From NCBI GenBank assembly GCA_963842525.1, contig CAWJGT010000009.1, forward strand, positions 480,001 through 544,000: DNA of 64,000 nt, written 5' to 3'. Origin of the DNA: an uncultured Holophagales bacterium (GTDB taxonomy: Bacteria > Acidobacteriota > Thermoanaerobaculia > Multivoradales > UBA5704). The position numbers and the translations under genes are program-made. Of the stretch, positions 1 through 64,000 are shown one piece after another (positions within the stretch are counted from its first letter, which is position 1; every line of letters starts with the position of its first letter). The notes beneath the pieces are model-generated. The model searched no databases and had not been told where the DNA came from. It saw nothing but the letters and a program-made list of their open reading frames with translations.

Positions 1-466
1 AGGCGATGAGGAGGGTCCCGGTCGACAGGACGCCGCAGAAGACCACCACCCACCAGCCCGGGCCGTCGCCGATGTTGCCGCCGGCGAAGGAGAGCGTGAT
101 GCCGAGGAGAGCGCCGGCGATCGCCGGCGCCGCGGCCCGGTTGCCCCGCTCGATCACGTCATCCCGGGCGCCGAGCCCGAAGAACTGGAGGATGCGTGCC
201 CACACGCCGACCCAGGCGGCGCCCATGGCCATGTAGAAGGACAGATAAAACCCACTGTCCTGCACGTCGAAGGAGGCGTACCGGCGGAGGATCCAGAAGA
301 GCAGGGCGGCGCAGGCGAAGGGCGTCACGGCCAACAGCCAGCGCTCGCGGAGCCCCGCGCTCCGGCGAGCCACGGCCAGGACGTCGCGGAACCAGACGAT
401 CCAGAGGCCGATGGCAAGGCCCACACACACAACCAGCGTGAATATTTCGCCTTCGGATATGATCAC
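1..466 (-). CDS. Membrane protein (DUF350-like), 3' end runs off the window
   Basis: Hand translation from GTG at 466: MIISEGEIFTLVVCVGLAIGLWIVWFRDV...DDVIERGNRAAA...AGGNIGDGPGWWVVVF; several hydrophobic helices; open to the window edge; not in the ORF track. Confidence 0.65.
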   Translation of the reverse strand, partial: MIISEGEIFTLVVCVGLAIGLWIVWFRDVLAVARRSAGLRERWLLAVTPFACAALLFWILRRYASFDVQDSGFYLSFYMAMGAAWVGVWARILQFFGLGARDDVIERGNRAAAPAIAGALLGITLSFAGGNIGDGPGWWVVVFCGVLSTGTLLIA

Positions 467-556
467 GATCTGCCCCCCGGCGGCGAGCGCCCTCCTGGTT
501 TTCGAATCTGCGGAGGAGCGCAGGAAGGGTAGCCGGAGCGGGGCCGACGGGTCAAG

Positions 557-762
557 ACCTCACCCCCTGTCCCCCTCTCCCATCGCCCCCCCACCGACCG
601 GGAGAGGGGGGACGTAGCTGGAGCTTGGAGGCGAGGTCGAGGTTTTCTTGAGACCGAAAGCCTCTGAGGAGAGGCTGCCAGCTATCCCCTCAGAGCACCA
701 ACCACGTTCCCCCTCTCCCGGGGGCAGGGGGGGCGATGGGAGAGGGGGACAGGGGGTGAGGC
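557..762. repeat. Inverted pair of REP-like palindromes (CCTCACCCCC...GGGAGAGGGG family)
   Basis: cctcaccccctgtccccctctcccatcgcccccc near 557-592 is the reverse complement of ggggggcgatgggagagggggacagggggtgagg near 728-762; each arm also forms a ccctctccc/gggagaggg hairpin. Confidence 0.8.
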
Positions 763-2202
763 CTACCCCAGCTTCGTCTCGATCTCCCCGATCGAGGCCT
801 CGATCTCCTGGAGCCGCTGGCGCTTCGAAGCCAGCTTGGTGCCGACGTCCGAGATCTTCCCTTCCAGGCCGGTGCGGATCTCGTCCGACCGCGGCCCCGG
901 CCGCAGGTCGGCGAGGGTGCCCTGCCAGCGCGCGATGTTCTCCTCGTCGCGGCCGATCGACTCGCGCAGGCGCTCCACCTGGCCGCGCTTGCGCTCCAGC
1001 GTCTCGCGGAGCTGCTCGCGCCACTCGCCCTGCCACTCCGCGCGCTCCTGGTTGCGCTGGTCGAACCAGGCCTTCTGCCGTTCGAAAAAGACGTCGATGG
1101 CGGCGCGGAACCGCTTCCAGATGGCGTCGGCCTTGTTCTGCGGCACCGGACCGGCGGCCTTCCATTCGGCCTGCAGGGCCTTGATCGCTTCCGAGGTCGC
1201 CTTCCACTGCGTGGACTGGCTGAGCTCTTCGGCCTGGACGCAGAGCGCTTCCTTCTGCCGCAGGTTCTCGACCTGTTCCTTGCGCTGCGTCGAGTAGTGC
1301 TCGGAGCGGCGCCCGAAGAAGTCGTCGGCCGCCTGGCGGAAGCGCTGCCAGATGGCTTCGGAGTGCTCCCGCGGCACGGGGCCGACCGCCTTCCATTCGG
1401 CCTGCAGCGTCTTGAAGGCCTCGGCCGTGGATTTCCACTGCGTGGACTGGCCGAGCTCCTCGGCCCGGACGCAGAGGGCCTCCTTCTGCCGCAGGTTCTC
1501 CTCCTGCTGCTGTCCCAGGTCCTGCTGGCGCTGCTGCCGGCGCTCGAAGAAGGTGTTGCCGGCCTTGCGGAACCGCTGCCAGAGCTCCTGCGAGCGGTCC
1601 TGGGGCACGGCGCCGATGGTCTTCCACTGGGCCTGGAGGGATTTGATCTCCTCGGCTGCGGCCTTCCACTCCTCCGACGTGCTCAGCTCCTCGGCGCGCA
1701 CGACGAGGGCCTCCTTGCTCTGCAGGTTCTCCTCGAGCTGCTGGCGGGAGAGGGCTTCGAGGGCGTCGAGGCGCGCGGCGAGGCCGTCGGACTCCTCCAG
1801 AGGCAGCCGTGCGAGCTGCTCCCGGAGGGCCTGGAGACGCCGCACGTAGCGGGTCTTGTCCTGGGCTTCCGCGATCTGGCGCTCGAGGGCCTCGATGCGC
1901 GCGGCGATCTGTCCGGCGTCGGCCGGGGCACCGGGCACCTCGGCCATCTCGTCGGTCGGCGCGGCCTCGGCGGGCTCGCCGCCGCCGGCTTCGTCGTGGA
2001 CGGGGACAGGCTCCTCGGGGCCGATCTCCTCGGCCTCCTCGGCGCCGGCCATGTGGTGGTTGTCGGGCTCGGGGAGGGTCTCACCCTCTGTGGCGCCTTC
2101 TGCGGCGCCCTCTGTGGCCTCTTCAGGAGGAGCGAAGAGCGCCATCTCGGGGGTGGATTCCTGTTCCGGGGTCGGGTCTTGGTGGTTTTCGTGGTCGGAC
2201 AT
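763..2202 (-). CDS. DUF349 domain-containing protein
   Basis: Three repeats of ENLxxKEALxxxAEEL...WK...LQAxWKxxGxVP...(L/I)WxRFRxA; acidic N-terminus; coiled-coil C-terminus. Confidence 0.88.
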   Translation of the reverse strand: MSDHENHQDPTPEQESTPEMALFAPPEEATEGAAEGATEGETLPEPDNHHMAGAEEAEEIGPEEPVPVHDEAGGGEPAEAAPTDEMAEVPGAPADAGQIAARIEALERQIAEAQDKTRYVRRLQALREQLARLPLEESDGLAARLDALEALSRQQLEENLQSKEALVVRAEELSTSEEWKAAAEEIKSLQAQWKTIGAVPQDRSQELWQRFRKAGNTFFERRQQRQQDLGQQQEENLRQKEALCVRAEELGQSTQWKSTAEAFKTLQAEWKAVGPVPREHSEAIWQRFRQAADDFFGRRSEHYSTQRKEQVENLRQKEALCVQAEELSQSTQWKATSEAIKALQAEWKAAGPVPQNKADAIWKRFRAAIDVFFERQKAWFDQRNQERAEWQGEWREQLRETLERKRGQVERLRESIGRDEENIARWQGTLADLRPGPRSDEIRTGLEGKISDVGTKLASKRQRLQEIEASIGEIETKLG

Positions 2203-2309
2203 ACGGCTCCTCGTGCTTCGGGACCCTAGAAAGATATCGCAAAGTCCCTCTGCGTGGGCTCGGAGGCTTGGTGGCGGCGTTGTGGTCGTCCTTCGGAATA
2301 TTCGGTTCG

Positions 2310-4562
2310 TCAGGCCGTGCAGCGCACGACGAGCTCGTCTCCTTCGCGGTCGACCACCACCGTGCCGCCGGATTGGAGCTTGCCGAAGAGCAGCTCGTCC
2401 GTGAGCGGCCTCTTGATGGTGTCTTCGACGACGCGGGCGAGCGGCCTGGCGCCGAAAGCGGGATCGTACCCTTTCTCGGCCAGCAGCGTGCGCGCGGCCT
2501 GCGTCAGCTCGATCCGCACTTTCTTGCCGGCGAGCTGGACGCCGAGCTGGCGGATGAATTTCTCGACGATCTGCTCCATGACCGCCGGGTTCAGGGCATG
2601 GAACTGGATGCGGGCGTCGAGCCGGTTGCGGAACTCCGGGCTGAACAGCCGCTCGATCGCCTTGTCGCCGTCAGCGAGCCGGGTCGCGCCCATCTCGTCG
2701 CCGAACCCGAGGCCGCGCTGGGCCATCTCGCGGGCGCCGACGTTCGAGGTCATCAGCAGGATCACGTGCCGGAAGTCGGCCTGCTTGCCGTTGGTGTCGG
2801 TCAGGGTGCCGTGGTCCATCACCTGGAGGAGGATGTTGAACACGTCCTCGTGCGCCTTCTCGATCTCGTCGAGCAGCAGCACGGCGTGCGGGTTCTTCGA
2901 CACCGCCTCGGTCAGCAGGCCGCCGCGGTCGTAGCCGACGTAGCCCGGCGGGGCGCCGACCAGGCGGGACACGCTGTGGCGCTCCATGTACTCGCTCATG
3001 TCGAAGCGGAGGAAGGAGATCCCCATCACCTCGGCGAGCTGCTTGGCGACCTCGGTCTTGCCGACGCCGGTGGGGCCGGTGAGCAGGAAGCAGCCGACCG
3101 GCTTCTGCGGATCGCGCAGCCCGGCGCGGGCGACCTTGATCGCCGAGGTGAGGCGGTCGATGGCGTCGTCCTGGCCGAAGACGACCTTCTTGAGCTCGGT
3201 CTCCAGCAGGCGGAGCTGCTCGCGCTCGTCGCCCTTGACCTGGCGCGCTGGGATCTGCGCCATGGTGGCGAGCACGGTCTCGACGTCGCCCAGGGTGACC
3301 CGCTTCTGGCGGCGCAGGGCCACGGCGGCACCGGCCTCGTCGAGCAGGTCGATCGCCTTGTCCGGCAGGCGCCGGTCGCGCAGGTAGCGGGAGGCCATCT
3401 CCACGGCGCCGCGGATCGCCGGCTGGGTGTAGCGCACTCCGTGGTGGGCCTCGTAGCGGTCGCGCAGCCCTTCGAAGATCTTGACCGTGTCGTCGACCGA
3501 GGTCTCGGCGATCTCGACCTTCTGGAAGCGGCGGGCGAGCGCCTGGTCGCGCTGGAAGGTCTGGCGGAACTCCTCCCAGGTGGTGGCGCCGATGCAGCGC
3601 AGCCGCCCATCCTGGAGGGCGGGCTTGAGCAGGTTCGAAGCGTCCATGGTGCCGTGGCCGGCGCTGCCCGCGCCGACGACGGTGTGGATCTCGTCGATGA
3701 AGAGGATCGGGCTCTCCACCTCGTCGAGGGCGGCGAGCACGGCCTTCAGCCGGTTCTCGAAGTCGCCGCGGTAGCGGGTGCCCGCGAGCAGCGACCCGAG
3801 GTCGAGGCGGAAGACCCGCGACTTCAGGAAGGGCTCCGGCACGTCGCCGCCGGCGATCTTGAGCGCCAGCCCCTCGACCAGGGCGGTCTTGCCGACGCCG
3901 GGATCGCCGACGTAGATCGGGTTGTTCTTGCGCCGCCGCTGCAGGATGTGGAGGGTGCGCAGGAGCTCCTTCTCGCGGCCGATCAGCGGGTCGATGGCCC
4001 CCTTGCGCGCCAGCTCGGTCAGGTCCTGGGCGAAGGCGGCGAGGGCGTCGTCGCCGGTTGCCTGCCGGTCCCGCTCCTCGTCCTCGTCCTCGTAGCCCGT
4101 GGGGATCGGCGTGCCGTGGACCGGCTGGAGCTTGGAGACGCCGTGGGCCAGGTAGCTGACGATGTCGAGGCGGTTCACCCCCTCGGCCTCCAGCATGTCC
4201 ACCGCATAGCACTCGGGCTCGTCGTAGAGGGCGACGAGGACGTCCGAGCTGCGCACCTCGTCGCGACCGGCGTGCTCGGCGCGCAGGGCGGCCCGGGCAA
4301 GGGCCCGCTGGGCGCCGAGGGAAAGGCGCGGCCGGACGTCCTCGTCGAGCTCGACGCTCTCGAGGACCTCGTCGAAGTACTCGGTGAGGTGCTCCTGGAT
4401 GATCTGGAGGTCGGCGCCGGCGTTGCGCAGCACCCGGGAGGCCTCCTCGTCGAAGGTCAGGGCGTAGAGGATGTGCTCCAGCCCGGCGTATTCATGGCCG
4501 AGGCGGCCGGCCTCGGTCATGGCCACCTCGAGAGAGATCTGCAGATCCCGCGAAAGCTTCAT
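2310..4562 (-). CDS. clpA: ATP-dependent Clp protease ATP-binding subunit ClpA
   Basis: Clp N-domain, two AAA modules (GDPGVGKT, GPTGVGKT), FDMSEYMERH, GAPPGYVG, GARPL; no ClpB middle domain; directly downstream of clpS. Confidence 0.95.
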   Translation of the reverse strand: MKLSRDLQISLEVAMTEAGRLGHEYAGLEHILYALTFDEEASRVLRNAGADLQIIQEHLTEYFDEVLESVELDEDVRPRLSLGAQRALARAALRAEHAGRDEVRSSDVLVALYDEPECYAVDMLEAEGVNRLDIVSYLAHGVSKLQPVHGTPIPTGYEDEDEERDRQATGDDALAAFAQDLTELARKGAIDPLIGREKELLRTLHILQRRRKNNPIYVGDPGVGKTALVEGLALKIAGGDVPEPFLKSRVFRLDLGSLLAGTRYRGDFENRLKAVLAALDEVESPILFIDEIHTVVGAGSAGHGTMDASNLLKPALQDGRLRCIGATTWEEFRQTFQRDQALARRFQKVEIAETSVDDTVKIFEGLRDRYEAHHGVRYTQPAIRGAVEMASRYLRDRRLPDKAIDLLDEAGAAVALRRQKRVTLGDVETVLATMAQIPARQVKGDEREQLRLLETELKKVVFGQDDAIDRLTSAIKVARAGLRDPQKPVGCFLLTGPTGVGKTEVAKQLAEVMGISFLRFDMSEYMERHSVSRLVGAPPGYVGYDRGGLLTEAVSKNPHAVLLLDEIEKAHEDVFNILLQVMDHGTLTDTNGKQADFRHVILLMTSNVGAREMAQRGLGFGDEMGATRLADGDKAIERLFSPEFRNRLDARIQFHALNPAVMEQIVEKFIRQLGVQLAGKKVRIELTQAARTLLAEKGYDPAFGARPLARVVEDTIKRPLTDELLFGKLQSGGTVVVDREGDELVVRCTA

Positions 4563-4894
4563 TCGTCAGTGTCCTCGGCGGGCCGGGCCTCCAGGCGAAG
4601 GGGCATCCCGTTCTCCCGCGCGTCGGCGGTGACCTCGGCGACCTTGGTCTCCGCCACGTCCCGTGGATAGATCCCCGCGACGCCGACCCCGTGATGATGC
4701 ACCTGGAGCATGACGTGGGTGGCTTCGGCGGGTGCCTTCCTGAAGTACTTCATCAGGACGTACACGACGAAGTCCATCGTCGTGTACTCGTCATTGTAGA
4801 TCAAGACCTTCCATCGCCGCGGGCGCTTTGTCTTCTTGCGCTCCTCGACGGCCAGGCCGGTGTCTCGTTCGGTCTCGAAGCGGGGTCGGGCCAT
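4559..4894 (-). CDS. clpS: ATP-dependent Clp protease adaptor ClpS
   Basis: WKVLIYNDEYTTMDFVV...VMLQVHHHGVGVAGIY..DVAETK; ATG at 4894; 4-bp overlap with clpA. Confidence 0.95.
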   Translation of the reverse strand: MARPRFETERDTGLAVEERKKTKRPRRWKVLIYNDEYTTMDFVVYVLMKYFRKAPAEATHVMLQVHHHGVGVAGIYPRDVAETKVAEVTADARENGMPLRLEARPAEDTDE

Positions 4895-5003
4895 AGATCC
4901 TTCAAATAATACTGGGGGTCTTCCCCTCGGCTCCCTTTGGTGCGATACTGAAGGCCTGATCCGAGTCACTGGACGCCACGACCTTGTGGTCACGAGACCG
5001 GCC

Positions 5004-5621
5004 ATGACACCGAACCCGACCTCTCCTAACCGTTCCGGGCCGACGGCCATTTCCGCGCGGTCCTACGTCATCCAGGGGGCATTCCCGGGCGGCGCTCCGC
5101 GCGTCGCCGTGGCGAACCAGCGGGGCCCGATCCAGCGCTCGCCGAACGGGACCAGCTTCCAGCTCCCTCCCAGCGTCTCCCTGGGGCGGGCGAGCGGCCA
5201 GCGGATGCCCGAGCCGGTGCAGCAGAAGATGGAGTCCTTCTTCGGCGCCGACTTCTCGGACGTGCGCATCCACGTCGGCGGGGAGGCCTCCTCGATCGGA
5301 GCGCTCGCCTTCACCCACGGCTCGAACATCTACTTTGCCCCGGGCCTCTACAACCCGGGCACGCCGCAGGGCATGCAGCTCCTCGGCCACGAGCTGACGC
5401 ACGTCGTGCAGCAGCGGGCCGGCCGGGTGCGCAACCCCTTCGGCTCGGGCGTCGCGGTCGTCCAGGACCCGCTGATGGAGGCCGAGGCCGAACGCATGGG
5501 CCTGCGCGCCGCCATGACCCCGAACCTGCCGGCCCAGGCCAAGATGGCCAACGGCTCCCGCCCGAGCCCGGTCGCCTCCGGCGGCAAGGCCGCCCACGTC
5601 CAGGCCGCGCTGGCGCGGTAA
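5004..5621 (+). CDS. DUF4157 (eCIS core / metallopeptidase-like) domain protein
   Basis: MESFFGADFSDVRIH...ALAFTHGSNIYF...LLGHELTHVVQQ...EAEAE; start uncertain. Confidence 0.85.
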   Translation: MTPNPTSPNRSGPTAISARSYVIQGAFPGGAPRVAVANQRGPIQRSPNGTSFQLPPSVSLGRASGQRMPEPVQQKMESFFGADFSDVRIHVGGEASSIGALAFTHGSNIYFAPGLYNPGTPQGMQLLGHELTHVVQQRAGRVRNPFGSGVAVVQDPLMEAEAERMGLRAAMTPNLPAQAKMANGSRPSPVASGGKAAHVQAALAR

Positions 5622-5660
5622 GCCCCTCCCCCGACCCCTCCCCCGCGCGTCCACCGCCCC

Positions 5661-5771
5661 CGTAGGGGCAACCCTTGTGGTTGCCCGCGGTCTTGCCACG
5701 TGGGCGGCCGATGTGCATTTTCCCACCGCAGGGGCAGGCGGTGCAGGGCAACCACAAGGGTTGCCCCTACG
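5661..5771. repeat. GTAG-type REP inverted pair (REPIN-like)
   Basis: Perfect 26-bp inverted repeat cgtaggggcaacccttgtggttgccc (5661-5686) / gggcaaccacaagggttgcccctacg (5746-5771) between convergent genes. Confidence 0.85.
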
Positions 5772-5802
5772 GGAGGGGATGGGACGCATCCCACCCCCTG
5801 CC

Positions 5803-6171
5803 TCAGGTTGGCTTGTAGAGGGCCAGATAGGCGGCGAGGGCGCCGAGGACGGGGAGGACCCACCAAAGCAGGCCGGTGAGGTTGGGGGCCCGGCGGATGA
5901 GGACGATCACGGCTCCCAACGCGAGCCAGATCACCAGCTTGAGCCAGAGCCAGAGCGGCCAGATGGCCGGGTTCGAGAGCGCGAGCCTCGCGAGCATCCC
6001 GAAGCCGCTCACCAGCAGGACCACCAGCCCGAGCCCGTGGGTCATCCCGGCGAGCTTGCGCCCGGCCGGCGTCCCGTCCCGGTCGCGCGCCGCGAGCAGC
6101 ATCGCGCCCAGCGCGGTGAAGAGGAACAGGGTTCCCAGCACGTGCAGCACCTTGTATGCGGCAAGACTCAT
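5803..6171 (-). CDS. Small four-helix membrane protein (SirB2-like)
   Basis: YKVLHVLG...THGLGLVVLLVSGFGML...WLWLKLVIW; four hydrophobic segments. Confidence 0.7.
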   Translation of the reverse strand: MSLAAYKVLHVLGTLFLFTALGAMLLAARDRDGTPAGRKLAGMTHGLGLVVLLVSGFGMLARLALSNPAIWPLWLWLKLVIWLALGAVIVLIRRAPNLTGLLWWVLPVLGALAAYLALYKPT

Positions 6172-6216
6172 CTTCGCGTCCTCCTCCCAAAGGTCAGCCG
6201 ATCGTGAGCGTCCATT

Positions 6217-8106
6217 CTATGGCGCCGCGAGCGTTTCTTCGAGGGCCTTGTGGGATTCGGTGTGCCGGGGCTCGATCTCCAGGGCGCGGCGCCAGCAGGA
6301 CACGGCCTCATCCTGCCGGCCCTGGGCGGCGCGGATCTCGCCGAGGCGGAACCAGGCGGCGACCAGGTTCGGCCGGGCGGCGAGCGCGCGTTGGAGGTGC
6401 CTTTCGGCCTCCGCGATCCGGCCGTTGACGAACAGCAGCCGCCCCAGGTTGTACTCCGCCTCCGCCCGGCCGGGCGCCGTGGCGACGAGCTGTTGCAGCA
6501 GCGCGATCGCCTCGTCCGCTTTCCCCTGGCCGGCGCGCGCCAGGGCGAGCCATTCCAGGGCCTGGAGATGCCCCGGGCTCCGTGCCAGCACCCCTGCGAG
6601 CGTCCGCTCGGCGTCGGCGAAGCGGCGCAGCCGGAGCTGCCCCTCGGCGAGGTCCAGCCACGGATCGATCTCGGCGGGTTGCGCCGCCGCGAGCATCTTC
6701 TCCAGATACCGCACCGCCTCCTCGCTCCGGACCGCCCGCACGACCGCCGCCGCCCGGTAGACCTCTCCCAGGGGTCCCGGCGCCGAGCCGGGCTCGAGGA
6801 GCCGCACGCCGGTGAGCACGGGCTCCCGCTCGGCCCGCGGAGCCAGCAGCTCGGGCCCTCCCGGCTGCCGCTGGATCCGATGATCGGTCATCACCACCTT
6901 GACCACGTCCTGCGTTCGCCGTTTCGGCATGTGGCAGGACGTGCAGTCAGCCGCCTTGCCATGGTCGTCCGCCTTCTTCGCCTCTTCCGGACAGGCCTCT
7001 TCCTGATGGCAGGTGAGGCAGGCGCGGCGGTAGTGCTCCGCCTTGTAGCTCGCGGGCACTTTGCGGTGCGGGTCGTGGCAGGTGAGGCATGTCAGGGCGC
7101 CTGCGCTCTCGGTCCAGCAGAGGCTCTGCCGCAGGCGGTAGGGATGGTGGTTGATCTCGAAGCGCTCGGCAGCGGGTTGCCCTTCTTCCTCGATGTCGAT
7201 TTGCACCAGGTAGTCGGAGATCGGCTCGCCGGGCCGGAAGGAGAAGTCGGCCCGGCCGAAGCGGCGCAGCCCGGGGAGGGCGACCGACGGCTGGAGATGG
7301 CAGCCGAGGCAGACCTCGTCGCGCCGCGGCGCCGGCAGCCGGCCCGGGTTGAAGATGCTCGCCCGCAGCTCGCTGCGCAGGCCGATCCCGCCGAGCGCCA
7401 GCCCCACGTGCCCGGCCCCAGGGCCGTGGCAGCGCTGGCAGCCGATCCCCTCGGGCAGCCGTTCCGGGAAGGCCTGCGGCGCCTCGTAGGCGTCGCTCCC
7501 CGCCGGCATGTCCGGATAGGAGTTGTGGCAGAAGATGCATTCGCGCCGCACCCGCCGGAGCACCCCCTCGTGGTCCGGCCGGTCGAAGCCGGGGGCCATG
7601 CCCCAGCTCCGGGTCTGGCCGTACCAGGCGAGCGGGAGCTGGTAGAGCTCGCCGCCCGCGGTCCGGTAGAGATAGGTGCGGGCATGGTTGCCCGAGCCCA
7701 GGATCCAGTCCACCGGCTGCTCGAAGAGGTGGACCGGCCGGCCCTCGGCATCGGTCTGCCAGCGCCGGAACAGGAGCTGGCCGTCGCGGCGGACGATCTG
7801 CATCGACTGCGCCGAGAGGGCGTGGACGAAGGGCGGCGCGGAGAAGTCCTCGATATCGGTCTCCGGCCGCGGGCGGTAGAAGGAGCGCCCCATGCCCTTC
7901 TCGCGGTAGCTCGCCGCGAGGTCCGTGTGACAGAGGGCGCAGGCCGCGTCGTCCACATACCCCGGCGCGGTGCCGCCGGTTACAGGGAAGCCGAAGGAGG
8001 CGAGGTCGGAGGTGAGGGACGGCGCATCCTCGGCAGACGGGATGCGGCTCTGTCCGAGGAGGCAGAGCGAGAGGAGCCCGAGGTAGACCGCCGGCTTGCG
8101 GGGCAT
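6217..8106 (-). CDS. Secreted multiheme c-type cytochrome with C-terminal TPR repeats
   Basis: Signal peptide; seven CxxCH motifs (CALCH, CIFCH, CQRCH, CLGCH, CLTCH x2, CTSCH); TPR-like repeats (AEYNLGRLL, AWFRLGEI). Confidence 0.88.
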   Translation of the reverse strand: MPRKPAVYLGLLSLCLLGQSRIPSAEDAPSLTSDLASFGFPVTGGTAPGYVDDAACALCHTDLAASYREKGMGRSFYRPRPETDIEDFSAPPFVHALSAQSMQIVRRDGQLLFRRWQTDAEGRPVHLFEQPVDWILGSGNHARTYLYRTAGGELYQLPLAWYGQTRSWGMAPGFDRPDHEGVLRRVRRECIFCHNSYPDMPAGSDAYEAPQAFPERLPEGIGCQRCHGPGAGHVGLALGGIGLRSELRASIFNPGRLPAPRRDEVCLGCHLQPSVALPGLRRFGRADFSFRPGEPISDYLVQIDIEEEGQPAAERFEINHHPYRLRQSLCWTESAGALTCLTCHDPHRKVPASYKAEHYRRACLTCHQEEACPEEAKKADDHGKAADCTSCHMPKRRTQDVVKVVMTDHRIQRQPGGPELLAPRAEREPVLTGVRLLEPGSAPGPLGEVYRAAAVVRAVRSEEAVRYLEKMLAAAQPAEIDPWLDLAEGQLRLRRFADAERTLAGVLARSPGHLQALEWLALARAGQGKADEAIALLQQLVATAPGRAEAEYNLGRLLFVNGRIAEAERHLQRALAARPNLVAAWFRLGEIRAAQGRQDEAVSCWRRALEIEPRHTESHKALEETLAAP

Positions 8107-8164
8107 GGTGTCGGGTAAATCATAGCACTTTGGGAATATGCGGCCGGCTTTTCCTCCGCCCTCC

Positions 8165-8226
8165 CAAGGACGACAAGGACACCAGGGACACCAAGGACGG
8201 TCGTCCCTGGTGTCCTTGTCGTCCTT
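8165..8226. repeat. 9-bp tandem repeat (CAAGGACAC-like) with inverted copies
   Basis: caaggacga caaggacac cagggacac caaggacgg followed by reverse-complement units; same unit at 30443-30478. Confidence 0.75.
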
Positions 8227-8236
8227 TCTGGCTTCC

Positions 8237-9736
8237 TCAGGGGAAGCAGCGTGAGAATTCCGAGGTGCCCCGGTTCGTGGTCGCCGTCGCCGTGAAGCGC
8301 CCGGCGAAGTAGATCGTGTTCCGGGTGACCAGCCAGGGCACGTTCTGTCCCGGCATCACCGACGTCGTGCCGACGTAGGTCCGCCCCTCGCCGTGATTCG
8401 ACGGATCGCAGGTGGGGCTGTAGAAGACCTCGACCGTGATCGGCTGTGTGCCTTGCTGGGTCATGGTGCCGAAGATCCACGTCCCTCCCAGGGTGGAGGT
8501 CACGGAGCCGACGACCGGGAAGTTGGGCGGCCAGGTGCGGCTGCCGGACGGGTCGTTGAGGGTCACCCCGGGGTCGGCGCGCTCGATGCCCAGGCCGCCG
8601 TTGCCGGAGATGCTGTTCATCGAGATCGTGCAGGCGTTGATGCCGGCATCGACCCCGTCGCCGGTGTTGAAGGCGATCGTGTTGCTGCGGATCTCGCAGG
8701 TCGCGCCGGCGAATTGCCCTCCGGCCACGAAGATGCCGTCGAGCAGGTTGGGCAGGCTGGTGCTGGCGCTCACACCGGTCCCGATGTAATTGCCGGTCAC
8801 CTCGTTGTTGACCGATTCGAGGACGATCCCGTGCCCGCGGTTGCCGGAGATCACGTTGCGCGAGCCGGCCGCCGTACCGCCGATCGTATTGGCGGGGGTG
8901 AGGGCCATCACGCCGGCCGTGTCGCTCGTGCTGTTGCCGTTGGGCACGGCCTGGCTGCCGGCGACGTCGGTCCCGATCAGGCAGTTGAGAATCGTATGGC
9001 CGCCGCCGCCGGTCTCGCCGATCACCTGGATGTCGTCGTTCGGTCCGCCTCCGGGGTGGTGGCATTGGCCGGGGTCGGACGGGAAGGCGGCCGGGCCGCA
9101 GGGGTCGATGGGGAAGCTCCCGGGATCCGGCCGGTCCGGCCGGCCCGGTGTGACGATGACGATGCCGTCGCCCTCCAGCGTGGTCAGCAGCACGCCGTTG
9201 CCGCTGAAGCCGTTGATGACCAGGCTCCTGAGCGTCGTGTAGCTGTCGATCACGACGATCCCGTGGACCGGCCCGAAGAAGCTCCAGATCTGGCTGCCGG
9301 AGATCTCGACGCGGGTGGCGCCGCCGGTCGCCCCGTCGATCGTCACGGCCTCGGTGATGCGCGGCAGCGACGTCCGGAGCTGGATCCGCGGCGTGCCCGC
9401 GGTCGTGCCGGAGCCGACGGCGAAGACGATCCGGTCGATGCCGTCCACGCGCAACGGGTTGGCCGCGACCACCCGGGGCCGCACACCGGCGGCGCATCCC
9501 GCCACCGGCAGGTTCGTGTTGGCCGCCTGGATGGCGTCCCGCAGCCTGCAGGGCGGGGGGCTTGGGTTTCCCGGGAAGGTGACGATGGCGCCGTCCCAGG
9601 TGCTGTTGACGGTGATGGTCGTACCCGGCGTTCCGGCGGGCTGCGCCTGCGCCGGCGTGGCGAGAGTGAGGGTGAGGGCCAGGGCGGCCGCTGTGGCGAG
9701 CCCGGCGCGTTGAAGGTGTCCGCTGCGATGCTGCAT
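8237..9736 (-). CDS. Secreted CSLREA-like / right-handed beta-helix protein
   Basis: Signal peptide; ITVNSTWD...CRLRDAIQAAN; NxIGG...RNVISGN, GNYIGT, NTIAFN repeats; C-terminal TATAT...TSEFS. Confidence 0.85.
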   Translation of the reverse strand: MQHRSGHLQRAGLATAAALALTLTLATPAQAQPAGTPGTTITVNSTWDGAIVTFPGNPSPPPCRLRDAIQAANTNLPVAGCAAGVRPRVVAANPLRVDGIDRIVFAVGSGTTAGTPRIQLRTSLPRITEAVTIDGATGGATRVEISGSQIWSFFGPVHGIVVIDSYTTLRSLVINGFSGNGVLLTTLEGDGIVIVTPGRPDRPDPGSFPIDPCGPAAFPSDPGQCHHPGGGPNDDIQVIGETGGGGHTILNCLIGTDVAGSQAVPNGNSTSDTAGVMALTPANTIGGTAAGSRNVISGNRGHGIVLESVNNEVTGNYIGTGVSASTSLPNLLDGIFVAGGQFAGATCEIRSNTIAFNTGDGVDAGINACTISMNSISGNGGLGIERADPGVTLNDPSGSRTWPPNFPVVGSVTSTLGGTWIFGTMTQQGTQPITVEVFYSPTCDPSNHGEGRTYVGTTSVMPGQNVPWLVTRNTIYFAGRFTATATTNRGTSEFSRCFP

Positions 9737-9742
9737 GTGTGT

Positions 9743-9781
9743 CCTCCTTGTGTCGTCTCCGGATGAGGCGACACAAGGAGG
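9743..9781. promoter_or_regulatory. 17-bp dyad overlapping the Shine-Dalgarno of the 8237-9736 gene
   Basis: cctccttgtgtcgtctc-cggat-gaggcgacacaaggagg; on the minus-strand mRNA the 3' arm contains AAGGAGG just upstream of the ATG. Confidence 0.55.
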
Positions 9782-9818
9782 GGAGGCACAACAGCCGGCG
9801 GGAGGGCCGGACGGGATG

Positions 9819-9847
9819 TTGGACGCCGCGCGCTCCTGCCGTATACT
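9819..9847 (+). promoter_or_regulatory. Candidate sigma70 promoter for the 9959+ operon
   Basis: TTGGAC-17 bp-TATACT, about 110 bp upstream of the ATG at 9959. Confidence 0.45.
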
Positions 9848-9958
9848 CGCTCTCGTCCAAGCGCATCAGCTTGCTCGAACGAGCATCCGTTCCAGCCTGT
9901 TCGCCGCCGCCCTGTCGCCGGCGCGCCGGCCCCGCAGGACCCAGGAGAGGAGAACGCC

Positions 9959-10753
9959 ATGGCGAGGCCGAGCGCACCTTTCAACTACCTGAACGTGGAC
10001 GACCTGTTGTCGAAAACCAACGGATTCCTGATGTTCCTCGCTGTCATGGTCGGCCTGTCGTATGTCCTGTCGACCTTGGGATTCATCGTCATCATCTGGC
10101 GGGGCTACAAGACGAAGAGCTATGGCATGCCCGGCCTCAGCGTCGCGGCGGCGCTCTCGCTCTGTTTCTTCACGGGCTGGGTCGGTTCCTGGGCGGAGCC
10201 GTGTCTGTTTTTTGGCAAAGAGTCCTGGTATCTGCTCTGGATCTGGAGACTCTGGGCCGTCCTCAACCTGATCCTGTATGTCCAGTACATCCGATACGGT
10301 CAGAAAGACGTCATCGAGCCGCTGACCTCCTATTTCTACATGTATGCGGTCTTACTGGTCGTCGTTGCGGCCCTGACGCAATGGTCGTTCATCCTGTTCT
10401 TCCAGGACTATTACGTAAACATCGCCTGTCCGCTGCTGTGCATCCTGCCCATGGCCGCCGGCTACTTCGCAACACCCTTCCTCCGGAAAGACCTCAACGG
10501 CCTGTCGATACCCGGCGCATGGCTGACGCTGCTCGGGACGGCGCTTCTCTACCTCGCCGTGGTCCTCAACAACATGGCCGAACCCTATCCCGGGCATCAA
10601 CAGACCGGCTATGGCTTCATCTACTGGATCTATGGGATCACGGTCGCTCTCTTGTATGGCTATACGGTCATCCTGATCAAGAAGAGGAGTGTCCTCCGGG
10701 CCGCGGAGGCGGAGAAAGCAGGCGAGATGGCCGCCGCCGTGGAGGCTGCATAG
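9959..10753 (+). CDS. PaxB/Pyr4-like integral membrane protein (terpene-cyclase-like, divergent)
   Basis: About 7 TM; IIWRGYKTKSYGMP, W..LN.ILYVQYIRYG and R....GLS...AW...LGT resemble the PaxB/XiaE family; the N..WE motif is absent; RBS aggag. Confidence 0.6.
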   Translation: MARPSAPFNYLNVDDLLSKTNGFLMFLAVMVGLSYVLSTLGFIVIIWRGYKTKSYGMPGLSVAAALSLCFFTGWVGSWAEPCLFFGKESWYLLWIWRLWAVLNLILYVQYIRYGQKDVIEPLTSYFYMYAVLLVVVAALTQWSFILFFQDYYVNIACPLLCILPMAAGYFATPFLRKDLNGLSIPGAWLTLLGTALLYLAVVLNNMAEPYPGHQQTGYGFIYWIYGITVALLYGYTVILIKKRSVLRAAEAEKAGEMAAAVEAA

Positions 10754-10800
10754 ATGCGATCGAAGGGAAAGACGGGCCGTCCGGACACCGGCGTATGGAC

Positions 10801-12198
10801 ATGAGCGCGTCTGCCGTTGCGCTCCGTCCGGGCGGTGCGCCGGTCTGGCGGTCTCTCCCGGCGCTGTGGCGCGACCCCCTCGGCTTCCTGGAGTCGCTCG
10901 CCCGCGAGCAGGGGGACTTTGCCCAGGTCCGGCTCGGCTGGGTCCGGTTGTTCCTGCTCGGTCATCCCGACCTTGTCCAGGAGGCCCTGGTGACGAAGCA
11001 CGCGAGCTTCGAAAAGGGGCATCCGCTGAAGAAGGCGCGGCTGCTGCTCGGCAGGGGGCTGCTGACCAGCGAGGGGGAGCTCCATCAGCGGCAGCGGCGG
11101 CTGATCCAGCCGGCCTTCCACCGCCAGAGGATCGCGGCCTACGCCGGGTCGTTGGCGCGTTGCGCCGAGGAGATGCAGGACCTCTGGCAGGACGGCGGGG
11201 AGCTGGACGCCTCGGTCGAGATGATGCGGCTGTCCCAGCGGACCGTGGTCCGGACCCTGTTCGACACCGATGTGCAGGAGGACGAGGGGCGGTTGGCCGG
11301 CCGGGCTCTCGACACTCTCGTGCAGGGCTTCGGCCTGATGCTCCTCCCCGGCTTCGAGGTCCTGATGCGGCTGCCGCTCCCCAACATGCGGCGGTTGCGT
11401 CGCGCCCGGGCCGAGCTCGATCGCCTCATCTTCGGCTGGATCCGGGAGCGGCGGGAGAGCGGCGATCGGGGGGACGTGCTTTCGATGCTTCTCTTCGCCC
11501 GCGATGAGCAGAGCGGCGGCATGAGCGAGCAGCAGGTGCGCGACGAGGTCATGACGCTCTTCCTCGCCGGCCACGACACGACCGGCAACAGCATCGCCTG
11601 GACCTGGCATCTCCTGGCGCGCAACCCCGAGGTGGAGGCGAGATGGCACCAGGAGCTCGACGAGGTTCTGGGAGACCGTCTCCCGACGGCCGAGGACGTG
11701 GGGCTCCTGCGGTATACGCGGCAGGTGTTCCAGGAATCCCTGCGGCTCTTTCCCCCCGTGCCGGCGGTGGGCCGGCGGGCGGCCGAGGCGGTGGAGATCG
11801 GCGGTTGCCGCATCCCCCGGGGCTCCGTCGTCGAGGTCAGCCCGTGGCTGCTGCATCGCGACCCCCGCTACTTCCCGGAGCCGGAACGCTTCGCACCGGA
11901 GCGCTGGACGGAGGAGCTGGAGCGGCGCCTGCCGAAAGGGGCCTACATTCCGTTCGGCCTGGGGTCGCGTCTCTGTATCGGCATGCACCTCGCCTCTCTG
12001 GCGGGTATCGTCCTGCTCGCCACCCTCGGCCGGCGATGGCGCCTGCGGTCTGTCTCGGACCGGCCGGTGGCGCTCCTGCCACGCAGCATCACTCTGCGCC
12101 CCCAGGGCGGCCTGCGCATGCGGCTCGCGAGGCGTTGCCGGCAGACCGCGACCCGGTCGATGCAGACGAAAGGAGGAGACCGTGGAACCCCTCTCTGA
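10801..12198 (+). CDS. Cytochrome P450
   Basis: GLLTSEG, LFLAGHDTT (I-helix), ESLR (ExxR), PERF.PERW, YIPFGLGSRLCIG heme-Cys motif. Confidence 0.95.
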   Translation: MSASAVALRPGGAPVWRSLPALWRDPLGFLESLAREQGDFAQVRLGWVRLFLLGHPDLVQEALVTKHASFEKGHPLKKARLLLGRGLLTSEGELHQRQRRLIQPAFHRQRIAAYAGSLARCAEEMQDLWQDGGELDASVEMMRLSQRTVVRTLFDTDVQEDEGRLAGRALDTLVQGFGLMLLPGFEVLMRLPLPNMRRLRRARAELDRLIFGWIRERRESGDRGDVLSMLLFARDEQSGGMSEQQVRDEVMTLFLAGHDTTGNSIAWTWHLLARNPEVEARWHQELDEVLGDRLPTAEDVGLLRYTRQVFQESLRLFPPVPAVGRRAAEAVEIGGCRIPRGSVVEVSPWLLHRDPRYFPEPERFAPERWTEELERRLPKGAYIPFGLGSRLCIGMHLASLAGIVLLATLGRRWRLRSVSDRPVALLPRSITLRPQGGLRMRLARRCRQTATRSMQTKGGDRGTPL

Positions 12199-13075
12199 TG
12201 GAAACGTGGAGCCCCTTTCCGAGCCCTCTTCGGAGGAGACCAGCTCACGCGTCATCCCCTTCACATGGCCGGCCCTGAACGAGCTGACGACGCGGGGCAG
12301 GAAATATCTGGCCGCTGCGATCGCCGTGTCGTATCTGCTATGGACCGTGGCGCTGGTGATGATCATTGCCTGGGGCCGGTCCCACAACACCTTCGGCATG
12401 CCGGTACCGGGCGTCGTTACGCTGCTGTCGCTGTCGTTTCTCGCCGGCTGGATCGGGCCCTCGCGGGCGAAACACATTTTCTACCGGCACACCGCCGCCA
12501 AGCTGCAGATCTATATCTGGCGCGTATGGAGCATCCTTCTTCTGACGATCTATATCCAGTACCTGCAGACGGGGGGCTACACTCCGGGCCCGCTCCAGTT
12601 GGACTTCGTGTCCATCGCCTTCATAGAGCTCGGCATCGCCGCGGTCACGCAGTGGACGTTCATCATGTTTCTCGAGGACCATTTCGCGAACATCACCTGG
12701 CCGTTCATGGGTCTGCTCCCGATGTCCTGCGGATATTTTTTCTCGCTTTTCCTGGAGGCCCCCCAGGATTGGCACTTGCCGTTGATCCCGGCCTGGTTGA
12801 TTCTGATCGGGATGATCCTGCTCTACACCGCCATCACCCTCTTGGGCATCGGGCGATTCTTCGGGCAGTCCAGAAAAAACTTCGGTTTCATGTACTGGGT
12901 CTTCCTTCTTTCTCTTTCCCTGATGGTCATCTACGCGGTCATCGCGACGAAGACGGTCGAGGGAACAGGCGGGATGTTGCCCGCGACGGTCGGGATCCCG
13001 CCGGAGGCGACACCCTGCCCGGAAGAGACGCCTCCCCCGGTGGAGACGCCTCCCCCGCCGGCAGGCCTGCGATGA
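12182..13075 (+). CDS. Second PaxB/Pyr4-like membrane protein, paralog of 9959-10753
   Basis: Shares FGMP, GW.G, IWR.W, Y.QY, TQW.FI.F..D...NI, LPM..GYF, AWL.L.G..LLY and (Y/F)GF.YW with the first paralog; Pro-rich tail. Confidence 0.6.
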   Translation: MEPLSDGNVEPLSEPSSEETSSRVIPFTWPALNELTTRGRKYLAAAIAVSYLLWTVALVMIIAWGRSHNTFGMPVPGVVTLLSLSFLAGWIGPSRAKHIFYRHTAAKLQIYIWRVWSILLLTIYIQYLQTGGYTPGPLQLDFVSIAFIELGIAAVTQWTFIMFLEDHFANITWPFMGLLPMSCGYFFSLFLEAPQDWHLPLIPAWLILIGMILLYTAITLLGIGRFFGQSRKNFGFMYWVFLLSLSLMVIYAVIATKTVEGTGGMLPATVGIPPEATPCPEETPPPVETPPPPAGLR

Positions 13076-13881
13076 GACGGCCAACGGTGCGGGGAAGCCT
13101 CTTCACACCGATCCCCAGGATCTTGCACCAGACCTGGAAGACCCCGGACCTGCCGCCGCAGTGGCGGCCGTTCCGGGACTCCTGGCTGCGCCACCACCCC
13201 GGCTGGCGGCACGTCCTGTGGACGGACGAGGACAACCGGCGCCTGATCGCTGAGCACCATCCCTGGTTCCTGCCCACCTACGACGCGTTTCCTCGCCCCA
13301 TCCAGCGGGTCGACGCGGCGAAGTACTTCATCCTCCATACGCTGGGCGGGGTCTACGCCGACCTCGACAGCGAGTGCTTCAGGCCGCTGGACCCCCTCCT
13401 CGCACGCGGCGGTGCGGTGGTCGGCCGCGCGCGCAATGGGGTGATCGAATGCGCCGTCCTTGCCTCGCCGCCCCGCCATCCGCTGTGGGAGATCGCCTTC
13501 CGTGAGATGCAGGAGCCGCCGTTGGTCGCCCGCCTCTTCCACGGCAGGTGGCGCGTCGATGCGACGTACGTGCTGTTCTCCACCGGTCCGCAGATGATGC
13601 GGCGGGCCGTGCGCCGCTATCTGGCGGAGCACGGCCGCAGCGAGGCCGCTGCGGGCATCACCGTCCTTCCTCCGCGCTATCTCTCGGCCCGGACCTGGTT
13701 GCAGCGGTACGAGCGCTTCGACGAGCCGGAGGCGTTCGTCCGGCATCACTACAGCGACTCGTGGCTGCGGCCCGAGGAGCTGGCCCTGAACCGCTGGCTC
13801 ACGGCAAAGACGGTCTTCGCCGTCGTCGGCGGGCTGCTCCTCGCGGTGAGCGGGCTCGCGCTGGCGCAGGCGCTGCTGTGA
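13072..13881 (+). CDS. GT32 / Och1-Sur1-like glycosyltransferase with C-terminal TM anchor
   Basis: IPRILHQTWK, LWTDED, QRVDAAKYFILHTLGGVYADLD (DxD), STGP, HHYSDSW. Confidence 0.9.
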   Translation: MRRPTVRGSLFTPIPRILHQTWKTPDLPPQWRPFRDSWLRHHPGWRHVLWTDEDNRRLIAEHHPWFLPTYDAFPRPIQRVDAAKYFILHTLGGVYADLDSECFRPLDPLLARGGAVVGRARNGVIECAVLASPPRHPLWEIAFREMQEPPLVARLFHGRWRVDATYVLFSTGPQMMRRAVRRYLAEHGRSEAAAGITVLPPRYLSARTWLQRYERFDEPEAFVRHHYSDSWLRPEELALNRWLTAKTVFAVVGGLLLAVSGLALAQALL

Positions 13882-13903
13882 GGCCGGTCCGGAACCGCAC
13901 GCC

Positions 13904-15689
13904 ATGAGCGCTCCGCGCTGCTACGTCGGCCTGGCCGCCACTCTGCACGACCCGGCGCTGGCGATCGTGGGCCCTGCGGGGGAGGTGCTCTTCGCCGAGG
14001 CCGAGGAGCGCCCGCTCCAGTCCAAGCGGGCGTTCAACAGCCCTCCCGACGCCCTGGGCCGGTGTGCCGCCCTGATCCGCGAGCACTGTCCGCCGGGCGC
14101 CGACGTGGTGGCTGCCGTGTCCTGGAGCCGGGGGCTCCTCGACCGCCTTCGTCTCGCCATGCTGTGCGATCTGCCGCTGCTCCGGCCGTTGCTCGGGCCG
14201 CTCGTCGATCGCGCCTTCCGGCGCCGGGACCCCCTGCTCTGGCCGCTGCCCGACTTCCGCTGCCTGGCCCGTTCGATGCTGAGCAGCCTGGAGCAGGCGG
14301 GCGTCAACCTGACCTGGGCCGGCGCCGTGCCGCGTGGCCGCGAGCCCCGCCGCTACGATCATCACCTGGCGCACGCTGCCACGGCGTGCTACACCAGCCC
14401 CTTCGACGAGGCCGTCTGCGCCGTCGTCGACGGTTTCGGGGAGTGGACGTCGACGGCTTTCTTCCACTTCCGGAACGGCCGTCTGCGGCGGCTCGGACCC
14501 CACGGCCCGCGGGGGAGCGCGCACCGCGGCAGCCTGGGGATGTTCTACGCCACGCTCTGTGCCCTCTGCGGCTTCGATCCGCTGCGTGGCGAGGAGTGGA
14601 AGGTGATGGGCCTGGCGCCGTACGGGCAGGTCGACCCGGACCTCTACCGGCGGCTGCGGTCGCTGCTCCGGGTCCGCGGGCTGGAGCTGCTGGCGGGGTG
14701 CCCGCCGGAGGAGCACCGCCGCCGGATCGAGGAGCTTCTCCCGACTCGCCCGCGGGCCGGAGCATTCCCAGCTCGTTGCCGCCGACCTCGCCTGCACCGG
14801 GCAGGCCGTCTTCGCCGAGATCATGCGGGAGCTGCTGGGCCATCTCCACGGCCTCGGCCTGTCGGACAACCTGGTGCTGGCCGGCGGCTGTGCCCTCAAC
14901 TCGGCGTGGAACGGCCGGATCTGCGCGGAGACGCCGTTCCGGCGGCTGTTCGTCCCCTGTGCGCCGGCCGACGACGGCACCTCGCTGGGCGCCGCATTCC
15001 TGGCTTTCTGCGCCGACCATCCCGGGGCCGTTCCGCCGCGCGGGCCGCAGAGCCCGTTCCTCGGCTCGGCGCCGTGCCGGGCGACCCTGGAGAGGCTCGT
15101 ACGCTCGGGCGGGCTCCCCAGGGTGCGGCACCTGCCGGGCGAGGTGACGCGCCACACCGCCGAGCTGCTGGCGCGCGGCCGTGTCGTCGGCTGGATGCAG
15201 GGGAGGGCGGAGCTCGGGCCGCGGGCCCTGGGCCACCGCTCGATCCTGGCGGACCCGCGCCGTGCCGACATGAAAGACCGGATCAACGCGGCGGTGAAGC
15301 TCCGGGAAGGGTTTCGGCCCTTCGCTCCGGCCATCCCCCACGAGCTCGGCCCGCAGTACTTCGAGAGCTACCAGGACTCTCCCTACATGGACCGCGCCCT
15401 GGTGTTCCGGCCAGAGGTCCGCGACCGGGTCCCGGCGGTGGTGCACGTGGACGGCACCGGCCGGCTGCAGTCGGTGCGCCGGGAGTGGTGCGGGCGTTTC
15501 CACCGGCTGCTGATGGATTTCCACGAGCGGACCGGCGTGCCGGTGCTGCTCAACACGAGCTTCAACGTCATGGGCAGGCCGATGGTCCACGCGGTCGAGG
15601 ATGCGGTGGCCGCCTTCCTCACCACCGGGCTGGACGCCCTGGTCATCGAGGACTACCTGTTCGAGAAGCCCGAAGGGGATGCGCGGTGA
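13904..15689 (+). CDS. Carbamoyltransferase (NodU/CmcH/TobZ family), frameshifted near 14765
   Basis: N-half: HDPALA..EER...K, DHHLAHA, VDGFGE, GEEWKVMGLAPYG; C-half (ORF 14823-15689): AGGCALNS, ELGPRALGHRSILADP, VHVDGTGRLQ, LLNTSFN. Confidence 0.9.
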
Positions 15690-17032
15690 CGGATGCGCTC
15701 GCGGTGGAGCTGCGCCGCGGGGTCGAGGGGGAGGTCCGCACCGACGGGATGGCGGCCCGGTCCACCGATTTCGGGCGGCTCGTGCGGAAGACGCCACGCG
15801 TGATCGTCCGGCCGGCCGGCGAGCGGGACCTGGTCCATGCCCTGCGGGTCGCCCGGTCCCATGGCATCCCCGTCACCCTCCAAGGCAGCGCCCATTCGAT
15901 CAACGGCCAGTCCCTGAGCGATCAGGGGATCCTGATCGCCAACGTCCGTCGCCGGAGCGAGCCCCCCCGGCCGCTGCCGGGCGGTCGGATCGAGGTGTCG
16001 GCGCGGAGCCGTTGGCTCGACGTCGAGCGGAGCCTGCACCCCGCCGGCCAATGTGTGCCGGTGCTCGCCGACTACCTCCCCCTGTCCGTGGGGGGCACCC
16101 TGTCCGTGGGCGGCTACGGCATCGACTCCATCGCCGACGGCGCCCTGGTGGATCAGGTGGAGCGGCTTCGCCTGGTCCTGCCCGACGGCTCGGCCCTCTG
16201 GTGCTCCCGGGAGGAACAGGACGAGCTCTTCCGGTTCGCCCTGGCCGGGATGGGCCAGGTGGGGGCGGTGGAGCGGGCCGTGATCCGCACGCGTCCCTAC
16301 CGGCCGGTGACGGTCCTCTTCACGCATCGCCACGGGAGCCTGGTCGAGATGGTCGAGGCGCTGGAGGATCTGACCCGGGAAGGGGAGCCGCTGCCGGAGC
16401 TCTGCAAGGGCCTCTCGTCCCGAGGCCGGTTCCTGACCACCTGCGGAGCCCACGCCGACAGCCTGGGAGCGGCCCTCGCGGCGGCACCGCCGCCCGCCTG
16501 GCGCGGGTCCGCGGCGCGGCGGCTGATCTGTCCGGCCTACCGGGCCTGGAGGAGCCGCACGGTCGCCTTCTGGACGGCGCGCTTCCACCGCCGGATCAAG
16601 CTGTGGAGCGACTACGTCCTCGATTTCGCGGGCCTGCGCGCGCTGGCGGCCCACGCCGCCGAGCTGATCGACCGGGATGCCTTCGCCGGGTGCCTGCAGG
16701 CTGTCTATATCGTCCCGATCCGGCGGCCCCCCGGCGCTGCCGATCTGCCGTTCGAGGCCGCCGGCATCCGCGGCGCGCGGATCAAGCTCGGCATCGGCTT
16801 CTACACCATGGTGCCGCCGCGGGACCGCGAGGCCCTGCTGCGCGTCCAGGCGGCGGCGGCTTCCTGTCTCGCCAAGTGCGTCGAAGTAGGCGGGCGACCC
16901 TATCTCTACGGCTGGCACCGGCTCGACCGGCAGATGCTGGCGGACCTCTACGGCAGCGCCTGGACCCGGATGCTCGAGCTGCGCCGCGAGCTCGATCCCG
17001 GGGGTGTCTTCCAGCCGGACAAGCTGCCGTGA
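15686..17032 (+). CDS. FAD-linked oxidoreductase (VAO/PCMH fold), cytokinin-dehydrogenase-like
   Basis: GTG start overlapping the upstream stop; STDFG, P..IVRP, QGSAHSINGQS, DYLPLSVGGTLSVGGYG, LF...LAGMGQVG, C-terminal DPGGVFQP. Confidence 0.85.
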   Translation: MTDALAVELRRGVEGEVRTDGMAARSTDFGRLVRKTPRVIVRPAGERDLVHALRVARSHGIPVTLQGSAHSINGQSLSDQGILIANVRRRSEPPRPLPGGRIEVSARSRWLDVERSLHPAGQCVPVLADYLPLSVGGTLSVGGYGIDSIADGALVDQVERLRLVLPDGSALWCSREEQDELFRFALAGMGQVGAVERAVIRTRPYRPVTVLFTHRHGSLVEMVEALEDLTREGEPLPELCKGLSSRGRFLTTCGAHADSLGAALAAAPPPAWRGSAARRLICPAYRAWRSRTVAFWTARFHRRIKLWSDYVLDFAGLRALAAHAAELIDRDAFAGCLQAVYIVPIRRPPGAADLPFEAAGIRGARIKLGIGFYTMVPPRDREALLRVQAAAASCLAKCVEVGGRPYLYGWHRLDRQMLADLYGSAWTRMLELRRELDPGGVFQPDKLP

Positions 17033-17082
17033 CCCCTGGGATCGCACTGGAATTCGAGTCATACTAGCGGCGGAGCTCTGTC

Positions 17083-20000
17083 ATGCGTTGTCCCACCTGC
17101 CTGCTCGAAAACCCGGAGGGGATGCGGCACTGCGGCGGCTGCGGCAGCCCTCTGCCAATGCAATGCCCGCGCTGCGGCGGGCTCGTCCCCCCGAAGTTCC
17201 GGTTCTGCGGCCACTGCGGCTCGGAGCTCGGCAGCGTTGCGGAGGCGAGCGGGACGATCGCGGTCACCGACAGCGGGGAGGACCGGCGCCTGCTCACGGT
17301 GCTGTTCTGCGACCTGGTCGGCTCAACGGCGCTCTCCGAACGGCTCGATCCGGAGGATCTGCGGGAGGTCGTGCGTGCCTACCAGCGGACCGCCAGCGAG
17401 GTCGTGGAGCGCTTCTCCGGGCACGTGGCGCAGTTCCTGGGGGACGGGCTCCTGATCTATTTCGGCTATCCCCAGGCCCATGAGGACGACGCCCGCCGGG
17501 CGGTCCTCGCCGGTCTCGGCATCCTCCAGGCCATCGAGGGGCTGGATGCGCGGATGGCGCTCCGCGGCATCCGGCTTGCGGTGCGGCTGGGGATCCACAC
17601 CGGGCCCGTCGTGATCGGACGCGTGGGCACGGACAGCTCCTCGGAGAGGCTCGCGCTCGGCTCGACCCTCAACATCGCCGCCCGCCTGCAGGGCCTCGCC
17701 GAGCCGGGCACCCTGGTGCTGAGCCATTCCACCTACAAGCTCGTCGAGCCGTTTTTCTTCTGTCTCCCCCTGGGGGCGCAGGCCCTCAAGGGGGTCTCGC
17801 GGCCCGTCGAGGTGTATCGGGTCGTGGCGGAAAAAGGCGCCGGGGATCCCCAGGATACGACGGCCTCCGGCGGGTCCGCACCCATGGTGGGTCGCGAGAA
17901 CGCCCGGTCGCGTCTGACCGAGTGGCTCGCGTGCTCGCGCCACGGCGCCGGGCAGGCCGTGCTCGTCGTCGCCGAGCCGGGGGTCGGCAAGTCGCGTCTT
18001 GTGCGGGCGTTGCGCGAGCAACCCGAAACGCGGCAGCATACCTGGTTGCCGGGATACTGCTCACCCTACGAAGAGACCAGCGCCCTCGGCCCCTTCCTCC
18101 ACATCTTCCGCCGGCTTTTTCGCCTGCGGCGGGAGGATGGCAACGAGGAGAAGCTTCGCAAGCTCGAGGAGGCCCTGGCAGGCCGGAGCGCCTCCGGAGA
18201 GGCCCTGCCCCTGCTCGCGGCCCTCCTCTCGCTGCCGCCGCGGGAGTCCTGGGCGCCGCTGGAGATGAGCGCCCAGAAGCAGAAGCAGAGGACGCTCGAG
18301 TGCATCGTCGAGCTGCTCACCGGCATGGCCCGGGAGCGGCCGTTGGTCTTCTGCCTGGAGGACCTCCACTGGGCCGACCCGTCATCCCTCGAGCTCGTGG
18401 GCATGCTGGTGCGCGCGGCGGAGACCGCGCCTCTCCTGGTCCTTCTGACCACCCGCCCGTCCTTCAATCCGTCCGCGGAGATCCAGCGTGCGGCAACCCT
18501 CACTCTGGACCGGCTCAACCGCGAGCAGTCCGAGGTGATCATCGCGGGGCTCACGCGGGGCAAGGCGCTGCCCGGGCTGGTGCTGGAGCAGCTCCTGGCC
18601 AAGGCCGACGGCATCCCGCTGTTTCTCGAGGAGCTGACCCGGACGGTGCTGGAATCGGGCGAGCTGCGGGAGGACAAGGACAGATTCGAGCTGGGCAGTG
18701 GGACCGTCTCCGTGACCATCCCCGATTCGCTGCGGGGGTCGCTGACCGCCCGCCTCGATCGCCTGGGGACCGTGCGCGAGGTGGCAAAGCTCGGAGCTGT
18801 GCTGGGACGGGAGTTCAGCTATGTCCTCATCGCGGCGATCTCGTCCCAGGACCCGGCCTCCCTGCAGCGGGGTCTGGAGCAGCTCGTCCGCGCGGAGCTC
18901 CTCTTCCAGCGCGGCCGGCTGCCGGATGCGACCTTCATTTTCAAGCACGCGCTGCTGCAGGAGGCGGCCTACGAGCTCCTGCTCCGGACCACGCGGCAGC
19001 AGTACCACCTGCGTATCGCCGAGGTCCTGATCGAGCGCTTCGCGGAACGCGCGGCGGCGCAGCCCGAGCTCGTCGCCCAGCACTTCACGGCAGCGGGCCA
19101 CCTCGCCCCGGCGATCGCCTACTGGCTCAAGGCCGGCACCCAGGCGCAGCAGCGGTCCGCCAACCTGGAGGCGATCCAGCACCTGGAAAGGGGTGTGGAG
19201 CTGCTCGCTGCCCTGCCCGCGAGCCCCGAGCGGGACGCGCAGGAGCTGCAGCTCCAGCTCTCTCTCGGCATGGCCCTGGCCTCGGTCGACGGCTTCGTGG
19301 CTCCCAAGGTCGAGCGTGCCTTGCGGCAGGCCAAGGACCTGTGCGACCGGATGGACGATGCTCCGGAGCTTTTCTGGGTGCTCCTCGGCCTGAGGAACTT
19401 CCGCCAGGTGCGTGGAGAGCTCCTGGAAGCGGAACGGCTGACCTTGCGGATGCTGGAGCTCGCCGAGGCGCGCCAGGAGCCGCTCCTCCTCGCCACGGCC
19501 CTCTCGGCTTCCTGCATGATCAACTTCTATCTGGGAGATTTCGCCAAGGCGCGGGAGCACGCTGAACGGAGCCTTGCCCTCGGCGATTCCTACGATGCGA
19601 TGTCTCTGACGCGCGCCGGGATCGAAACGCCGGTCGGCTCCCACGCCTATCTGTCGCTCGTGCTCTGGCATCTGGGCTATCCGGGAGCTCGCAATCCGGC
19701 ACGGCGACATGGCAGTCGCCGTGGCCCGACGCGGCGGGCACGCGTACTCCCTCGCGTCGGCGCTGGTGTTCGGCGGCGTGGAGCTATGGCAATTCCTCCG
19801 CGACGCGGAGAAGGTCACCGCCCACGCGGAGGAGCTTTTCGCCGTCTGCCAGAAAGGCGGCTTCGCGCTTTGGGAGACCCAGGCATTCCTGTTCGGAGGA
19901 TGGGCCGCGGCCCATGCCGGCGGCAGCTCGGACGAGGGGACATGGTCGCAGAGCATCGAGCGCGGGCTTGCCATCCTCGACGCGATCGGAGGGCTCCTCG

Positions 20001-20434
20001 CCATGCCCTACTTCCTGAGCCTGAAGATCGAAGCCTGCCTGCATCACCACCGGCTGCCGGAAGCCCGCGAGATGTTGGAGAGAGCTTTCGCCATTGCGGC
20101 GCAGACGCGAGAGTCCTGCTGGAATGCGGAGCTCCACCGCCTCCACGGAGAGCTGATCCTGGCGGAGACAGGAGGGGGTGGCGCCGAGCAGGCCGAAGAA
20201 GTCTTCCAGAAGGGCTTGGAGACAGCCCGGAGCCAGGGCTCGCGAGGTCTGGAGCTGCGTGCCGCGGTCAGCCTGGGACGGCTGTGGAAGGAGCGCCGGA
20301 GGCCTGCCGCCGTCTGCGAGCTCCTGGAACCACTCTACGGCTGGTTCCAGGAGGGCTTCGCGACGCGCGAGCTGCAAGAGGCGCGGGCGTTGCTCGACGC
20401 CTGCCGCGTGGCCGAGCCCGCGTCTACCACTTGA
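17083..20434 (+). CDS. Zinc-ribbon / class III adenylate-guanylate cyclase / AAA ATPase / TPR protein, frameshifted near 19690
   Basis: Double CxxC ribbons; VLFCDLVGST, FLGDG, NIAARLQ; AEPGVGKSRL; EDLHWAD; C-terminus continues in ORF 19709-20434 (ELRAAVSLGRLW, WFQEGF). Confidence 0.9.
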
Positions 20435-22814
20435 ACGAGACGTGGGCGAGGGCCCGGCGGCGGAGCAGGTCGCCTCCGAAGGCCTCGTAATGCACTTCGT
20501 CCAGGAGGTTGCTGACGTCGATTCCAGCCTCCCAATGTTTGTGGACGAGATAGCTGACGTGCAGGTCCATCACCTCGTACGAGGGCACCGGCCCGATGTA
20601 GATCCCGGACGCCCAGGGGAAACCATCGACCCAGCGATAGCCGAGGGCTGCCGCGAACCGGTCTCCGCGGTAGATTCCGGAGATGCCGGCCTGCCACTCA
20701 GGGGCGTTCGGGATCACCTCGGCACCCGGAGTCGCCTCGCGGACTTCGAAATCGAACCAGGAGCCCGAGAGCTGCCACTGCCACTGCGGAGATGGCTGAT
20801 AGCTCAGCGCGAGCTCGACTCCCTGGCTGTCGACCCTGCCGGTGTTGGTGTTGGACACGACGACCAAGGGGGCTCCGCCCGGGCCGTTGGTCAGGCCCGG
20901 GATGAGCGACCGCAGAGTGCTTTCCACGGCGGCTGCCGCCGCCGGAGCGAGCTGCGAGGGAGCCTGGTAGGGAGGGAAGGCCGGGTTGGCGCCGGGCAGC
21001 AGATTGCTGATGAAATTCTCCATCCGGTTGCGGTAATAGTCGGTGGTCAGAAACCACCGGTTCCCCAGGATGCCCTGATAACCCAGCTCGAAGCTCCGGA
21101 TGTCTTCGACCTTGAGGTCCGGGTTGCCCAGCGCGAAGATGGGCACGCTGTCCAGGCCGAGGGGGACACCGCCGAGCAGCGGCGCGAGCGCGGCCTCGAC
21201 GGCTGACAGGTCGAGCGGCAGGCCGCCCGGCACGCGCAGGAACAGCTCCGTGTAATTGCCGACCTGGAAGGCCTCGTTGTAGGACAGACGCAGCGTATGG
21301 CTGGCGGCCGGAGCCCAGACCAGGGATGCCCGGGGCGAGACCCGGGAATCGTGCAATGTGCTGTCGTCCCAGCGCGCCGCGACCACCGCCTTGAGCCGGG
21401 AGGACAGGTCATAGGAGATCTGGGCGAACAGAGCCTCCTCCTGCGTGTCGACGGCATGGACGTAGAGCGTCTGCATACCATGGGGGTCGGCGCTGTCGAC
21501 CGCCTCGTCGAGATAGGAGATGCCGCCGACCAGGTGGCCCCTGCCGCGCGCGACCTCGCGCTCGCCCAACAGCTCCAGACGGTAGTTATCGCTTTCGTTG
21601 TAGAGCGGGACGCCAGCCTGGCGGGCGATCACCACGCCGGTGCGCTGGTTGTAGTGGCCCGCGAAGCTCCAGTGGAGCGCATCGTAGCCGGCGCGTGCCC
21701 ACGACCGCTCCCCCTCGATCTGTTGGAGCCGGCCGGCCTGCGCGACGAACGTCTCGCCGTCTCCCTGCCAGGTCCCGCCCTCGAGGGTGAGCAGGTCGCC
21801 ATCGGCAAGGTATTTGTCGAGCCGCAGGGAGCCTGCATCGACCTCGATGCCTCCCGGCACGAGGGGAACCACATCCCGCGGCAGCCCCGCATACTCGACC
21901 GTGTCGGTGCGCGGCTCGGTGAACGACTCGCTTTCCGTGTGGTTGCCGAGCAGCTTGAAATACCAGTCCCGTCCCAGGCTGCCGGCCCAGCGGGCCTCGG
22001 CCATGGCCGTATCGAGCTCGCCGGCCGTCAGCCGGATGGCGCCGCCCTGGCTGTCGCGGGGTGCCCGGGTCGTCAGGCTGAGCACGCCATTGATGCTGTT
22101 GGCGCCATAGAGGGCCGCCCCGGGCCCGCGCACGAGCTCCACGCTGGCGAGGTCGTCCGCGAGGAGGACCAGGGTCCACCACTCCATCCCGGATGTCTCG
22201 GGGATGGACGGATCGCGTCCGTCGATCAGGGTCTGGATGCGCCGCGTCAGGAAGCCGTTGAACCCGCGGGTATTGAGGTTGAAATCATAGAGGCCGCTCT
22301 GCGTCACCTCGGCTCCGGCGGTGAACCGCAGCAACGAGGCGATCTGCCCCGAGCCATTCTGGAGAGCGGCATCCGCCTCGCCGATGGCGGTCACCGCCGC
22401 CGGTGCCTCGACCAGGCGCTCCCTGCGCCGCGAGGCCGCGGAGACGGTGATCGTGTCGGCAAAGCTGAAGCTCCCTGCCACCTGCTTCTCGAGACGGGCC
22501 GCCCGGCCCGCCTCGACGACCGTTTCGCTGGGCGGCACGTCCAGCCCCTCCAGGTGGAAGGAGACGGTATAGGTGCCCGGCGGAACGCCGGCGAAGGAGA
22601 AGCTCCCGGCCTCGTCTGTGAGCACGGTGCGGCTGGTGGGCTGGAGCGTGACCTCGACCCCTCCCACGCCTCTCCCGTCCTCCGCGACAACCCGCCCTTC
22701 GATCCGGCCCGGGAGATCGTCCGAGATCTCCTGGTGGGCGCGGAGCGGGAGCGCGGGCGCTAGGAGCGGGCATAGCAGGCACACGATCAGGATGGACGTT
22801 CTCCGCATCACCAT
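20424..22814 (-). CDS. TonB-dependent receptor with N-terminal carboxypeptidase-regulatory-like domain
   Basis: Signal peptide; TITVSAASRR, NTRGFN, LIDGR, VELVRGPGAALYGANSINGVL plug; NPDLKVE, NLLDE; C-terminal aromatic W; RBS ggagg. Confidence 0.92.
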   Translation of the reverse strand: MVMRRTSILIVCLLCPLLAPALPLRAHQEISDDLPGRIEGRVVAEDGRGVGGVEVTLQPTSRTVLTDEAGSFSFAGVPPGTYTVSFHLEGLDVPPSETVVEAGRAARLEKQVAGSFSFADTITVSAASRRRERLVEAPAAVTAIGEADAALQNGSGQIASLLRFTAGAEVTQSGLYDFNLNTRGFNGFLTRRIQTLIDGRDPSIPETSGMEWWTLVLLADDLASVELVRGPGAALYGANSINGVLSLTTRAPRDSQGGAIRLTAGELDTAMAEARWAGSLGRDWYFKLLGNHTESESFTEPRTDTVEYAGLPRDVVPLVPGGIEVDAGSLRLDKYLADGDLLTLEGGTWQGDGETFVAQAGRLQQIEGERSWARAGYDALHWSFAGHYNQRTGVVIARQAGVPLYNESDNYRLELLGEREVARGRGHLVGGISYLDEAVDSADPHGMQTLYVHAVDTQEEALFAQISYDLSSRLKAVVAARWDDSTLHDSRVSPRASLVWAPAASHTLRLSYNEAFQVGNYTELFLRVPGGLPLDLSAVEAALAPLLGGVPLGLDSVPIFALGNPDLKVEDIRSFELGYQGILGNRWFLTTDYYRNRMENFISNLLPGANPAFPPYQAPSQLAPAAAAAVESTLRSLIPGLTNGPGGAPLVVVSNTNTGRVDSQGVELALSYQPSPQWQWQLSGSWFDFEVREATPGAEVIPNAPEWQAGISGIYRGDRFAAALGYRWVDGFPWASGIYIGPVPSYEVMDLHVSYLVHKHWEAGIDVSNLLDEVHYEAFGGDLLRRRALAHVSFKW

Positions 22815-22986
22815 AGCGCCTCCCGTGGGCAACCCGTTTTTCCAAGTTTCATCCACTTGTACCACAAATTGCCGGCTCGCTTCAAGGCGCCTTGCCGGCC
22901 TGCCGGGGACTCGACTATCATCTTTCCAGCCCTGCGAAAATGAGCCACTCCGGCGTTGTGGCTGCGCTGATCAGGAGCGGATTCGG

Positions 22987-23883
22987 ATGCTCGAGATCAC
23001 CTCTCCCAGAATTGGCAGGATCCCGCTCGGCCTCAGGCCGTGGTCCCGGCTCTGCGGCTGTGTGCAGCTCCTGCGTCCTCCCGAGGCCAGCCTCGTCACG
23101 CTCGCCACCCTGACCGGCGCTCATCTCGCGAAGGTCGGAGCGGACGCTCCGGGAGCTCTCTGGCCGATGGCTGCCTCGAACACCCTGCTGTTCGCGGCTT
23201 CGATGGCGCTCAACGACGCCTGCGACGCCGCCGAGGATGCGATCAACAAACCCGCCCGCCCGATCCCTTCGGGGCGGGTGTTTCGTACCGAGGCGCTGGT
23301 CCTGGCCTGTCTGCTGTTCGCCGTGGGGGTCCTCCTCGCGGGCCTGGTCCTGCCGCGGCTCGGCGCGGCGGCCGCCGTCGTGGTCCTCGCCAGCTTCGTC
23401 TATTCCCTCCGCCTGAAGCGGATCCCTCTGACGGGCAATGTCCTGGTGGCGCTGGTGACGGTCTATCCGCTGGCCTGCTGGTGGCTGGCCTTCCCGCGCG
23501 TTTCGAGGCTCCACCTCGGAGTGGTCCTGGGGGTGTTCCTCTTCCGGCTCGGGGCCGAGCTCGTGAAGGCCTCCGAGGACTTCGAGGGCGACCGCGCCTG
23601 CGGCATCCGGACGGTCGCCACGGCCTGGTCCACCGGCTTCGCGAACCGCCTCGGGGTCACCTTCCTGGCCCTGGCCCTGGCGCTCTGCTGGGGCCTGGCC
23701 GGGATCGCGCGGACGAGCGCCGCCTTCGTCCCGCTCCTGGGCCTGTCGTCGCTCCTGGTCGCCGCTGCCTGGCTCCGGACCTTCTTCTTCCCGCGGCCGA
23801 ACGACGGGCGCGCGCTCGTCGCGGTCGAACGCGCAGTCATGGTGATGATGTCGATCGCGCTCCTCCTGGGGCTCAGGCCCTGA
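22987..23883 (+). CDS. UbiA-family prenyltransferase (DGGGP-synthase-like)
   Basis: LLRP, NDACDAAEDAINKPARPIPSG (NDxxDxxxD), YS..LK, GNVLVA, ELVK..EDFEGD...G..T; multiple TM segments. Confidence 0.9.
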   Translation: MLEITSPRIGRIPLGLRPWSRLCGCVQLLRPPEASLVTLATLTGAHLAKVGADAPGALWPMAASNTLLFAASMALNDACDAAEDAINKPARPIPSGRVFRTEALVLACLLFAVGVLLAGLVLPRLGAAAAVVVLASFVYSLRLKRIPLTGNVLVALVTVYPLACWWLAFPRVSRLHLGVVLGVFLFRLGAELVKASEDFEGDRACGIRTVATAWSTGFANRLGVTFLALALALCWGLAGIARTSAAFVPLLGLSSLLVAAAWLRTFFFPRPNDGRALVAVERAVMVMMSIALLLGLRP

Positions 23884-24228
23884 GATGGCGCACCTCGGTA
23901 TGTGTTGTCCATACCTCGGCAGCCATCCTGTCAAACATAACTGAAGTCGTCACTTGTTTCTGGCGCTTGACCTCATCTAGGATTGTCTCCTATTCGCAAG
24001 AGCAAACTCGTCACCGGACGGGGATGCTGCCAGGGCGCGGATTTTCGGGGTCTGCGCACCGTCATAGGTGGAGAGCCAGATTTGCCGTCGTCTCACCCCT
24101 TTTCTGATCCTTCCCTCCGGTGCCCGCACCGCCCTTCGCGGGGTCCGCCCCGCCGGCCCGGCCTCCCCCTGATTGCCCCCGAGCGGCTTCTCTCCCCCCC
24201 TTCAACCCTCGATTGCAGGAGGTTCACG

Positions 24229-24840
24229 ATGTATCGATCGAAATATTGCGCAGGGCTCCTGGTGGCCATGCTCCTGGCCGGCGGCCTTCCCCTGTCTGCG
24301 AGCACCGTGCTCCAATTGAACCTGGCGCAGATGTGTGACCGCGCCGAATTCATCTTCCGCGGCACTCTCCTGGACGTCCGGGAAGGTACCGTGGACGCTG
24401 GCGGCGGCAAGCTCCCGACTGTCACCTATCGTCTCCGGGTGGACGAGTCCTTCAAGGGCTCGTACCAGGTCGTCAAGGGCATGCAGATTGCCGAGATCAC
24501 GATGGTCGGCAAGCTCAAGGCTGGCACCTCCTCGGGGATGCGAGCGATGCCGGTCCTGCCGGAGCCGCCGCGCCTGTCGGTCGGCCGGGACTACCTGCTG
24601 CTCACCACACCGGCCAGCGCCATCGGCTTGTCGACGACGGTGGGGCTGGACCAGGGCGCCTTCCTGGTCAGCGGCAAGCCGGGCCAGGAGCTCGCGGTCA
24701 ACGGCAACCACAACCGCGGCCTGCTCAACGGCATGGGCGCGTCGGCCGCCGCCGCCACCAAGACGGCCAGCACCTCGCCGGACGGACCGCTTCCGTACGC
24801 CGAGCTGGCACAACTGATCCGCGGCATCGTCGGGAACTGA
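24229..24840 (+). CDS. Secreted protein resembling a matrixin-protease N-terminal prodomain
   Basis: Signal peptide, then STVLQLNLAQMCDRAEFIFRG...TYRLRVDESFKG...P.L.VG.DYLLL...VGLDQGAF; RBS aggagg. Confidence 0.65.
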   Translation: MYRSKYCAGLLVAMLLAGGLPLSASTVLQLNLAQMCDRAEFIFRGTLLDVREGTVDAGGGKLPTVTYRLRVDESFKGSYQVVKGMQIAEITMVGKLKAGTSSGMRAMPVLPEPPRLSVGRDYLLLTTPASAIGLSTTVGLDQGAFLVSGKPGQELAVNGNHNRGLLNGMGASAAAATKTASTSPDGPLPYAELAQLIRGIVGN

Positions 24841-24853
24841 GAGGAGAACGACC

Positions 24854-27491
24854 ATGAAAAAGAATGTACTGCGAATCTCCGCTCGGCTCACCGCGGTCCT
24901 GCTGTTCTGCCTGGCCGTCCCCGCTTTCGCCGCCGGCCCGTTGATCGTCTGCAACCCCGGCCAGCCGTACCTGTGGCCCAACGGCGGCACCAACATCCCG
25001 TACAACCCGGACCAGGGGCCGCTCGGGCCGCTGGACAACGGGGACGCGGTCACCCTGGTGGCCGACTCGTTCCAGCAGTGGGGCGACATCCCGTCCGCCT
25101 CGACCACCTACCTGCAGGGCGCGGCGTTGCCGGAAGACGTCGACGTGGATAACTTCTTCCCCTATGTCTTCCCTGACGCTCCGGACGGCCTGTCCGCCAT
25201 CGTCTTCGACGACACCGGGGAGATCTTCGACCTCCTCTTCGGACCCGGCTCGGGAGTCCTGGGTTTCGCCGGCCCGGAGTGGATCAACCCCGCGACCTGC
25301 GAGGTCATCGAAGGCGCGGCGTTCCTCAACGGCGCCGCCTTCGGCGATCCGCAGGAGGCGTTCGACGTCATCGTGCACGAGTTCGGCCACTACCACAACC
25401 TGGCCCACACCGTGGTCAACGGCCAGATCGCGCTCGGCGACCACTCCGGCCCGACGCCGAACGACACGTTCCCGATCGGCTCGCTGGTCAACCTGATCGA
25501 GACCATGTACCCGTTCTACTTCGGCACGGCGGCAGGGACGTCCACGCCGCACCCGGACGACGTCGCAAGCCTGGCGGCGCTCTATCCGGAGCCCAGCTTC
25601 GCCACCACCACCGCCACGATCACGGGTACGATCTTCGGGCCGAACGGCACGACGCCGCTGACCGGCGTCAACGTCATCGCCCGCAACGTCGCCAACCCGT
25701 TCGTCGACGCGGTGTCGGCCATCTCGAGCGACTTCGCGGTCGACTACACGCCGGGACAGCCGTTCGTCGGCGTCTACACCCTGCGCAACCTCACACCCGG
25801 TGCCCAATACGCGGTGTTCGTGGACGAGATCCTGGCCGGTGGTTTCAGCACGCCGCCGCTCTTCCCCCTGCCTGGCCCCGAGGAGCTCTACAACGGCGCC
25901 GGCGAATCGACCAACGGCGCCACCGACGATCCGGCGGTCTTCACCGCGGTGTCCGCGGCGGCCGGCGGCACGGCGAGCGGCATCAACATCCTGTTCAACT
26001 CGCCGGCGCCGAACACTCCGCTGCCGGTGGGCGATGACGGCTCGGTGGAGCTCTTCCTGCCGTTTACCTTCAAGATCTGCGATCAGGCCTTCGACTCCGT
26101 GTTCGTCAACGGCAACGGCAACCTGACGTTCGGCACCGGCAACGGCGACTTCAGCGAGTCGATCGTCGAGTTCCTGGAAGGACCGCCGCGGATCGCCGGC
26201 GTCTGGGACGACCTGAACCCCGACGCGGGCGGAACCATCTTCTTCCAACAGACCTCGAACACCTTCACCGTGTTCTTCCAGAACGTGCCGGAGTTCGTTG
26301 CGACGGGCGCCAACACGTTCTCGATCAAGCTCCAGAAATCGTCCAACCACGTCGACATCACCTATGGCAGCCTGACCGCGACCGACGGTCTGGCGGGCGT
26401 GAGCTGCGGCGGGGCGATCACCTCGCAGTTCGAGCTGCCGGCCGACCTCAGCCAGAAGAACGGGCGCCAGGACCTCAAGGACCAGGCGGCCTTCTTCGAG
26501 CTGTTCGGGCTGGGCAACCCCATGGACCTGGCGAACCGGACGCAGAAGTTCAACGTCAAGGTCAAATACGACGACGACTTCGAGAACAACGACGACCTCT
26601 CTCATGCGCGCAACGTCGACCTGCCCTTCAGCACCGAGAAGCGCAGGGACTTCACCTCGATCGAGCCGGAGGGGGACGACGTGGACTTCTACAAGTTCCC
26701 CGTCAAGGCCGGGGACATCCTGGCGATCGAGACGGTCCGCGGCGAGCTTCGACACCTTGATCGGGGTCTTCGACGCCGATACAGGAGACCTGCTGATCGC
26801 GGATGACGACGGCGGCGACGGGCTGCTCTCGCGCCTCCTGCTGCAGGTCAACGAGGACCTGAGGCTCGCCGTGGCGGTCACGACCTTCCCGGACTTCGAC
26901 TTCACCGGCGACGGTGTGGGCAGCGGCCGGTACGTGCTCCAGATCAACACCTACCAGGGCACCGTCCTGGCGGCGGGCGACGACACGTCCACGCCGCTCA
27001 ACCTCGGCTTCAACTTCCCATTCAATGGCACCAACTACAACAGCGTCTTCGTCAACTCCAACGGCAACCTGACCTTCGGCGCGGGCAGCACCGACTTCAG
27101 CGAAACCGTGCCGGAATTCCTCGCCGGACCGCCGCGGATCGCTCCGCGCTGGGACGACCTCGACGCCACCTTCGGCGTGGTCATCGCCTCGCCGGATGAC
27201 GACGACAAGATGACTATCCACTTCGTCAGCGTTCCGGAGTTCTTCTCCACGTCACCCAACTACTTCTCGGTGGAGCTCGAGGACGACGGCGACTTCGAAT
27301 TCGAATACCAGGCCAACCCGCGCACGGATGGCCTGACCGGCATCACGCAGGGCGGCGGTGCGGCCAATCCCGGCGAGACGGACCTGTCGGACGACGACGA
27401 CTACCCGGCGGACGGCACGCTCTACGAGCTCTTCGGGACCGACGTCTTCACATTCGACCTGTTCTACACCGACTTCGAGTTCGAAGACTAG
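24854..27491 (+). CDS. Secreted metzincin (matrixin-like) metalloprotease with NIDO-like repeats and PPC domain, frameshifted near 26745
   Basis: HEFGHYHNLAH plus Met-turn (ETMYP); two copies of SVFVN.NGNLTFG...FL.GPPRIA..WDDL; DVDFYKF...DT.I...DDDGG PPC-type segment. Confidence 0.85.
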
Positions 27492-27522
27492 ACACGACGG
27501 CTCGCCGGCCGGCGAGCTTTTG

Positions 27523-27560
27523 AACGCGGCGGTGGGGGTCACCTCACTGCCGCGTTTTTT
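27523..27560 (+). terminator. Rho-independent terminator
   Basis: aacgcggcggtgggg...cctcactgccgcgtt stem followed by a T run, between convergent genes. Confidence 0.7.
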
Positions 27561-27564
27561 GTGT

Positions 27565-28542
27565 TCAGGAGCCGGGTGCCTGCGGCCGGGCGAAGTCCTG
27601 GACCCACATCACCTTGTACCGGTGCTCGTAGGTGCCGACCGCGATGCCCACGCCGAGCTGGGTGAAGCGCCGGTCCAGCATGTTGCGCCGGTGGTCGGTG
27701 CTGTGGAGCCAGGCCTCCACGACCGTTTCGGCGTTGAAATGCCCGGCGGCGATGTTCTCGGCCACCAGGTCGGGGACGTAGTCGCGCGCCCGCACCCGGT
27801 CGTAGGGAACGGTCCCGTCCAGGCTGCGGTGCGCATAGTAGCTCCGCGCCAGCATGTCGTCGGCGTGCGCCTGGGCCGCCGCGGTCAGCCGCGGCTCGAG
27901 CTCCACCGGCGGCACGCCGGCCTCCCGGCGCGCCGCGTTGACCCGGGCGAGGACCGCCGTGCGGGCTGCCTGGAGGTCGGCGAGCGCCCGGGTTTCGCGC
28001 ACGAAGTATTCGCTGCGCGGCCAGGCGAGGAGGAAGACGTAGAGCGGCTCGCCGTTGAGCCGGGCGACGCCGATCCCCACGTGCTGGTAGTCCGGGTCCA
28101 GCGCCTGGGGATAGTTGGGGTCCTGCTTCCAGGCGGAGAGGGCCGCTTCGATGTCTCCACGCGGCGCCGTGGTCACGCTCTCGGTCCACCCGTGCGCGGA
28201 GTAGCCGGCCCGCGCCAGCCAGGACTGCACCTTGCCGAGGAGGCTCATCGCCTCGCTCTCGCCGGGCAGCGCGCCGCGCGCCTCGATCTCGGCGGCCCGC
28301 TTCTGCGCCACCTGGTCGAGCGCCGGCAGGGGAGCGACGAGAGGCACCCCGGCCACCTCGCGGTCGTGGTTGAGCCGGACGACGAGCTCGTGCCGCAGCT
28401 CCGCGGAATCCTGAGGCGCGGCAGAGCCCCTCACCCCCGGCCCCTCTCCCATCGCCCCCCCTTCCCCCGGGAGAGGGGAGAACAGCAAGACACCGCCAGC
28501 CAGAACCAGGCCCGCCAGCAGGAGGAGCCCGCGGGCCTTCAT
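27565..28542 (-). CDS. Secreted protein with two CAP (SCP) domains
   Basis: LNHDRE.AG...HVGIGVA; VNAARREAG...AAQAHADDM..RSYYAH...AENIA...WLHSTDHRRNML...WVQDF. Confidence 0.88.
   Translation of the reverse strand: MKARGLLLLAGLVLAGGVLLFSPLPGEGGAMGEGPGVRGSAAPQDSAELRHELVVRLNHDREVAGVPLVAPLPALDQVAQKRAAEIEARGALPGESEAMSLLGKVQSWLARAGYSAHGWTESVTTAPRGDIEAALSAWKQDPNYPQALDPDYQHVGIGVARLNGEPLYVFLLAWPRSEYFVRETRALADLQAARTAVLARVNAARREAGVPPVELEPRLTAAAQAHADDMLARSYYAHRSLDGTVPYDRVRARDYVPDLVAENIAAGHFNAETVVEAWLHSTDHRRNMLDRRFTQLGVGIAVGTYEHRYKVMWVQDFARPQAPGS
28427..28483. repeat. REP-like palindrome inside the CAP gene
   Basis: cccctcacccccggcccctctcccatcgccccc...gggagagggg; same family as 557-762. Confidence 0.75.
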
Positions 28543-28669
28543 CGCGCTGGCGAAAGCCGCTATACTGACCCTACTTTTTGGATCGTAGATCCCTGAGGTG
28601 GGTTGGGAGCGCGGCGGAAACCGCGGGCCGTGGTCAGCGTATAGGCAGTTGACGAAACGGAAATTTCTC

Positions 28670-29506
28670 ATGGCCGACCTGAATGTACCCCGCGAGCGTC
28701 TGGTCCAGATCCTCCAGTCCCCCGAGAGCGAGATCGACCTGGGCGAAGCGGCCCTGGTGATCGCCGCCGAAGAGCAGCCCGGGCTCGATCCCTATCCCTG
28801 GCTCGACCGCCTGGACGAGCTCGGCGACCGCCTGCGCTCGCGCGTGCGGGGTCTCCGCGGCGAGCTCGACCGTCTCGGCCGCCTGAACCGGTTCCTCTTC
28901 GGCGAGGAGGGGCTGCGCGGCAATCTGGAGGACTACTACGATCCGCGCAACAGCTACCTCAACCAGGTCCTCGACCGCCGGCTGGGCATCCCGATCACGC
29001 TGGCCGTGGTCTGCCTGGAGGTCGGGCGCCGCGCCGGCGTGCCGCTGGAGGGCGTCGGCTTCCCCGGCCATTTCCTGCTGCGGCTCGTCCATCATCCGGA
29101 GGTCCTGATCGATCCTTTCGACCGTGGCCGGCTGCTCACGCGGACCGACTGCGAGGATCTCCTGGCCCGGCTGACCCGGGGGAGCATGGAGTTCGAGCCC
29201 CGGCTGCTGCGTCCCGCCGGGCCGCGCCAGATGATCCAGCGCATGCTCAACAACCTGCGGGGCATCTACGAGCACCACGGCGAGCTCGACCGCGTCGTCT
29301 CCGTCCTCGACCGGCTGCTGCTCCTCGATCCCGAAGACCCCGAGCCGCTGCGCGACCGCGGCCTCCTCCAGGTCCGTTGGGGCGATCCGGAGAGCGGCGC
29401 CGCGGACCTCGAGAGCTATCTCGCCTCCGAGCCTCTCGCCCAGGACTACGACGAGGTCGCGAGGATCCTCGCCGAGGCCCGGCGCGGGCTGCGGTATCCG
29501 AGCTGA
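28670..29506 (+). CDS. SirB1-family transglutaminase-like + TPR protein
   Basis: GNLEDYYDPRNSYLNQVLDRRLGIPITL, GVGFPGHFL, IDPF, RMLNNL, RDRGLL. Confidence 0.92.
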   Translation: MADLNVPRERLVQILQSPESEIDLGEAALVIAAEEQPGLDPYPWLDRLDELGDRLRSRVRGLRGELDRLGRLNRFLFGEEGLRGNLEDYYDPRNSYLNQVLDRRLGIPITLAVVCLEVGRRAGVPLEGVGFPGHFLLRLVHHPEVLIDPFDRGRLLTRTDCEDLLARLTRGSMEFEPRLLRPAGPRQMIQRMLNNLRGIYEHHGELDRVVSVLDRLLLLDPEDPEPLRDRGLLQVRWGDPESGAADLESYLASEPLAQDYDEVARILAEARRGLRYPS

Positions 29507-29510
29507 GGCC

Positions 29511-30404
29511 CTACCTCGCGCCGAAATTCTGCACCCAGATCACCCGATAGCGGCCGTCCTTGCCGCGATGGGTTACCAGGCCGACCCCCAGCTCGTTGAA
29601 GCTGGGATTGAGGATGTTCTTGCGGTGCACCGGGCTGTTCAGCCAGGTCTTCACGACCTCGTCGACCGTGAACTGCCCCTCGGCAATGTTCTCGGCGATC
29701 GTCTTCCAGTCGTAGCCGGCCGCGGTCGACCGCTCCCGCACGGTGGTGCCACTCGGGCTCTGGTGCGCGAAGTAGCCGCGTTCCAGCATGTCCTCGGCGT
29801 GCTCCTGGGCGGCTTTCTGAAGGCGGCCTTCCAGCTTGACCGGCGGCGCGCCGGCCCGGCGCCGGGCGGCGTTGACCTCTTCCAGCATCGAGGTCCGCAC
29901 CCCGTCCGTGTTGCGCAGCGTGGCGGTCGACTTGAGGAAGAACTCCTTCTCGGGCACGGCGAAGACGAAGGTGTAGAGCGGCACGCCGCGCAGGCGGGCG
30001 ATGCCGATCCCCAGGTCGCGGTAGTCCCCGTCCATCAGGGCGTCCCAGGTGCCGTTGTTCTGGGATTTCCACTGCTGGAGGACCTCGGCGAGGCCGCCCG
30101 TCGAGGCGGTGACGCTCTCGACCCACTCGTGGGCGTCATAGCCGGCCCGCTTCAACGATGCGTTCATCTCGTCCTCGGAGCCGCGCGCGAAGCGCAGGTT
30201 TCCCCGCCGGGCGATCTCGTCGGCGTGCTGCTGGGCGACGCCGTCGAGCGCATCCACCAGCCGCAGCAGGGGGGCTCCGGCGCGCGTCCGCTCGGCGTTG
30301 ATGCGCTTGAGCACGTCGCTCCGCACGGGCAGGTCCTGGGCGGCGGCGGTCATGGCGGCTCCGGCGACGAGGAGGGCGAGGACGGCGTGGGTGGGCCTTG
30401 GCAT
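29511..30404 (-). CDS. Secreted protein with two CAP domains, paralog of 27565-28542
   Basis: INAERTRAG; AQEHAEDM..RGYFAH; AENIA; WLNSPVHRKNIL; WVQNFG. Confidence 0.88.
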   Translation of the reverse strand: MPRPTHAVLALLVAGAAMTAAAQDLPVRSDVLKRINAERTRAGAPLLRLVDALDGVAQQHADEIARRGNLRFARGSEDEMNASLKRAGYDAHEWVESVTASTGGLAEVLQQWKSQNNGTWDALMDGDYRDLGIGIARLRGVPLYTFVFAVPEKEFFLKSTATLRNTDGVRTSMLEEVNAARRRAGAPPVKLEGRLQKAAQEHAEDMLERGYFAHQSPSGTTVRERSTAAGYDWKTIAENIAEGQFTVDEVVKTWLNSPVHRKNILNPSFNELGVGLVTHRGKDGRYRVIWVQNFGAR

Positions 30405-30442
30405 ACCTGTGGGATCAACAGCGTCCGCAAGGCCGGCCATTC

Positions 30443-30478
30443 CAAGGACGACAAGGACACCAAGGACAGCAAGGACGA
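30443..30478. repeat. 9-bp tandem repeat, 4 units
   Basis: caaggacga caaggacac caaggacag caaggacga. Confidence 0.75.
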
Positions 30479-30506
30479 TCGGCCTCCTCTGATACCATGG
30501 CGCCGC

Positions 30507-31786
30507 TTGCTCGCCACCTCGCCCATCGCGCGCCTCAGCGATCATGAGCGCCCAGGCCGGACGCACCGGCTCATCCTCGCCTTCGCGTGGGCGGCCTGGT
30601 GCACCGGCTTCTACTCGCTGATGCTCTTCTCGTTCGTCCTGCAGGCGTTGCAGGACACCTTCGGTCTGTCCGAGGGGGACCTGGCGCTGCTGACCGCGGT
30701 CGGGGTGGGGATGACCGGCGCCGGCGGGCTGCTCTTCGGCTGGATGAGCGACCGGATGGGGCGGCGGGCCTCTCTCGCGGTGTCGATCGTCGCCTTCTCG
30801 CTGGGCAATGCCCTGTGCGGGCTCGCCCCGAGCGTCGTCTGGCTGGTGGCCGCGCGGGCCCTCGCCGGGCTGGGGATCGGCGGCACCTGGGGCGCGGGGC
30901 AGGCCATGCTCGGCGAGACGTTTCCGCCCGCTCTACGCGGCCGGGCTACGGCGCCATTGCCCAGAGCGGCGCTCCGGCCGGCCTGGGCCTGGCCGCGATC
31001 GTTGGCTCGTTCGTGGCGCCCGAGGTGGGCTGGCGGACGGTCTTCCTCCTCTCCGCCTTCCCGGCCCTGGTCCTCCTGGCCTGGAAGATCCTGCCCGAGT
31101 CGGATCTCTGGCTGGAGCACCGGCGCCGCCTGCGCGAAGGGTCCCTGCACCACGAGGACCTTGCGCGGGCCCGCAAACCCATCCTGGCGCAGCTCGTGGC
31201 GTCCGACATGGCCGGCCTGTTCCTCCGTGCCTTCGTGCTCACCGGCCTCAACATGTCGGCCTACTGGTTCGCCGTGGTGTGGCTGCCGCGCTACCTCCAG
31301 CAGCAGCGGGGGCTGTCGATCTTCGGCTCCGGCTGGTGGACGCTCACCTTCGTGGCCGGATCGCTCGCCGGGTATCTGTCCTTCGGCTGGGTGTCGGACG
31401 CGGTCGGCCGCCGCCGGGCGTTCGCCCTCTACTGCGTGATCACGGCCGTGGGCCTGGCCATGGTCACCCTGTTCTGGGACGCTTTCGCGTCGCGTCCGGC
31501 CGTGGGCCTCGCCTGCATGCTCGTGGCCGGGATCGGGACGGGCACCTGGTCCTGCTATGGCCCGTACTTCTCGGAGCTCTTCCCGACCCGTGTGCGCGGC
31601 GCGGCCATGTCGGTCATCATGAACGTCACCCGTGGCGTCCAGTTCGTGGCGCCTCTCGTCATCGCGGCCGTGGCCGGCCGCTGGGGCCTGGCCGGGGGGA
31701 TCGCCCTGGCCGCCGCCTTCGCCGCTCTGGCCGCGGCCTGGGTCTGGACCCTTCCCGAGACGGCCGGCGCCCGCATCGAGATCTGA
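30507..31786 (+). CDS. MFS transporter, frameshifted near 30945
   Basis: GWMSDRMGRR and GWVSDAVGRR motif A; ARALAGLGIGG; ETFP; SELFPTRVRG; LPET; start uncertain (TTG 30507). Confidence 0.85.
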
Positions 31787-31798
31787 GCGAGGTCCACC

Positions 31799-33173
31799 AT
31801 GGCAGAGACGATTCGACCGGCAGCCCCTCCCTTGTCCGTACCCGAAGATCCCGGCAAGCCGGGCTTCCGCCGGGTCGCGTCCCGCTGGGAGATCGTCGCC
31901 TTCTCGGTCAACGACGTGATCGGCAGCGGCGTCTACCTGCTGCCGGCCGCGGCGGCGGCGATCCTGGGGACGGCGAGCATCGGCGCCGTCATCCTGGCCG
32001 GCTTTGCGGTGCTCCTGCTGGTGCTCTGCTTCGCCGAGGCGTCGAGCTACTTCGACCGCCCGGGCGGCGCCTATCTTTATACAAGGCACGCCTTCGGCGA
32101 GTTGATCGGCTTCGAGGTGGGGTGGATGACCTGGATCGCCCGGGTCGCCTCGGTCGCCTCGCTCTCGGTCGGCTTCGCGCAGGCCCTGACCTTCCTCTGG
32201 CCGGCGGCCGAGGGAGGATGGGTACAGATCGGGGCCATCGCCGTCCCGCTCCTTGCGCTGACCGCCATCAATCTCGTCGGGGTCAAGTCGGGCGTGCGGA
32301 CCGCCGTCTTCCTGGCGGTCACCAAGACCGTGCCGCTGCTGATCTTCATCGGCGCCGGGGTCTTCGCCGTGTCGCGGGCCGTGCTCGCGGCCAACGGTCA
32401 GGCGCCGCGCACGGGCACGCTGAGCGAGGCCGCGCTCCTCCTCCTCTTCGCCTATGCCGGCTTCGAGAACACCGCGGCTCCGGCCGGCGAGTTCAAGAAC
32501 CCGCGCCGGGACGTGCCCTTCGCCCTCATCGCCCAGATCACCATCGTCACCCTGATCTACTCCGCGGTGCAGTGGGTCGCGCTCTCGACGCTGCCGGGCG
32601 TGGCCGAATCGCAGACCCCGCTGGCCGACGCGGCACGGCTGTTCCTCGGGATCCGGGGCGGGCGAGCTGCTGACCGTGGGCGCGGTGGTCTCGATCCTCG
32701 GCACCAACAGCAACACGGTCCTGGCCGGGCCGCGCTATCTCTTCGCCCTCGCGGAGGACGGCTTCGGGCCGCGTGCGCTGGCTTCGCTCCACCCCCGCTT
32801 CCGCACCCCCTGGGTGGCGATCCTGACGCAGACCGCGATCGCCCTCCCCCTGGCGCTCACCGGCGCCAAGCTGGTCCAGACCGGCCTCGACCTGCCGCCG
32901 TTCCTCCAGGGCTCCTTCGCCCGGCTCGCCACACTGTCGGTGATCGCCCGGCTCGCCACCTACCTGGGCACGGCCGCGGCCGTCCCGGTGCTGCGCCGCA
33001 AATATCCGGATGCCCCCGGCGTGGTCCGCATCCCCGGCGGACCGCTCATCCCCGTGGCCGCCGCCCTGCTCTGCGTCGTCCTCGCCGCGAGCGCCAAGGC
33101 CGAGAACCTGATCGCCGGCGGCGTCGCCATCGCCGTCGGGCTGGTGATCTGGGCCTTCCGTCGTCGAGTGTAA
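31799..33173 (+). CDS. APC-family amino acid permease, frameshifted near 32660
   Basis: VIGSGVY, FAE.SS...GGAY, FAYAGFE...AGEFKNPRRDVP, PRYLFALAEDG, HPRFRTP. Confidence 0.88.
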
Positions 33174-33209
33174 AGCACACTTGACAATTTGTCTCGTCTG
33201 CTTTACTCT
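33169..33209 (+). promoter_or_regulatory. Sigma70 promoter with overlapping candidate XRE operator
   Basis: TTGACA (33181)-17 bp-TACTCT (33204); imperfect palindrome tgtaaagcacacttgaca and a ctttac half-site upstream of a membrane protein-XRE pair. Confidence 0.6.
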
Positions 33210-33249
33210 GGGGGCCATGAACGGTTCTCCTTCCCCGGAGGTGAAAGTC

Positions 33250-33660
33250 ATGACGAGTGCATCGACGACGAGTCCAGACCGGCCCCAGACCGGCTCACGG
33301 CTGCTGGTGGCCTCCCTCGCCTTCATCCTCTCCTACATCGCCGCGATCGCGATGCAGGAGCTCCTCACCTTGAAGGGGCTCGCGGGATTGGCGGTGTCGC
33401 TGCTTCCTGTTGCCGGCTTCGTCTTCTTCATCCTGGAGGAGGTGAAGCTCATCCGGAGCCTCGACGAGCTGCAGCGCCGGATCCAGCTCGAGGCGCTGGC
33501 CATCGGGTTTCCCTCGGCCATGGCGCTGCTGATGCTCCTGGGATTCCTCCAGAGAGTCGACCTCGTGCCGCACGCGCTGAGCACCATCCGCGACGTCGCG
33601 GGGGTGCTGCCGGTCTGCTACGGCATCGGGTTGTTCTTCGCGCGGAGGCGGTACCTGTGA
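33250..33660 (+). CDS. Membrane protein typical of XRE-regulator pairs
   Basis: Four TM segments; RSLDELQRRIQLEALA motif; RBS ggagg. Confidence 0.75.
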   Translation: MTSASTTSPDRPQTGSRLLVASLAFILSYIAAIAMQELLTLKGLAGLAVSLLPVAGFVFFILEEVKLIRSLDELQRRIQLEALAIGFPSAMALLMLLGFLQRVDLVPHALSTIRDVAGVLPVCYGIGLFFARRRYL

Positions 33661-33878
33661 AGAACCGGCTGAAGGTCCTGCGGGCCGAGCGGAGCTGGTC
33701 ACAGGCGGATCTCGCGGAGAGGCTGGGCGTCTCCCGGCAGACGATCAATGCCCTGGAAGTGGAGAAGTACGACCCCAGCCTCCCCCTCGCCTTCAAGATC
33801 GCCCGGCTCTTCGCCAAGCCGGTCGAGGACATCTTCGATCCGGACGGGGACGGGACCGGGGACGTGCGGCCGGCGTAG
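33657..33878 (+). CDS. XRE-family helix-turn-helix regulator
   Basis: MKNRLKVLRAERSWSQADLAERLGVSRQTINALEVEKYDPSLPLAFKIA. Confidence 0.93.
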   Translation: MKNRLKVLRAERSWSQADLAERLGVSRQTINALEVEKYDPSLPLAFKIARLFAKPVEDIFDPDGDGTGDVRPA

Positions 33879-33990
33879 CGACGGCCTCCCCCGCCCGGCA
33901 AGTGGCCCCGTGGCGGGCTTCACCACAGGACCATGGACGCTCGCTGCGGTGGCTCGCAGTGGTGCCGCGGCGTGCAGCCTCCCTGCCCCC

Positions 33991-34017
33991 AGATCCTTCG
34001 CTACGCTCAGGATGACA
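33991..34017. repeat. REP-like half element (GTCATCCTGAGCGTAGCGAAGGATCT type)
   Basis: agatccttcgctacgctcaggatgaca; internal hairpin; intergenic. Confidence 0.55.
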
Positions 34018-34152
34018 CGACGGGTCTGGGGCCCCAGGACAGACTTTGTCAGCTCGCTAGAAGGCCGCGGCGCTTCCTTGCCTCTCAGCCCATTCGGACG
34101 TACTGTAAGACGCACGATCGCGGCGGCGCGCTTTGCGATCGAGGAGGTCGGC

Positions 34153-34908
34153 ATGTCCGGATTGTTGGAGAAAAAGGTTGCTCTGGTCACGGGAGCCGGG
34201 TCGGGGATCGGGCGCGACATCGCCTACCGCTTCGCCGCGGAGGGGGCCGCCGTCGCCGTCTCCGACATCGACGAGGCCGGCGGCGGGGAGACGGCCGCGA
34301 AGATCGGCGAGCGGGGCGGGCGGGCGATCTTTGTACGGGCGGACACTTCGAAGCCCGAGGACAACGAGACCCTCGTGCGCACCGCGGTCGCCGAGCTCGG
34401 CGGGCTCCATGTCGCGGTGAACAACGCCGGGATCGGCGGGCCGTCGGCGCCGGTCGGCGAGTATCCGCTCGACGGCTGGGACCGCGTCATCGCGGTGAAC
34501 CTGTCCGGAGTCTTCTACGGCATGCGCTACCAGATCCCTGCGCTGCTCGAGGCGGGCGGCGGCTCGATCGTCAACATGGCCTCGGTGCTCGGCCAGGTGG
34601 GATTCCGCGATTCGTCCGCCTACGTCGCGGCGAAGCACGGCGTCGTCGGGCTGACGAAGAGCGCCGCCCTGGAGTACGGTCAGCGCGGGATCCGCGTCAA
34701 CGCGGTCGGCCCCGGATTCATCAAGACGCCTCTGCTGGAAAAGAACATGACGCCCGAAGCGCTCCGGATGCTCGAAGGGATGCACGCCCTCGGCCGTCTG
34801 GGAGAGTCGCCCGAGGTGACGGAGCTCGTGCTCTGGCTCGCCTCCGACCGCGCGTCGTTCGTCACCGGGAGCTATCACGCGGTCGACGGCGGCTATCTGG
34901 CCCAGTGA
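34153..34908 (+). CDS. Short-chain dehydrogenase/reductase
   Basis: TGAGSGIG, NNAGI, YVAAKHG (YxxxK), VNAVGPG, VDGG. Confidence 0.93.
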   Translation: MSGLLEKKVALVTGAGSGIGRDIAYRFAAEGAAVAVSDIDEAGGGETAAKIGERGGRAIFVRADTSKPEDNETLVRTAVAELGGLHVAVNNAGIGGPSAPVGEYPLDGWDRVIAVNLSGVFYGMRYQIPALLEAGGGSIVNMASVLGQVGFRDSSAYVAAKHGVVGLTKSAALEYGQRGIRVNAVGPGFIKTPLLEKNMTPEALRMLEGMHALGRLGESPEVTELVLWLASDRASFVTGSYHAVDGGYLAQ

Positions 34909-34974
34909 GGAGAACGACCATGACGCCCAGGGAAAGCTGAACTCGCGCTCGCCATCGTCGTGGCGTTCGTCAGG

Positions 34975-35075
34975 AGGGCGACGAGGTGATCGCCGCGACC
35001 ATCAACGGCGCGGACGCGCTGCGCGTGGAGATGACGGGGACGGGCGAGAACACGAGGCTCTCCGGCATCATGCGG
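34975..35075 (+). pseudogene. Heavy-metal P-type ATPase fragment
   Basis: EGDEVIAATINGADALRVEMTGTGENTRLSGIMR resembles the P1B-ATPase actuator segment; rest of gene absent. Confidence 0.55.
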
Positions 35076-35084
35076 CGCAGGTTC

Positions 35085-35285
35085 CTAGGGAGCCTTGGTA
35101 GGCGGAGTCGTAGGCTCGACCGCGGCCGGCTCCACGGGCTCGCCGCCGGTGTCTCCCAAGCCCAGCGTCCAGAACGGTGGGTCGCTGGCCGGGAACGACC
35201 CCGTCAGCGCCTCGTCGACGGCGGCTTGGGGAGGTTCGGTCTCGGCGTCACGAACCTGCTTGAGATGTGAGCATATTTGGGCCAT
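35085..35285 (-). CDS. Small protein with SFPASDPP motif
   Basis: VDEALTGSFPASDPPFWT; RBS gaggag. Confidence 0.55.
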   Translation of the reverse strand: MAQICSHLKQVRDAETEPPQAAVDEALTGSFPASDPPFWTLGLGDTGGEPVEPAAVEPTTPPTKAP

Positions 35286-35376
35286 CGGTCGCTCCTCTTC
35301 TGCGCGGCGCCTTCCTAGAGTAGCGCATGGGAGGGGTGGGTGCGAGAAACTGGCGGCGCAGCCCGCGCCGCGGAGC

Positions 35377-35600
35377 TCGCAACCGCACCGGCGTGTACGG
35401 TACGCTGCCCTATGCGGCCGGCGGCATCGTCCTCTGGCTCCTCCTTCACGAGGCCGGATTGCATGCCACGCTGATGTCCGCGATCACGCTCGGCCTGGTT
35501 GCCGGCAAGCCGGTCGGGATCGTGCTGGCCGCGTCGCTCGCCGGCTGGACTGGGCATCGCGACCAAACCGGAAGCGTACTCGTGGCGTCAATTGGTCGGC
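35377..35600 (+). pseudogene. nhaA: NhaA antiporter fragment, internally deleted
   Basis: [16 protein letters not shown]...GLHATL joined directly to [14 protein letters not shown]... Confidence 0.7.
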
Positions 35601-35719
35601 GGTCGCCGCGTGGAATCCGGGCGCTATGCAGCCGGAAGACCTCGCGGGCGCAGCATCAGATGCAAACCCAAGCGACCCTGCGGTCGACGGCGACGGCACG
35701 CCGGGTCGCCGCTGGCGAA

Positions 35720-35917
35720 ATGGTGGCGATTCCTCTCACGACCGTCTCCGTGCAGGGGAATTTCGACGCCTGGATCGACGTCCAGTTTCCGGCGCCGGGA
35801 CGAATCGTCACGGCATCGCTTCTCGTCGACTCCGGCAGTACGACGATGATCATCCCGAATGGCGAGGACCTTGTCGGCGTCCCTGGTTACAAGATCCTCG
35901 GAACAGCGACCGAACCC
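35720..35917 (+). pseudogene. Aspartic-protease-like N-terminal fragment
   Basis: ...ASLLVDSGSTTMIIP (DSG motif); interrupted by inverted nhaA sequence. Confidence 0.4.
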
Positions 35918-36830
35918 TGGCCGGCGACCAGGCCGAGCGTGATCGCGGAGATCAGCCGTCCGTGGCCCTCGAACACGCCGAGCGACCAGGCCACGCCCGC
36001 ATTCGCCAGCGCAAAGATCGGAAGCACCACATAGCTCGACCACGGCTCGACGGATCGAAGGAGCTTGTCGGCAGGCGACTCGATCCGGGTATGGATGGCG
36101 TCGAGCGCGCGCAGGGCCGGCTCGGAGGGCCCGGGCCGCATCGCTTCGCCGGCGTGGCTGTCCTCCCGGTGGATCACCGTTGACGCCTGGGCCAGCAGAG
36201 CGTTCAGGTTCGCCGGCGGGCGCGTGGGGATGAGCACGGCCAGGATCACGCCCGCCAGCGTGGCATGCAATCCGGCCTCGTGGAGGAGGAGCCAGAGGAC
36301 GATGCCGCCGGCCGCATAGGGCAGCGCTCGTCCCAGGTGCCCCTATAGCGACGGCCGCCGATGAAGAACGTGGGCGTCACCCGTGCGCCGCTGCGCTGCG
36401 CGCTCTCGATGTCCTCGCGCACCCGCGCCCGCGCCGCCGACAGGTCGGGCTCGTGCGCTGCGTCGATCGGCGGCAGGTCGAAGTCCCGCGCGATCCGGTC
36501 GAGATCGTCCTGCGAGAACGCCGGACCTCGCTCCATCAGCGCCTCGTGAACCTCCCAGAATTGGCCGGTCGTTAGGGCCGCATGTTCCGCGAGCTCTGAG
36601 GCGCGGCCCGCGCTCGCGCTGCTGGCGACGGGCAGATGGCGAAACACGTACCGCATTCGCTCGCCGAACCGGCTGCGGAGCCCCTCGACGACCTCGTGAA
36701 CCGCGTGACATTGAGGGCACGCATAGCTGCCATACTCGACCAGGGTCATTTCCGCATCGGCCGGCCCGAGTACGTGATCGCGGGAAACATCGACCGCAGG
36801 ATCGAGGCGGGTCGGATTCGCGTCAGCCAT
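35918..36830 (-). pseudogene. nhaA: DsbA/thioredoxin-NhaA fusion remnant
   Basis: DHVLGP..A..TLVEYGSYACPQC...FRHLP...TPTFFI (DsbA-like), then a large deletion, then [10 protein letters not shown]...SP...L...[20 protein letters not shown] (NhaA). Confidence 0.75.
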
Positions 36831-37013
36831 GATGGCAGGAGCGTATATCACGCTCTTCTCGGGCTGCGAGCGACCTGGCAGCGCAACTAGCTGTCGCCTC
36901 TCAGCCCGCCGCCGCCAGCGAGGTATGCGATCATGAACGATCAAGCGGCTGCGCCAGGAATGTCGGAGCAAGCCGTTCCTGTCTCGCGGGCTGCACCCTG
37001 GACATAGTGCGCA

Positions 37014-37459
37014 ATGCTTGACGCAACGCTCCTGACGAACTCGGCGCTCCTGCTGGCGCTGGACCTCATCGGGACCTTCGTCTTCGCGATCAGCGGCGCG
37101 GCGTCTGGTGTGAAGAGCCGGCTTGATGTGTTTGGTGTGAGCGTCCTCGCGTTCGTGGCGGGGAATGTAGGGGGAATGGCCCGTGACGTATCGGCGGTGG
37201 CATGATGCGCGATTTGCTCGTCAGGGAAATTCCGGTCGTGCTTCGCGCTGACTTCTACGCCGTCGCCGCGCTCGCGGGCGCAGCGGTCGTCGCGGCCGGA
37301 CACTTGCTCCACTGGCCACCCGTTCCGACGGCGATAGCGGGCGCGTGCGTGTGTTTCTTCATGCGCCTCTCCGCGATCCGACGTGGCTGGAGGCTTCCGG
37401 TCGCCAATGGCGACGCCGGACACCCCTCGGCGACGCCAAAGGGCCGCCCGCTCGGATAA
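37014..37459 (+). pseudogene. Trimeric intracellular cation channel (UPF0126) gene, internally deleted
   Basis: LDLIGTFVFAISGA...LDVFG...GGMARD, then MMRDLLVREIPVVLRADFYA; middle helices missing. Confidence 0.75.
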
Positions 37460-37484
37460 GCTCTCCTCCCGGAGGAGAGCTGTC

Positions 37485-37853
37485 ATGAACCCCAACTGGA
37501 TCGTCCTCGGCGCCCTCCTGGGCGCCGTCTCCGTGATCGCCGGCGCCTTCGGCGCCCATGCCCTGGCGGCGCGCCTGGAGCCGCGGTCTCTCGAGCTGTG
37601 GGAGACCGCGGCCCGCTACCTGATGTACGGCGCGCTCTCGCTCATCCTCGTCGGGCTCTTCGCGCGGCAGGGTGCGGCACGGGGAGTGGCCGGCGCCGGC
37701 TGGTGCCTGCTGCTCGGCAGCCTGGTCTTCAGCGGCACCGTCTTCGTGCTGGCCCTCGGCGGCCCCCGGTGGCTGGGGGCGGTCACCCCGATCGGCGGGA
37801 CGCTCTTGATCGCCGGGTTGCTCATCTTCGCCTGGGCCGCCCTGCGCGGCTGA
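37485..37853 (+). CDS. DUF423 membrane protein
   Basis: GAFGAHAL, WETAARY, FSGT, GAVTPIGG. Confidence 0.92.
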   Translation: MNPNWIVLGALLGAVSVIAGAFGAHALAARLEPRSLELWETAARYLMYGALSLILVGLFARQGAARGVAGAGWCLLLGSLVFSGTVFVLALGGPRWLGAVTPIGGTLLIAGLLIFAWAALRG

Positions 37854-37858
37854 GCCGG

Positions 37859-38155
37859 ATGCCGAGCCTCCACTTCCACGCCCGGACGCAGAGGGACTTC
37901 GAGGCCTTCCGCGCCGAGATGGAGCGTGCCCTCCGGGACGCCGCGGACAAGGGGCTGCGCCACGAATGGCACGGCCGCACCCTGCGGATCACTGCGCCGG
38001 GGGCCAAGGGCTTCATCGTCTTCGACGGCGGCTCGATCGCGGCGCAGGTCCAGCTCGGCTTTCCGGCGACCCTGGTCCGGGACCGGATCGCCGACGAGGT
38101 CCGCCGCATCCTCGAACGGGTGGCTGAGGGCCCGGTGACCGTGGACGAGGTTTAG
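37859..38155 (+). CDS. Small protein, polyhydroxyalkanoate-system-associated-like
   Basis: EWHGRTLRITAPGAKGFI...V.LGFPA...RI..EV; weak family resemblance. Confidence 0.5.
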   Translation: MPSLHFHARTQRDFEAFRAEMERALRDAADKGLRHEWHGRTLRITAPGAKGFIVFDGGSIAAQVQLGFPATLVRDRIADEVRRILERVAEGPVTVDEV

Positions 38156-38193
38156 AGATACGATCCGGTGTCCAGAAGGGCCAGGAGGAATTC

Positions 38194-39825
38194 ATGTCGA
38201 ATGCGATCTTTCACCTCGCCGCCCCGGTCAACGAGCCGGTCCGCTCGTACGCGCCGGGATCGGCAGAGAAGAAGTCCTTGAAGAAACGGCTCGACGACAT
38301 GCTCGGCGAGCAGATCGAGATCCCCCTCATCATCGGCGGGCGCGAGGTGCGGACCGGCGATACGGCCACCGCCGTCTGCCCGCACGACCACGGCCACGTT
38401 CTCGCCACCTACCACCAGGCCGGGCCCGCCGAGGTGGCCGCTGCCGCCGACGCCGCGAAGGAGGCCTGGCACGACTGGTCGGAGATGCCCTGGGAGGACC
38501 GCGCCGCGATCCTGCTGCGCGCCGCCGACCTGCTCGCCGGCCCGTGGCGCGACACCGTGAACGGCGCCACCATCCTCAACCAGTCGAAGACGGTCTTCCA
38601 GGCGGAGATCGATTCCGCCTGCGAGATGATCGACTTCTTCCGCTTCAACCCCTACTACATGCAGCAGATCTACAAGGACCAGCCGGTGTCCTCGCCGGGC
38701 ATCTGGAACCGGGTCGAGTACCGCGCGCTCGAAGGGTTCGTCTTCGCCGTGACGCCGTTCAACTTCACCGCGATCGGCGGCAACCTGTCGACCTCGCCGG
38801 CGCTCATGGGCAATACCGTCCTCTGGAAGCCGGCCTCGTCCGCGGTCTATTCCGGCTACTGGACCATGAAGCTCCTCCAGGCGGCGGGCATGCCGGACGG
38901 CGTCATCAACTTCCTCCCCGGCCGGGCGAGCAAGGTGGGAGACCCGGTGCTCGCGCACCCCGACTTCGCCGGCATCCACTTCACGGGCTCGACCCCTGTC
39001 TTCCAGGCGATGTGGAAGACGATCGCCGAGAGCCTCCCCAGGTACCGCTCCTATCCGCGGATCGTGGGGGAGACCGGTGGCAAGAACTTTGTCTTCGCGC
39101 ATCCGTCCGCCAACGTGCCCGCCTACGTGACGGCGCTGGTCCGCGGCTCGTTCGAATACCAGGGTCAGAAGTGCTCGGCGGGCTCGCGGGCGTATGTGCC
39201 GAGCTCGCTTTGGCCCAAGGTCCGGGAGATGCTCGTCGACCAGATCAAGGAGATCGACATGGGCACGCCGCTCGACTTCCGCAACTTCATGGCGGCGGTC
39301 ATCGACGAGCCCTCGTTCGACCGGATCATGGGCTACATCGACCACGCGAAGAATTCGAGCGAAGCCGAGATCCTGACCGGCGGCAACGGCGACAAGAGCG
39401 AGGGCTACTTCGTCGAACCGACCGTGGTGGTGACGACCAATCCGCACTTCAAGCTGATGCAGGAGGAGATCTTCGGCCCGGTCCTCACGCTCTACGTCTA
39501 CGAGGACGCGGACCTCGACAAGACCCTCGACCTGGTGGACACCACGAGCCCCTACGCCCTGACCGGCGCCATCTTCGCCGAGGACCGCAAGGAGGTCGAG
39601 CGCCTCGCCAAGCGGCTCCGGCACGCGGCCGGCAACTTCTACGTCAACGACAAGTCGACCGGGGCGGTGGTGGGCCAGCAGCCGTTCGGCGGCGCCCGCG
39701 CCTCGGGCACCAACGACAAGGCCGGCTCCATGGTGAACCTGCTGCGCTGGACCTCGCTGCGAGCGATCAAGGAGAGCTACGTGTCGCCCACGGAGTTCCG
39801 CTATCCGCACATGGGGGAGAAGTAA
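38194..39825 (+). CDS. pruA: L-glutamate gamma-semialdehyde (P5C) dehydrogenase
   Basis: NEPVRSYAPGS, AEIDSACE, PFNFTAI, FTGST, GETGGKNF, FEYQGQKCSA, EEIFGP, QPFGGARASGTNDKAG. Confidence 0.95.
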   Translation: MSNAIFHLAAPVNEPVRSYAPGSAEKKSLKKRLDDMLGEQIEIPLIIGGREVRTGDTATAVCPHDHGHVLATYHQAGPAEVAAAADAAKEAWHDWSEMPWEDRAAILLRAADLLAGPWRDTVNGATILNQSKTVFQAEIDSACEMIDFFRFNPYYMQQIYKDQPVSSPGIWNRVEYRALEGFVFAVTPFNFTAIGGNLSTSPALMGNTVLWKPASSAVYSGYWTMKLLQAAGMPDGVINFLPGRASKVGDPVLAHPDFAGIHFTGSTPVFQAMWKTIAESLPRYRSYPRIVGETGGKNFVFAHPSANVPAYVTALVRGSFEYQGQKCSAGSRAYVPSSLWPKVREMLVDQIKEIDMGTPLDFRNFMAAVIDEPSFDRIMGYIDHAKNSSEAEILTGGNGDKSEGYFVEPTVVVTTNPHFKLMQEEIFGPVLTLYVYEDADLDKTLDLVDTTSPYALTGAIFAEDRKEVERLAKRLRHAAGNFYVNDKSTGAVVGQQPFGGARASGTNDKAGSMVNLLRWTSLRAIKESYVSPTEFRYPHMGEK

Positions 39826-39858
39826 GGGGTAGACTGGATCGCAGAGGAGGATCCCAGA

Positions 39859-40065
39859 ATGCGCAGGACTTTCACCCTCGAATACTGGCAGGATGAGGGC
39901 TGGTACGTCGGTCGTCTCAAGGAGGTGCCGGGTGTCTTCAGCCAGGGAGAGTCTCTTCCAAAGCTGGAGGAGAACATCCGGGATGCCTATGAGTTGGTGC
40001 TCGAAGATGCCGCGGACTCGGATCGGCATGGCGCACAGCTCAAGGAGATCGAGGTCGAGGTTTGA
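39859..40065 (+). CDS. hicB: HicB-family antitoxin
   Basis: YWQDEGWYVGRLKEVPGVFSQGESL..LEENIRDA. Confidence 0.88.
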   Translation: MRRTFTLEYWQDEGWYVGRLKEVPGVFSQGESLPKLEENIRDAYELVLEDAADSDRHGAQLKEIEVEV

Positions 40066-40241
40066 AGCGTAGCTCCTTTCTCCAGGAGCTGAGCCGGGCG
40101 GGATGCCGTCTCCACAGGCACGGGAAGAAGCACGACCTGTGGGTGAATCCGGTGACCAGCCTGAAAGCCCCGGTTCCCCGTCACACCGAGCTCAAGGATC
40201 GCCTTTGCGAGCTCATCCGTAAGCAGCTTGGGCTGGCTTGA
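40062..40241 (+). CDS. hicA: HicA-family toxin
   Basis: Hand translation, 59 aa from TTG: MKRSSFLQELSRAGCRLHRHGKKHDLWVNP...APVPRHTELKD...IRKQLG; overlaps the hicB stop. Confidence 0.88.
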   Translation: MKRSSFLQELSRAGCRLHRHGKKHDLWVNPVTSLKAPVPRHTELKDRLCELIRKQLGLA

Positions 40242-40373
40242 GGCATAGCAGAACCTGCTGCGCTGGACCTCGCTACGGGCGATCAAGGAGAGCTACGTGC
40301 CGCCCACGGAGCTCTGCTATCCGCACATGGGGGAGAAATAGGGAGTAGACTGCCGAGGCAGAGGAGACTTCCC

Positions 40374-40592
40374 ATGATGCGTAGAACCTTGACCCTTGAG
40401 TATTGGCAGGACGAGGGTTGGTACGTCGGCCATCTCAAGGATGTGCCGGGTGTGTTCAGCCAGGGAGAGTCGCTGGCAGAGCTGGAAGAGAACATCCGCG
40501 ATACCTACCAGCAGGTGCTCGGGCGGGCCGAAGAGTCCGACAAGATGACGGAGCTCCTGCTGACTCCGATTGAGCGGCTATTGCCAATGTGA
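40374..40592 (+). CDS. hicB: Second HicB-family antitoxin, no toxin partner
   Basis: Near-identical N-terminal ~45 aa to 39859-40065; unrelated tail; no hicA follows. Confidence 0.75.
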   Translation: MMRRTLTLEYWQDEGWYVGHLKDVPGVFSQGESLAELEENIRDTYQQVLGRAEESDKMTELLLTPIERLLPM

Positions 40593-40659
40593 GGCGAGCA
40601 GGTCGATCCCTGCTCGCCGACCCCGCCCTGGTCTTTCGTCTCATCCCTTCCCGCTGCTG

Positions 40660-42756
40660 TCAGGTCCGCCGCCGTAGCGTAGCCATGGCTCCCTGCACCT
40701 GCGGGTTGTCCGGCTCCAGCTCCCGCGCCTTCTCCAGGTGGCGCAGCGCCTCGTCTCTTCGCTGGTGGCGGTCGAGGACCAGTGCGTAGAGGGTGAGGAT
40801 GCCGACGTCCTCCTCCCGCCGCCGATAGGCTGCCTCGCAGTCAGCCAGCGCTCCGTGAGCGTTGCCGAGGGAGAGGCGGGCCGCGCAGCGCTGGCGCAGG
40901 ACCAGAGGGTCGTTCGTGCGCTGCTCCAGAGCCCGGCTGGCCAGGTTTTCGGCCGAGGCGGCCCTGCCGAGGCTTCCGAGGATGGCCAGATATTCGGTCA
41001 GGTACAGAGAGGCGTCCTGGCGGAGGAAGGGCCGGCTCGCCAGCCGCGCCAGGCGGCCGGGGAGCCCGCTCCGGGGGGTGAGGAACGGCACCCGCGGCGT
41101 CTCCGCAAGCACGGCCCCTCGCTTTGAAAGTGGCCCGGTCCCGTCCTCGCGCACGAACACCGAGGCTTGCGGGTCGAGGTAGACGAGGCGCCACCGGGGA
41201 TCGCTCCGGATCGCCTCGCCGAGGGGAGACCGCAGGGTCTTCGAGTAGTTGCCGAGGACGGCGGTGCGGAACCCGTAGCGCTCTTCCGCCCGGCGCCAGG
41301 CCGCGGGCTGCGACAACATCTTCTTGTAGTCCGCCACCAGCCGCTCGTCGAGGATGCGGCTGTCGATGAACAGCCGGTAGTCGGGGTGGAGCCGCCAGAC
41401 GAGGTAGCCGCCCGTGGCGAAGTCGTTGAAGATCGGGCCCGGAGGACGGTGCCGCAGGAGGAAGTCCGCCGCCCCCGGGCTCGCGGCCTGCGGGTTGACC
41501 ACGAAGAAGGATGTGCGGGGCGCCCCGGCCTCGAAGTCGGAACGGGCGATCCACAGCCCGGCGCTGGCTGCGAGGAGGAACCCGGCGAAGGCCACGGCCG
41601 CGGCCGGATAGGCGAGGCGGAGGAGGGGCCTGCGGGTCCTGCCGGCGTGCCTAGCACCGGCCGCATCGGCCGCATTGGCGATCCCGGCGAACGCGGTGGC
41701 GATCGCCAGGCCGGTGACATGGCGGACGGCCGTGGCGGCGAGCGCGGCGAGGCCGGCGAAGAGGAGCAGGCGCGTCCAGGCGCGCGGTCCGCGGGCCCAC
41801 CGGAAGCTCCATAGTCCAAGCGCCGCCAGCACCACCCAGGCGACGCGGACGGACAGATCGGACGATGAGAAGACGGGTTGCCACTCCAGCACCAGGGGGT
41901 CGCCGCCCCCGCCGGCGAGCCGCGCCGAGGCCGAGCCGAGGAGAGAGCCCAGCAGCTCCAGGCGGCCGCGGAGGAGGGACGGGTGGGCGAGGGACACCAG
42001 CAGGAGCACCGGGACCAGGCGGACGAGGAAACGCCCGTCGATCGGCGGAGCGGCACCATCCGTCCTACCCCGCCAGGGCCTGCGTTGCTCGATCCAGCTC
42101 CCGGCGGCGTACGTGAGGACCGCGAAGATCCCGAGCGGGTAGCCGCCATGCAGGTTCGCCCACAGGGCCTGGAGCCCGGCGAAGAGGACCCCCTCCCTGC
42201 GCCAGGTGAAGGGGCCCTCCCTTTCGAGGAGACGGCAGTAGACGACCAGCAGCAGCCAGGTGACCAGCTCGGATTTCAGGCTCAGCCGCTGGTGGGCCGC
42301 GGCCAGGACGCCCGCCGTCAACAGCGCATTGACCAGTCCCAGGCGGTCGACCGGCGCTGTGGTGTAGACCAGCGTGATCAGCGCGGCGACCAACAGCGCG
42401 CCGAAGACCACGACGCCTCCGAGGCCGAGGGCGCGATCGAGGAGTGCCACCAGCACCGTCCAGAGCCAGGAGTGGTGGACCCAGCCGCCCGGCTCGTCCG
42501 AGGTGTAGAGGAACGGGTCCCGCTCCGGGATTCCCCCGGTCTCGAGGATGGCCTTGCCGCTGGTCAGGTACCACCAGACGTCCTCGTTCCAGAGATAGCC
42601 CAGGGTGAGCGCACCGGCCACGGCGAGCAGGGGCGCCAGCAGCGCCAGGGAGAAGGGGGTCCAGCGAGGTTTCTCCAGGGAGCCTTCGACCAGCGGCTCC
42701 AGCCGCCGGGACGAGAAACCGGAAGACCGCTTCTTCGGAGACCGTTTGCGCGCCAT
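40660..42756 (-). CDS. Polytopic membrane protein (GT-C-like) with C-terminal TPR
   Basis: [37 protein letters not shown]...GGYL.W, FIDSR, W.LVY.D; TPR tail. Confidence 0.75.
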
Positions 42757-42814
42757 CGAGGATTCAAAGATAGCATCGAGGCAAGCAGCCTGACGACGCC
42801 TATAATCCCCACCC

Positions 42815-43215
42815 ATGCCCCCCACCCCCGCAACCCACCTCGCCATCGACCCCCGCCTGGTTGGAGAGCCGCTCGACCTCGGCGAGGGGACCGCCCGTGT
42901 GGCCCTGACCACCTTGCCCGAGATGGCGGCGGACGGCCGCGGCCTGGTCCACGGCGGGTTCGTCTTCGGCCTCGCCGACTACGCTGCCATGCTCGCGGTC
43001 AACGACCCCAACGTCGTGCTGGGCGGCGCCGAGGTGCGCTTCCTGAAGCCCGTGATCGTCGGGGAGCGGCTGGTCGCCGAGGCGCATGTGATCGAGGTGA
43101 AAGGACGCCGGCAGCGCGTCGACGTCGTGGTGTCGCGCGACGACGACGTCGTGATGGCGGGCGAGCTCGCCTGCGCCGTCCTCGACCGTCATGTCCTGGA
43201 CCGGGAGGGCCGGAG

Positions 43216-43219
<4 letters not shown>
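42815..43219 (+). CDS. PaaI-family thioesterase
   Basis: [31 protein letters not shown]. Confidence 0.9.
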
Positions 43220-44964
<1,745 letters not shown>

Positions 44965-44979
44965 GGAAAGCCCGCTTCG

Positions 44980-45340
44980 CGGCCGGAGCAAGAGCGAAAC
45001 ACCAGGCAGCCGGCACCCTGGCCGGGCCGTCCGTCGCCCCGAGCACGATCCGCAGCACCAGCACGGCCGCGACGGAGAGGAGGACCGCTTTCGGATAGGG
45101 AGTCGTCGGCGCGATGTCGAGCAGCGCGAAGAAGACCACGACGAACGCCGGATGAGCAGCGTATCGAGCCCTGTGAAGTGGATCGCCAGCCGGCGGGTAC
45201 CGAGGAGTGCGACGGCGACGAGCGCTGTCACGATCAGGGTCGTGAGGCTGGTGGAGAACAGGAGCTTCGCCCAGAGAGCGGCAAAGAGAGAAGCAGCGGC
45301 CAGCCATCCGGCCCACGGGGCGGAGCCCCGGGCGGCGAAC
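44980..45340 (-). pseudogene. Degenerate membrane-protein fragment
   Basis: Hydrophobic stretches in shifting frames (WLAAASLFAALWAKLLFST..., PAFVVVFFALLDIAP...); no clean start or stop. Confidence 0.35.
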
Positions 45341-45842
45341 CGTACGGCGAGTGGGCGGGCGCAGAGCGCGCCGATCCCCGGGAGCGTTGGCGTTGACGAC
45401 GCTCCAGGCATCGCCGCGCAGCCGGCCCGGCATGCCGTTGACGATGCGGGCGGTGAAGCGGCAGGTGCCGCCGGTGGACGGGATTTTTGATCGCAGCCTT
45501 CGCCGAGGTAGACACGGACGGGCAGCGACTTGAGCCGCACGTCGCCGGCGTCGTAGTGCTGGTCCTCGGCCGCTGCTGGTGTCTTTCCCTCCCGGAGCGC
45601 CGTTTCGGCAACTCGTTACCTGGGTCGTGCTCGCCGGCCAAACGACCTCGACCTGCAAGGCCTCAGTCCAAATCGTAGATGGTGACTTCCATGCTGATCG
45701 GCAAGCCGGAGCCAGAACTGTGGTCAAGGTTATGCGCAGTTCCGGGCGGGAGACTTTCGGCTGTAGGAATTCCGGTTTGTAACCTTCCTCTTCGTCCCTG
45801 GATTAATCTTCTATAGAGGGAGAAGATGAAAGGGCCGAGACC

Positions 45843-46490
45843 ATGAGCGAGCCGGAAATAGGACGGCTCGACCCGCAGGTGATCCTGGGTAGGCCGGGGT
45901 TGTCCTGGACGCCGACGGAGGTCGAGGTCATCTGCGATTGGTTGTTTGAGCCATCCCGCTATCGGCAATTCCTGCATTGGGGGGTACGCTTTCTCGGGCA
46001 GTACGCCGTCGCCGAGGACGCCGAGGATGCACTCTCCGAGTTCCTACAGAGCAGGCTGAAGGGAATCATCCGGAAGTTCGATCCTTCCAGGTTGTCCTTC
46101 TCAGGCTATCTCCTGGTCTGCTTCCGTCAGTTTTGCTCGCGTGCTCGCGTCCGCTTGGAGAAACGGGAAACGCGGCGGGCTCCTGGCCTCTGGCTTGTGC
46201 GGGAAGAGGAGCAGCAGACCATCGAGAACAGCCCGGAGCTCATCGTCGACAGTCGATTCGATCTCCACAGGAGTCTCGAAGACAAAGAGCAGGCGGAGGC
46301 GATCCGGCGCGCCCTTAAGGTACTCCCGCCCCAGTATTCGAGCGTGGTCGTCCTCCACCATTTCCAGGGCAAAAGTACAGCCGAAATCGCCCGGGAACTC
46401 GGGATTTCCGAGACAAACGCAAAGGTGAGACTGTTCCGCGCCCGGCATATGCTCTCGGAACGGATTCATGGCGAGGGTAAGAAAAAATGA
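45843..46490 (+). CDS. ECF-type RNA polymerase sigma factor
   Basis: Region 2: EDAEDALSEF...FDPSR.SFSGYL; region 4: ALKVLPPQY..VVVLHHFQGKSTAEIARELGISETNAKVRLFRAR. Confidence 0.9.
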   Translation: MSEPEIGRLDPQVILGRPGLSWTPTEVEVICDWLFEPSRYRQFLHWGVRFLGQYAVAEDAEDALSEFLQSRLKGIIRKFDPSRLSFSGYLLVCFRQFCSRARVRLEKRETRRAPGLWLVREEEQQTIENSPELIVDSRFDLHRSLEDKEQAEAIRRALKVLPPQYSSVVVLHHFQGKSTAEIARELGISETNAKVRLFRARHMLSERIHGEGKKK

Positions 46491-48115
46491 ACGCCAGAAA
46501 CACAAAAAAGCATCTTCCGGACCTGCTGGCGGGCCTTCGCCTGTCGCCCCTGGAGAGGGTGGGGGATCATCTGACCGCCGAAGAGTTCGTCGGCTTCATG
46601 TTGGTCGAGGAGCACATTGCCACCTGCCCGAACTGCGCCGAGGAGGTGGAACAACTGACTGAGGCGGCAGAGGTGTGGCGGACTCCGGAGGCGGATAGCC
46701 GTCGCCTTGAGTTGCGCGACCGGATCAAGGAATCCTTGGCGGCGCAGCACGGCGGCCGGTATGGGGCAATCTTCCGTCCGGTCCGCCCGGAGCCAAGCCC
46801 CGATCCGGGACGTAGCACCAAAGAGTTCGGGACGTGGACAGAGCGCCCGGTCCCCTCCACTCGCCGGGCAGGACCGTTTCGCGTGTCCGCCAAGCCTGTG
46901 GTAGCCATCGATATCGGCTCCTCCAAGGTGGCGGTTCTCATCGGCCAGGTCGACAGCCGGGGAGATCTGGAGATCATCGGTAGGGGCCTAGCACCCAACC
47001 GGGGCACCCGGAAGGGGAACATCGTCAACGTCGAAGCGACCGTTGAGGCCCTCAAGGCGGCAGTCGAGGAGGCCGAAGTGATGGCCGGTGTTGAGATTTT
47101 TCGCGCCTATGTCGGGATAGCTGGTGCCGATGTCCGGAGTGTCAACTCGAAGGGCATGGTCTCCGTCGCCCGGAGCGACCAAGAGATCACCCGGGAGGAC
47201 ATCCTGCGGGTTCTCGACACGGCGAAGTCGGCTGCATTGCCGTCCGACCGCGAGATCCTCCACGTCGTGCCGCAGGAGTTTATCGTCGACGAGCAGGGCG
47301 GCATCGACGACCCGCTCGGCATGCTCGGCACGCGCCTCGAGGTCATGGTCCATCTCGTGACCGGCAACATCACTCGGTCGCGGACGCTCCTGACCTGCGT
47401 CAACCGGGCCGGCATCGAAGTCGTCGAGATGGTTTTCGAGCCGCTCGCCACGGCCGAGGCCGTGCTCACCCAGGACGAGCGCGAGCTCGGCGCCCTGCTG
47501 GTCGACGTCGGCGCTGGCACCACTGAATACGCCCTCTTCTCGAAGGGGGAGATCCAGTACAGCGGCGTGGCGCCGATCGGCGCCGGCCATTTCACCAACG
47601 ATCTGGCCATGGTGCTGCGCACGCCGTTCGCCGAGGCCGAGCGCATCAAGACCAAGCAGGGATGCTGCCTGCCGAGCATGGTCACCAACGACGAGGGGAT
47701 CGCGGTGCCGACTGTGGCGGGTAGCACATCGCGGATCGTCCCCAAGCGCGAGCTGTGCGAGATCCTGCAGCCGCGCGCCGAGGAACTGTTCAGCCTCCTA
47801 CGCGAGGACCTGCTCAAGCACTCGCCCGACGAGGACTTGCGCGGCGGCGTCGTGCTCACCGGCGGCGGCGCACAGCTCGATGGCCTGCTCGAACTCGCCG
47901 AGCAGATCTTCGACGCGGGCGTGCGCTACGGGCTGCCGCGCGGCCTGGGGGGACTGGTTGACGTGATCAGCAGCCCCTCCTGGTCGGCGGCCTCGGGACT
48001 GCTCCTCTATGCCCTCATCGCCGAGGAAGTGCAGCCACGGCCGCGGCAGAAGTCCGGGTTCGGCGTGCGCGGATTCGTGTCTTTTCTGCGAGGTATTTTC
48101 TCCGGGCTGCTGTAA
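46487..48115 (+). CDS. ftsA: Cell division protein FtsA with N-terminal zinc-finger anti-sigma-like extension
   Basis: ~135 aa extension with HLT.EEF...EEHIATCPNCAEEV; FtsA core IDIGSSK, NSKGMV, EILHVVPQEF.VD, PLGM.G.RLE, VDVGAGTT, GHFTNDLA, AERIK, LTGGGAQL; C-terminal amphipathic helix. Confidence 0.92.
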   Translation: MNARNTKKHLPDLLAGLRLSPLERVGDHLTAEEFVGFMLVEEHIATCPNCAEEVEQLTEAAEVWRTPEADSRRLELRDRIKESLAAQHGGRYGAIFRPVRPEPSPDPGRSTKEFGTWTERPVPSTRRAGPFRVSAKPVVAIDIGSSKVAVLIGQVDSRGDLEIIGRGLAPNRGTRKGNIVNVEATVEALKAAVEEAEVMAGVEIFRAYVGIAGADVRSVNSKGMVSVARSDQEITREDILRVLDTAKSAALPSDREILHVVPQEFIVDEQGGIDDPLGMLGTRLEVMVHLVTGNITRSRTLLTCVNRAGIEVVEMVFEPLATAEAVLTQDERELGALLVDVGAGTTEYALFSKGEIQYSGVAPIGAGHFTNDLAMVLRTPFAEAERIKTKQGCCLPSMVTNDEGIAVPTVAGSTSRIVPKRELCEILQPRAEELFSLLREDLLKHSPDEDLRGGVVLTGGGAQLDGLLELAEQIFDAGVRYGLPRGLGGLVDVISSPSWSAASGLLLYALIAEEVQPRPRQKSGFGVRGFVSFLRGIFSGLL

Positions 48116-48151
48116 GGACGGGAGCTGACTAGAAGCCGTGAGGTTAGGACC

Positions 48152-49420
48152 ATGATCCTGTTCGATGAAGACAGAACTCCTGAGGCAGTGGGGCCTGAGA
48201 GGCCGTGCGCCCCACAGGCGGAGGGCTCAGTTGTTCACATCAAGGTTATAGGCGTCGGGGGGGGGGGTGGCAACGCGGTTAATCGCATGATTGACGCCCG
48301 GCTCCGCGGAGTCGAGTTCATTGCCATCAACACCGACCTGCAGGCGCTGAACAAATGCCGGGCACCGGTGAAGCTCCCGATCGGCAAGTTGCTCACCAAA
48401 GGTCTCGGAGCTGGCGCTGACCCCGAGATTGGACGCAAGGCGGTCCTGGAGGATACTGAGGAAATCCTCAAGGTACTCGAAGGAGCGGATATGGTCTTCC
48501 TCACGGCTGGCCTGGGCGGCGGCACCGGCACGGGCGCAGTACCGATCATCGCCTCCCTGGCGGCCGAGGTCGGAGCGCTGACCGTGGCGGTGGTCACCAA
48601 ACCCTTCGGCTTCGAGGGCCGGCGCCGCATGCAATTGGCCGAGTGCGGGATCGAGGATCTGCGCAATTCGGTCGATACGCTGATCGCCATCCCCAACGAG
48701 CGCCTGCTCAACTTCGTCGAAAGGGGCACGCCGCTTTCCGAAGCCTTCCGCATCGCCGACGACGTACTGCGCCAAGCGGTGCAGGGCATCGGCGACCTGA
48801 TCACCATCCCGGGCGAGGTCAACGTCGATTTTGCGGACGTGCGGACGATCATGACCGGCATGGGCATGGCGCTGATGGGCACGGGCTTCGCGAAGGGCGA
48901 GCATCGGGCGATCGAGGCGGCGCAGCGGGCGATCTCCTCACCGCTGCTCGAAGAGACTTCGATCCAGGGCGCCAAGGGTGTGCTGATCAACATCTCCGGA
49001 GGCCTCGACCTGACGCTGCACGAAGTGGCCGAGGCGGCGCGCATCATCGCCGACGCGGTCGATCCGGATGCCAACATCATCTCAGGCATGGTGATCGATC
49101 CGCAGCTCGAAGAGACGATGAAGGTGACCGTCATCGCGACCGGCTTCGAACGCAGCCTCGACGTCGTCCGGCCATTGCCACCAGTGGTGAGCGTCCCGCG
49201 TTCGCTCTCCGCGCAGCCGGCCTACAACGCCCCATCGCCGGCCCCGGCGCTCGCCGCAGCCGCCGAGAGGGAGGAACCCGAGCGTTCGGCCGCGGACGTG
49301 CCGTTCTACCGCAAGGCCATCGCGCACCTGCGAGGGGACGACCCAAACGGCTTCGGCCCTAACTGGTTGAACGTGGACGACTACGATATTCCGACCGTGC
49401 TGAGGAAGCAGATGGATTGA
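48152..49420 (+). CDS. ftsZ: Cell division protein FtsZ
   Basis: [52 protein letters not shown] (T7 loop), VTVIATGF, tail [10 protein letters not shown]. Confidence 0.97.
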
Positions 49421-49920
49421 TGGAGAAGATTGTGAATCGAGGTCGCCATCCGATGCTCCAACTCGAGCTTACTGACTCCTCGGCATCCGCTGCTAACCAA
49501 CCCCGCTGTCGAGGGAAGCAGTACGCCGCGGACTTCTTCATCTGTCACGCTTACGAGGACTGCGACTTCGCCGAGCTCCTCAAGATGAAGATCGAGGAGA
49601 GAGGCTACACGGCTTGGGTCGACACCGAAAGGCTCCGAGCCGGCAAGGATTGGCGGAGTGAGATCGACGAGGGAATCAGGGGTTGCTGTGCACTGATCGT
49701 GATTATGAGCCCAAATGCCAGGAAGTCGGAGTACGTGACCTATGAATGGGCCTTTGCATGGGGAGTGGGAGTCAAGGTGATTCCGATAGTGCTCAAGCCG
49801 ACGCCTCTGCATCCACGGCTTGAGGCGCTGCAGTATTTAGACTTCACAAACCGGGCGGGCCGGCCCTGGTCACGGCTCCTCGAAATGCTTGATGACGAGG
49901 CCCGGCAGGTGATTGGATAG
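49420..49920 (+). CDS. Stand-alone TIR-domain protein
   Basis: FFICHAYED, W.D...L.AG.DW..EI..GI, IVIMSP...KSEYVTYEW (putative catalytic Glu), VIPI, LQYLDF; TGATG overlap with the ftsZ stop. Confidence 0.88.
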   Translation: MEKIVNRGRHPMLQLELTDSSASAANQPRCRGKQYAADFFICHAYEDCDFAELLKMKIEERGYTAWVDTERLRAGKDWRSEIDEGIRGCCALIVIMSPNARKSEYVTYEWAFAWGVGVKVIPIVLKPTPLHPRLEALQYLDFTNRAGRPWSRLLEMLDDEARQVIG

Positions 49921-50071
49921 CTGGAACCTTCAGGTCCGGCCTCCACGGCTCAGGAGAGTGCGCGGGAGGACGCGAAAGATCGCTGCGGAGGAAACGGGTA
50001 CGGAGGCGGGCACCTCTTCCATGAACGACGCCGGGAGGCATTTGGCTTTAGGCAAGTCGTGCCCGCCTCAC

Positions 50072-50254
50072 CTACCGCTTCTGATCGCCCCGGTCCCCTT
50101 GGCCCTTCGGAACCGTCGTCTTCGCTTTCTTTTTCCGATTCTGGCTGAGAGATTTGCCGACGTCGACCACTTCGGCGAACTGGCCTTTCTCGTTGCGCCG
50201 GACGTAGCGCTTGTCCGTTCCCGTGTCGATGAGCTCGCGCTTGGATGCTGCCAT
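50072..50254 (-). CDS. Small basic conserved hypothetical protein
   Basis: RELIDTGTDKRYVRR..KGQF...DVGKSL...GQGDRGD; RBS aggag. Confidence 0.75.
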   Translation of the reverse strand: MAASKRELIDTGTDKRYVRRNEKGQFAEVVDVGKSLSQNRKKKAKTTVPKGQGDRGDQKR

Positions 50255-50277
50255 GAGGTCTCCTTTCGGTCTTTATT

Positions 50278-50851
50278 TTATGCCGCCTTGTGGCTCAGGA
50301 GGCAGAGGGCATGGCCCTCGAGCTCTTCGGCGCGGTGGGTGGCGGTGTGCTCGCGCAGGACCCTGGCGCGGGCCCTCTGGCCGAGGGCGCGACGCTCGGG
50401 CTCTGGGATGTCCCGCAGGTAGCACAGGACGTCACCGGCGTGGCGCACGGTGAGGATCTCCTCGCCGATCTTGCAAAAGGAGCCGAGGCCCGGCCAGGAG
50501 TCGGAGAGGATCGGCGTTCCGCAGGCCGCGGCCTCGAAGAGCCGCACGCTTGGCAACCAGCCGGCCGCGATCATGTCGGCCCGCGTCATGGTCAAGCTGA
50601 AGCGCTGGGCGTTGTAGAAGCGCCGGTGTTTGGCGGGCGCCAAGTGCTGGAACCGCTTGACGCTCTTCGGCCAACGGATCGCCTTCGGATATTGTGGACC
50701 GGCCACCACGAAGCGCCCTTCGCTCCAGCGGCGCGCCGGCTCCACCAGCAGCCGGTCCAGCGGTCGGCTGGCGGTCGTCGCTGTAGGTGCCCATGTAGCC
50801 GAGGTCCCAGCGGTGCTCCACCTCTTCCGGATAGTAGGGGTCGGGATCGAG
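50278..50851 (-). pseudogene. CgeB-family glycosyltransferase 3' fragment
   Basis: DP..Y.P....WDLGYMGTYSDDRQP (frameshift) ...VAGPQYP...PSVRLFEAAACGTPILSD.W.GL...HT..HRA; 5' part cut at the repeat junction. Confidence 0.8.
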
Positions 50852-51798
50852 CAAGCGGAAGGAAGCGCTGCGCGAGGCCGACCTGGTCCTCCTCGCGGGC
50901 ATCCCGAGCGACTTCCGCCTCGACTATGGCCGCCAGGTCGGCCGCAAGACCGAGCTGATCTCGGTCAACCGCAGCGAAGAAGACCTGCGGAAGAACCGCA
51001 AGCCGGACCTCGCCGTCCATGCCGATCCCGCCCTCTTCCTGCGCGGCCTCGCCGTGGAGCTCGGTGCAGAGAAAGGCGAGCGCTGGAAGGAGTGGCTCGG
51101 GGACCTGCGCACCCGCGACCTGCAGCGCGAGCGGGAGATCGGCCAGCAGGCCCAAGTCGCCCCGGAGGCCCCGGAGACCACGGAGACCCCGGAGAGCCCG
51201 GAGAGCCCGGAAGACACCGAGCTGGTCAACCCCATCCACCTCTGCCGCGAGATCGACCGCCTGCTCGCGCCGGACAGCGTCCTGGTGGCCGACGGCGGCG
51301 ACTTCGTGGCCACCGCCGCCTACACCGTGAGCCCGCGCAAACCCCTCTCCTGGCTCGACCCGGGCGTCTTCGGCACCCTGGGGGTCGGCGGCGGCTTCGC
51401 CCTGGGCGCCAAGCTCTGCCGGCCCGAGGCGGACGTCTGGATCCTCTACGGCGACGGCTCCGTGGCCTACAGCCTGGCCGAGCTCGACTCCTTCGCCCGC
51501 CACGGCGTCCCCGTCCTGGCGGTCGTCGGCAACGACGCCGCCTGGATGCAGATCGCCCGCGAGCAGATCGAGATCTTCAAGGACGACGTCGGCGTCGTCC
51601 TCGCCCGCACCGACTACCACAAGGTCGCAGAGGGCTACGGCGGCCGGGGCCTGGTGGTGACCCGGAACGCCGACGTCCGCGCCGTCCTCGAAGAGGCCCT
51701 CGCCCTCGTCCGCGCCGGCCACCCGATGCTGGTCAACGCCCACCTCGCAAAGACCGAGTTCCGCAAGGGCTCGATCTCGATGTAAGGAAAGCCCGCTT
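50852..51798 (+). pseudogene. Second, diverged 3' fragment of the TPP-enzyme gene (right repeat copy)
   Basis: Matches 44067-44977 with scattered SNPs and four extra 9-bp units (gagaccccg-like); lacks the N-terminal half. Confidence 0.92.
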
Positions 51799-52256
51799 TG
51801 CGCGCGCCGCGAAAGCCTTGGGGCAGTCATTGCCCTTCGGACGTGTGCCGCAGGACCCTGACAGTTTCGAGACGGACCTGGCCAGCAAAAGGCGACGTCT
51901 CTCCAATCAATTTGGCGCTCTGCCCAATGTGCCGCCGAACGATCCAGTCTTGCCGCCAAGTGGTGGCAGACCATTGCGGCATACCTGGAGCTAGTTAGAG
52001 AATTGGATTTGAAGCCTCAAAACGGGTATGATATGCCGCGAACAGTCGGCAAGCTCTCCCGAGTTTGGACGGGCCATGCCGCCTATTGCAGGAGACTCGC
52101 GGCAAATTGACCGGGAGTGGCACTCTCCAGTCCGGCAGTCGATACCTGCCTGGGTCTGGAAGACGGACGCTGGACCGGACCGCCCAGTAGCTGGCGCAAA
52201 GTCGCAGCCGGAGAGCCGCGAGTCGCCGCTCGTTGTTCGGGACAGGAGGAGGGTTG

Positions 52257-52763
52257 ATGCGAGCCAACCGATCCATTGCCGACCTTGTAGCCCGATTGGA
52301 GGCCCAGGCCGCCTTCCATCGGGAGCGGGAGGCCCTTCATGCCAAGCAGGAAGACCTGCACCGGCAGCAGCGCACCCACCACGCTGCCGAGCTCGAGCAG
52401 ATCGCCGTACGCCTGGACGCCTTCCGGTCCGCCTCCGCCGCCGTCCTGGAGCTCGCCGACCGGATCGTGCCTCCCGACCCTGGAGAAGACGGCGAGGACT
52501 TCGGCCCCGCCTACCGTCCCCGGCTCGGCCGGATGGTCAAGAGAGTGATCGAAGGCCTAGGCGAAACCGGCCGCTTCGGCCCCGCCTGGGTCACCAGCGA
52601 GATCAACCGCCGCTTCGGCCAGGGCCTCCGCAAACCCGTCAAGGCCCGCCAGATCTCGGTCGTCCTCCGCCGCATGCACCGCTACGGCCGCATCCACCTC
52701 GTCCGCGAGGGCCGCCCGCACCACGAGGCGCTGTACAGCCGGACGGCGGGTGGGGCGCGTTGA
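52257..52763 (+). CDS. Hypothetical protein (coiled coil + possible winged helix)
   Basis: Strong RBS aggagga; heptad N-half; basic C-half ending ...LRRM...GRIHLVREG...EALY. Confidence 0.65.
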   Translation: MRANRSIADLVARLEAQAAFHREREALHAKQEDLHRQQRTHHAAELEQIAVRLDAFRSASAAVLELADRIVPPDPGEDGEDFGPAYRPRLGRMVKRVIEGLGETGRFGPAWVTSEINRRFGQGLRKPVKARQISVVLRRMHRYGRIHLVREGRPHHEALYSRTAGGAR

Positions 52764-52837
52764 CTCTGTAGAATAGGGGCCATGATTCCCCGATTCTCGT
52801 GGAATCTTCTTGACCCGACCCAGCGAGGCGACACCCC

Positions 52838-53050
52838 ATGAGCGCGAAGCCCCGAACCGCCACCCTGGAAACGGAAGTGCCTGCCCACCTGCTCGGCCAG
52901 ATGAAGTCGCTCGTAGAGTCTGGATGGTTCCGGGACCTCGACGAGATTGTCGTGCATGCCTTGCGGCGTTTTCTGGATTCCCACCGCAGTGACCTGATGG
53001 AGGAGCTCATCCGGGAGGACGTGGAGTGGGGCCTCCATGGAGCCGATTGA
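52838..53050 (+). CDS. CopG/RHH-like antitoxin
   Basis: EVP..L..QM.SLVESGWF....EIV..ALRRFL; overlaps the downstream PIN gene. Confidence 0.7.
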   Translation: MSAKPRTATLETEVPAHLLGQMKSLVESGWFRDLDEIVVHALRRFLDSHRSDLMEELIREDVEWGLHGAD

Positions 53051-53561
53051 CTCGCAAGCGGAAGCCGTGTGCGATGCCGGGCCGTTGATCCATCTCGACG
53101 AGCTGGGCAGCTTGGATTTCCTATCTGATTTCGCGGCAGTCTTCGTGCCCGGCGCGGTTTGGGAAGAGGTGGAACGGTATCGACCGGGGGTTCTGGGAAA
53201 GGCCTCCTTTCCTCTGATCTACCTGCCTGTCGAGATTTCCCGAGATGCAGGATTCGAGACCCTTGTCCGGGCCTTCAATCTCGGAGCCGGCGAGCAGGCG
53301 GCGCTCTCCTTGATGGGATCGCATCCGGGTGCGATCTTTCTCTCTGACGATGCCGCTGCCAGGTTGGCAGCCAAAGCCCTCCATTTTCGATCTCAGGGGA
53401 CGCTCGGAGTTCTCCTGCGCTCCCTTCGGCGCGGTCTCTGCACCCGAGCGCAGGTACTCGGGCTCCTCCGAGAGATCCCGGAGAAGTCGACCCTCCACAT
53501 TCGGCCGGGGCTCCTGCAGAGCGTGATTGAGGAGGTCGAGGAGTCCGGGGTAGGTGCCTGA
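53037..53561 (+). CDS. PIN-domain (DUF3368-like) toxin
   Basis: VCDAGPLIHL, VP.AVWEEV, LGAGE..AL, LSDDAAAR, GTLGVL. Confidence 0.85.
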   Translation: MEPIDSQAEAVCDAGPLIHLDELGSLDFLSDFAAVFVPGAVWEEVERYRPGVLGKASFPLIYLPVEISRDAGFETLVRAFNLGAGEQAALSLMGSHPGAIFLSDDAAARLAAKALHFRSQGTLGVLLRSLRRGLCTRAQVLGLLREIPEKSTLHIRPGLLQSVIEEVEESGVGA

Positions 53562-53609
53562 GCTCTTCTAAGGCCGCCCTCCGCAAGAACGTTTTTCAGG
53601 GCGCATCGT

Positions 53610-55130
53610 ATGAAGGGCATGAAAAACACACTCACGGCACTTTTCGTCACCCTGGCAAGCCTCTCTCTGGGTCATACCGCCCAGGCTCCTGCCGCGGCGC
53701 CGCTGGCGAAGGACGCCGCCTTCGAAGCCCGCATCCACCGCGTCGAGAACGGGCTGCTGCCGGCCGTCCTCGTCAAGGGCGCGCCGCCGGCAACGATGAG
53801 CCTGGCCGAGCGGATGCAGTTCTACAAGGTGCCGGGCGTGAGCGTCGCGGTCATCAACGAAGGCCGCGTCGAATGGGCGCGCGGTTTCGGCGTCAAGGAA
53901 GCGGGCAAGAGCGATCCGGTCACGCCCGAGACGCTGTTCCAGGCCGGCTCGATCAGCAAGCCGGTCGCGGCGCTTGCCGCGCTCCGCCTCGTACAGGACG
54001 GGCGGCTCAGCCTCGACGAGGACGTGAACGCGAAGCTCGTCTCGTGGAAGGTGCCGGAGAACGAATTCACCCGCGAGCAGAAGGTGACGTTGCGCCGTCT
54101 CCTGAGCCACACCGCCGGCCTGACCGTGCACGGCTTCCCCGGCTACGCGGCGGACGTGCCCGTGCCCACCGTCGTCCAGGTGCTCGACGGTACGAGCCCC
54201 GCGAGTCCTGCGAACCCCGCAAACACCGCGGCCGTCCGCGTGGACACCGTGCCTGGCACGCTGTGGCGCTATTCGGGGGGCGGCTACACGGTCATGCAGC
54301 AGCTCCTGGTCGACGTGACCCAAAAGCTGTTTCCCGACCTCCTGCAGCAAACAGTCTTCGAGCCGCTCGGCCTCCGCCACAGCACCTACGAGCAGCCGCT
54401 GCCCACGTCGTTTGCCGTACTGGCCGCGACCGCGCACAACAACGGCCAACCCATCCCGGGGCGCTGGCACATCTATCCCGAAATGGCCGCCGCCGGCCTG
54501 TGGACGACGCCCGCGGACCTGGCGCAGATTGCCATCGAGATCCAGCGCACCCTCGCCGGCCACTCCAACAAGATCCTGACACCGGCGACGGCGCGGCAGA
54601 TGGTCACCGTGCAGATGGAGGACTACGGGCTCGGGCCTGGCGTCGAGGGCACGGGCGCCTCTGCGCGTTTCAGCCACGGCGGCGTGGACGAGGGCTTCGA
54701 GGCCTTCTGGATCGCCTATGAGAGCACGGGGCAGGGCGCGGTCGTGATGACGAACGGCGCCGGCGGCACGGCCCTCGTCATGGAGGTGATCCGTGCGGTC
54801 GCGCGCGAGTACAAATGGCCCGACTTCGCACCCCAGGAGCGCGCGCTCGCCACCGTCGATCCCAAGACGCTCGCGGCCTACGCCGGCACCTACGAGCTCC
54901 GGGTGTCGCCGGAGCGCACCATCACGCTCGCTGTGACCAGCGAGCAGGGCAAGATCTACACCCTGCAGGAGGGCGGTTCGAAAAACGAATGGCTGCCGTC
55001 CTCCGAGACCGAGTTCTTCCGCACCGCCTCGGGGACCACCCTGCAATTCGTCAAGGACGAGCAGGGGCGCATCGGCGAGCTCGTCATCCATCAAGGCGGA
55101 CAGGACTATCGCGGGCAGAGGGTCAAGTGA
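53610..55130 (+). CDS. Serine hydrolase, beta-lactamase class C-like, with C-terminal DUF3471-like domain
   Basis: Signal peptide; FQAGSISK (SxxK), LLSHTAG, YSGGG, AAAGLW, HGG. Confidence 0.92.
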   Translation: MKGMKNTLTALFVTLASLSLGHTAQAPAAAPLAKDAAFEARIHRVENGLLPAVLVKGAPPATMSLAERMQFYKVPGVSVAVINEGRVEWARGFGVKEAGKSDPVTPETLFQAGSISKPVAALAALRLVQDGRLSLDEDVNAKLVSWKVPENEFTREQKVTLRRLLSHTAGLTVHGFPGYAADVPVPTVVQVLDGTSPASPANPANTAAVRVDTVPGTLWRYSGGGYTVMQQLLVDVTQKLFPDLLQQTVFEPLGLRHSTYEQPLPTSFAVLAATAHNNGQPIPGRWHIYPEMAAAGLWTTPADLAQIAIEIQRTLAGHSNKILTPATARQMVTVQMEDYGLGPGVEGTGASARFSHGGVDEGFEAFWIAYESTGQGAVVMTNGAGGTALVMEVIRAVAREYKWPDFAPQERALATVDPKTLAAYAGTYELRVSPERTITLAVTSEQGKIYTLQEGGSKNEWLPSSETEFFRTASGTTLQFVKDEQGRIGELVIHQGGQDYRGQRVK

Positions 55131-55198
55131 GCGGCTGCCCTGTGAAACAATTCGGGGAGATCTCCCACGGAGGGTAGAGGCGTTCACACGGAGGGCCG

Positions 55199-56181
55199 AT
55201 GCTCAAGATCCTGATCTCGGGTGGGTTCAACGAAGAAGACAAGAAGTCCCTCGACGCCGTGCAGACGTTTGCGCGGCACCTGGGGGAGCAGGTCGTGCGC
55301 AGGGGGCACACCCTGTTGAGCGGCTGCCGGACGAGCCTGGATGCAGTGGTGGCGGAAGGGGCCGGCGCGGCTGCCGAGGACCTGAAGCTGGAGCCGGAGA
55401 CCCGGCTCATCAGCTATGTGATGGCCGGAGAGCAGCAGGCGTTCGGCCGCGGCAGCGTCCTCATGTCGCGGCTGAGCGATTGGGAAGCGGGAGCCCGCGC
55501 CTGCGCGTTCCGGAGCCGATCGAACAAGCGGACGCGGTCATCCTCCTCGGCGGCTTCAAGGGGACCCACCGCGCCGCGAACTGGGCCCGGATCGCCAGGA
55601 AGCCGATCCTGCCCATCCCGCGCTTCGGCGGCGCCGCGAAGGACATCTATCACGAAGAGCTCGACTCGTTCCGGGCCTCGCATCTCGAACAGAGCGACTT
55701 CGAATCGCTCTCGGAGATGACCCCCGATCTCGAAAAGCTGGCAGGCCGGATCATCAGCCTGGCCGAGAAGGCCTGCATCTCCAGCAATGTTTTCGTGATG
55801 ATGTCCTTTTCGGAAGAGCCGGCCCTGGCGGATGCTCTCGAGTCGTTCCAGACGGTCTGCGACCGCTTCGGTTATCGGTGTCGCCGGATCGACGAGGAGA
55901 ACGATGTCGAACGGATCCTGCCGGAGATGCTGTCGCGCATCCGAAACTGCGCCTTCGTCATCGCCGATCTGAGCGAGCCGAGGCCGAACGTCTACTATGA
56001 GCTCGGCTACGCGGAGGGACAGGGCAAGCCGCTGATCGTCACGGCGAAGAAGGACACTGTGCTGCCCTTCGACACCAAGGACATCCCGGTGATCTTCTGG
56101 GAGAACCAGAAGGGACTCAAGGACAAGCTCGCCAAAAGGGTGGCCCACATCGCGGCCCGGCAGGGGCGGTCGGCTGCCTGA
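55199..56181 (+). CDS. SLOG-like + nucleoside 2-deoxyribosyltransferase/TIR-like protein, frameshifted near 55490
   Basis: N: ILISGG...LGEQVVRRGHTLLSGC...D...ADAVILLGG..GT...KPILPI..FGGAA; C: VFVMMSF...R.DE...IRNCAFVIADLS..RPNVYYELGYA.G..KPLI...LPFD. Confidence 0.75.
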
Positions 56182-56314
56182 AGCTATCGTGTGAGAAAAG
56201 CGCTCGTCACCCTGCTCATCGCGCTGGCAGGCCTGTCCGGCTGCCTTGACGCGCAGGCGCCGCCGAGTAAGTGAGCCGGACGATCCATCCCCTTCCTGCT
56301 GGTAAGATCGCGCC

Positions 56315-56512
56315 ATGGCTGAACAAGGCTCTGCTGGAAACGTCCTTGCCGCCCTTGCGAGCTTCTTCATCCCCGGATTGGGACAGCTCCTTCAGGGGCG
56401 CGTGCTCGTGGCGCTCGTCCACTTCGTGCTGGCAGGCGTACTGTGGATCTTCTTGCTGGGCTGGATCGTCCACATCTGGTCGATCATCGACGCGGCACGC
56501 TGGAAGGCGTAA
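56315..56512 (+). CDS. Small membrane protein (TM2-like)
   Basis: LAALASFFIPGLGQL.QGR...HIWSIIDA. Confidence 0.75.
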   Translation: MAEQGSAGNVLAALASFFIPGLGQLLQGRVLVALVHFVLAGVLWIFLLGWIVHIWSIIDAARWKA

Positions 56513-56565
56513 ACGGGTCCACATGACCTCGGCGGTGAGCCCAGGCGTTCAGGGGGAGTGACAAT

Positions 56566-56970
56566 ATGCGACTGGATATCTATTTGAACTATCGCGGGAA
56601 CTGCGAAGAGGCGTTCCGCTTCTACGAGCAACACCTTGACGGCAAGATCACGGGGATCGTACGGCATGGGGAACAGCCCAATCCGAGCATCCCGGCTGAT
56701 TGGAAGGAAAAGGTCCTTCACGCCCGCATCGAGATCGGCACAACAGTGCTCATGGGTGCGGACATTCCGACCGCCGAACCGATGCGAAGCGCCTACCTGA
56801 CGCTCACTCTGGATCGTGAGGAGGACGCGGAGCGCGTATACGCCCTGCTTGCGGACGGGGGTGAAATCTTCATGAAGATGGAGAAGACACCCTTCGCCAA
56901 TCGCTTCGCCATGCTCAGGGACAAGTTCGGCACGTCTTGGATGCTCCTTCATCAACCTGGCGGAGCGTAG
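56566..56970 (+). CDS. VOC/PhnB-family protein
   Basis: YLNYRGNCEEAFRFY, VLHARI, MGAD, F..LRDKFGTSWM. Confidence 0.9.
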   Translation: MRLDIYLNYRGNCEEAFRFYEQHLDGKITGIVRHGEQPNPSIPADWKEKVLHARIEIGTTVLMGADIPTAEPMRSAYLTLTLDREEDAERVYALLADGGEIFMKMEKTPFANRFAMLRDKFGTSWMLLHQPGGA

Positions 56971-57001
56971 AAGGTTCCGGAACCGTCATAGGGGCCGAGG
57001 C

Positions 57002-57066
57002 CGGTCAACGGCACCGAGGCTGATCAGCGGCGAGGCGTTGCTGACGACGGTCAAGATCGGCCGAGG
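57002..57066. repeat. 65-bp direct repeat of 59912-59976 (antitoxin end / PIN-toxin start junction)
   Basis: cggtcaacggcaccgaggctgatcag...tcaagatcggccgagg with 4 mismatches; minus strand reads LGRS* and LTVVSNASPLISLGAVDR. Confidence 0.9.
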
Positions 57067-57067
57067 A

Positions 57068-57481
57068 TCACCCACGCAGCTCTAGCGTGTAGTTCCAACC
57101 GAGGAACGAGTCTATATGGCGGACGAGCCGGAAGGAGACGCCCAGCCGGGGCGAGCGTAACCAGCCGCCTACACTGGGCCTGACTCGTGTGTAGACACCA
57201 CCCTTGAGGGTGTGGATGTCGAACCGGTCGATGAAGAGATATCCGAGCTTACGTTCGGCGATCAGGATGCCGAGGCCCAGCGCGAAAGCGCTTTTGACGA
57301 GGCTGTGCGTCGAGATCTCTTCCGGGCTCATGTCCGCATCCACGTCGCCCGCCAGGTAATCGATGCGCCCGTTCTCGGGGAAGGTGTCCGACTGCGCCCA
57401 CCTCCGGAAACCCTCGAAGGTGAAGGCGGCGGCCGGTATCTGGAAGCTCCCCTTGGACGAAGCTGCGTGCGCTCGAGCCAT
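57068..57481 (-). pseudogene. Uma2-family endonuclease with catalytic core deleted
   Basis: N-terminal F.RW...FPE.GRIDY..G....MSPE...H and C-terminal WLRSP.LG..F are present; the PD / VEI.S / EYW core is missing. Confidence 0.7.
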
Positions 57482-57608
57482 GAGACGATCTTACTCCACT
57501 CGATCTGTGTTCCGTTGCGGAACAAGATGCCTGGAGAGCCTGAAGAGGTGCAACCCGCTCCGGGGGTGACGGCTTGACGAAATGGGAGACCTGTGGAAAC
57601 CTTGAGCC

Positions 57609-57797
57609 ATGACGGACGCTGCCCGCCGGATCGTCGAGACGTTCGAGGCACTGCCCGAAGAGGACAGGCAGACTGTTGTCGTAGAGATCCTTCGCCGGAC
57701 CGCGGCCGATGTCTACCCAGCCCTGGAAGATAAGGATCTCGTGCTCGCGGCCGAGCAGGTATTCCTTGAGCTCGATCGCCGCGAGCAAGAGGAGTGA
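57609..57797 (+). CDS. Putative antitoxin
   Basis: 62 aa, acidic; GTGA overlap with the PemK toxin gene. Confidence 0.7.
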   Translation: MTDAARRIVETFEALPEEDRQTVVVEILRRTAADVYPALEDKDLVLAAEQVFLELDRREQEE

Positions 57798-58123
57798 GAT
57801 CTCCGCAAAGGGGCGAGGTCTGGCTCGTCGACCTCGGCCAGGCCGCCAAAGTTCGCCCCTGCCTCGTCCTGAGCATCCCTCTGGAGGACATTGACCGGGC
57901 CTTGGTCACTCTCGTACCCCATACGACGAGCCTCCGGCACTCTCGCTTCGAGGTCTCTCTGCGAGCGCACTTCCTCCGCCCCGGCGGATTTGATGCGCAA
58001 AACCTGGTAACGGTCCCAACCGCGAAATTGCTGCGGCTCCTTGGCAGACTGGCCCCGGCACAGCTTTCCGAGGTCGAAGCGCGAGTGCGCACCTGGTTGG
58101 GCCTTGCGGATCGACAAGGCTGA
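57794..58123 (+). CDS. PemK/MazF-family toxin
   Basis: PQRGEVWLVDLG..AKVRPCLVLS...LVPHTT. Confidence 0.9.
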   Translation: MRSPQRGEVWLVDLGQAAKVRPCLVLSIPLEDIDRALVTLVPHTTSLRHSRFEVSLRAHFLRPGGFDAQNLVTVPTAKLLRLLGRLAPAQLSEVEARVRTWLGLADRQG

Positions 58124-58190
58124 CCCCTCTTCCGACTCAGAAGGCGAAGCGGTCGTGATCCCGCTCGCGGAAGTCTTTCGCTGAGCCCGC

Positions 58191-59165
58191 CTACAGCCCC
58201 CCGTCCAGCAGAGGCCAGACAACTCCCGCAAGAAACGGCCGATGGAAGAGGATGGGGAGGGGGAGCACGAGCCAGAAGAGCGTCCAGGTGCGACCGATCC
58301 AGGCGCGTTGGGACACGGGATGGCCGGTTCGCTCCAGCCGCCGCTCGGTCAGCATCAGGACGCCGTGCAGGGCGAAGTAGGAGAGCGGCAGGCCGAAGCC
58401 GCGGTTCACCGGCAGGCTGATGGCGATCTCATGAAGAAGGCCTGAGGCGAGAAAGGCGGCCACGGTGGCGGCCGGCCGGCCCACTCGAGGCAGGAGGGGC
58501 CGGTAGATGCCGAGCGCCGTCATCTCCGAGAAGGCGAGGTTCCAGCGTCGGCCCCAGAACTCCGTCAGGCTCCGGGAGCGGAGAGGAGCCCGGAAGAGCG
58601 TTTCGCAGCGGGCTCCGGCCAGCCGCCAGCCGCCCGCCAGGATGTTGCAGAGCCCGAAGTGGAGGATGAGGCTCAGACCCGGCAGGGCCAGGACGGTGGC
58701 GGCGACGGCGTAGCCCTCGGCCCAGACCCGGCGGGCGGCCAGGAGAAGGACCGCACCCACGGCGAGGCGGACGAGGCCGCTGCCGATCAACCGGAGACCT
58801 CCGGGCTGCGAACGGGCTCCCAGGCTCGCGAAGAGGCTGGGTCGCATCCCCGGCCAGGCGGCGGCGAAGGCGAGCCAGCGGAGCGGAGAGAGGGTCTTCC
58901 CCGCGGCGGCCTCCTCGACGCTGACCACCGCCTTCATGCCGAAGAGGAGCGCTCCCAGGATGCCGAGCATGCGGAACCCCGCGGGCTCGCTCGCGGTGAG
59001 GCGCTCGGCACCGGCGAAGGCGAGGATCACGAGCGACCAGGCCGCGACCCGGGCGCGAGGCAGGGAGGCGATGCGGCGGATGACGAGGCCGAGCGCGAGG
59101 GTGACGGCGAGGAGCGCCACGCCGGCCCATGCGATCAGGGGGTCCGACGGCGTATAGGCGCTCAT
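58191..59165 (-). CDS. MBOAT / wax-synthase-like membrane O-acyltransferase
   Basis: APLRSRSLTEFWGRRWN, AFLASGLLHE (catalytic His); multiple TM segments. Confidence 0.88.
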   Translation of the reverse strand: MSAYTPSDPLIAWAGVALLAVTLALGLVIRRIASLPRARVAAWSLVILAFAGAERLTASEPAGFRMLGILGALLFGMKAVVSVEEAAAGKTLSPLRWLAFAAAWPGMRPSLFASLGARSQPGGLRLIGSGLVRLAVGAVLLLAARRVWAEGYAVAATVLALPGLSLILHFGLCNILAGGWRLAGARCETLFRAPLRSRSLTEFWGRRWNLAFSEMTALGIYRPLLPRVGRPAATVAAFLASGLLHEIAISLPVNRGFGLPLSYFALHGVLMLTERRLERTGHPVSQRAWIGRTWTLFWLVLPLPILFHRPFLAGVVWPLLDGGL

Positions 59166-59587
59166 CCTCCACCAGCGCGCAGATGGCTCACCAGCGCGGC
59201 TCCGTAGACCGCCACGAGGTAGGCGAAGAGGGTGACGAGAGCGGCCTCGGCAGCCCGGAACTTGAAGCCGGTCGGCGCGGATCGGCGATCGAGCAAGGCG
59301 AACTGCAGGACGAGCCGGGCGCCCCAATAGAGTGCGATGAACCCGCAGACGGCGGCAGCCAGGGGTGTGCGGTCGAGGAGCCAATCCGGCGCGAGCAGGG
59401 AGAGGAGCCCGAAGCAGATATGGAAGCACCAGATATAGGCGGCATACACCCAGAAGACCTGGCGGGTGAGCGGCTGCAGCCGCGCCGTGTCCTCGCGCCA
59501 TCCCAGGGCGCGAGGAATGGCGAGGCTCGCCGCAGCGAGGGCGAGCTGGCCGAGTCCCGCCGCCATCAAGAGTGAGCGGAGCAGCAT
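59162..59587 (-). CDS. Membrane protein co-transcribed with the MBOAT gene
   Basis: Four TM segments; IP..L.W.......L.PL.RQVFWVY..YI, YW.ARL.LQF. Confidence 0.75.
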   Translation of the reverse strand: MLLRSLLMAAGLGQLALAAASLAIPRALGWREDTARLQPLTRQVFWVYAAYIWCFHICFGLLSLLAPDWLLDRTPLAAAVCGFIALYWGARLVLQFALLDRRSAPTGFKFRAAEAALVTLFAYLVAVYGAALVSHLRAGGG

Positions 59588-59604
59588 CGAAGGTCTCCTT
59601 GGTT

Positions 59605-59847
59605 TAGAAGGCGTTTGGAAAATCAGCCCCGCCAGGGGCGGCCGAGATTAGCCCGGGATTTCAATCCCGGGAACGAGCGCATTCCAAACCCCCCGGAGCC
59701 CCGCCAGGGGCGACAGGAACCCGATCGGCGATGTCCTGCCGCCCCTACCGGGGCTGGATGGTGGGTTTGCGCCTCCCAACCCGGCACTGAAGTGCCGGGC
59801 TAATTTCGTCCGCCCCTTGCGGGGCTCGATTTCCAAACACCCTCTTA
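59605..59847. repeat. MITE/REP-like composite palindromic element
   Basis: Imperfect terminal inverted repeats (gtttggaaa...agcccc...ggggcgg...ttagcccgg / ccgggctaa...ccgcccc...ggggct...tttccaaac) around internal hairpins. Confidence 0.75.
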
Positions 59848-59886
59848 GATCGAGCGTCTTCTATCTTGGTTCAAACCTCTACCGCT

Positions 59887-59964
59887 TCAGAGCTGATGCA
59901 ACAGCTCAAGACGGTCAACGGCACCGAGGCTGATCAGAGGTGAGGTGTTGCTGACGACGATCAA
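59887..59964 (-). pseudogene. Truncated DUF3368/PIN toxin (25 codons)
   Basis: MIVVSNTSPLISLGAVDRLELLHQL*; overlaps the UPF0175 stop. Confidence 0.75.
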
Positions 59965-60206
59965 GATCGGCCGAGGCTGCGCAGGGTCGAGAGGTCCTGC
60001 TCGAATTCCTCGACGTCATAGTGGATGGGGATGCCGCGGCTGGCCAGGAGGTGCTGGAAACGGAGGCGGTCCAGTCCGGCCAGGCTCGTGGCCTGCCCCA
60101 GGGTGAGGCGGTCTTTCTGGAAAAGCAGGACAGCCAATTCCTGGCGCAGCTCTCCCGCGGACATCCGAGCCGCTTGGAGGATCTCGTCTGGAATCGTGAC
60201 GCTCAT
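59961..60206 (-). CDS. UPF0175-family antitoxin
   Basis: ELRQELAVLLFQ..RLTLGQA..LAG..R..FQ.LL..RGIP.HY..EEF..DL. Confidence 0.88.
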   Translation of the reverse strand: MSVTIPDEILQAARMSAGELRQELAVLLFQKDRLTLGQATSLAGLDRLRFQHLLASRGIPIHYDVEEFEQDLSTLRSLGRS

Positions 60207-60373
60207 GATGAATGCCCCGATCCTCAATGTACCACGCAGGCCAGATCATCGGGGATTGTGCCAGGTCCTGGACGTTCGTGGTGGCGGGGGACGGAGACGC
60301 CCTGACCGTGTCGTAACCGGTAAGGTGTGGGAACGGACTAGGGCGTCTCTACGGCGCGTTGCACAGGATTTGT

Positions 60374-62557
60374 CTACGGCTCGCCGCCCTCTTCCTCCTC
60401 GCCTCCCGGGCAGGTCTCCACCTCCGGAATCCACCGCTTCTCCGCGGCTTCCAGGCCGAGGTCGGTGTTGCGGCAGCAGCGGACGAGCTCGCGATAGAAG
60501 CGGTCCGCGGAGCCCGGGGCGCGCTTTTTGATCCAGGTGCCGGCGGTGGCGAGCGCTTCGGCCTTCTGGTCGCTGCCGTCGGGGAGGAGAGCGGCGGCTT
60601 CCCAGGCGAGGTCGGCGGCCTTGTAGCGGTAGTGGAAGCGCAGGTAAGGATTGAGCCGGCTCTGCTTCACCCGCTCTTCCTCGTCCGGGCCGGGGACCAG
60701 ATGCTTGTTCTTCCGGCGCATTTCGAAGGGTATGGGAAAACCGTTCATCTCGTACTGGCCGTCGTAGATCCGCCAGTCGGGGCCGATCTCGGTGCCCTGG
60801 AGCGCCAGGCCATAGTGGCGGGCCACACAGGCGGCCTCGAAGAGGGCGCGGGAGCGGTCGGCTGCCGGCTTTGCGGCGTCGCGTCCCTGGCCCAGGTTCT
60901 TGTCCAGCGCCGCGATCCAGGGTTGGGAGGCGGCGGGCAGATATGCCGCGGCTTCGCGGAGGCGGCCGGCGCGGGCGAGGCGGCGGCCCAGCAGGTACCG
61001 GATGTCGTGGGCCACGCCCATGGGATCCGGCGAGGTGACGCCCTCGAACCAGTCGGGCGGCTTGTCGCCGGTGCGGCCGGGCGGCCATTGCTCGTCCACG
61101 TAGGTTTTCAGCTCGTCGAGCGTCAGCACCTGCTCGGCCAGGTAGGCGGCGTCCAGCCAGAAGCCGCCGCGCAGGAAATTGTGGAGCGCCTCGGGGTAGC
61201 GCCCCTGGGTGGTGAGGACCACGCCGCGCTCGCCGGACGCGAGCGGCCCGGCCGCAATCCTGCCGCCCGTGCCCCAGGGGCGGTAATGGTCCTCGTCCTC
61301 GGAGGCCAGCTTCGCGGCGCCGAGCCGGCTCGCGGCCTGGGCGAGAAGGTCTTCGGCCTGGGCCAGCTTGCCGTCGCGGAGCAGCAGCTTGGCGCGGACC
61401 CAGGACGTCATCCCGAGGCCCTCGGACGCCAGCTTCAGCCACTCGCGGGCCGCTTCGTAGTCGGCGCCCTGGTAGGCGACCCAGGCGAGCCGCTCGGCGC
61501 CGCCGACGTCCTTGACCCCGGCCGCCTTGACCGCCGCGAGCCACCGGGAGACCTCGGGGTCCGGCGCCTCGGCAGCTCCTCCCTCAACATCCTGGATGCC
61601 GTACTGCGAGCCCCAGGGCGCCTCGTGCCGCCAGGCTAGGAACGCCGTGAGGATTCCGCGCGACTCCGGCGAGCGGGCCACCGGGAGGAGCGCGTCGGAG
61701 CCGGCCTTGAGTGCCTGCCGGGAGGTGTACTGGAGCGAGGAGAGGGCGAGCGGATCGCCGCTCTCGGCGTGGCGGGCATAGAGCACGAGGGCCTTGTCGT
61801 AGTGGCCTTGCCCGAGGCTCGCCCGCGCCTCCCAGCCCAGGCTGGCGGCGGCGAGGCCGAGGCTGTCCTCCAGCTCCTTTTCGGCGAGCTCTCGGGTGCG
61901 TTGGAACCAGGGCACGGCCGCTTGCGGATCCTTCCGGCGCAGGGCGGTCTTGCCGAGCATGAAGGCCGCCCAGGTGGACCGCCACCGCCGCTGGTCCTCC
62001 GGCCTCTGGAGGAGCCTCTCCCAGGCGGCGCGCGCCGCGTCGAGACGCCCCTGGTGGTAGGCAATCGCCCCTTCCAGGTAGTCGGCGAATTCGGCAGGCA
62101 CCCCGGCCGGCGTCCGGAGATCGGCCGGCAACGGTGTTGGAGGGGGTGGCGGCGCCGGCTCATCTCCCCTTTGGAAGACGCCGGCGGACTCGGCATGCTC
62201 GCGCAGCCGGGTGCGGACCCGGGAGTACTCGGCGACCAGCGCCTGTCGCGGCGCGGCCGTCATGCCGCCCTTTTCGAGCGCCTTGCGCAGGTCCGCCAGG
62301 TCCGTTGCCGCGGTCTGGGCGAAGGGGTCGTTGTCGGCTGGCGGCACGGACTTGAACGGCGTCCGGAGGAACCGGAGCCATGCCGCGAGCTCCTGCCGCA
62401 AGGGAAGGGCCGCCGCGTCGAGGACGGATGCCTCGTCGCCGGTCAGCCAGTTGGGGAAGAACGGCCCGCAGGCCCACAAGGCGAACGTCCCCGCGGCGGC
62501 TAGGACGAGGACGGCGAGGACGCGGGCGGCGAAAGGCCGGAGGCGGAGGGGCTCCAT
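60374..62557 (-). CDS. Exported TPR-rich hypothetical protein
   Basis: Signal peptide ending ACGPFFP; TPR-like helices; W.DAAYLAE.VLT.DELK, GTE..PD, RFHYRY.A. Confidence 0.75.
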   Translation of the reverse strand: MEPLRLRPFAARVLAVLVLAAAGTFALWACGPFFPNWLTGDEASVLDAAALPLRQELAAWLRFLRTPFKSVPPADNDPFAQTAATDLADLRKALEKGGMTAAPRQALVAEYSRVRTRLREHAESAGVFQRGDEPAPPPPPTPLPADLRTPAGVPAEFADYLEGAIAYHQGRLDAARAAWERLLQRPEDQRRWRSTWAAFMLGKTALRRKDPQAAVPWFQRTRELAEKELEDSLGLAAASLGWEARASLGQGHYDKALVLYARHAESGDPLALSSLQYTSRQALKAGSDALLPVARSPESRGILTAFLAWRHEAPWGSQYGIQDVEGGAAEAPDPEVSRWLAAVKAAGVKDVGGAERLAWVAYQGADYEAAREWLKLASEGLGMTSWVRAKLLLRDGKLAQAEDLLAQAASRLGAAKLASEDEDHYRPWGTGGRIAAGPLASGERGVVLTTQGRYPEALHNFLRGGFWLDAAYLAEQVLTLDELKTYVDEQWPPGRTGDKPPDWFEGVTSPDPMGVAHDIRYLLGRRLARAGRLREAAAYLPAASQPWIAALDKNLGQGRDAAKPAADRSRALFEAACVARHYGLALQGTEIGPDWRIYDGQYEMNGFPIPFEMRRKNKHLVPGPDEEERVKQSRLNPYLRFHYRYKAADLAWEAAALLPDGSDQKAEALATAGTWIKKRAPGSADRFYRELVRCCRNTDLGLEAAEKRWIPEVETCPGGEEEEGGEP

Positions 62558-62614
62558 GGCATCTATCTTAGCCGGGCGTGAGATAGGATTCGACCTTCAC
62601 CCGGGAGGGTCTCC

Positions 62615-63835
62615 ATGCGACGCGAGCACCTGCACTTTCCTGGCGCCCACGGCGGCATGCTGGCCGGCCGCCTGGAGAGCCCTGACACCGAGCCCACGGC
62701 CTACGCCCTCTTCGCCCACTGCTTCACCTGCTCGAAGGACCTGAAGGCTGCCGGTTGGATCAGCCGTGCCCTGGTGGAGCGAGGGATCGCCGTGTTCCGC
62801 TTCGACTTCACCGGTATCGGCGAGAGCGAGGGCGACTTCGCCGCGACCAACTTTTCGTCGAACCTGGACGACCTGGTCGCCGCGGCGGACTTCCTGCGCC
62901 GGGAGCGCGAGGCCCCGCGGCTCCTGGTCGGGCACAGCCTCGGCGGGACCGCCATACTGGCCGCGGCCGAGCGGATCCCCGAGTCGAAGGCCGTCGCGAC
63001 GCTCGGCGCGCCGAGCGACACCGAGCACCTGCGCGACGTCCTCGTCCGTCTCTCCCCCGAGCTGGAGGCCCGCGGCGAGGCCGAGATCGACCTCGGCGGC
63101 GGGCACCCGTTCCGCATCCGCCGGCAGCTCCTGGACGACCTGGCCGCGGACCATCTCCAGGGCGTCCTCTCCAGGCTCCACCGGCCGCTCCTGATCTTCC
63201 ATTCGCCCGTGGACAACGTCGTCGGCATCGAGCATGCGAAGCGCATCTTCGAGGCGGCCCGCCATCCCAAGAGCTTCATCTCGCTGGGGATGGCCGACCA
63301 CCTCCTCTCCCGCGAGCGGGATGCCCGCTTCGCCGGCGAGACCCTGGCCGCCTGGGCGAGCCGGTATCTCGAAGAAGAGGAGCTGGAGATCGAGACCCTC
63401 CCCGCAGCAGGCAAGCAGGGAGAGGTCCTGGTCGTCGAGGTCCAGAAGCTCGCCCAGGAGATCGTGGCGCGCCGGCACCGCCTCGCCGCCGACGAGCCTG
63501 CCGAGCTCGGTGGGACCGACACCGGCCCGACCCCCTACGAGCTGGTCCTCGCCGGCCTCGGCGCCTGCACTTCCATGACCTTGCGCCTGTACGCCGACCG
63601 CAAGGGGTTTCCGCTCGAAGGCGTGCGGGTCCGTCTCCGCCACTCCAAGGTCCACGCGCTGGACTGTGCCGCCTGCGAGACCAAGGAGGGGAAGATCGAC
63701 CGCATCGAGCGCGAGATCGAGGTGCTCGGCCCCCTGACCGAGGAGCAGCAGGCCCGGCTCCTCGAAATAGCGGACAAGTGCCCCGTCCACCGGACGCTCA
63801 TGTCGGAGATCGACGTGCCGACCCGGCTGGTGTGA
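62615..63835 (+). CDS. Bifunctional alpha/beta hydrolase - OsmC family protein
   Basis: LFAHCFTCSKD, RFDFTG.G.SEG, GHSLGG, HSPVD, ADHLL; ADEP...GG.DTGP.P...LGACT, ADKCPVHRTL. Confidence 0.93.
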   Translation: MRREHLHFPGAHGGMLAGRLESPDTEPTAYALFAHCFTCSKDLKAAGWISRALVERGIAVFRFDFTGIGESEGDFAATNFSSNLDDLVAAADFLRREREAPRLLVGHSLGGTAILAAAERIPESKAVATLGAPSDTEHLRDVLVRLSPELEARGEAEIDLGGGHPFRIRRQLLDDLAADHLQGVLSRLHRPLLIFHSPVDNVVGIEHAKRIFEAARHPKSFISLGMADHLLSRERDARFAGETLAAWASRYLEEEELEIETLPAAGKQGEVLVVEVQKLAQEIVARRHRLAADEPAELGGTDTGPTPYELVLAGLGACTSMTLRLYADRKGFPLEGVRVRLRHSKVHALDCAACETKEGKIDRIEREIEVLGPLTEEQQARLLEIADKCPVHRTLMSEIDVPTRLV

Positions 63836-64000
63836 GTCCCGTCCTCCTGCAGAGGCCGCGCCGGCCGTTTCCTCGTCCCCCGCAGGTGACGTACACGGCC
63901 GTCCGTGGGCTGTCCAAGAGCCGCGCTGCCGCCTAACCTGCTGCAAACAAAAGATCTCTTCGCTCCACCGCCGCCTTGGCACGCATCGTGGATCAGGAGA

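Follow-up and report, generated by a model that had tools for sequence, protein, structure and literature searches.

At positions 45843-49920, the window (the whole 64,000-nucleotide stretch of DNA analysed here) carries a signalling unit of four genes that is rare yet conserved and has a spare copy of the divisome core at its centre. An ECF-type sigma factor (P0001; ORF 45843-46490, 215 aa), an FtsA with a 135-residue N-terminal extension (P0002; 46487-48115, 542 aa), an FtsZ (P0003; 48152-49420, 422 aa) and a small TIR protein (49417-49920) are encoded, in this order, by intact and tightly linked genes (Table 1), and the ORFs and domain matches agree with the four co-directional genes claimed in a preliminary description of this DNA. 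The ATGA overlap of the sigma and ftsA genes (4 nt) and the 36 bp spacing of ftsA and ftsZ (36 nt measured) claimed there are likewise evident in the ORF coordinates. The claimed TGATG overlap of ftsZ and the TIR gene stands only in part: an ATG at 49420 does overlap the ftsZ TGA, but close TIR relatives start at the residue matching Met13 (ML...), the database gene call is 155 aa long and a GAGG precedes Met13 by 11 nt, and the start is therefore more likely at 49453, leaving a 32-nt gap. The ftsZ-TIR linkage is tight with either start. The dcw cluster normally terminates in ftsAZ, and ECF sigma genes are typically followed by their anti-sigma gene. A scan of 57 ORFs between 29.5 and 64 kb recovered no mur, ddl, ftsQ or lpxC gene, as had been noted previously. 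Literature searches recovered no published description of a sigma-FtsA-FtsZ-TIR layout, in line with the earlier statement that no such system was known.

Table 1. Coordinates of the four-gene unit and of surrounding features in the window
Feature	Position	Strand	Basis
ECF-type sigma, P0001, 215 aa	45843..46490	+	TIGR02937, Sigma70_r4_2
ZAS-type zinc-finger anti-sigma domain, P0002 residues 1-95	46487..46771	+	invariant H/H/C/C, zf-HC2 profile matches, complex model
Variable Pro/Arg/Ser-rich linker, ~40 residues, anti-sigma domain to FtsA	46772..46891	+	alignments A1, A2; pLDDT
Complete FtsA core, P0002 residues 136-542	46892..48115	+	TIGR01174; ATP motifs; C-terminal membrane-targeting helix
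Probable gene-conversion tract from housekeeping ftsA, core codons about 151-350	47342..47941	+	pS, GC3
Accessory FtsZ, P0003, 422 aa, complete	48152..49420	+	TIGR00065; C-terminal FtsA-binding peptide
Small TIR-only protein, 155 aa from Met13	49453..49920	+	TIR_2; alternative start 49420 overlaps ftsZ stop
Direct repeat, 0.9 kb, left copy: 3' end of intact TPP-enzyme gene (about 43216-44964)	44067..44981	+	blastn
Direct repeat, right copy: 3' fragment of TPP-enzyme gene	50852..51802	+	blastn
Candidate defence gene, PADLOC PDC-S70 (context only)	53037..53561	+	E 3e-20
Second TIR-like "effector" protein (context only)	55480..56181	+	PADLOC PDLC00733 (Effector, TIR) 4.7e-20

The sigma factor matches TIGR02937 (73.8 bits; cutoff 42.9) and Sigma70_r4_2 (1.9e-17), Sigma70_r2 reaches only 17.6 bits, under its cutoff, and a conserved N-terminal extension of ~40 residues is present. 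Only five close relatives (53-70% identity) occur among 5.8 billion proteins, and a search of 40 relatives, five congeners included, gave no ortholog; P0001 belongs to a tiny family. No target promoter was identified for this sigma: a scan turned up a single sigma-70-like site, located inside ftsA. The extension of the FtsA protein carries an H-x3-C-x2-C motif, with H28, H43, C47 and C50 invariant in all ten aligned extension sequences. A profile of this extension retrieves 101 proteins at E<=1e-3; among the 23 that were run against Pfam, 21 are stand-alone proteins, 19 of them with a zf-HC2 match at E<=0.01 and 14 with one that passes the Pfam cutoff, and the remaining two are a further FtsA fusion and an FtsZ fusion. 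P0002 itself gives no zf-HC2 match at E<=0.01 and only 19.3 bits against NF052375 (cutoff 100). When the sigma is modelled in complex with residues 1-95 of the extension, the ipSAE is 0.76 (best of three controls 0.02), a score which, by the tool's own warning, may derive from resemblance to solved sigma/anti-sigma complexes; in calibration the mark used is reached by 116 of 157 solved complexes and 2 of 215 mismatched pairs. Sigma residues 24-76 contact extension residues 56-85 in this model, with a partner pLDDT of 64 and run-to-run agreement of at least 58% of contacts, and a fold search with the extension model places RslA and RsiW at a Z of only 3.4, among noise. The anti-sigma label originally given to the extension is retained because of the invariant H/H/C/C residues, the zf-HC2 profile matches and the complex model. 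The linker that follows is poorly conserved in both alignments (pLDDT <50 over residues 93-127).

As in the SigR-RsrA, SigL-RslA and SigW-RsiW pairs, a translationally coupled gene comes immediately after the sigma gene and encodes a protein with an H-x3-C-x2-C N-terminal helical domain, and the likeness to ECF/ZAS pairs extends to the retrieval of zf-HC2 proteins and to the modelled placement of the domain on sigma region 2. Unlike in these pairs, however, the window domain is fused to a full FtsA and not to a transmembrane/periplasmic sensor or a free cytoplasmic redox sensor, lacks 10 residues in the interval from the first His to HxxxCxxC and falls, on its own, under the Pfam and NCBIfam thresholds, while its sigma matches region 2 only weakly and has an additional N-terminal segment that is conserved.

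The match of P0002 to TIGR01174 (423 bits; cutoff 175.9) is confined to residues 138-508. The ATP motifs (DIGSSK, DVGAGTTE and LTGGGAQL) and the membrane-targeting helix previously ascribed to FtsA can be read in the sequence, the latter as an amphipathic C-terminal tail, as can GGGTGTG, the T7-loop NVDFADV (claimed as NVDFAD) and the C-terminal DIPTVLRK in FtsZ, which matches TIGR00065 at 429 bits (cutoff 295). A second ftsAZ pair closes a complete dcw cluster, which contains ftsQ-ftsA-ftsZ, on a different contig (C25), and the spare proteins share 86% (FtsA core) and 85% (FtsZ) identity with these housekeeping counterparts, the final 16 residues of both FtsZ proteins being identical. Of the 176 columns invariant in 28 housekeeping FtsA sequences only 8 are changed in the spare FtsA, and the spare FtsZ differs in 5 of the 219 columns that are invariant for FtsZ. 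The dN/dS values against the housekeeping copy, 0.23 for ftsA and 0.15 for ftsZ, are not near 1, and the window ftsAZ is a genuine additional copy that evolves under purifying selection. The end branches of the protein trees are ~4-5x longer in the spare copies (FtsA 0.21 vs 0.039; FtsZ 0.30 vs 0.078). The spare pair resembles the dcw pair in gene order and in retaining all catalytic and interaction motifs, but differs in its location outside dcw, in a separate operon with sigma and TIR genes, and in the N-terminal anti-sigma domain of its FtsA.

Bacterial TIR domains are NAD+-consuming enzymes in immunity, as in Thoeris and the effectors of CBASS. The window TIR protein (TIR_2, E 1.2e-24) aligns with the AbTIR NADase such that the Glu of "YE" is matched, and all 14 close relatives compared retain this catalytic residue. 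In its small size, TIR-only composition and catalytic Glu it resembles TIR-only proteins of defence systems such as ThsB of Thoeris, with PADLOC matches to Aga_TIR (9e-17) and ThsB (4e-7), although scores against the ThsB/Thoeris NCBIfam models are far under the cutoffs and, unlike Thoeris, no ThsA-type effector gene was seen in the operon, the partners being FtsZ, FtsA and the sigma. No relative of FtsZ, FtsA or the sigma was found near close TIR relatives at any of 160 loci; the TIR protein is therefore a widely shared part and not specific to the unit.

The extension was found in one of 401 genomes of the phylum, and neither extension nor module was found in the five congeners searched. Public protein collections nonetheless contain five anti-sigma::FtsA fusions, including that of the window. 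The other four (P0006, P0007, P0008 and P0251) are full-length, derive from independent assemblies and all have the identical 10-residue deletion in the anti-sigma domain, and the theme recurs in an independent anti-sigma::FtsZ fusion (P0316). Relatives of the parts appear together on four metagenome contigs, namely sigma P0126 with fusion P0006 (4689 bp), TIR P0136 with fusion P0008 (4588 bp), TIR P0162 with fusion P0007 (12903 bp) and sigma P0128 with TIR P0137 (6479 bp), a linkage deduced from equal contig sizes and not from DNA, with FtsZ not directly seen there. This recurrence, the second ftsAZ in the dcw cluster and the dN/dS values all agree with the view that an accessory ftsAZ has been wired into an ECF signalling module. 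The FtsA cores of P0008 and P0251 depart at 39 and 59 of the 176 invariant columns, respectively; in P0251, the most diverged fusion, the ATP motifs are also degenerate, and canonical division activity is therefore not the conserved feature.

The module lies inside a rearranged stretch flanked by the 0.9-kb direct repeat, whose copies (blastn identity 92.5% for 335 bp and 99% for the 607 bp that follow) enclose about 5.9 kb. The intact TPP-enzyme gene to the left has Pfam TPP_enzyme_N, M and C domains, and ORF 51054-51785 to the right has TPP_enzyme_C only. In all five congeners homology stops at the TPP gene's stop codon and no module follows, and the gene fragments that adjoin the module stretch have their homologs on separate contigs in a congener. 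GC3 is 0.71-0.76 in the sigma, extension and TIR sequences and 0.89-0.95 in neighbouring genes. The PDC-S70 gene and the TIR-like effector, for which Pfam gives only a weak Nuc_deoxyrib_tr match, are located 3-6 kb downstream. PADLOC defence models do not match the sigma, FtsA or FtsZ except for a short match of the FtsA core to PDC-M61B. The assembly contains many split ORFs resembling indel errors, and an extra FtsZ in a congener adjoins GmrSD/HEC-06 and TumE.

The architecture as a whole, a sigma held by a ZAS domain tethered to an FtsA that binds membrane and FtsZ, is assigned with high confidence. The sigma would be co-produced with the fusion whose N-terminal domain holds it, a flexible tether of ~40 residues would connect this domain to the complete FtsA, and the latter would be membrane-bound through its C-terminal helix and bind the C-terminal peptide of the co-encoded FtsZ and, very probably, of the housekeeping FtsZ. 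Sigma could in this way be parked on FtsA/FtsZ assemblies until disturbance of the assembly, or oxidation of the Zn/thiol site, frees it to activate transcription, most simply of its own operon. The TIR protein, as a putative NAD+-consuming enzyme, would then rise and either arrest or kill the cell or produce a signal nucleotide. The unit is tentatively read as a divisome-monitoring switch with a TIR output, possibly an effector-triggered-immunity-like guard against phage or other division inhibitors and probably active in conflict or defence; of the two functions first proposed for it, guard/decoy is thus preferred to conditional division. Pointers in this direction are the sporadic distribution (extension and sigma alike), the low GC3, the repeat-flanked rearranged stretch, the nearby PDC-S70 and TIR-like genes, the congener's extra FtsZ beside defence-like genes and the degenerate FtsA of P0251, while the intact, conservatively evolving FtsA and FtsZ fit a working division function equally well. 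In this soil-type bacterium the unit thus looks suited to report the state of the division machinery. T7 Gp0.4-bound FtsZ triggers CapRel immunity (PMC13423816), where, too, a division protein is the host factor whose perturbation by phage could trigger an immune effector; the likeness is in the proposed logic only, and the CapRel(Ebc) system, as described, relies on the single FtsZ of the cell and on a toxin-antitoxin fusion, with no spare FtsZ/FtsA, sigma or TIR. The ECF/anti-sigma pair DdvS/DdvA governs a CBASS-CRISPR island (PMC11506125) and similarly forms a transcriptional gate of immune effectors; there, DdvA is transmembrane, the effectors are CBASS and type III-B CRISPR, and no cytoskeletal protein is described as taking part.

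The main rival, a stress-responsive or differentiation-linked division module, is considered less likely. Here the ZAS domain would sense thiol/oxidative stress as RsrA does and free the sigma, which would induce FtsA and FtsZ in balanced extra amounts so that division restarts or is re-sited, while the TIR protein would tune NAD+ metabolism or signalling alongside. The retained H-x3-C-x2-C motif is consistent with this, ZAS proteins such as RsrA being redox sensors (PMC4960319, PMC3177212), as are the intact FtsA and FtsZ under purifying selection and their joint duplication, by which the ratio is preserved. A precedent for linking septum proteins with the activation of a sigma is SpoIIE/sigma-F of Bacillus sporulation (PMC3517971, PMC4945075), where sigma activation is physically tied to an FtsZ-associated septal membrane protein, though in a different phylum and indirectly, via a phosphatase acting on an anti-anti-sigma, and with no FtsA fusion, spare FtsZ or TIR described. 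The presence in one of 401 genomes of the phylum, with no sigma ortholog in the five congeners, would however be odd for physiological division control, and the low GC3, the repeats and defence-like genes around the module and the strongly diverged FtsA cores of P0251 and P0008 also argue against it. Nor are TIR enzymes known to act in division.

It is improbable that the unit is mobile-element cargo, with the FtsA/FtsZ-like pair serving maintenance (segregation or addiction), the TIR protein as toxic part and sigma/anti-sigma as regulator. The repeat-bounded 5.9-kb stretch with its adjoining gene fragments, the low GC3 of the module-specific genes and the sporadic distribution would fit such an origin, but no integrase, replication or transfer gene is seen in 44982-50851, and neither 72,556 plasmids (blastn, sigma and extension DNA) nor 50,697 phage records (tblastn, sigma) contain a match. 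Furthermore, P0003 is near-identical to the housekeeping FtsZ at conserved sites, which is not known of dedicated segregation tubulins. Chance juxtaposition, with a segmental ftsAZ duplicate inserted between a TIR gene and a sigma/anti-sigma pair unrelated to it and with a fusion ORF that arose accidentally or through assembly error, is still less credible: the split ORFs and the rearranged region would allow it, but the four other fusions sharing one deletion, the identically sized contigs, an omega of 0.15-0.23 and the modelled extension-sigma binding speak against it.

For the preferred reading of a monitored divisome, ectopic gene conversion would keep the spare FtsA and FtsZ resembling the host's own. 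The pS between spare and housekeeping ftsA is 0.38-0.46 in codons 1-125 and 0.10-0.16 in codons 151-275, and over codons 151-250 it is below that between the housekeeping gene and genome G004 (0.17-0.30). GC3, which is lower in the spare ftsAZ than in the housekeeping pair, rises within the ftsA core from 0.78 (codons 1-125) to 0.91 in the tract. This mosaic of synonymous divergence and GC3 indicates gene conversion, and the tract in Table 1 is probably derived from the housekeeping ftsA. Since conversion between paralogs explains the likeness neutrally, the host-like spare proteins are no evidence for mimicry. The FtsA core of each fusion is nearest to the housekeeping FtsA of a different genus.

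An accessory ftsAZ pair placed within an ECF signalling module, as put forward in the preliminary description, is a real feature of this genome, and its architecture is very probably the one described. The four open reading frames (ORFs) at window positions 45843-49920 are borne out, and code for a sigma factor (P0001), an anti-sigma::FtsA fusion (P0002), an FtsZ protein (P0003) and a small TIR protein, in that order; their coordinates also account for the ATGA overlap of the sigma gene with ftsA and for the 36 nt that separate ftsA from ftsZ. An ATG of the TIR gene does overlap the ftsZ stop codon, but 49453 is the likelier start, since the close relatives of this protein begin at the equivalent of Met13, the gene is called at 155 aa in the database and a GAGG sequence is located 11 nt upstream of Met13. 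The sigma factor matches TIGR02937 at 73.8 bits (cutoff 42.9) over residues 41-207 and the region 4 model PF08281 at 63.1 bits, and the Pfam model for region 2 alone gives 17.6 bits, under its cutoff of 24. Taking ECF (group 4) factors as those with regions 2 and 4 only and a sigma70-ECF model above cutoff, it belongs to this class. The fusion matches TIGR01174 at 423.1 bits (cutoff 175.85) over residues 138-508 only and SHS2_FTSA at 1e-30, and its ATP motifs and C-terminal amphipathic helix can be read in the sequence. P0003 matches TIGR00065 at 429.3 bits (cutoff 295.2) and carries the GGGTGTG signature, the T7 loop and the C-terminal peptide, and all FtsA and FtsZ motifs originally named are present. 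In line with the preliminary description, none of the 57 ORFs scanned at 29.5-64 kb is a mur, ftsQ, ddl or other dcw gene, and the ftsAZ pair here does not occupy the dcw placement at the 3' end of the cluster after ftsQ. The promoter scan of the module returned one sigma-70-like site, inside ftsA, and no defensible ECF-type promoter, and no convincing terminator was found 3' of the TIR gene. The four module ORFs are intact, unlike split ORFs elsewhere in the assembly. Split or run-together ORFs occur in the dcw cluster of the same genome (locus L005, G000:C25:238000-257999; ftsI in two frames, ftsW into murG, murD) and at window positions 29568-33184 (MFS transporter, amino-acid permease), and look like assembly indel errors rather than pseudogenes.

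Features of the module and its bracketing repeats, with third-position GC content (GC3) and synonymous divergence (pS) of the accessory from the housekeeping copy
Feature	Window position	Length or identity	GC3	pS
Direct copies of TPP-enzyme gene 3' end	44067-44981 and 50852-51802	92.5% then 99% identity
Sigma gene	45843-46490	215 aa	0.74
ftsA with extension	46487-48115	542 aa
Extension			0.76
FtsA core codons 1-125			0.78	0.38-0.46
FtsA core codons 151-275				0.10-0.16
FtsA core codons 151-350			0.91
FtsA core 3' end				about 0.5
ftsZ	48152-49420	422 aa	0.81
ftsZ codons 1-175				0.48-0.70
ftsZ codons 176-225				0.18
ftsZ codons 301-375				0.20-0.22
TIR gene	49417/49420/49453-49920	155 aa from 49453	0.71
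Neighbouring genes			0.89-0.95

The N-terminal extension of P0002 is very probably a ZAS-type anti-sigma domain, conserved among relatives over residues 1-95 and followed by a variable linker (residues 96-135). H28, H43, C47, C50 and W64 are invariant in 10/10 aligned sequences, stand-alone zf-HC2 proteins included, which gives an H-x3-C-x2-C motif, preceded by a further His/Cys ligand, within a helical domain at the N-terminus (helices modelled at 31-46, 48-64 and 67-88). P0002 alone has no match to PF13490 (zf-HC2) at E<=0.01 and reaches 19.3 bits for NF052375 (cutoff 100). A profile built from four extensions and searched against 1.84 billion representatives recovered 101 proteins at E<=1e-3, of which 23 (the best-scoring ones and four longer ones) were run against Pfam; two of these are fusions, while among the 21 stand-alone proteins 19 match zf-HC2 at E<=0.01 and 14 reach the cutoff. 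One stand-alone profile match is named RsiW in one source. No PDB sequence matches the extension profile at E<=10. The structural model of the extension has a mean pLDDT of 67.6 and a pTM of 0.35; searched with it, Foldseek gave no match under E 5.8, and the top VIA-align score was Z 5.3, to unrelated membrane helices. In the VIA-align search RslA (3hug_B) and RsiW (5wuq_C) appeared only at ranks 49-50 with Z 3.4, amid unrelated helical proteins. When the sigma factor (6-row alignment) and extension residues 1-95 (4-row alignment) were modelled as a complex, an ipSAE of 0.76 was obtained against 0.02 for the best of three controls, a pass that may stem from resemblance to solved sigma/anti-sigma complexes; the mark was reached by 116 of 157 solved complexes and by 2 of 215 mismatched pairs in calibration. 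The partner pLDDT is 64, the runs agree on at least 58% of contacts, and the confident interface joins sigma residues 24-76 with the helix at extension residues 56-85. The model supports binding of the sigma factor by the extension.

This unit is conserved and yet occurs very rarely. In a collection of 5.8 billion proteins, three others, P0006, P0007 and P0008, all of them metagenomic, align over both the full extension and FtsA, and the sigma factor has only five close relatives. Two further fusions came from the search with the extension profile: P0251 (on a contig of 1962 bp), which is a fusion to FtsA and more distant, and P0316 (506 aa, on a contig of 3544 bp), whose FtsZ part (Tubulin domain 125-283, FtsZ_C 333-429, C-terminal DIPAFMR) directly follows an N-terminal ZAS domain of full length. 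A 10-residue deletion between H28 and H43 is common to the five FtsA fusions and absent from the stand-alone proteins and the FtsZ fusion, which suggests that the FtsA fusion arose once and that P0316 is an independent fusion of the same kind. Identical contig sizes in bp, which suggest linkage of sigma, fusion and TIR genes, pair sigma P0126 with fusion P0006 (4689 bp), fusions P0008 and P0007 with TIR proteins P0136 (4588 bp) and P0162 (12903 bp), respectively, and sigma P0128 with TIR P0137 (6479 bp). The extension is carried by one of 401 genomes of the phylum, the source genome itself, and pattern scans of 185,579 species genomes yielded no further carrier. Extension alignment likewise gave no related loci in metagenome or genome contig collections, no sigma ortholog is found in 40 relatives, five congeners among them, and no match was found to the sigma gene in plasmid and phage collections or to the extension in plasmids.

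The ftsAZ pair of the window is a paralog of the housekeeping pair. FtsZ and FtsA each have exactly two matches in the genome (9.95 Mb, 34 contigs), and the search for a second copy that had been proposed located it on contig C25, in a dcw cluster with the order mraW, ftsI, murE, murF, mraY, murD, ftsW, murG, murC, ftsQ, ftsA, ftsZ. Nucleotide homology between the window and this locus is confined to 46907-49420 (84.3% over 2538 bp), a span that begins with the FtsA core and ends at the ftsZ stop codon, and the dcw locus has no counterpart of the sigma gene, the extension or the TIR gene. FtsZ was detected in 40 of the 41 genomes searched, with two full-length copies only in this genome and its congener G003. 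A second, 46%-identical FtsZ-like gene is present in the related genome G026 (G026:C15:18928-19842), and three FtsZ fragments occur a few kb from the own ftsZ of G009 (G009:C185:22684-24767). Of 176 columns that do not vary among 28 housekeeping FtsA sequences, P0002 differs at 8; for P0003 the count is 5 of 219 columns without variation in 30 FtsZ sequences, and its final 16 residues are identical to the housekeeping ones. Given these few departures, the spare FtsA and FtsZ should polymerise and bind each other and the housekeeping partners. The housekeeping FtsZ of this genome (G000:C25; L005 16821-18083) contains GGGTGGG, and GGGTGTG is found in 25 of the 30 housekeeping sequences and the accessory copy. 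That the housekeeping FtsZ is a degenerate copy was rejected, as GGGTGGG is also found in the main FtsZ of G026 and the only detected copy of another related genome, G015.

Between accessory and housekeeping copies dN/dS is 0.23 for ftsA and 0.15 for ftsZ, not near 1, the value named beforehand, in combination with absence of the arrangement from other genomes, as arguing against the module, and among housekeeping orthologs it is 0.14 and 0.16, respectively; both spare genes are under purifying selection. In the FtsA tree (32 rows) the four fusion cores do not form one clade but pair, each as sister, with housekeeping FtsA proteins from different genera, P0002 with that of its own genome (support 97/91), P0006 with that of G019 (98/84), P0007 with that of G023 (84/80) and P0008 with that of G020 (95/83), with end branches of 0.18-1.07 versus a median of 0.039. 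Constraining the four fusions to a single clade costs 35.9 log-likelihood units (p-AU 0.009). The accessory FtsZ is similarly sister to its own housekeeping copy (89/87; branch 0.30 versus 0.078). Restricted to FtsA core columns 1-125, the tree was unresolved, P0002 no longer pairing with its own housekeeping FtsA and the fusion clade not being recovered either. Synonymous divergence along the pair is mosaic, falling in ftsA core codons 151-250 below the value for orthologs of this genome and its congener G004 (0.17-0.30), and in ftsZ codons 101-175 the accessory copy is nearer at synonymous sites to the G004 ftsZ than to its own housekeeping copy. GC3 along the module tracks this mosaic. We read these patterns as indicating that the FtsA and FtsZ cores have probably been repeatedly, and partly, overwritten by the resident housekeeping genes since the fusion. 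Since the mosaic and GC3 make gene conversion enough for host-matching without selection, the host-matching of the fusion cores was rejected as proof of selection for mimicry. Departures at housekeeping-invariant sites are shared at 11 positions by P0007 and P0008 (3.1 expected, p 4e-6) and at 22 by P0008 and P0251 (13.1 expected), overlaps that uneven site constraint inflates. In the older or unconverted lineages core departures number 39 (P0008) and 59 (P0251), and the ATP motifs of P0251 are replaced by DIGEATTE and LTGAGALL; judged from these sequences, the feature conserved across the family appears to be a tethering scaffold and not necessarily division activity.

The fourth protein matches TIR_2 at 87.6 bits (E 1.2e-24). 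The Glu of its YEW motif, invariant in 14/14 relatives, aligns with that of YEL in AbTIR, which we take to be the catalytic residue of the latter, and the TIR fold with this conserved Glu points to the enzymatic (NADase/cyclase) class. The subfamily is large and widespread (362 matches in the protein collection search), and none of the 160 loci around its members includes a relative of the sigma factor, the extension, FtsA or FtsZ, which suggests that the TIR gene was recruited from a common pool. There is some likeness to Thoeris ThsB (PF08937 26.8 bits; PADLOC ThsB 4e-7), but the score for type III ThcB4 (NCBIfam) is only 20.4 bits versus a cutoff of 220, and no ThsA-like (SIR2/Macro-SLOG) ORF occurs in the operon or the scanned neighbours. 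Against PADLOC-DB 2.0 the sigma factor and FtsZ have no match, FtsA has one short match (PDC-M61B) and the TIR protein matches generic TIR models only; the module is a member of no defence system modelled there.

At heart the module is an ECF/ZAS switch of a known kind, while its spare-divisome sensor and TIR output are without precedent in the searchable literature. The literature searched, which comprised openly accessible main texts, describes neither a fusion of an anti-sigma domain with FtsA or FtsZ nor an operon that combines accessory ftsAZ genes with a TIR gene. The sigma factor would be sequestered on membrane-bound FtsA/FtsZ assemblies and set free by perturbation of the assembly or by oxidation, upon which it would transcribe its own operon, with the TIR protein as a putative NAD+-consuming output. 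That such a switch guards the divisome or otherwise serves in defence is plausible, although we stop short of calling it probable. As precedents, FtsZ bound by phage T7 Gp0.4 activates CapRel (PMC13423816), a CBASS-CRISPR island is gated by an ECF/anti-sigma pair (PMC11506125) and predicted conflict systems include rare FtsZ/tubulin-superfamily domains (PMC7159879). A further precedent is SpoIIE, which ties activation of sigma-F to the septum (PMC3517971, PMC4945075). A role in stress or division control appears less likely than the defence reading. If the function is physiological instead, the joining of an anti-sigma domain to FtsA, and separately to FtsZ, would be a division-transcription link new to the searchable literature, and an accessory copy of essential genes recurrently homogenised by its housekeeping paralog would provide a clean example of concerted evolution.

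The defence reading can be taken further to an integrated decoy, which we regard as somewhat less likely than not. The spare FtsA and FtsZ would act as a lure for phage or toxin proteins directed against the divisome, recurrent gene conversion would maintain their likeness to the host proteins, and binding of an inhibitor would free the tethered sigma factor and lead via the TIR NADase to abortive infection, with P0316 a second invention of the idea. If the defence reading is right, this would be the first sigma/anti-sigma switch with the division cytoskeleton itself as sensor and the first bacterium with a dedicated spare FtsA/FtsZ pair inside a signalling or immune device, in parallel to the integrated decoys of plants and to CapRel, whose triggering through FtsZ has been newly described. 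The detection of divisome attack by cells would then become testable, in a compact four-gene study system.

The module is located in ~5.9 kb flanked on both sides by the 3' end of a TPP-enzyme gene in direct repeat. It is absent after this gene in every congener examined, and no integrase was seen around it. The repeat-bracketed region is a patchwork. Of the two stretches that flank the module inside it, window positions 44979-45386 match contig C179 of G004 (78%), and 50077-50857, which correspond to the 3' portion of a minus-strand glycosyltransferase gene, match its contig C104 (80%). The stretch 52248-52850 has many copies in the source genome (e.g. on C13, 82%), is found in all five congeners at 65-82% and may represent a multi-copy gene family or element; the ORF at 52028-52771 has no Pfam or PADLOC match. 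Downstream of the module are two candidate defence genes, PDC-S70 (53037-53561, E 3e-20) and a TIR-like 'Effector', PDLC00733 (55480-56181, E 4.7e-20), with a beta-lactamase-family gene between them. The extra FtsZ of congener G003 (L039 8445-9662; G003:C329:96483-97658) has no FtsA match beside it and is fast-evolving (branch 1.26, 13 of 219 invariant sites changed), and its gene adjoins a GmrSD/HEC-06 restriction gene (E 3.8e-146) and a TumE toxin gene.
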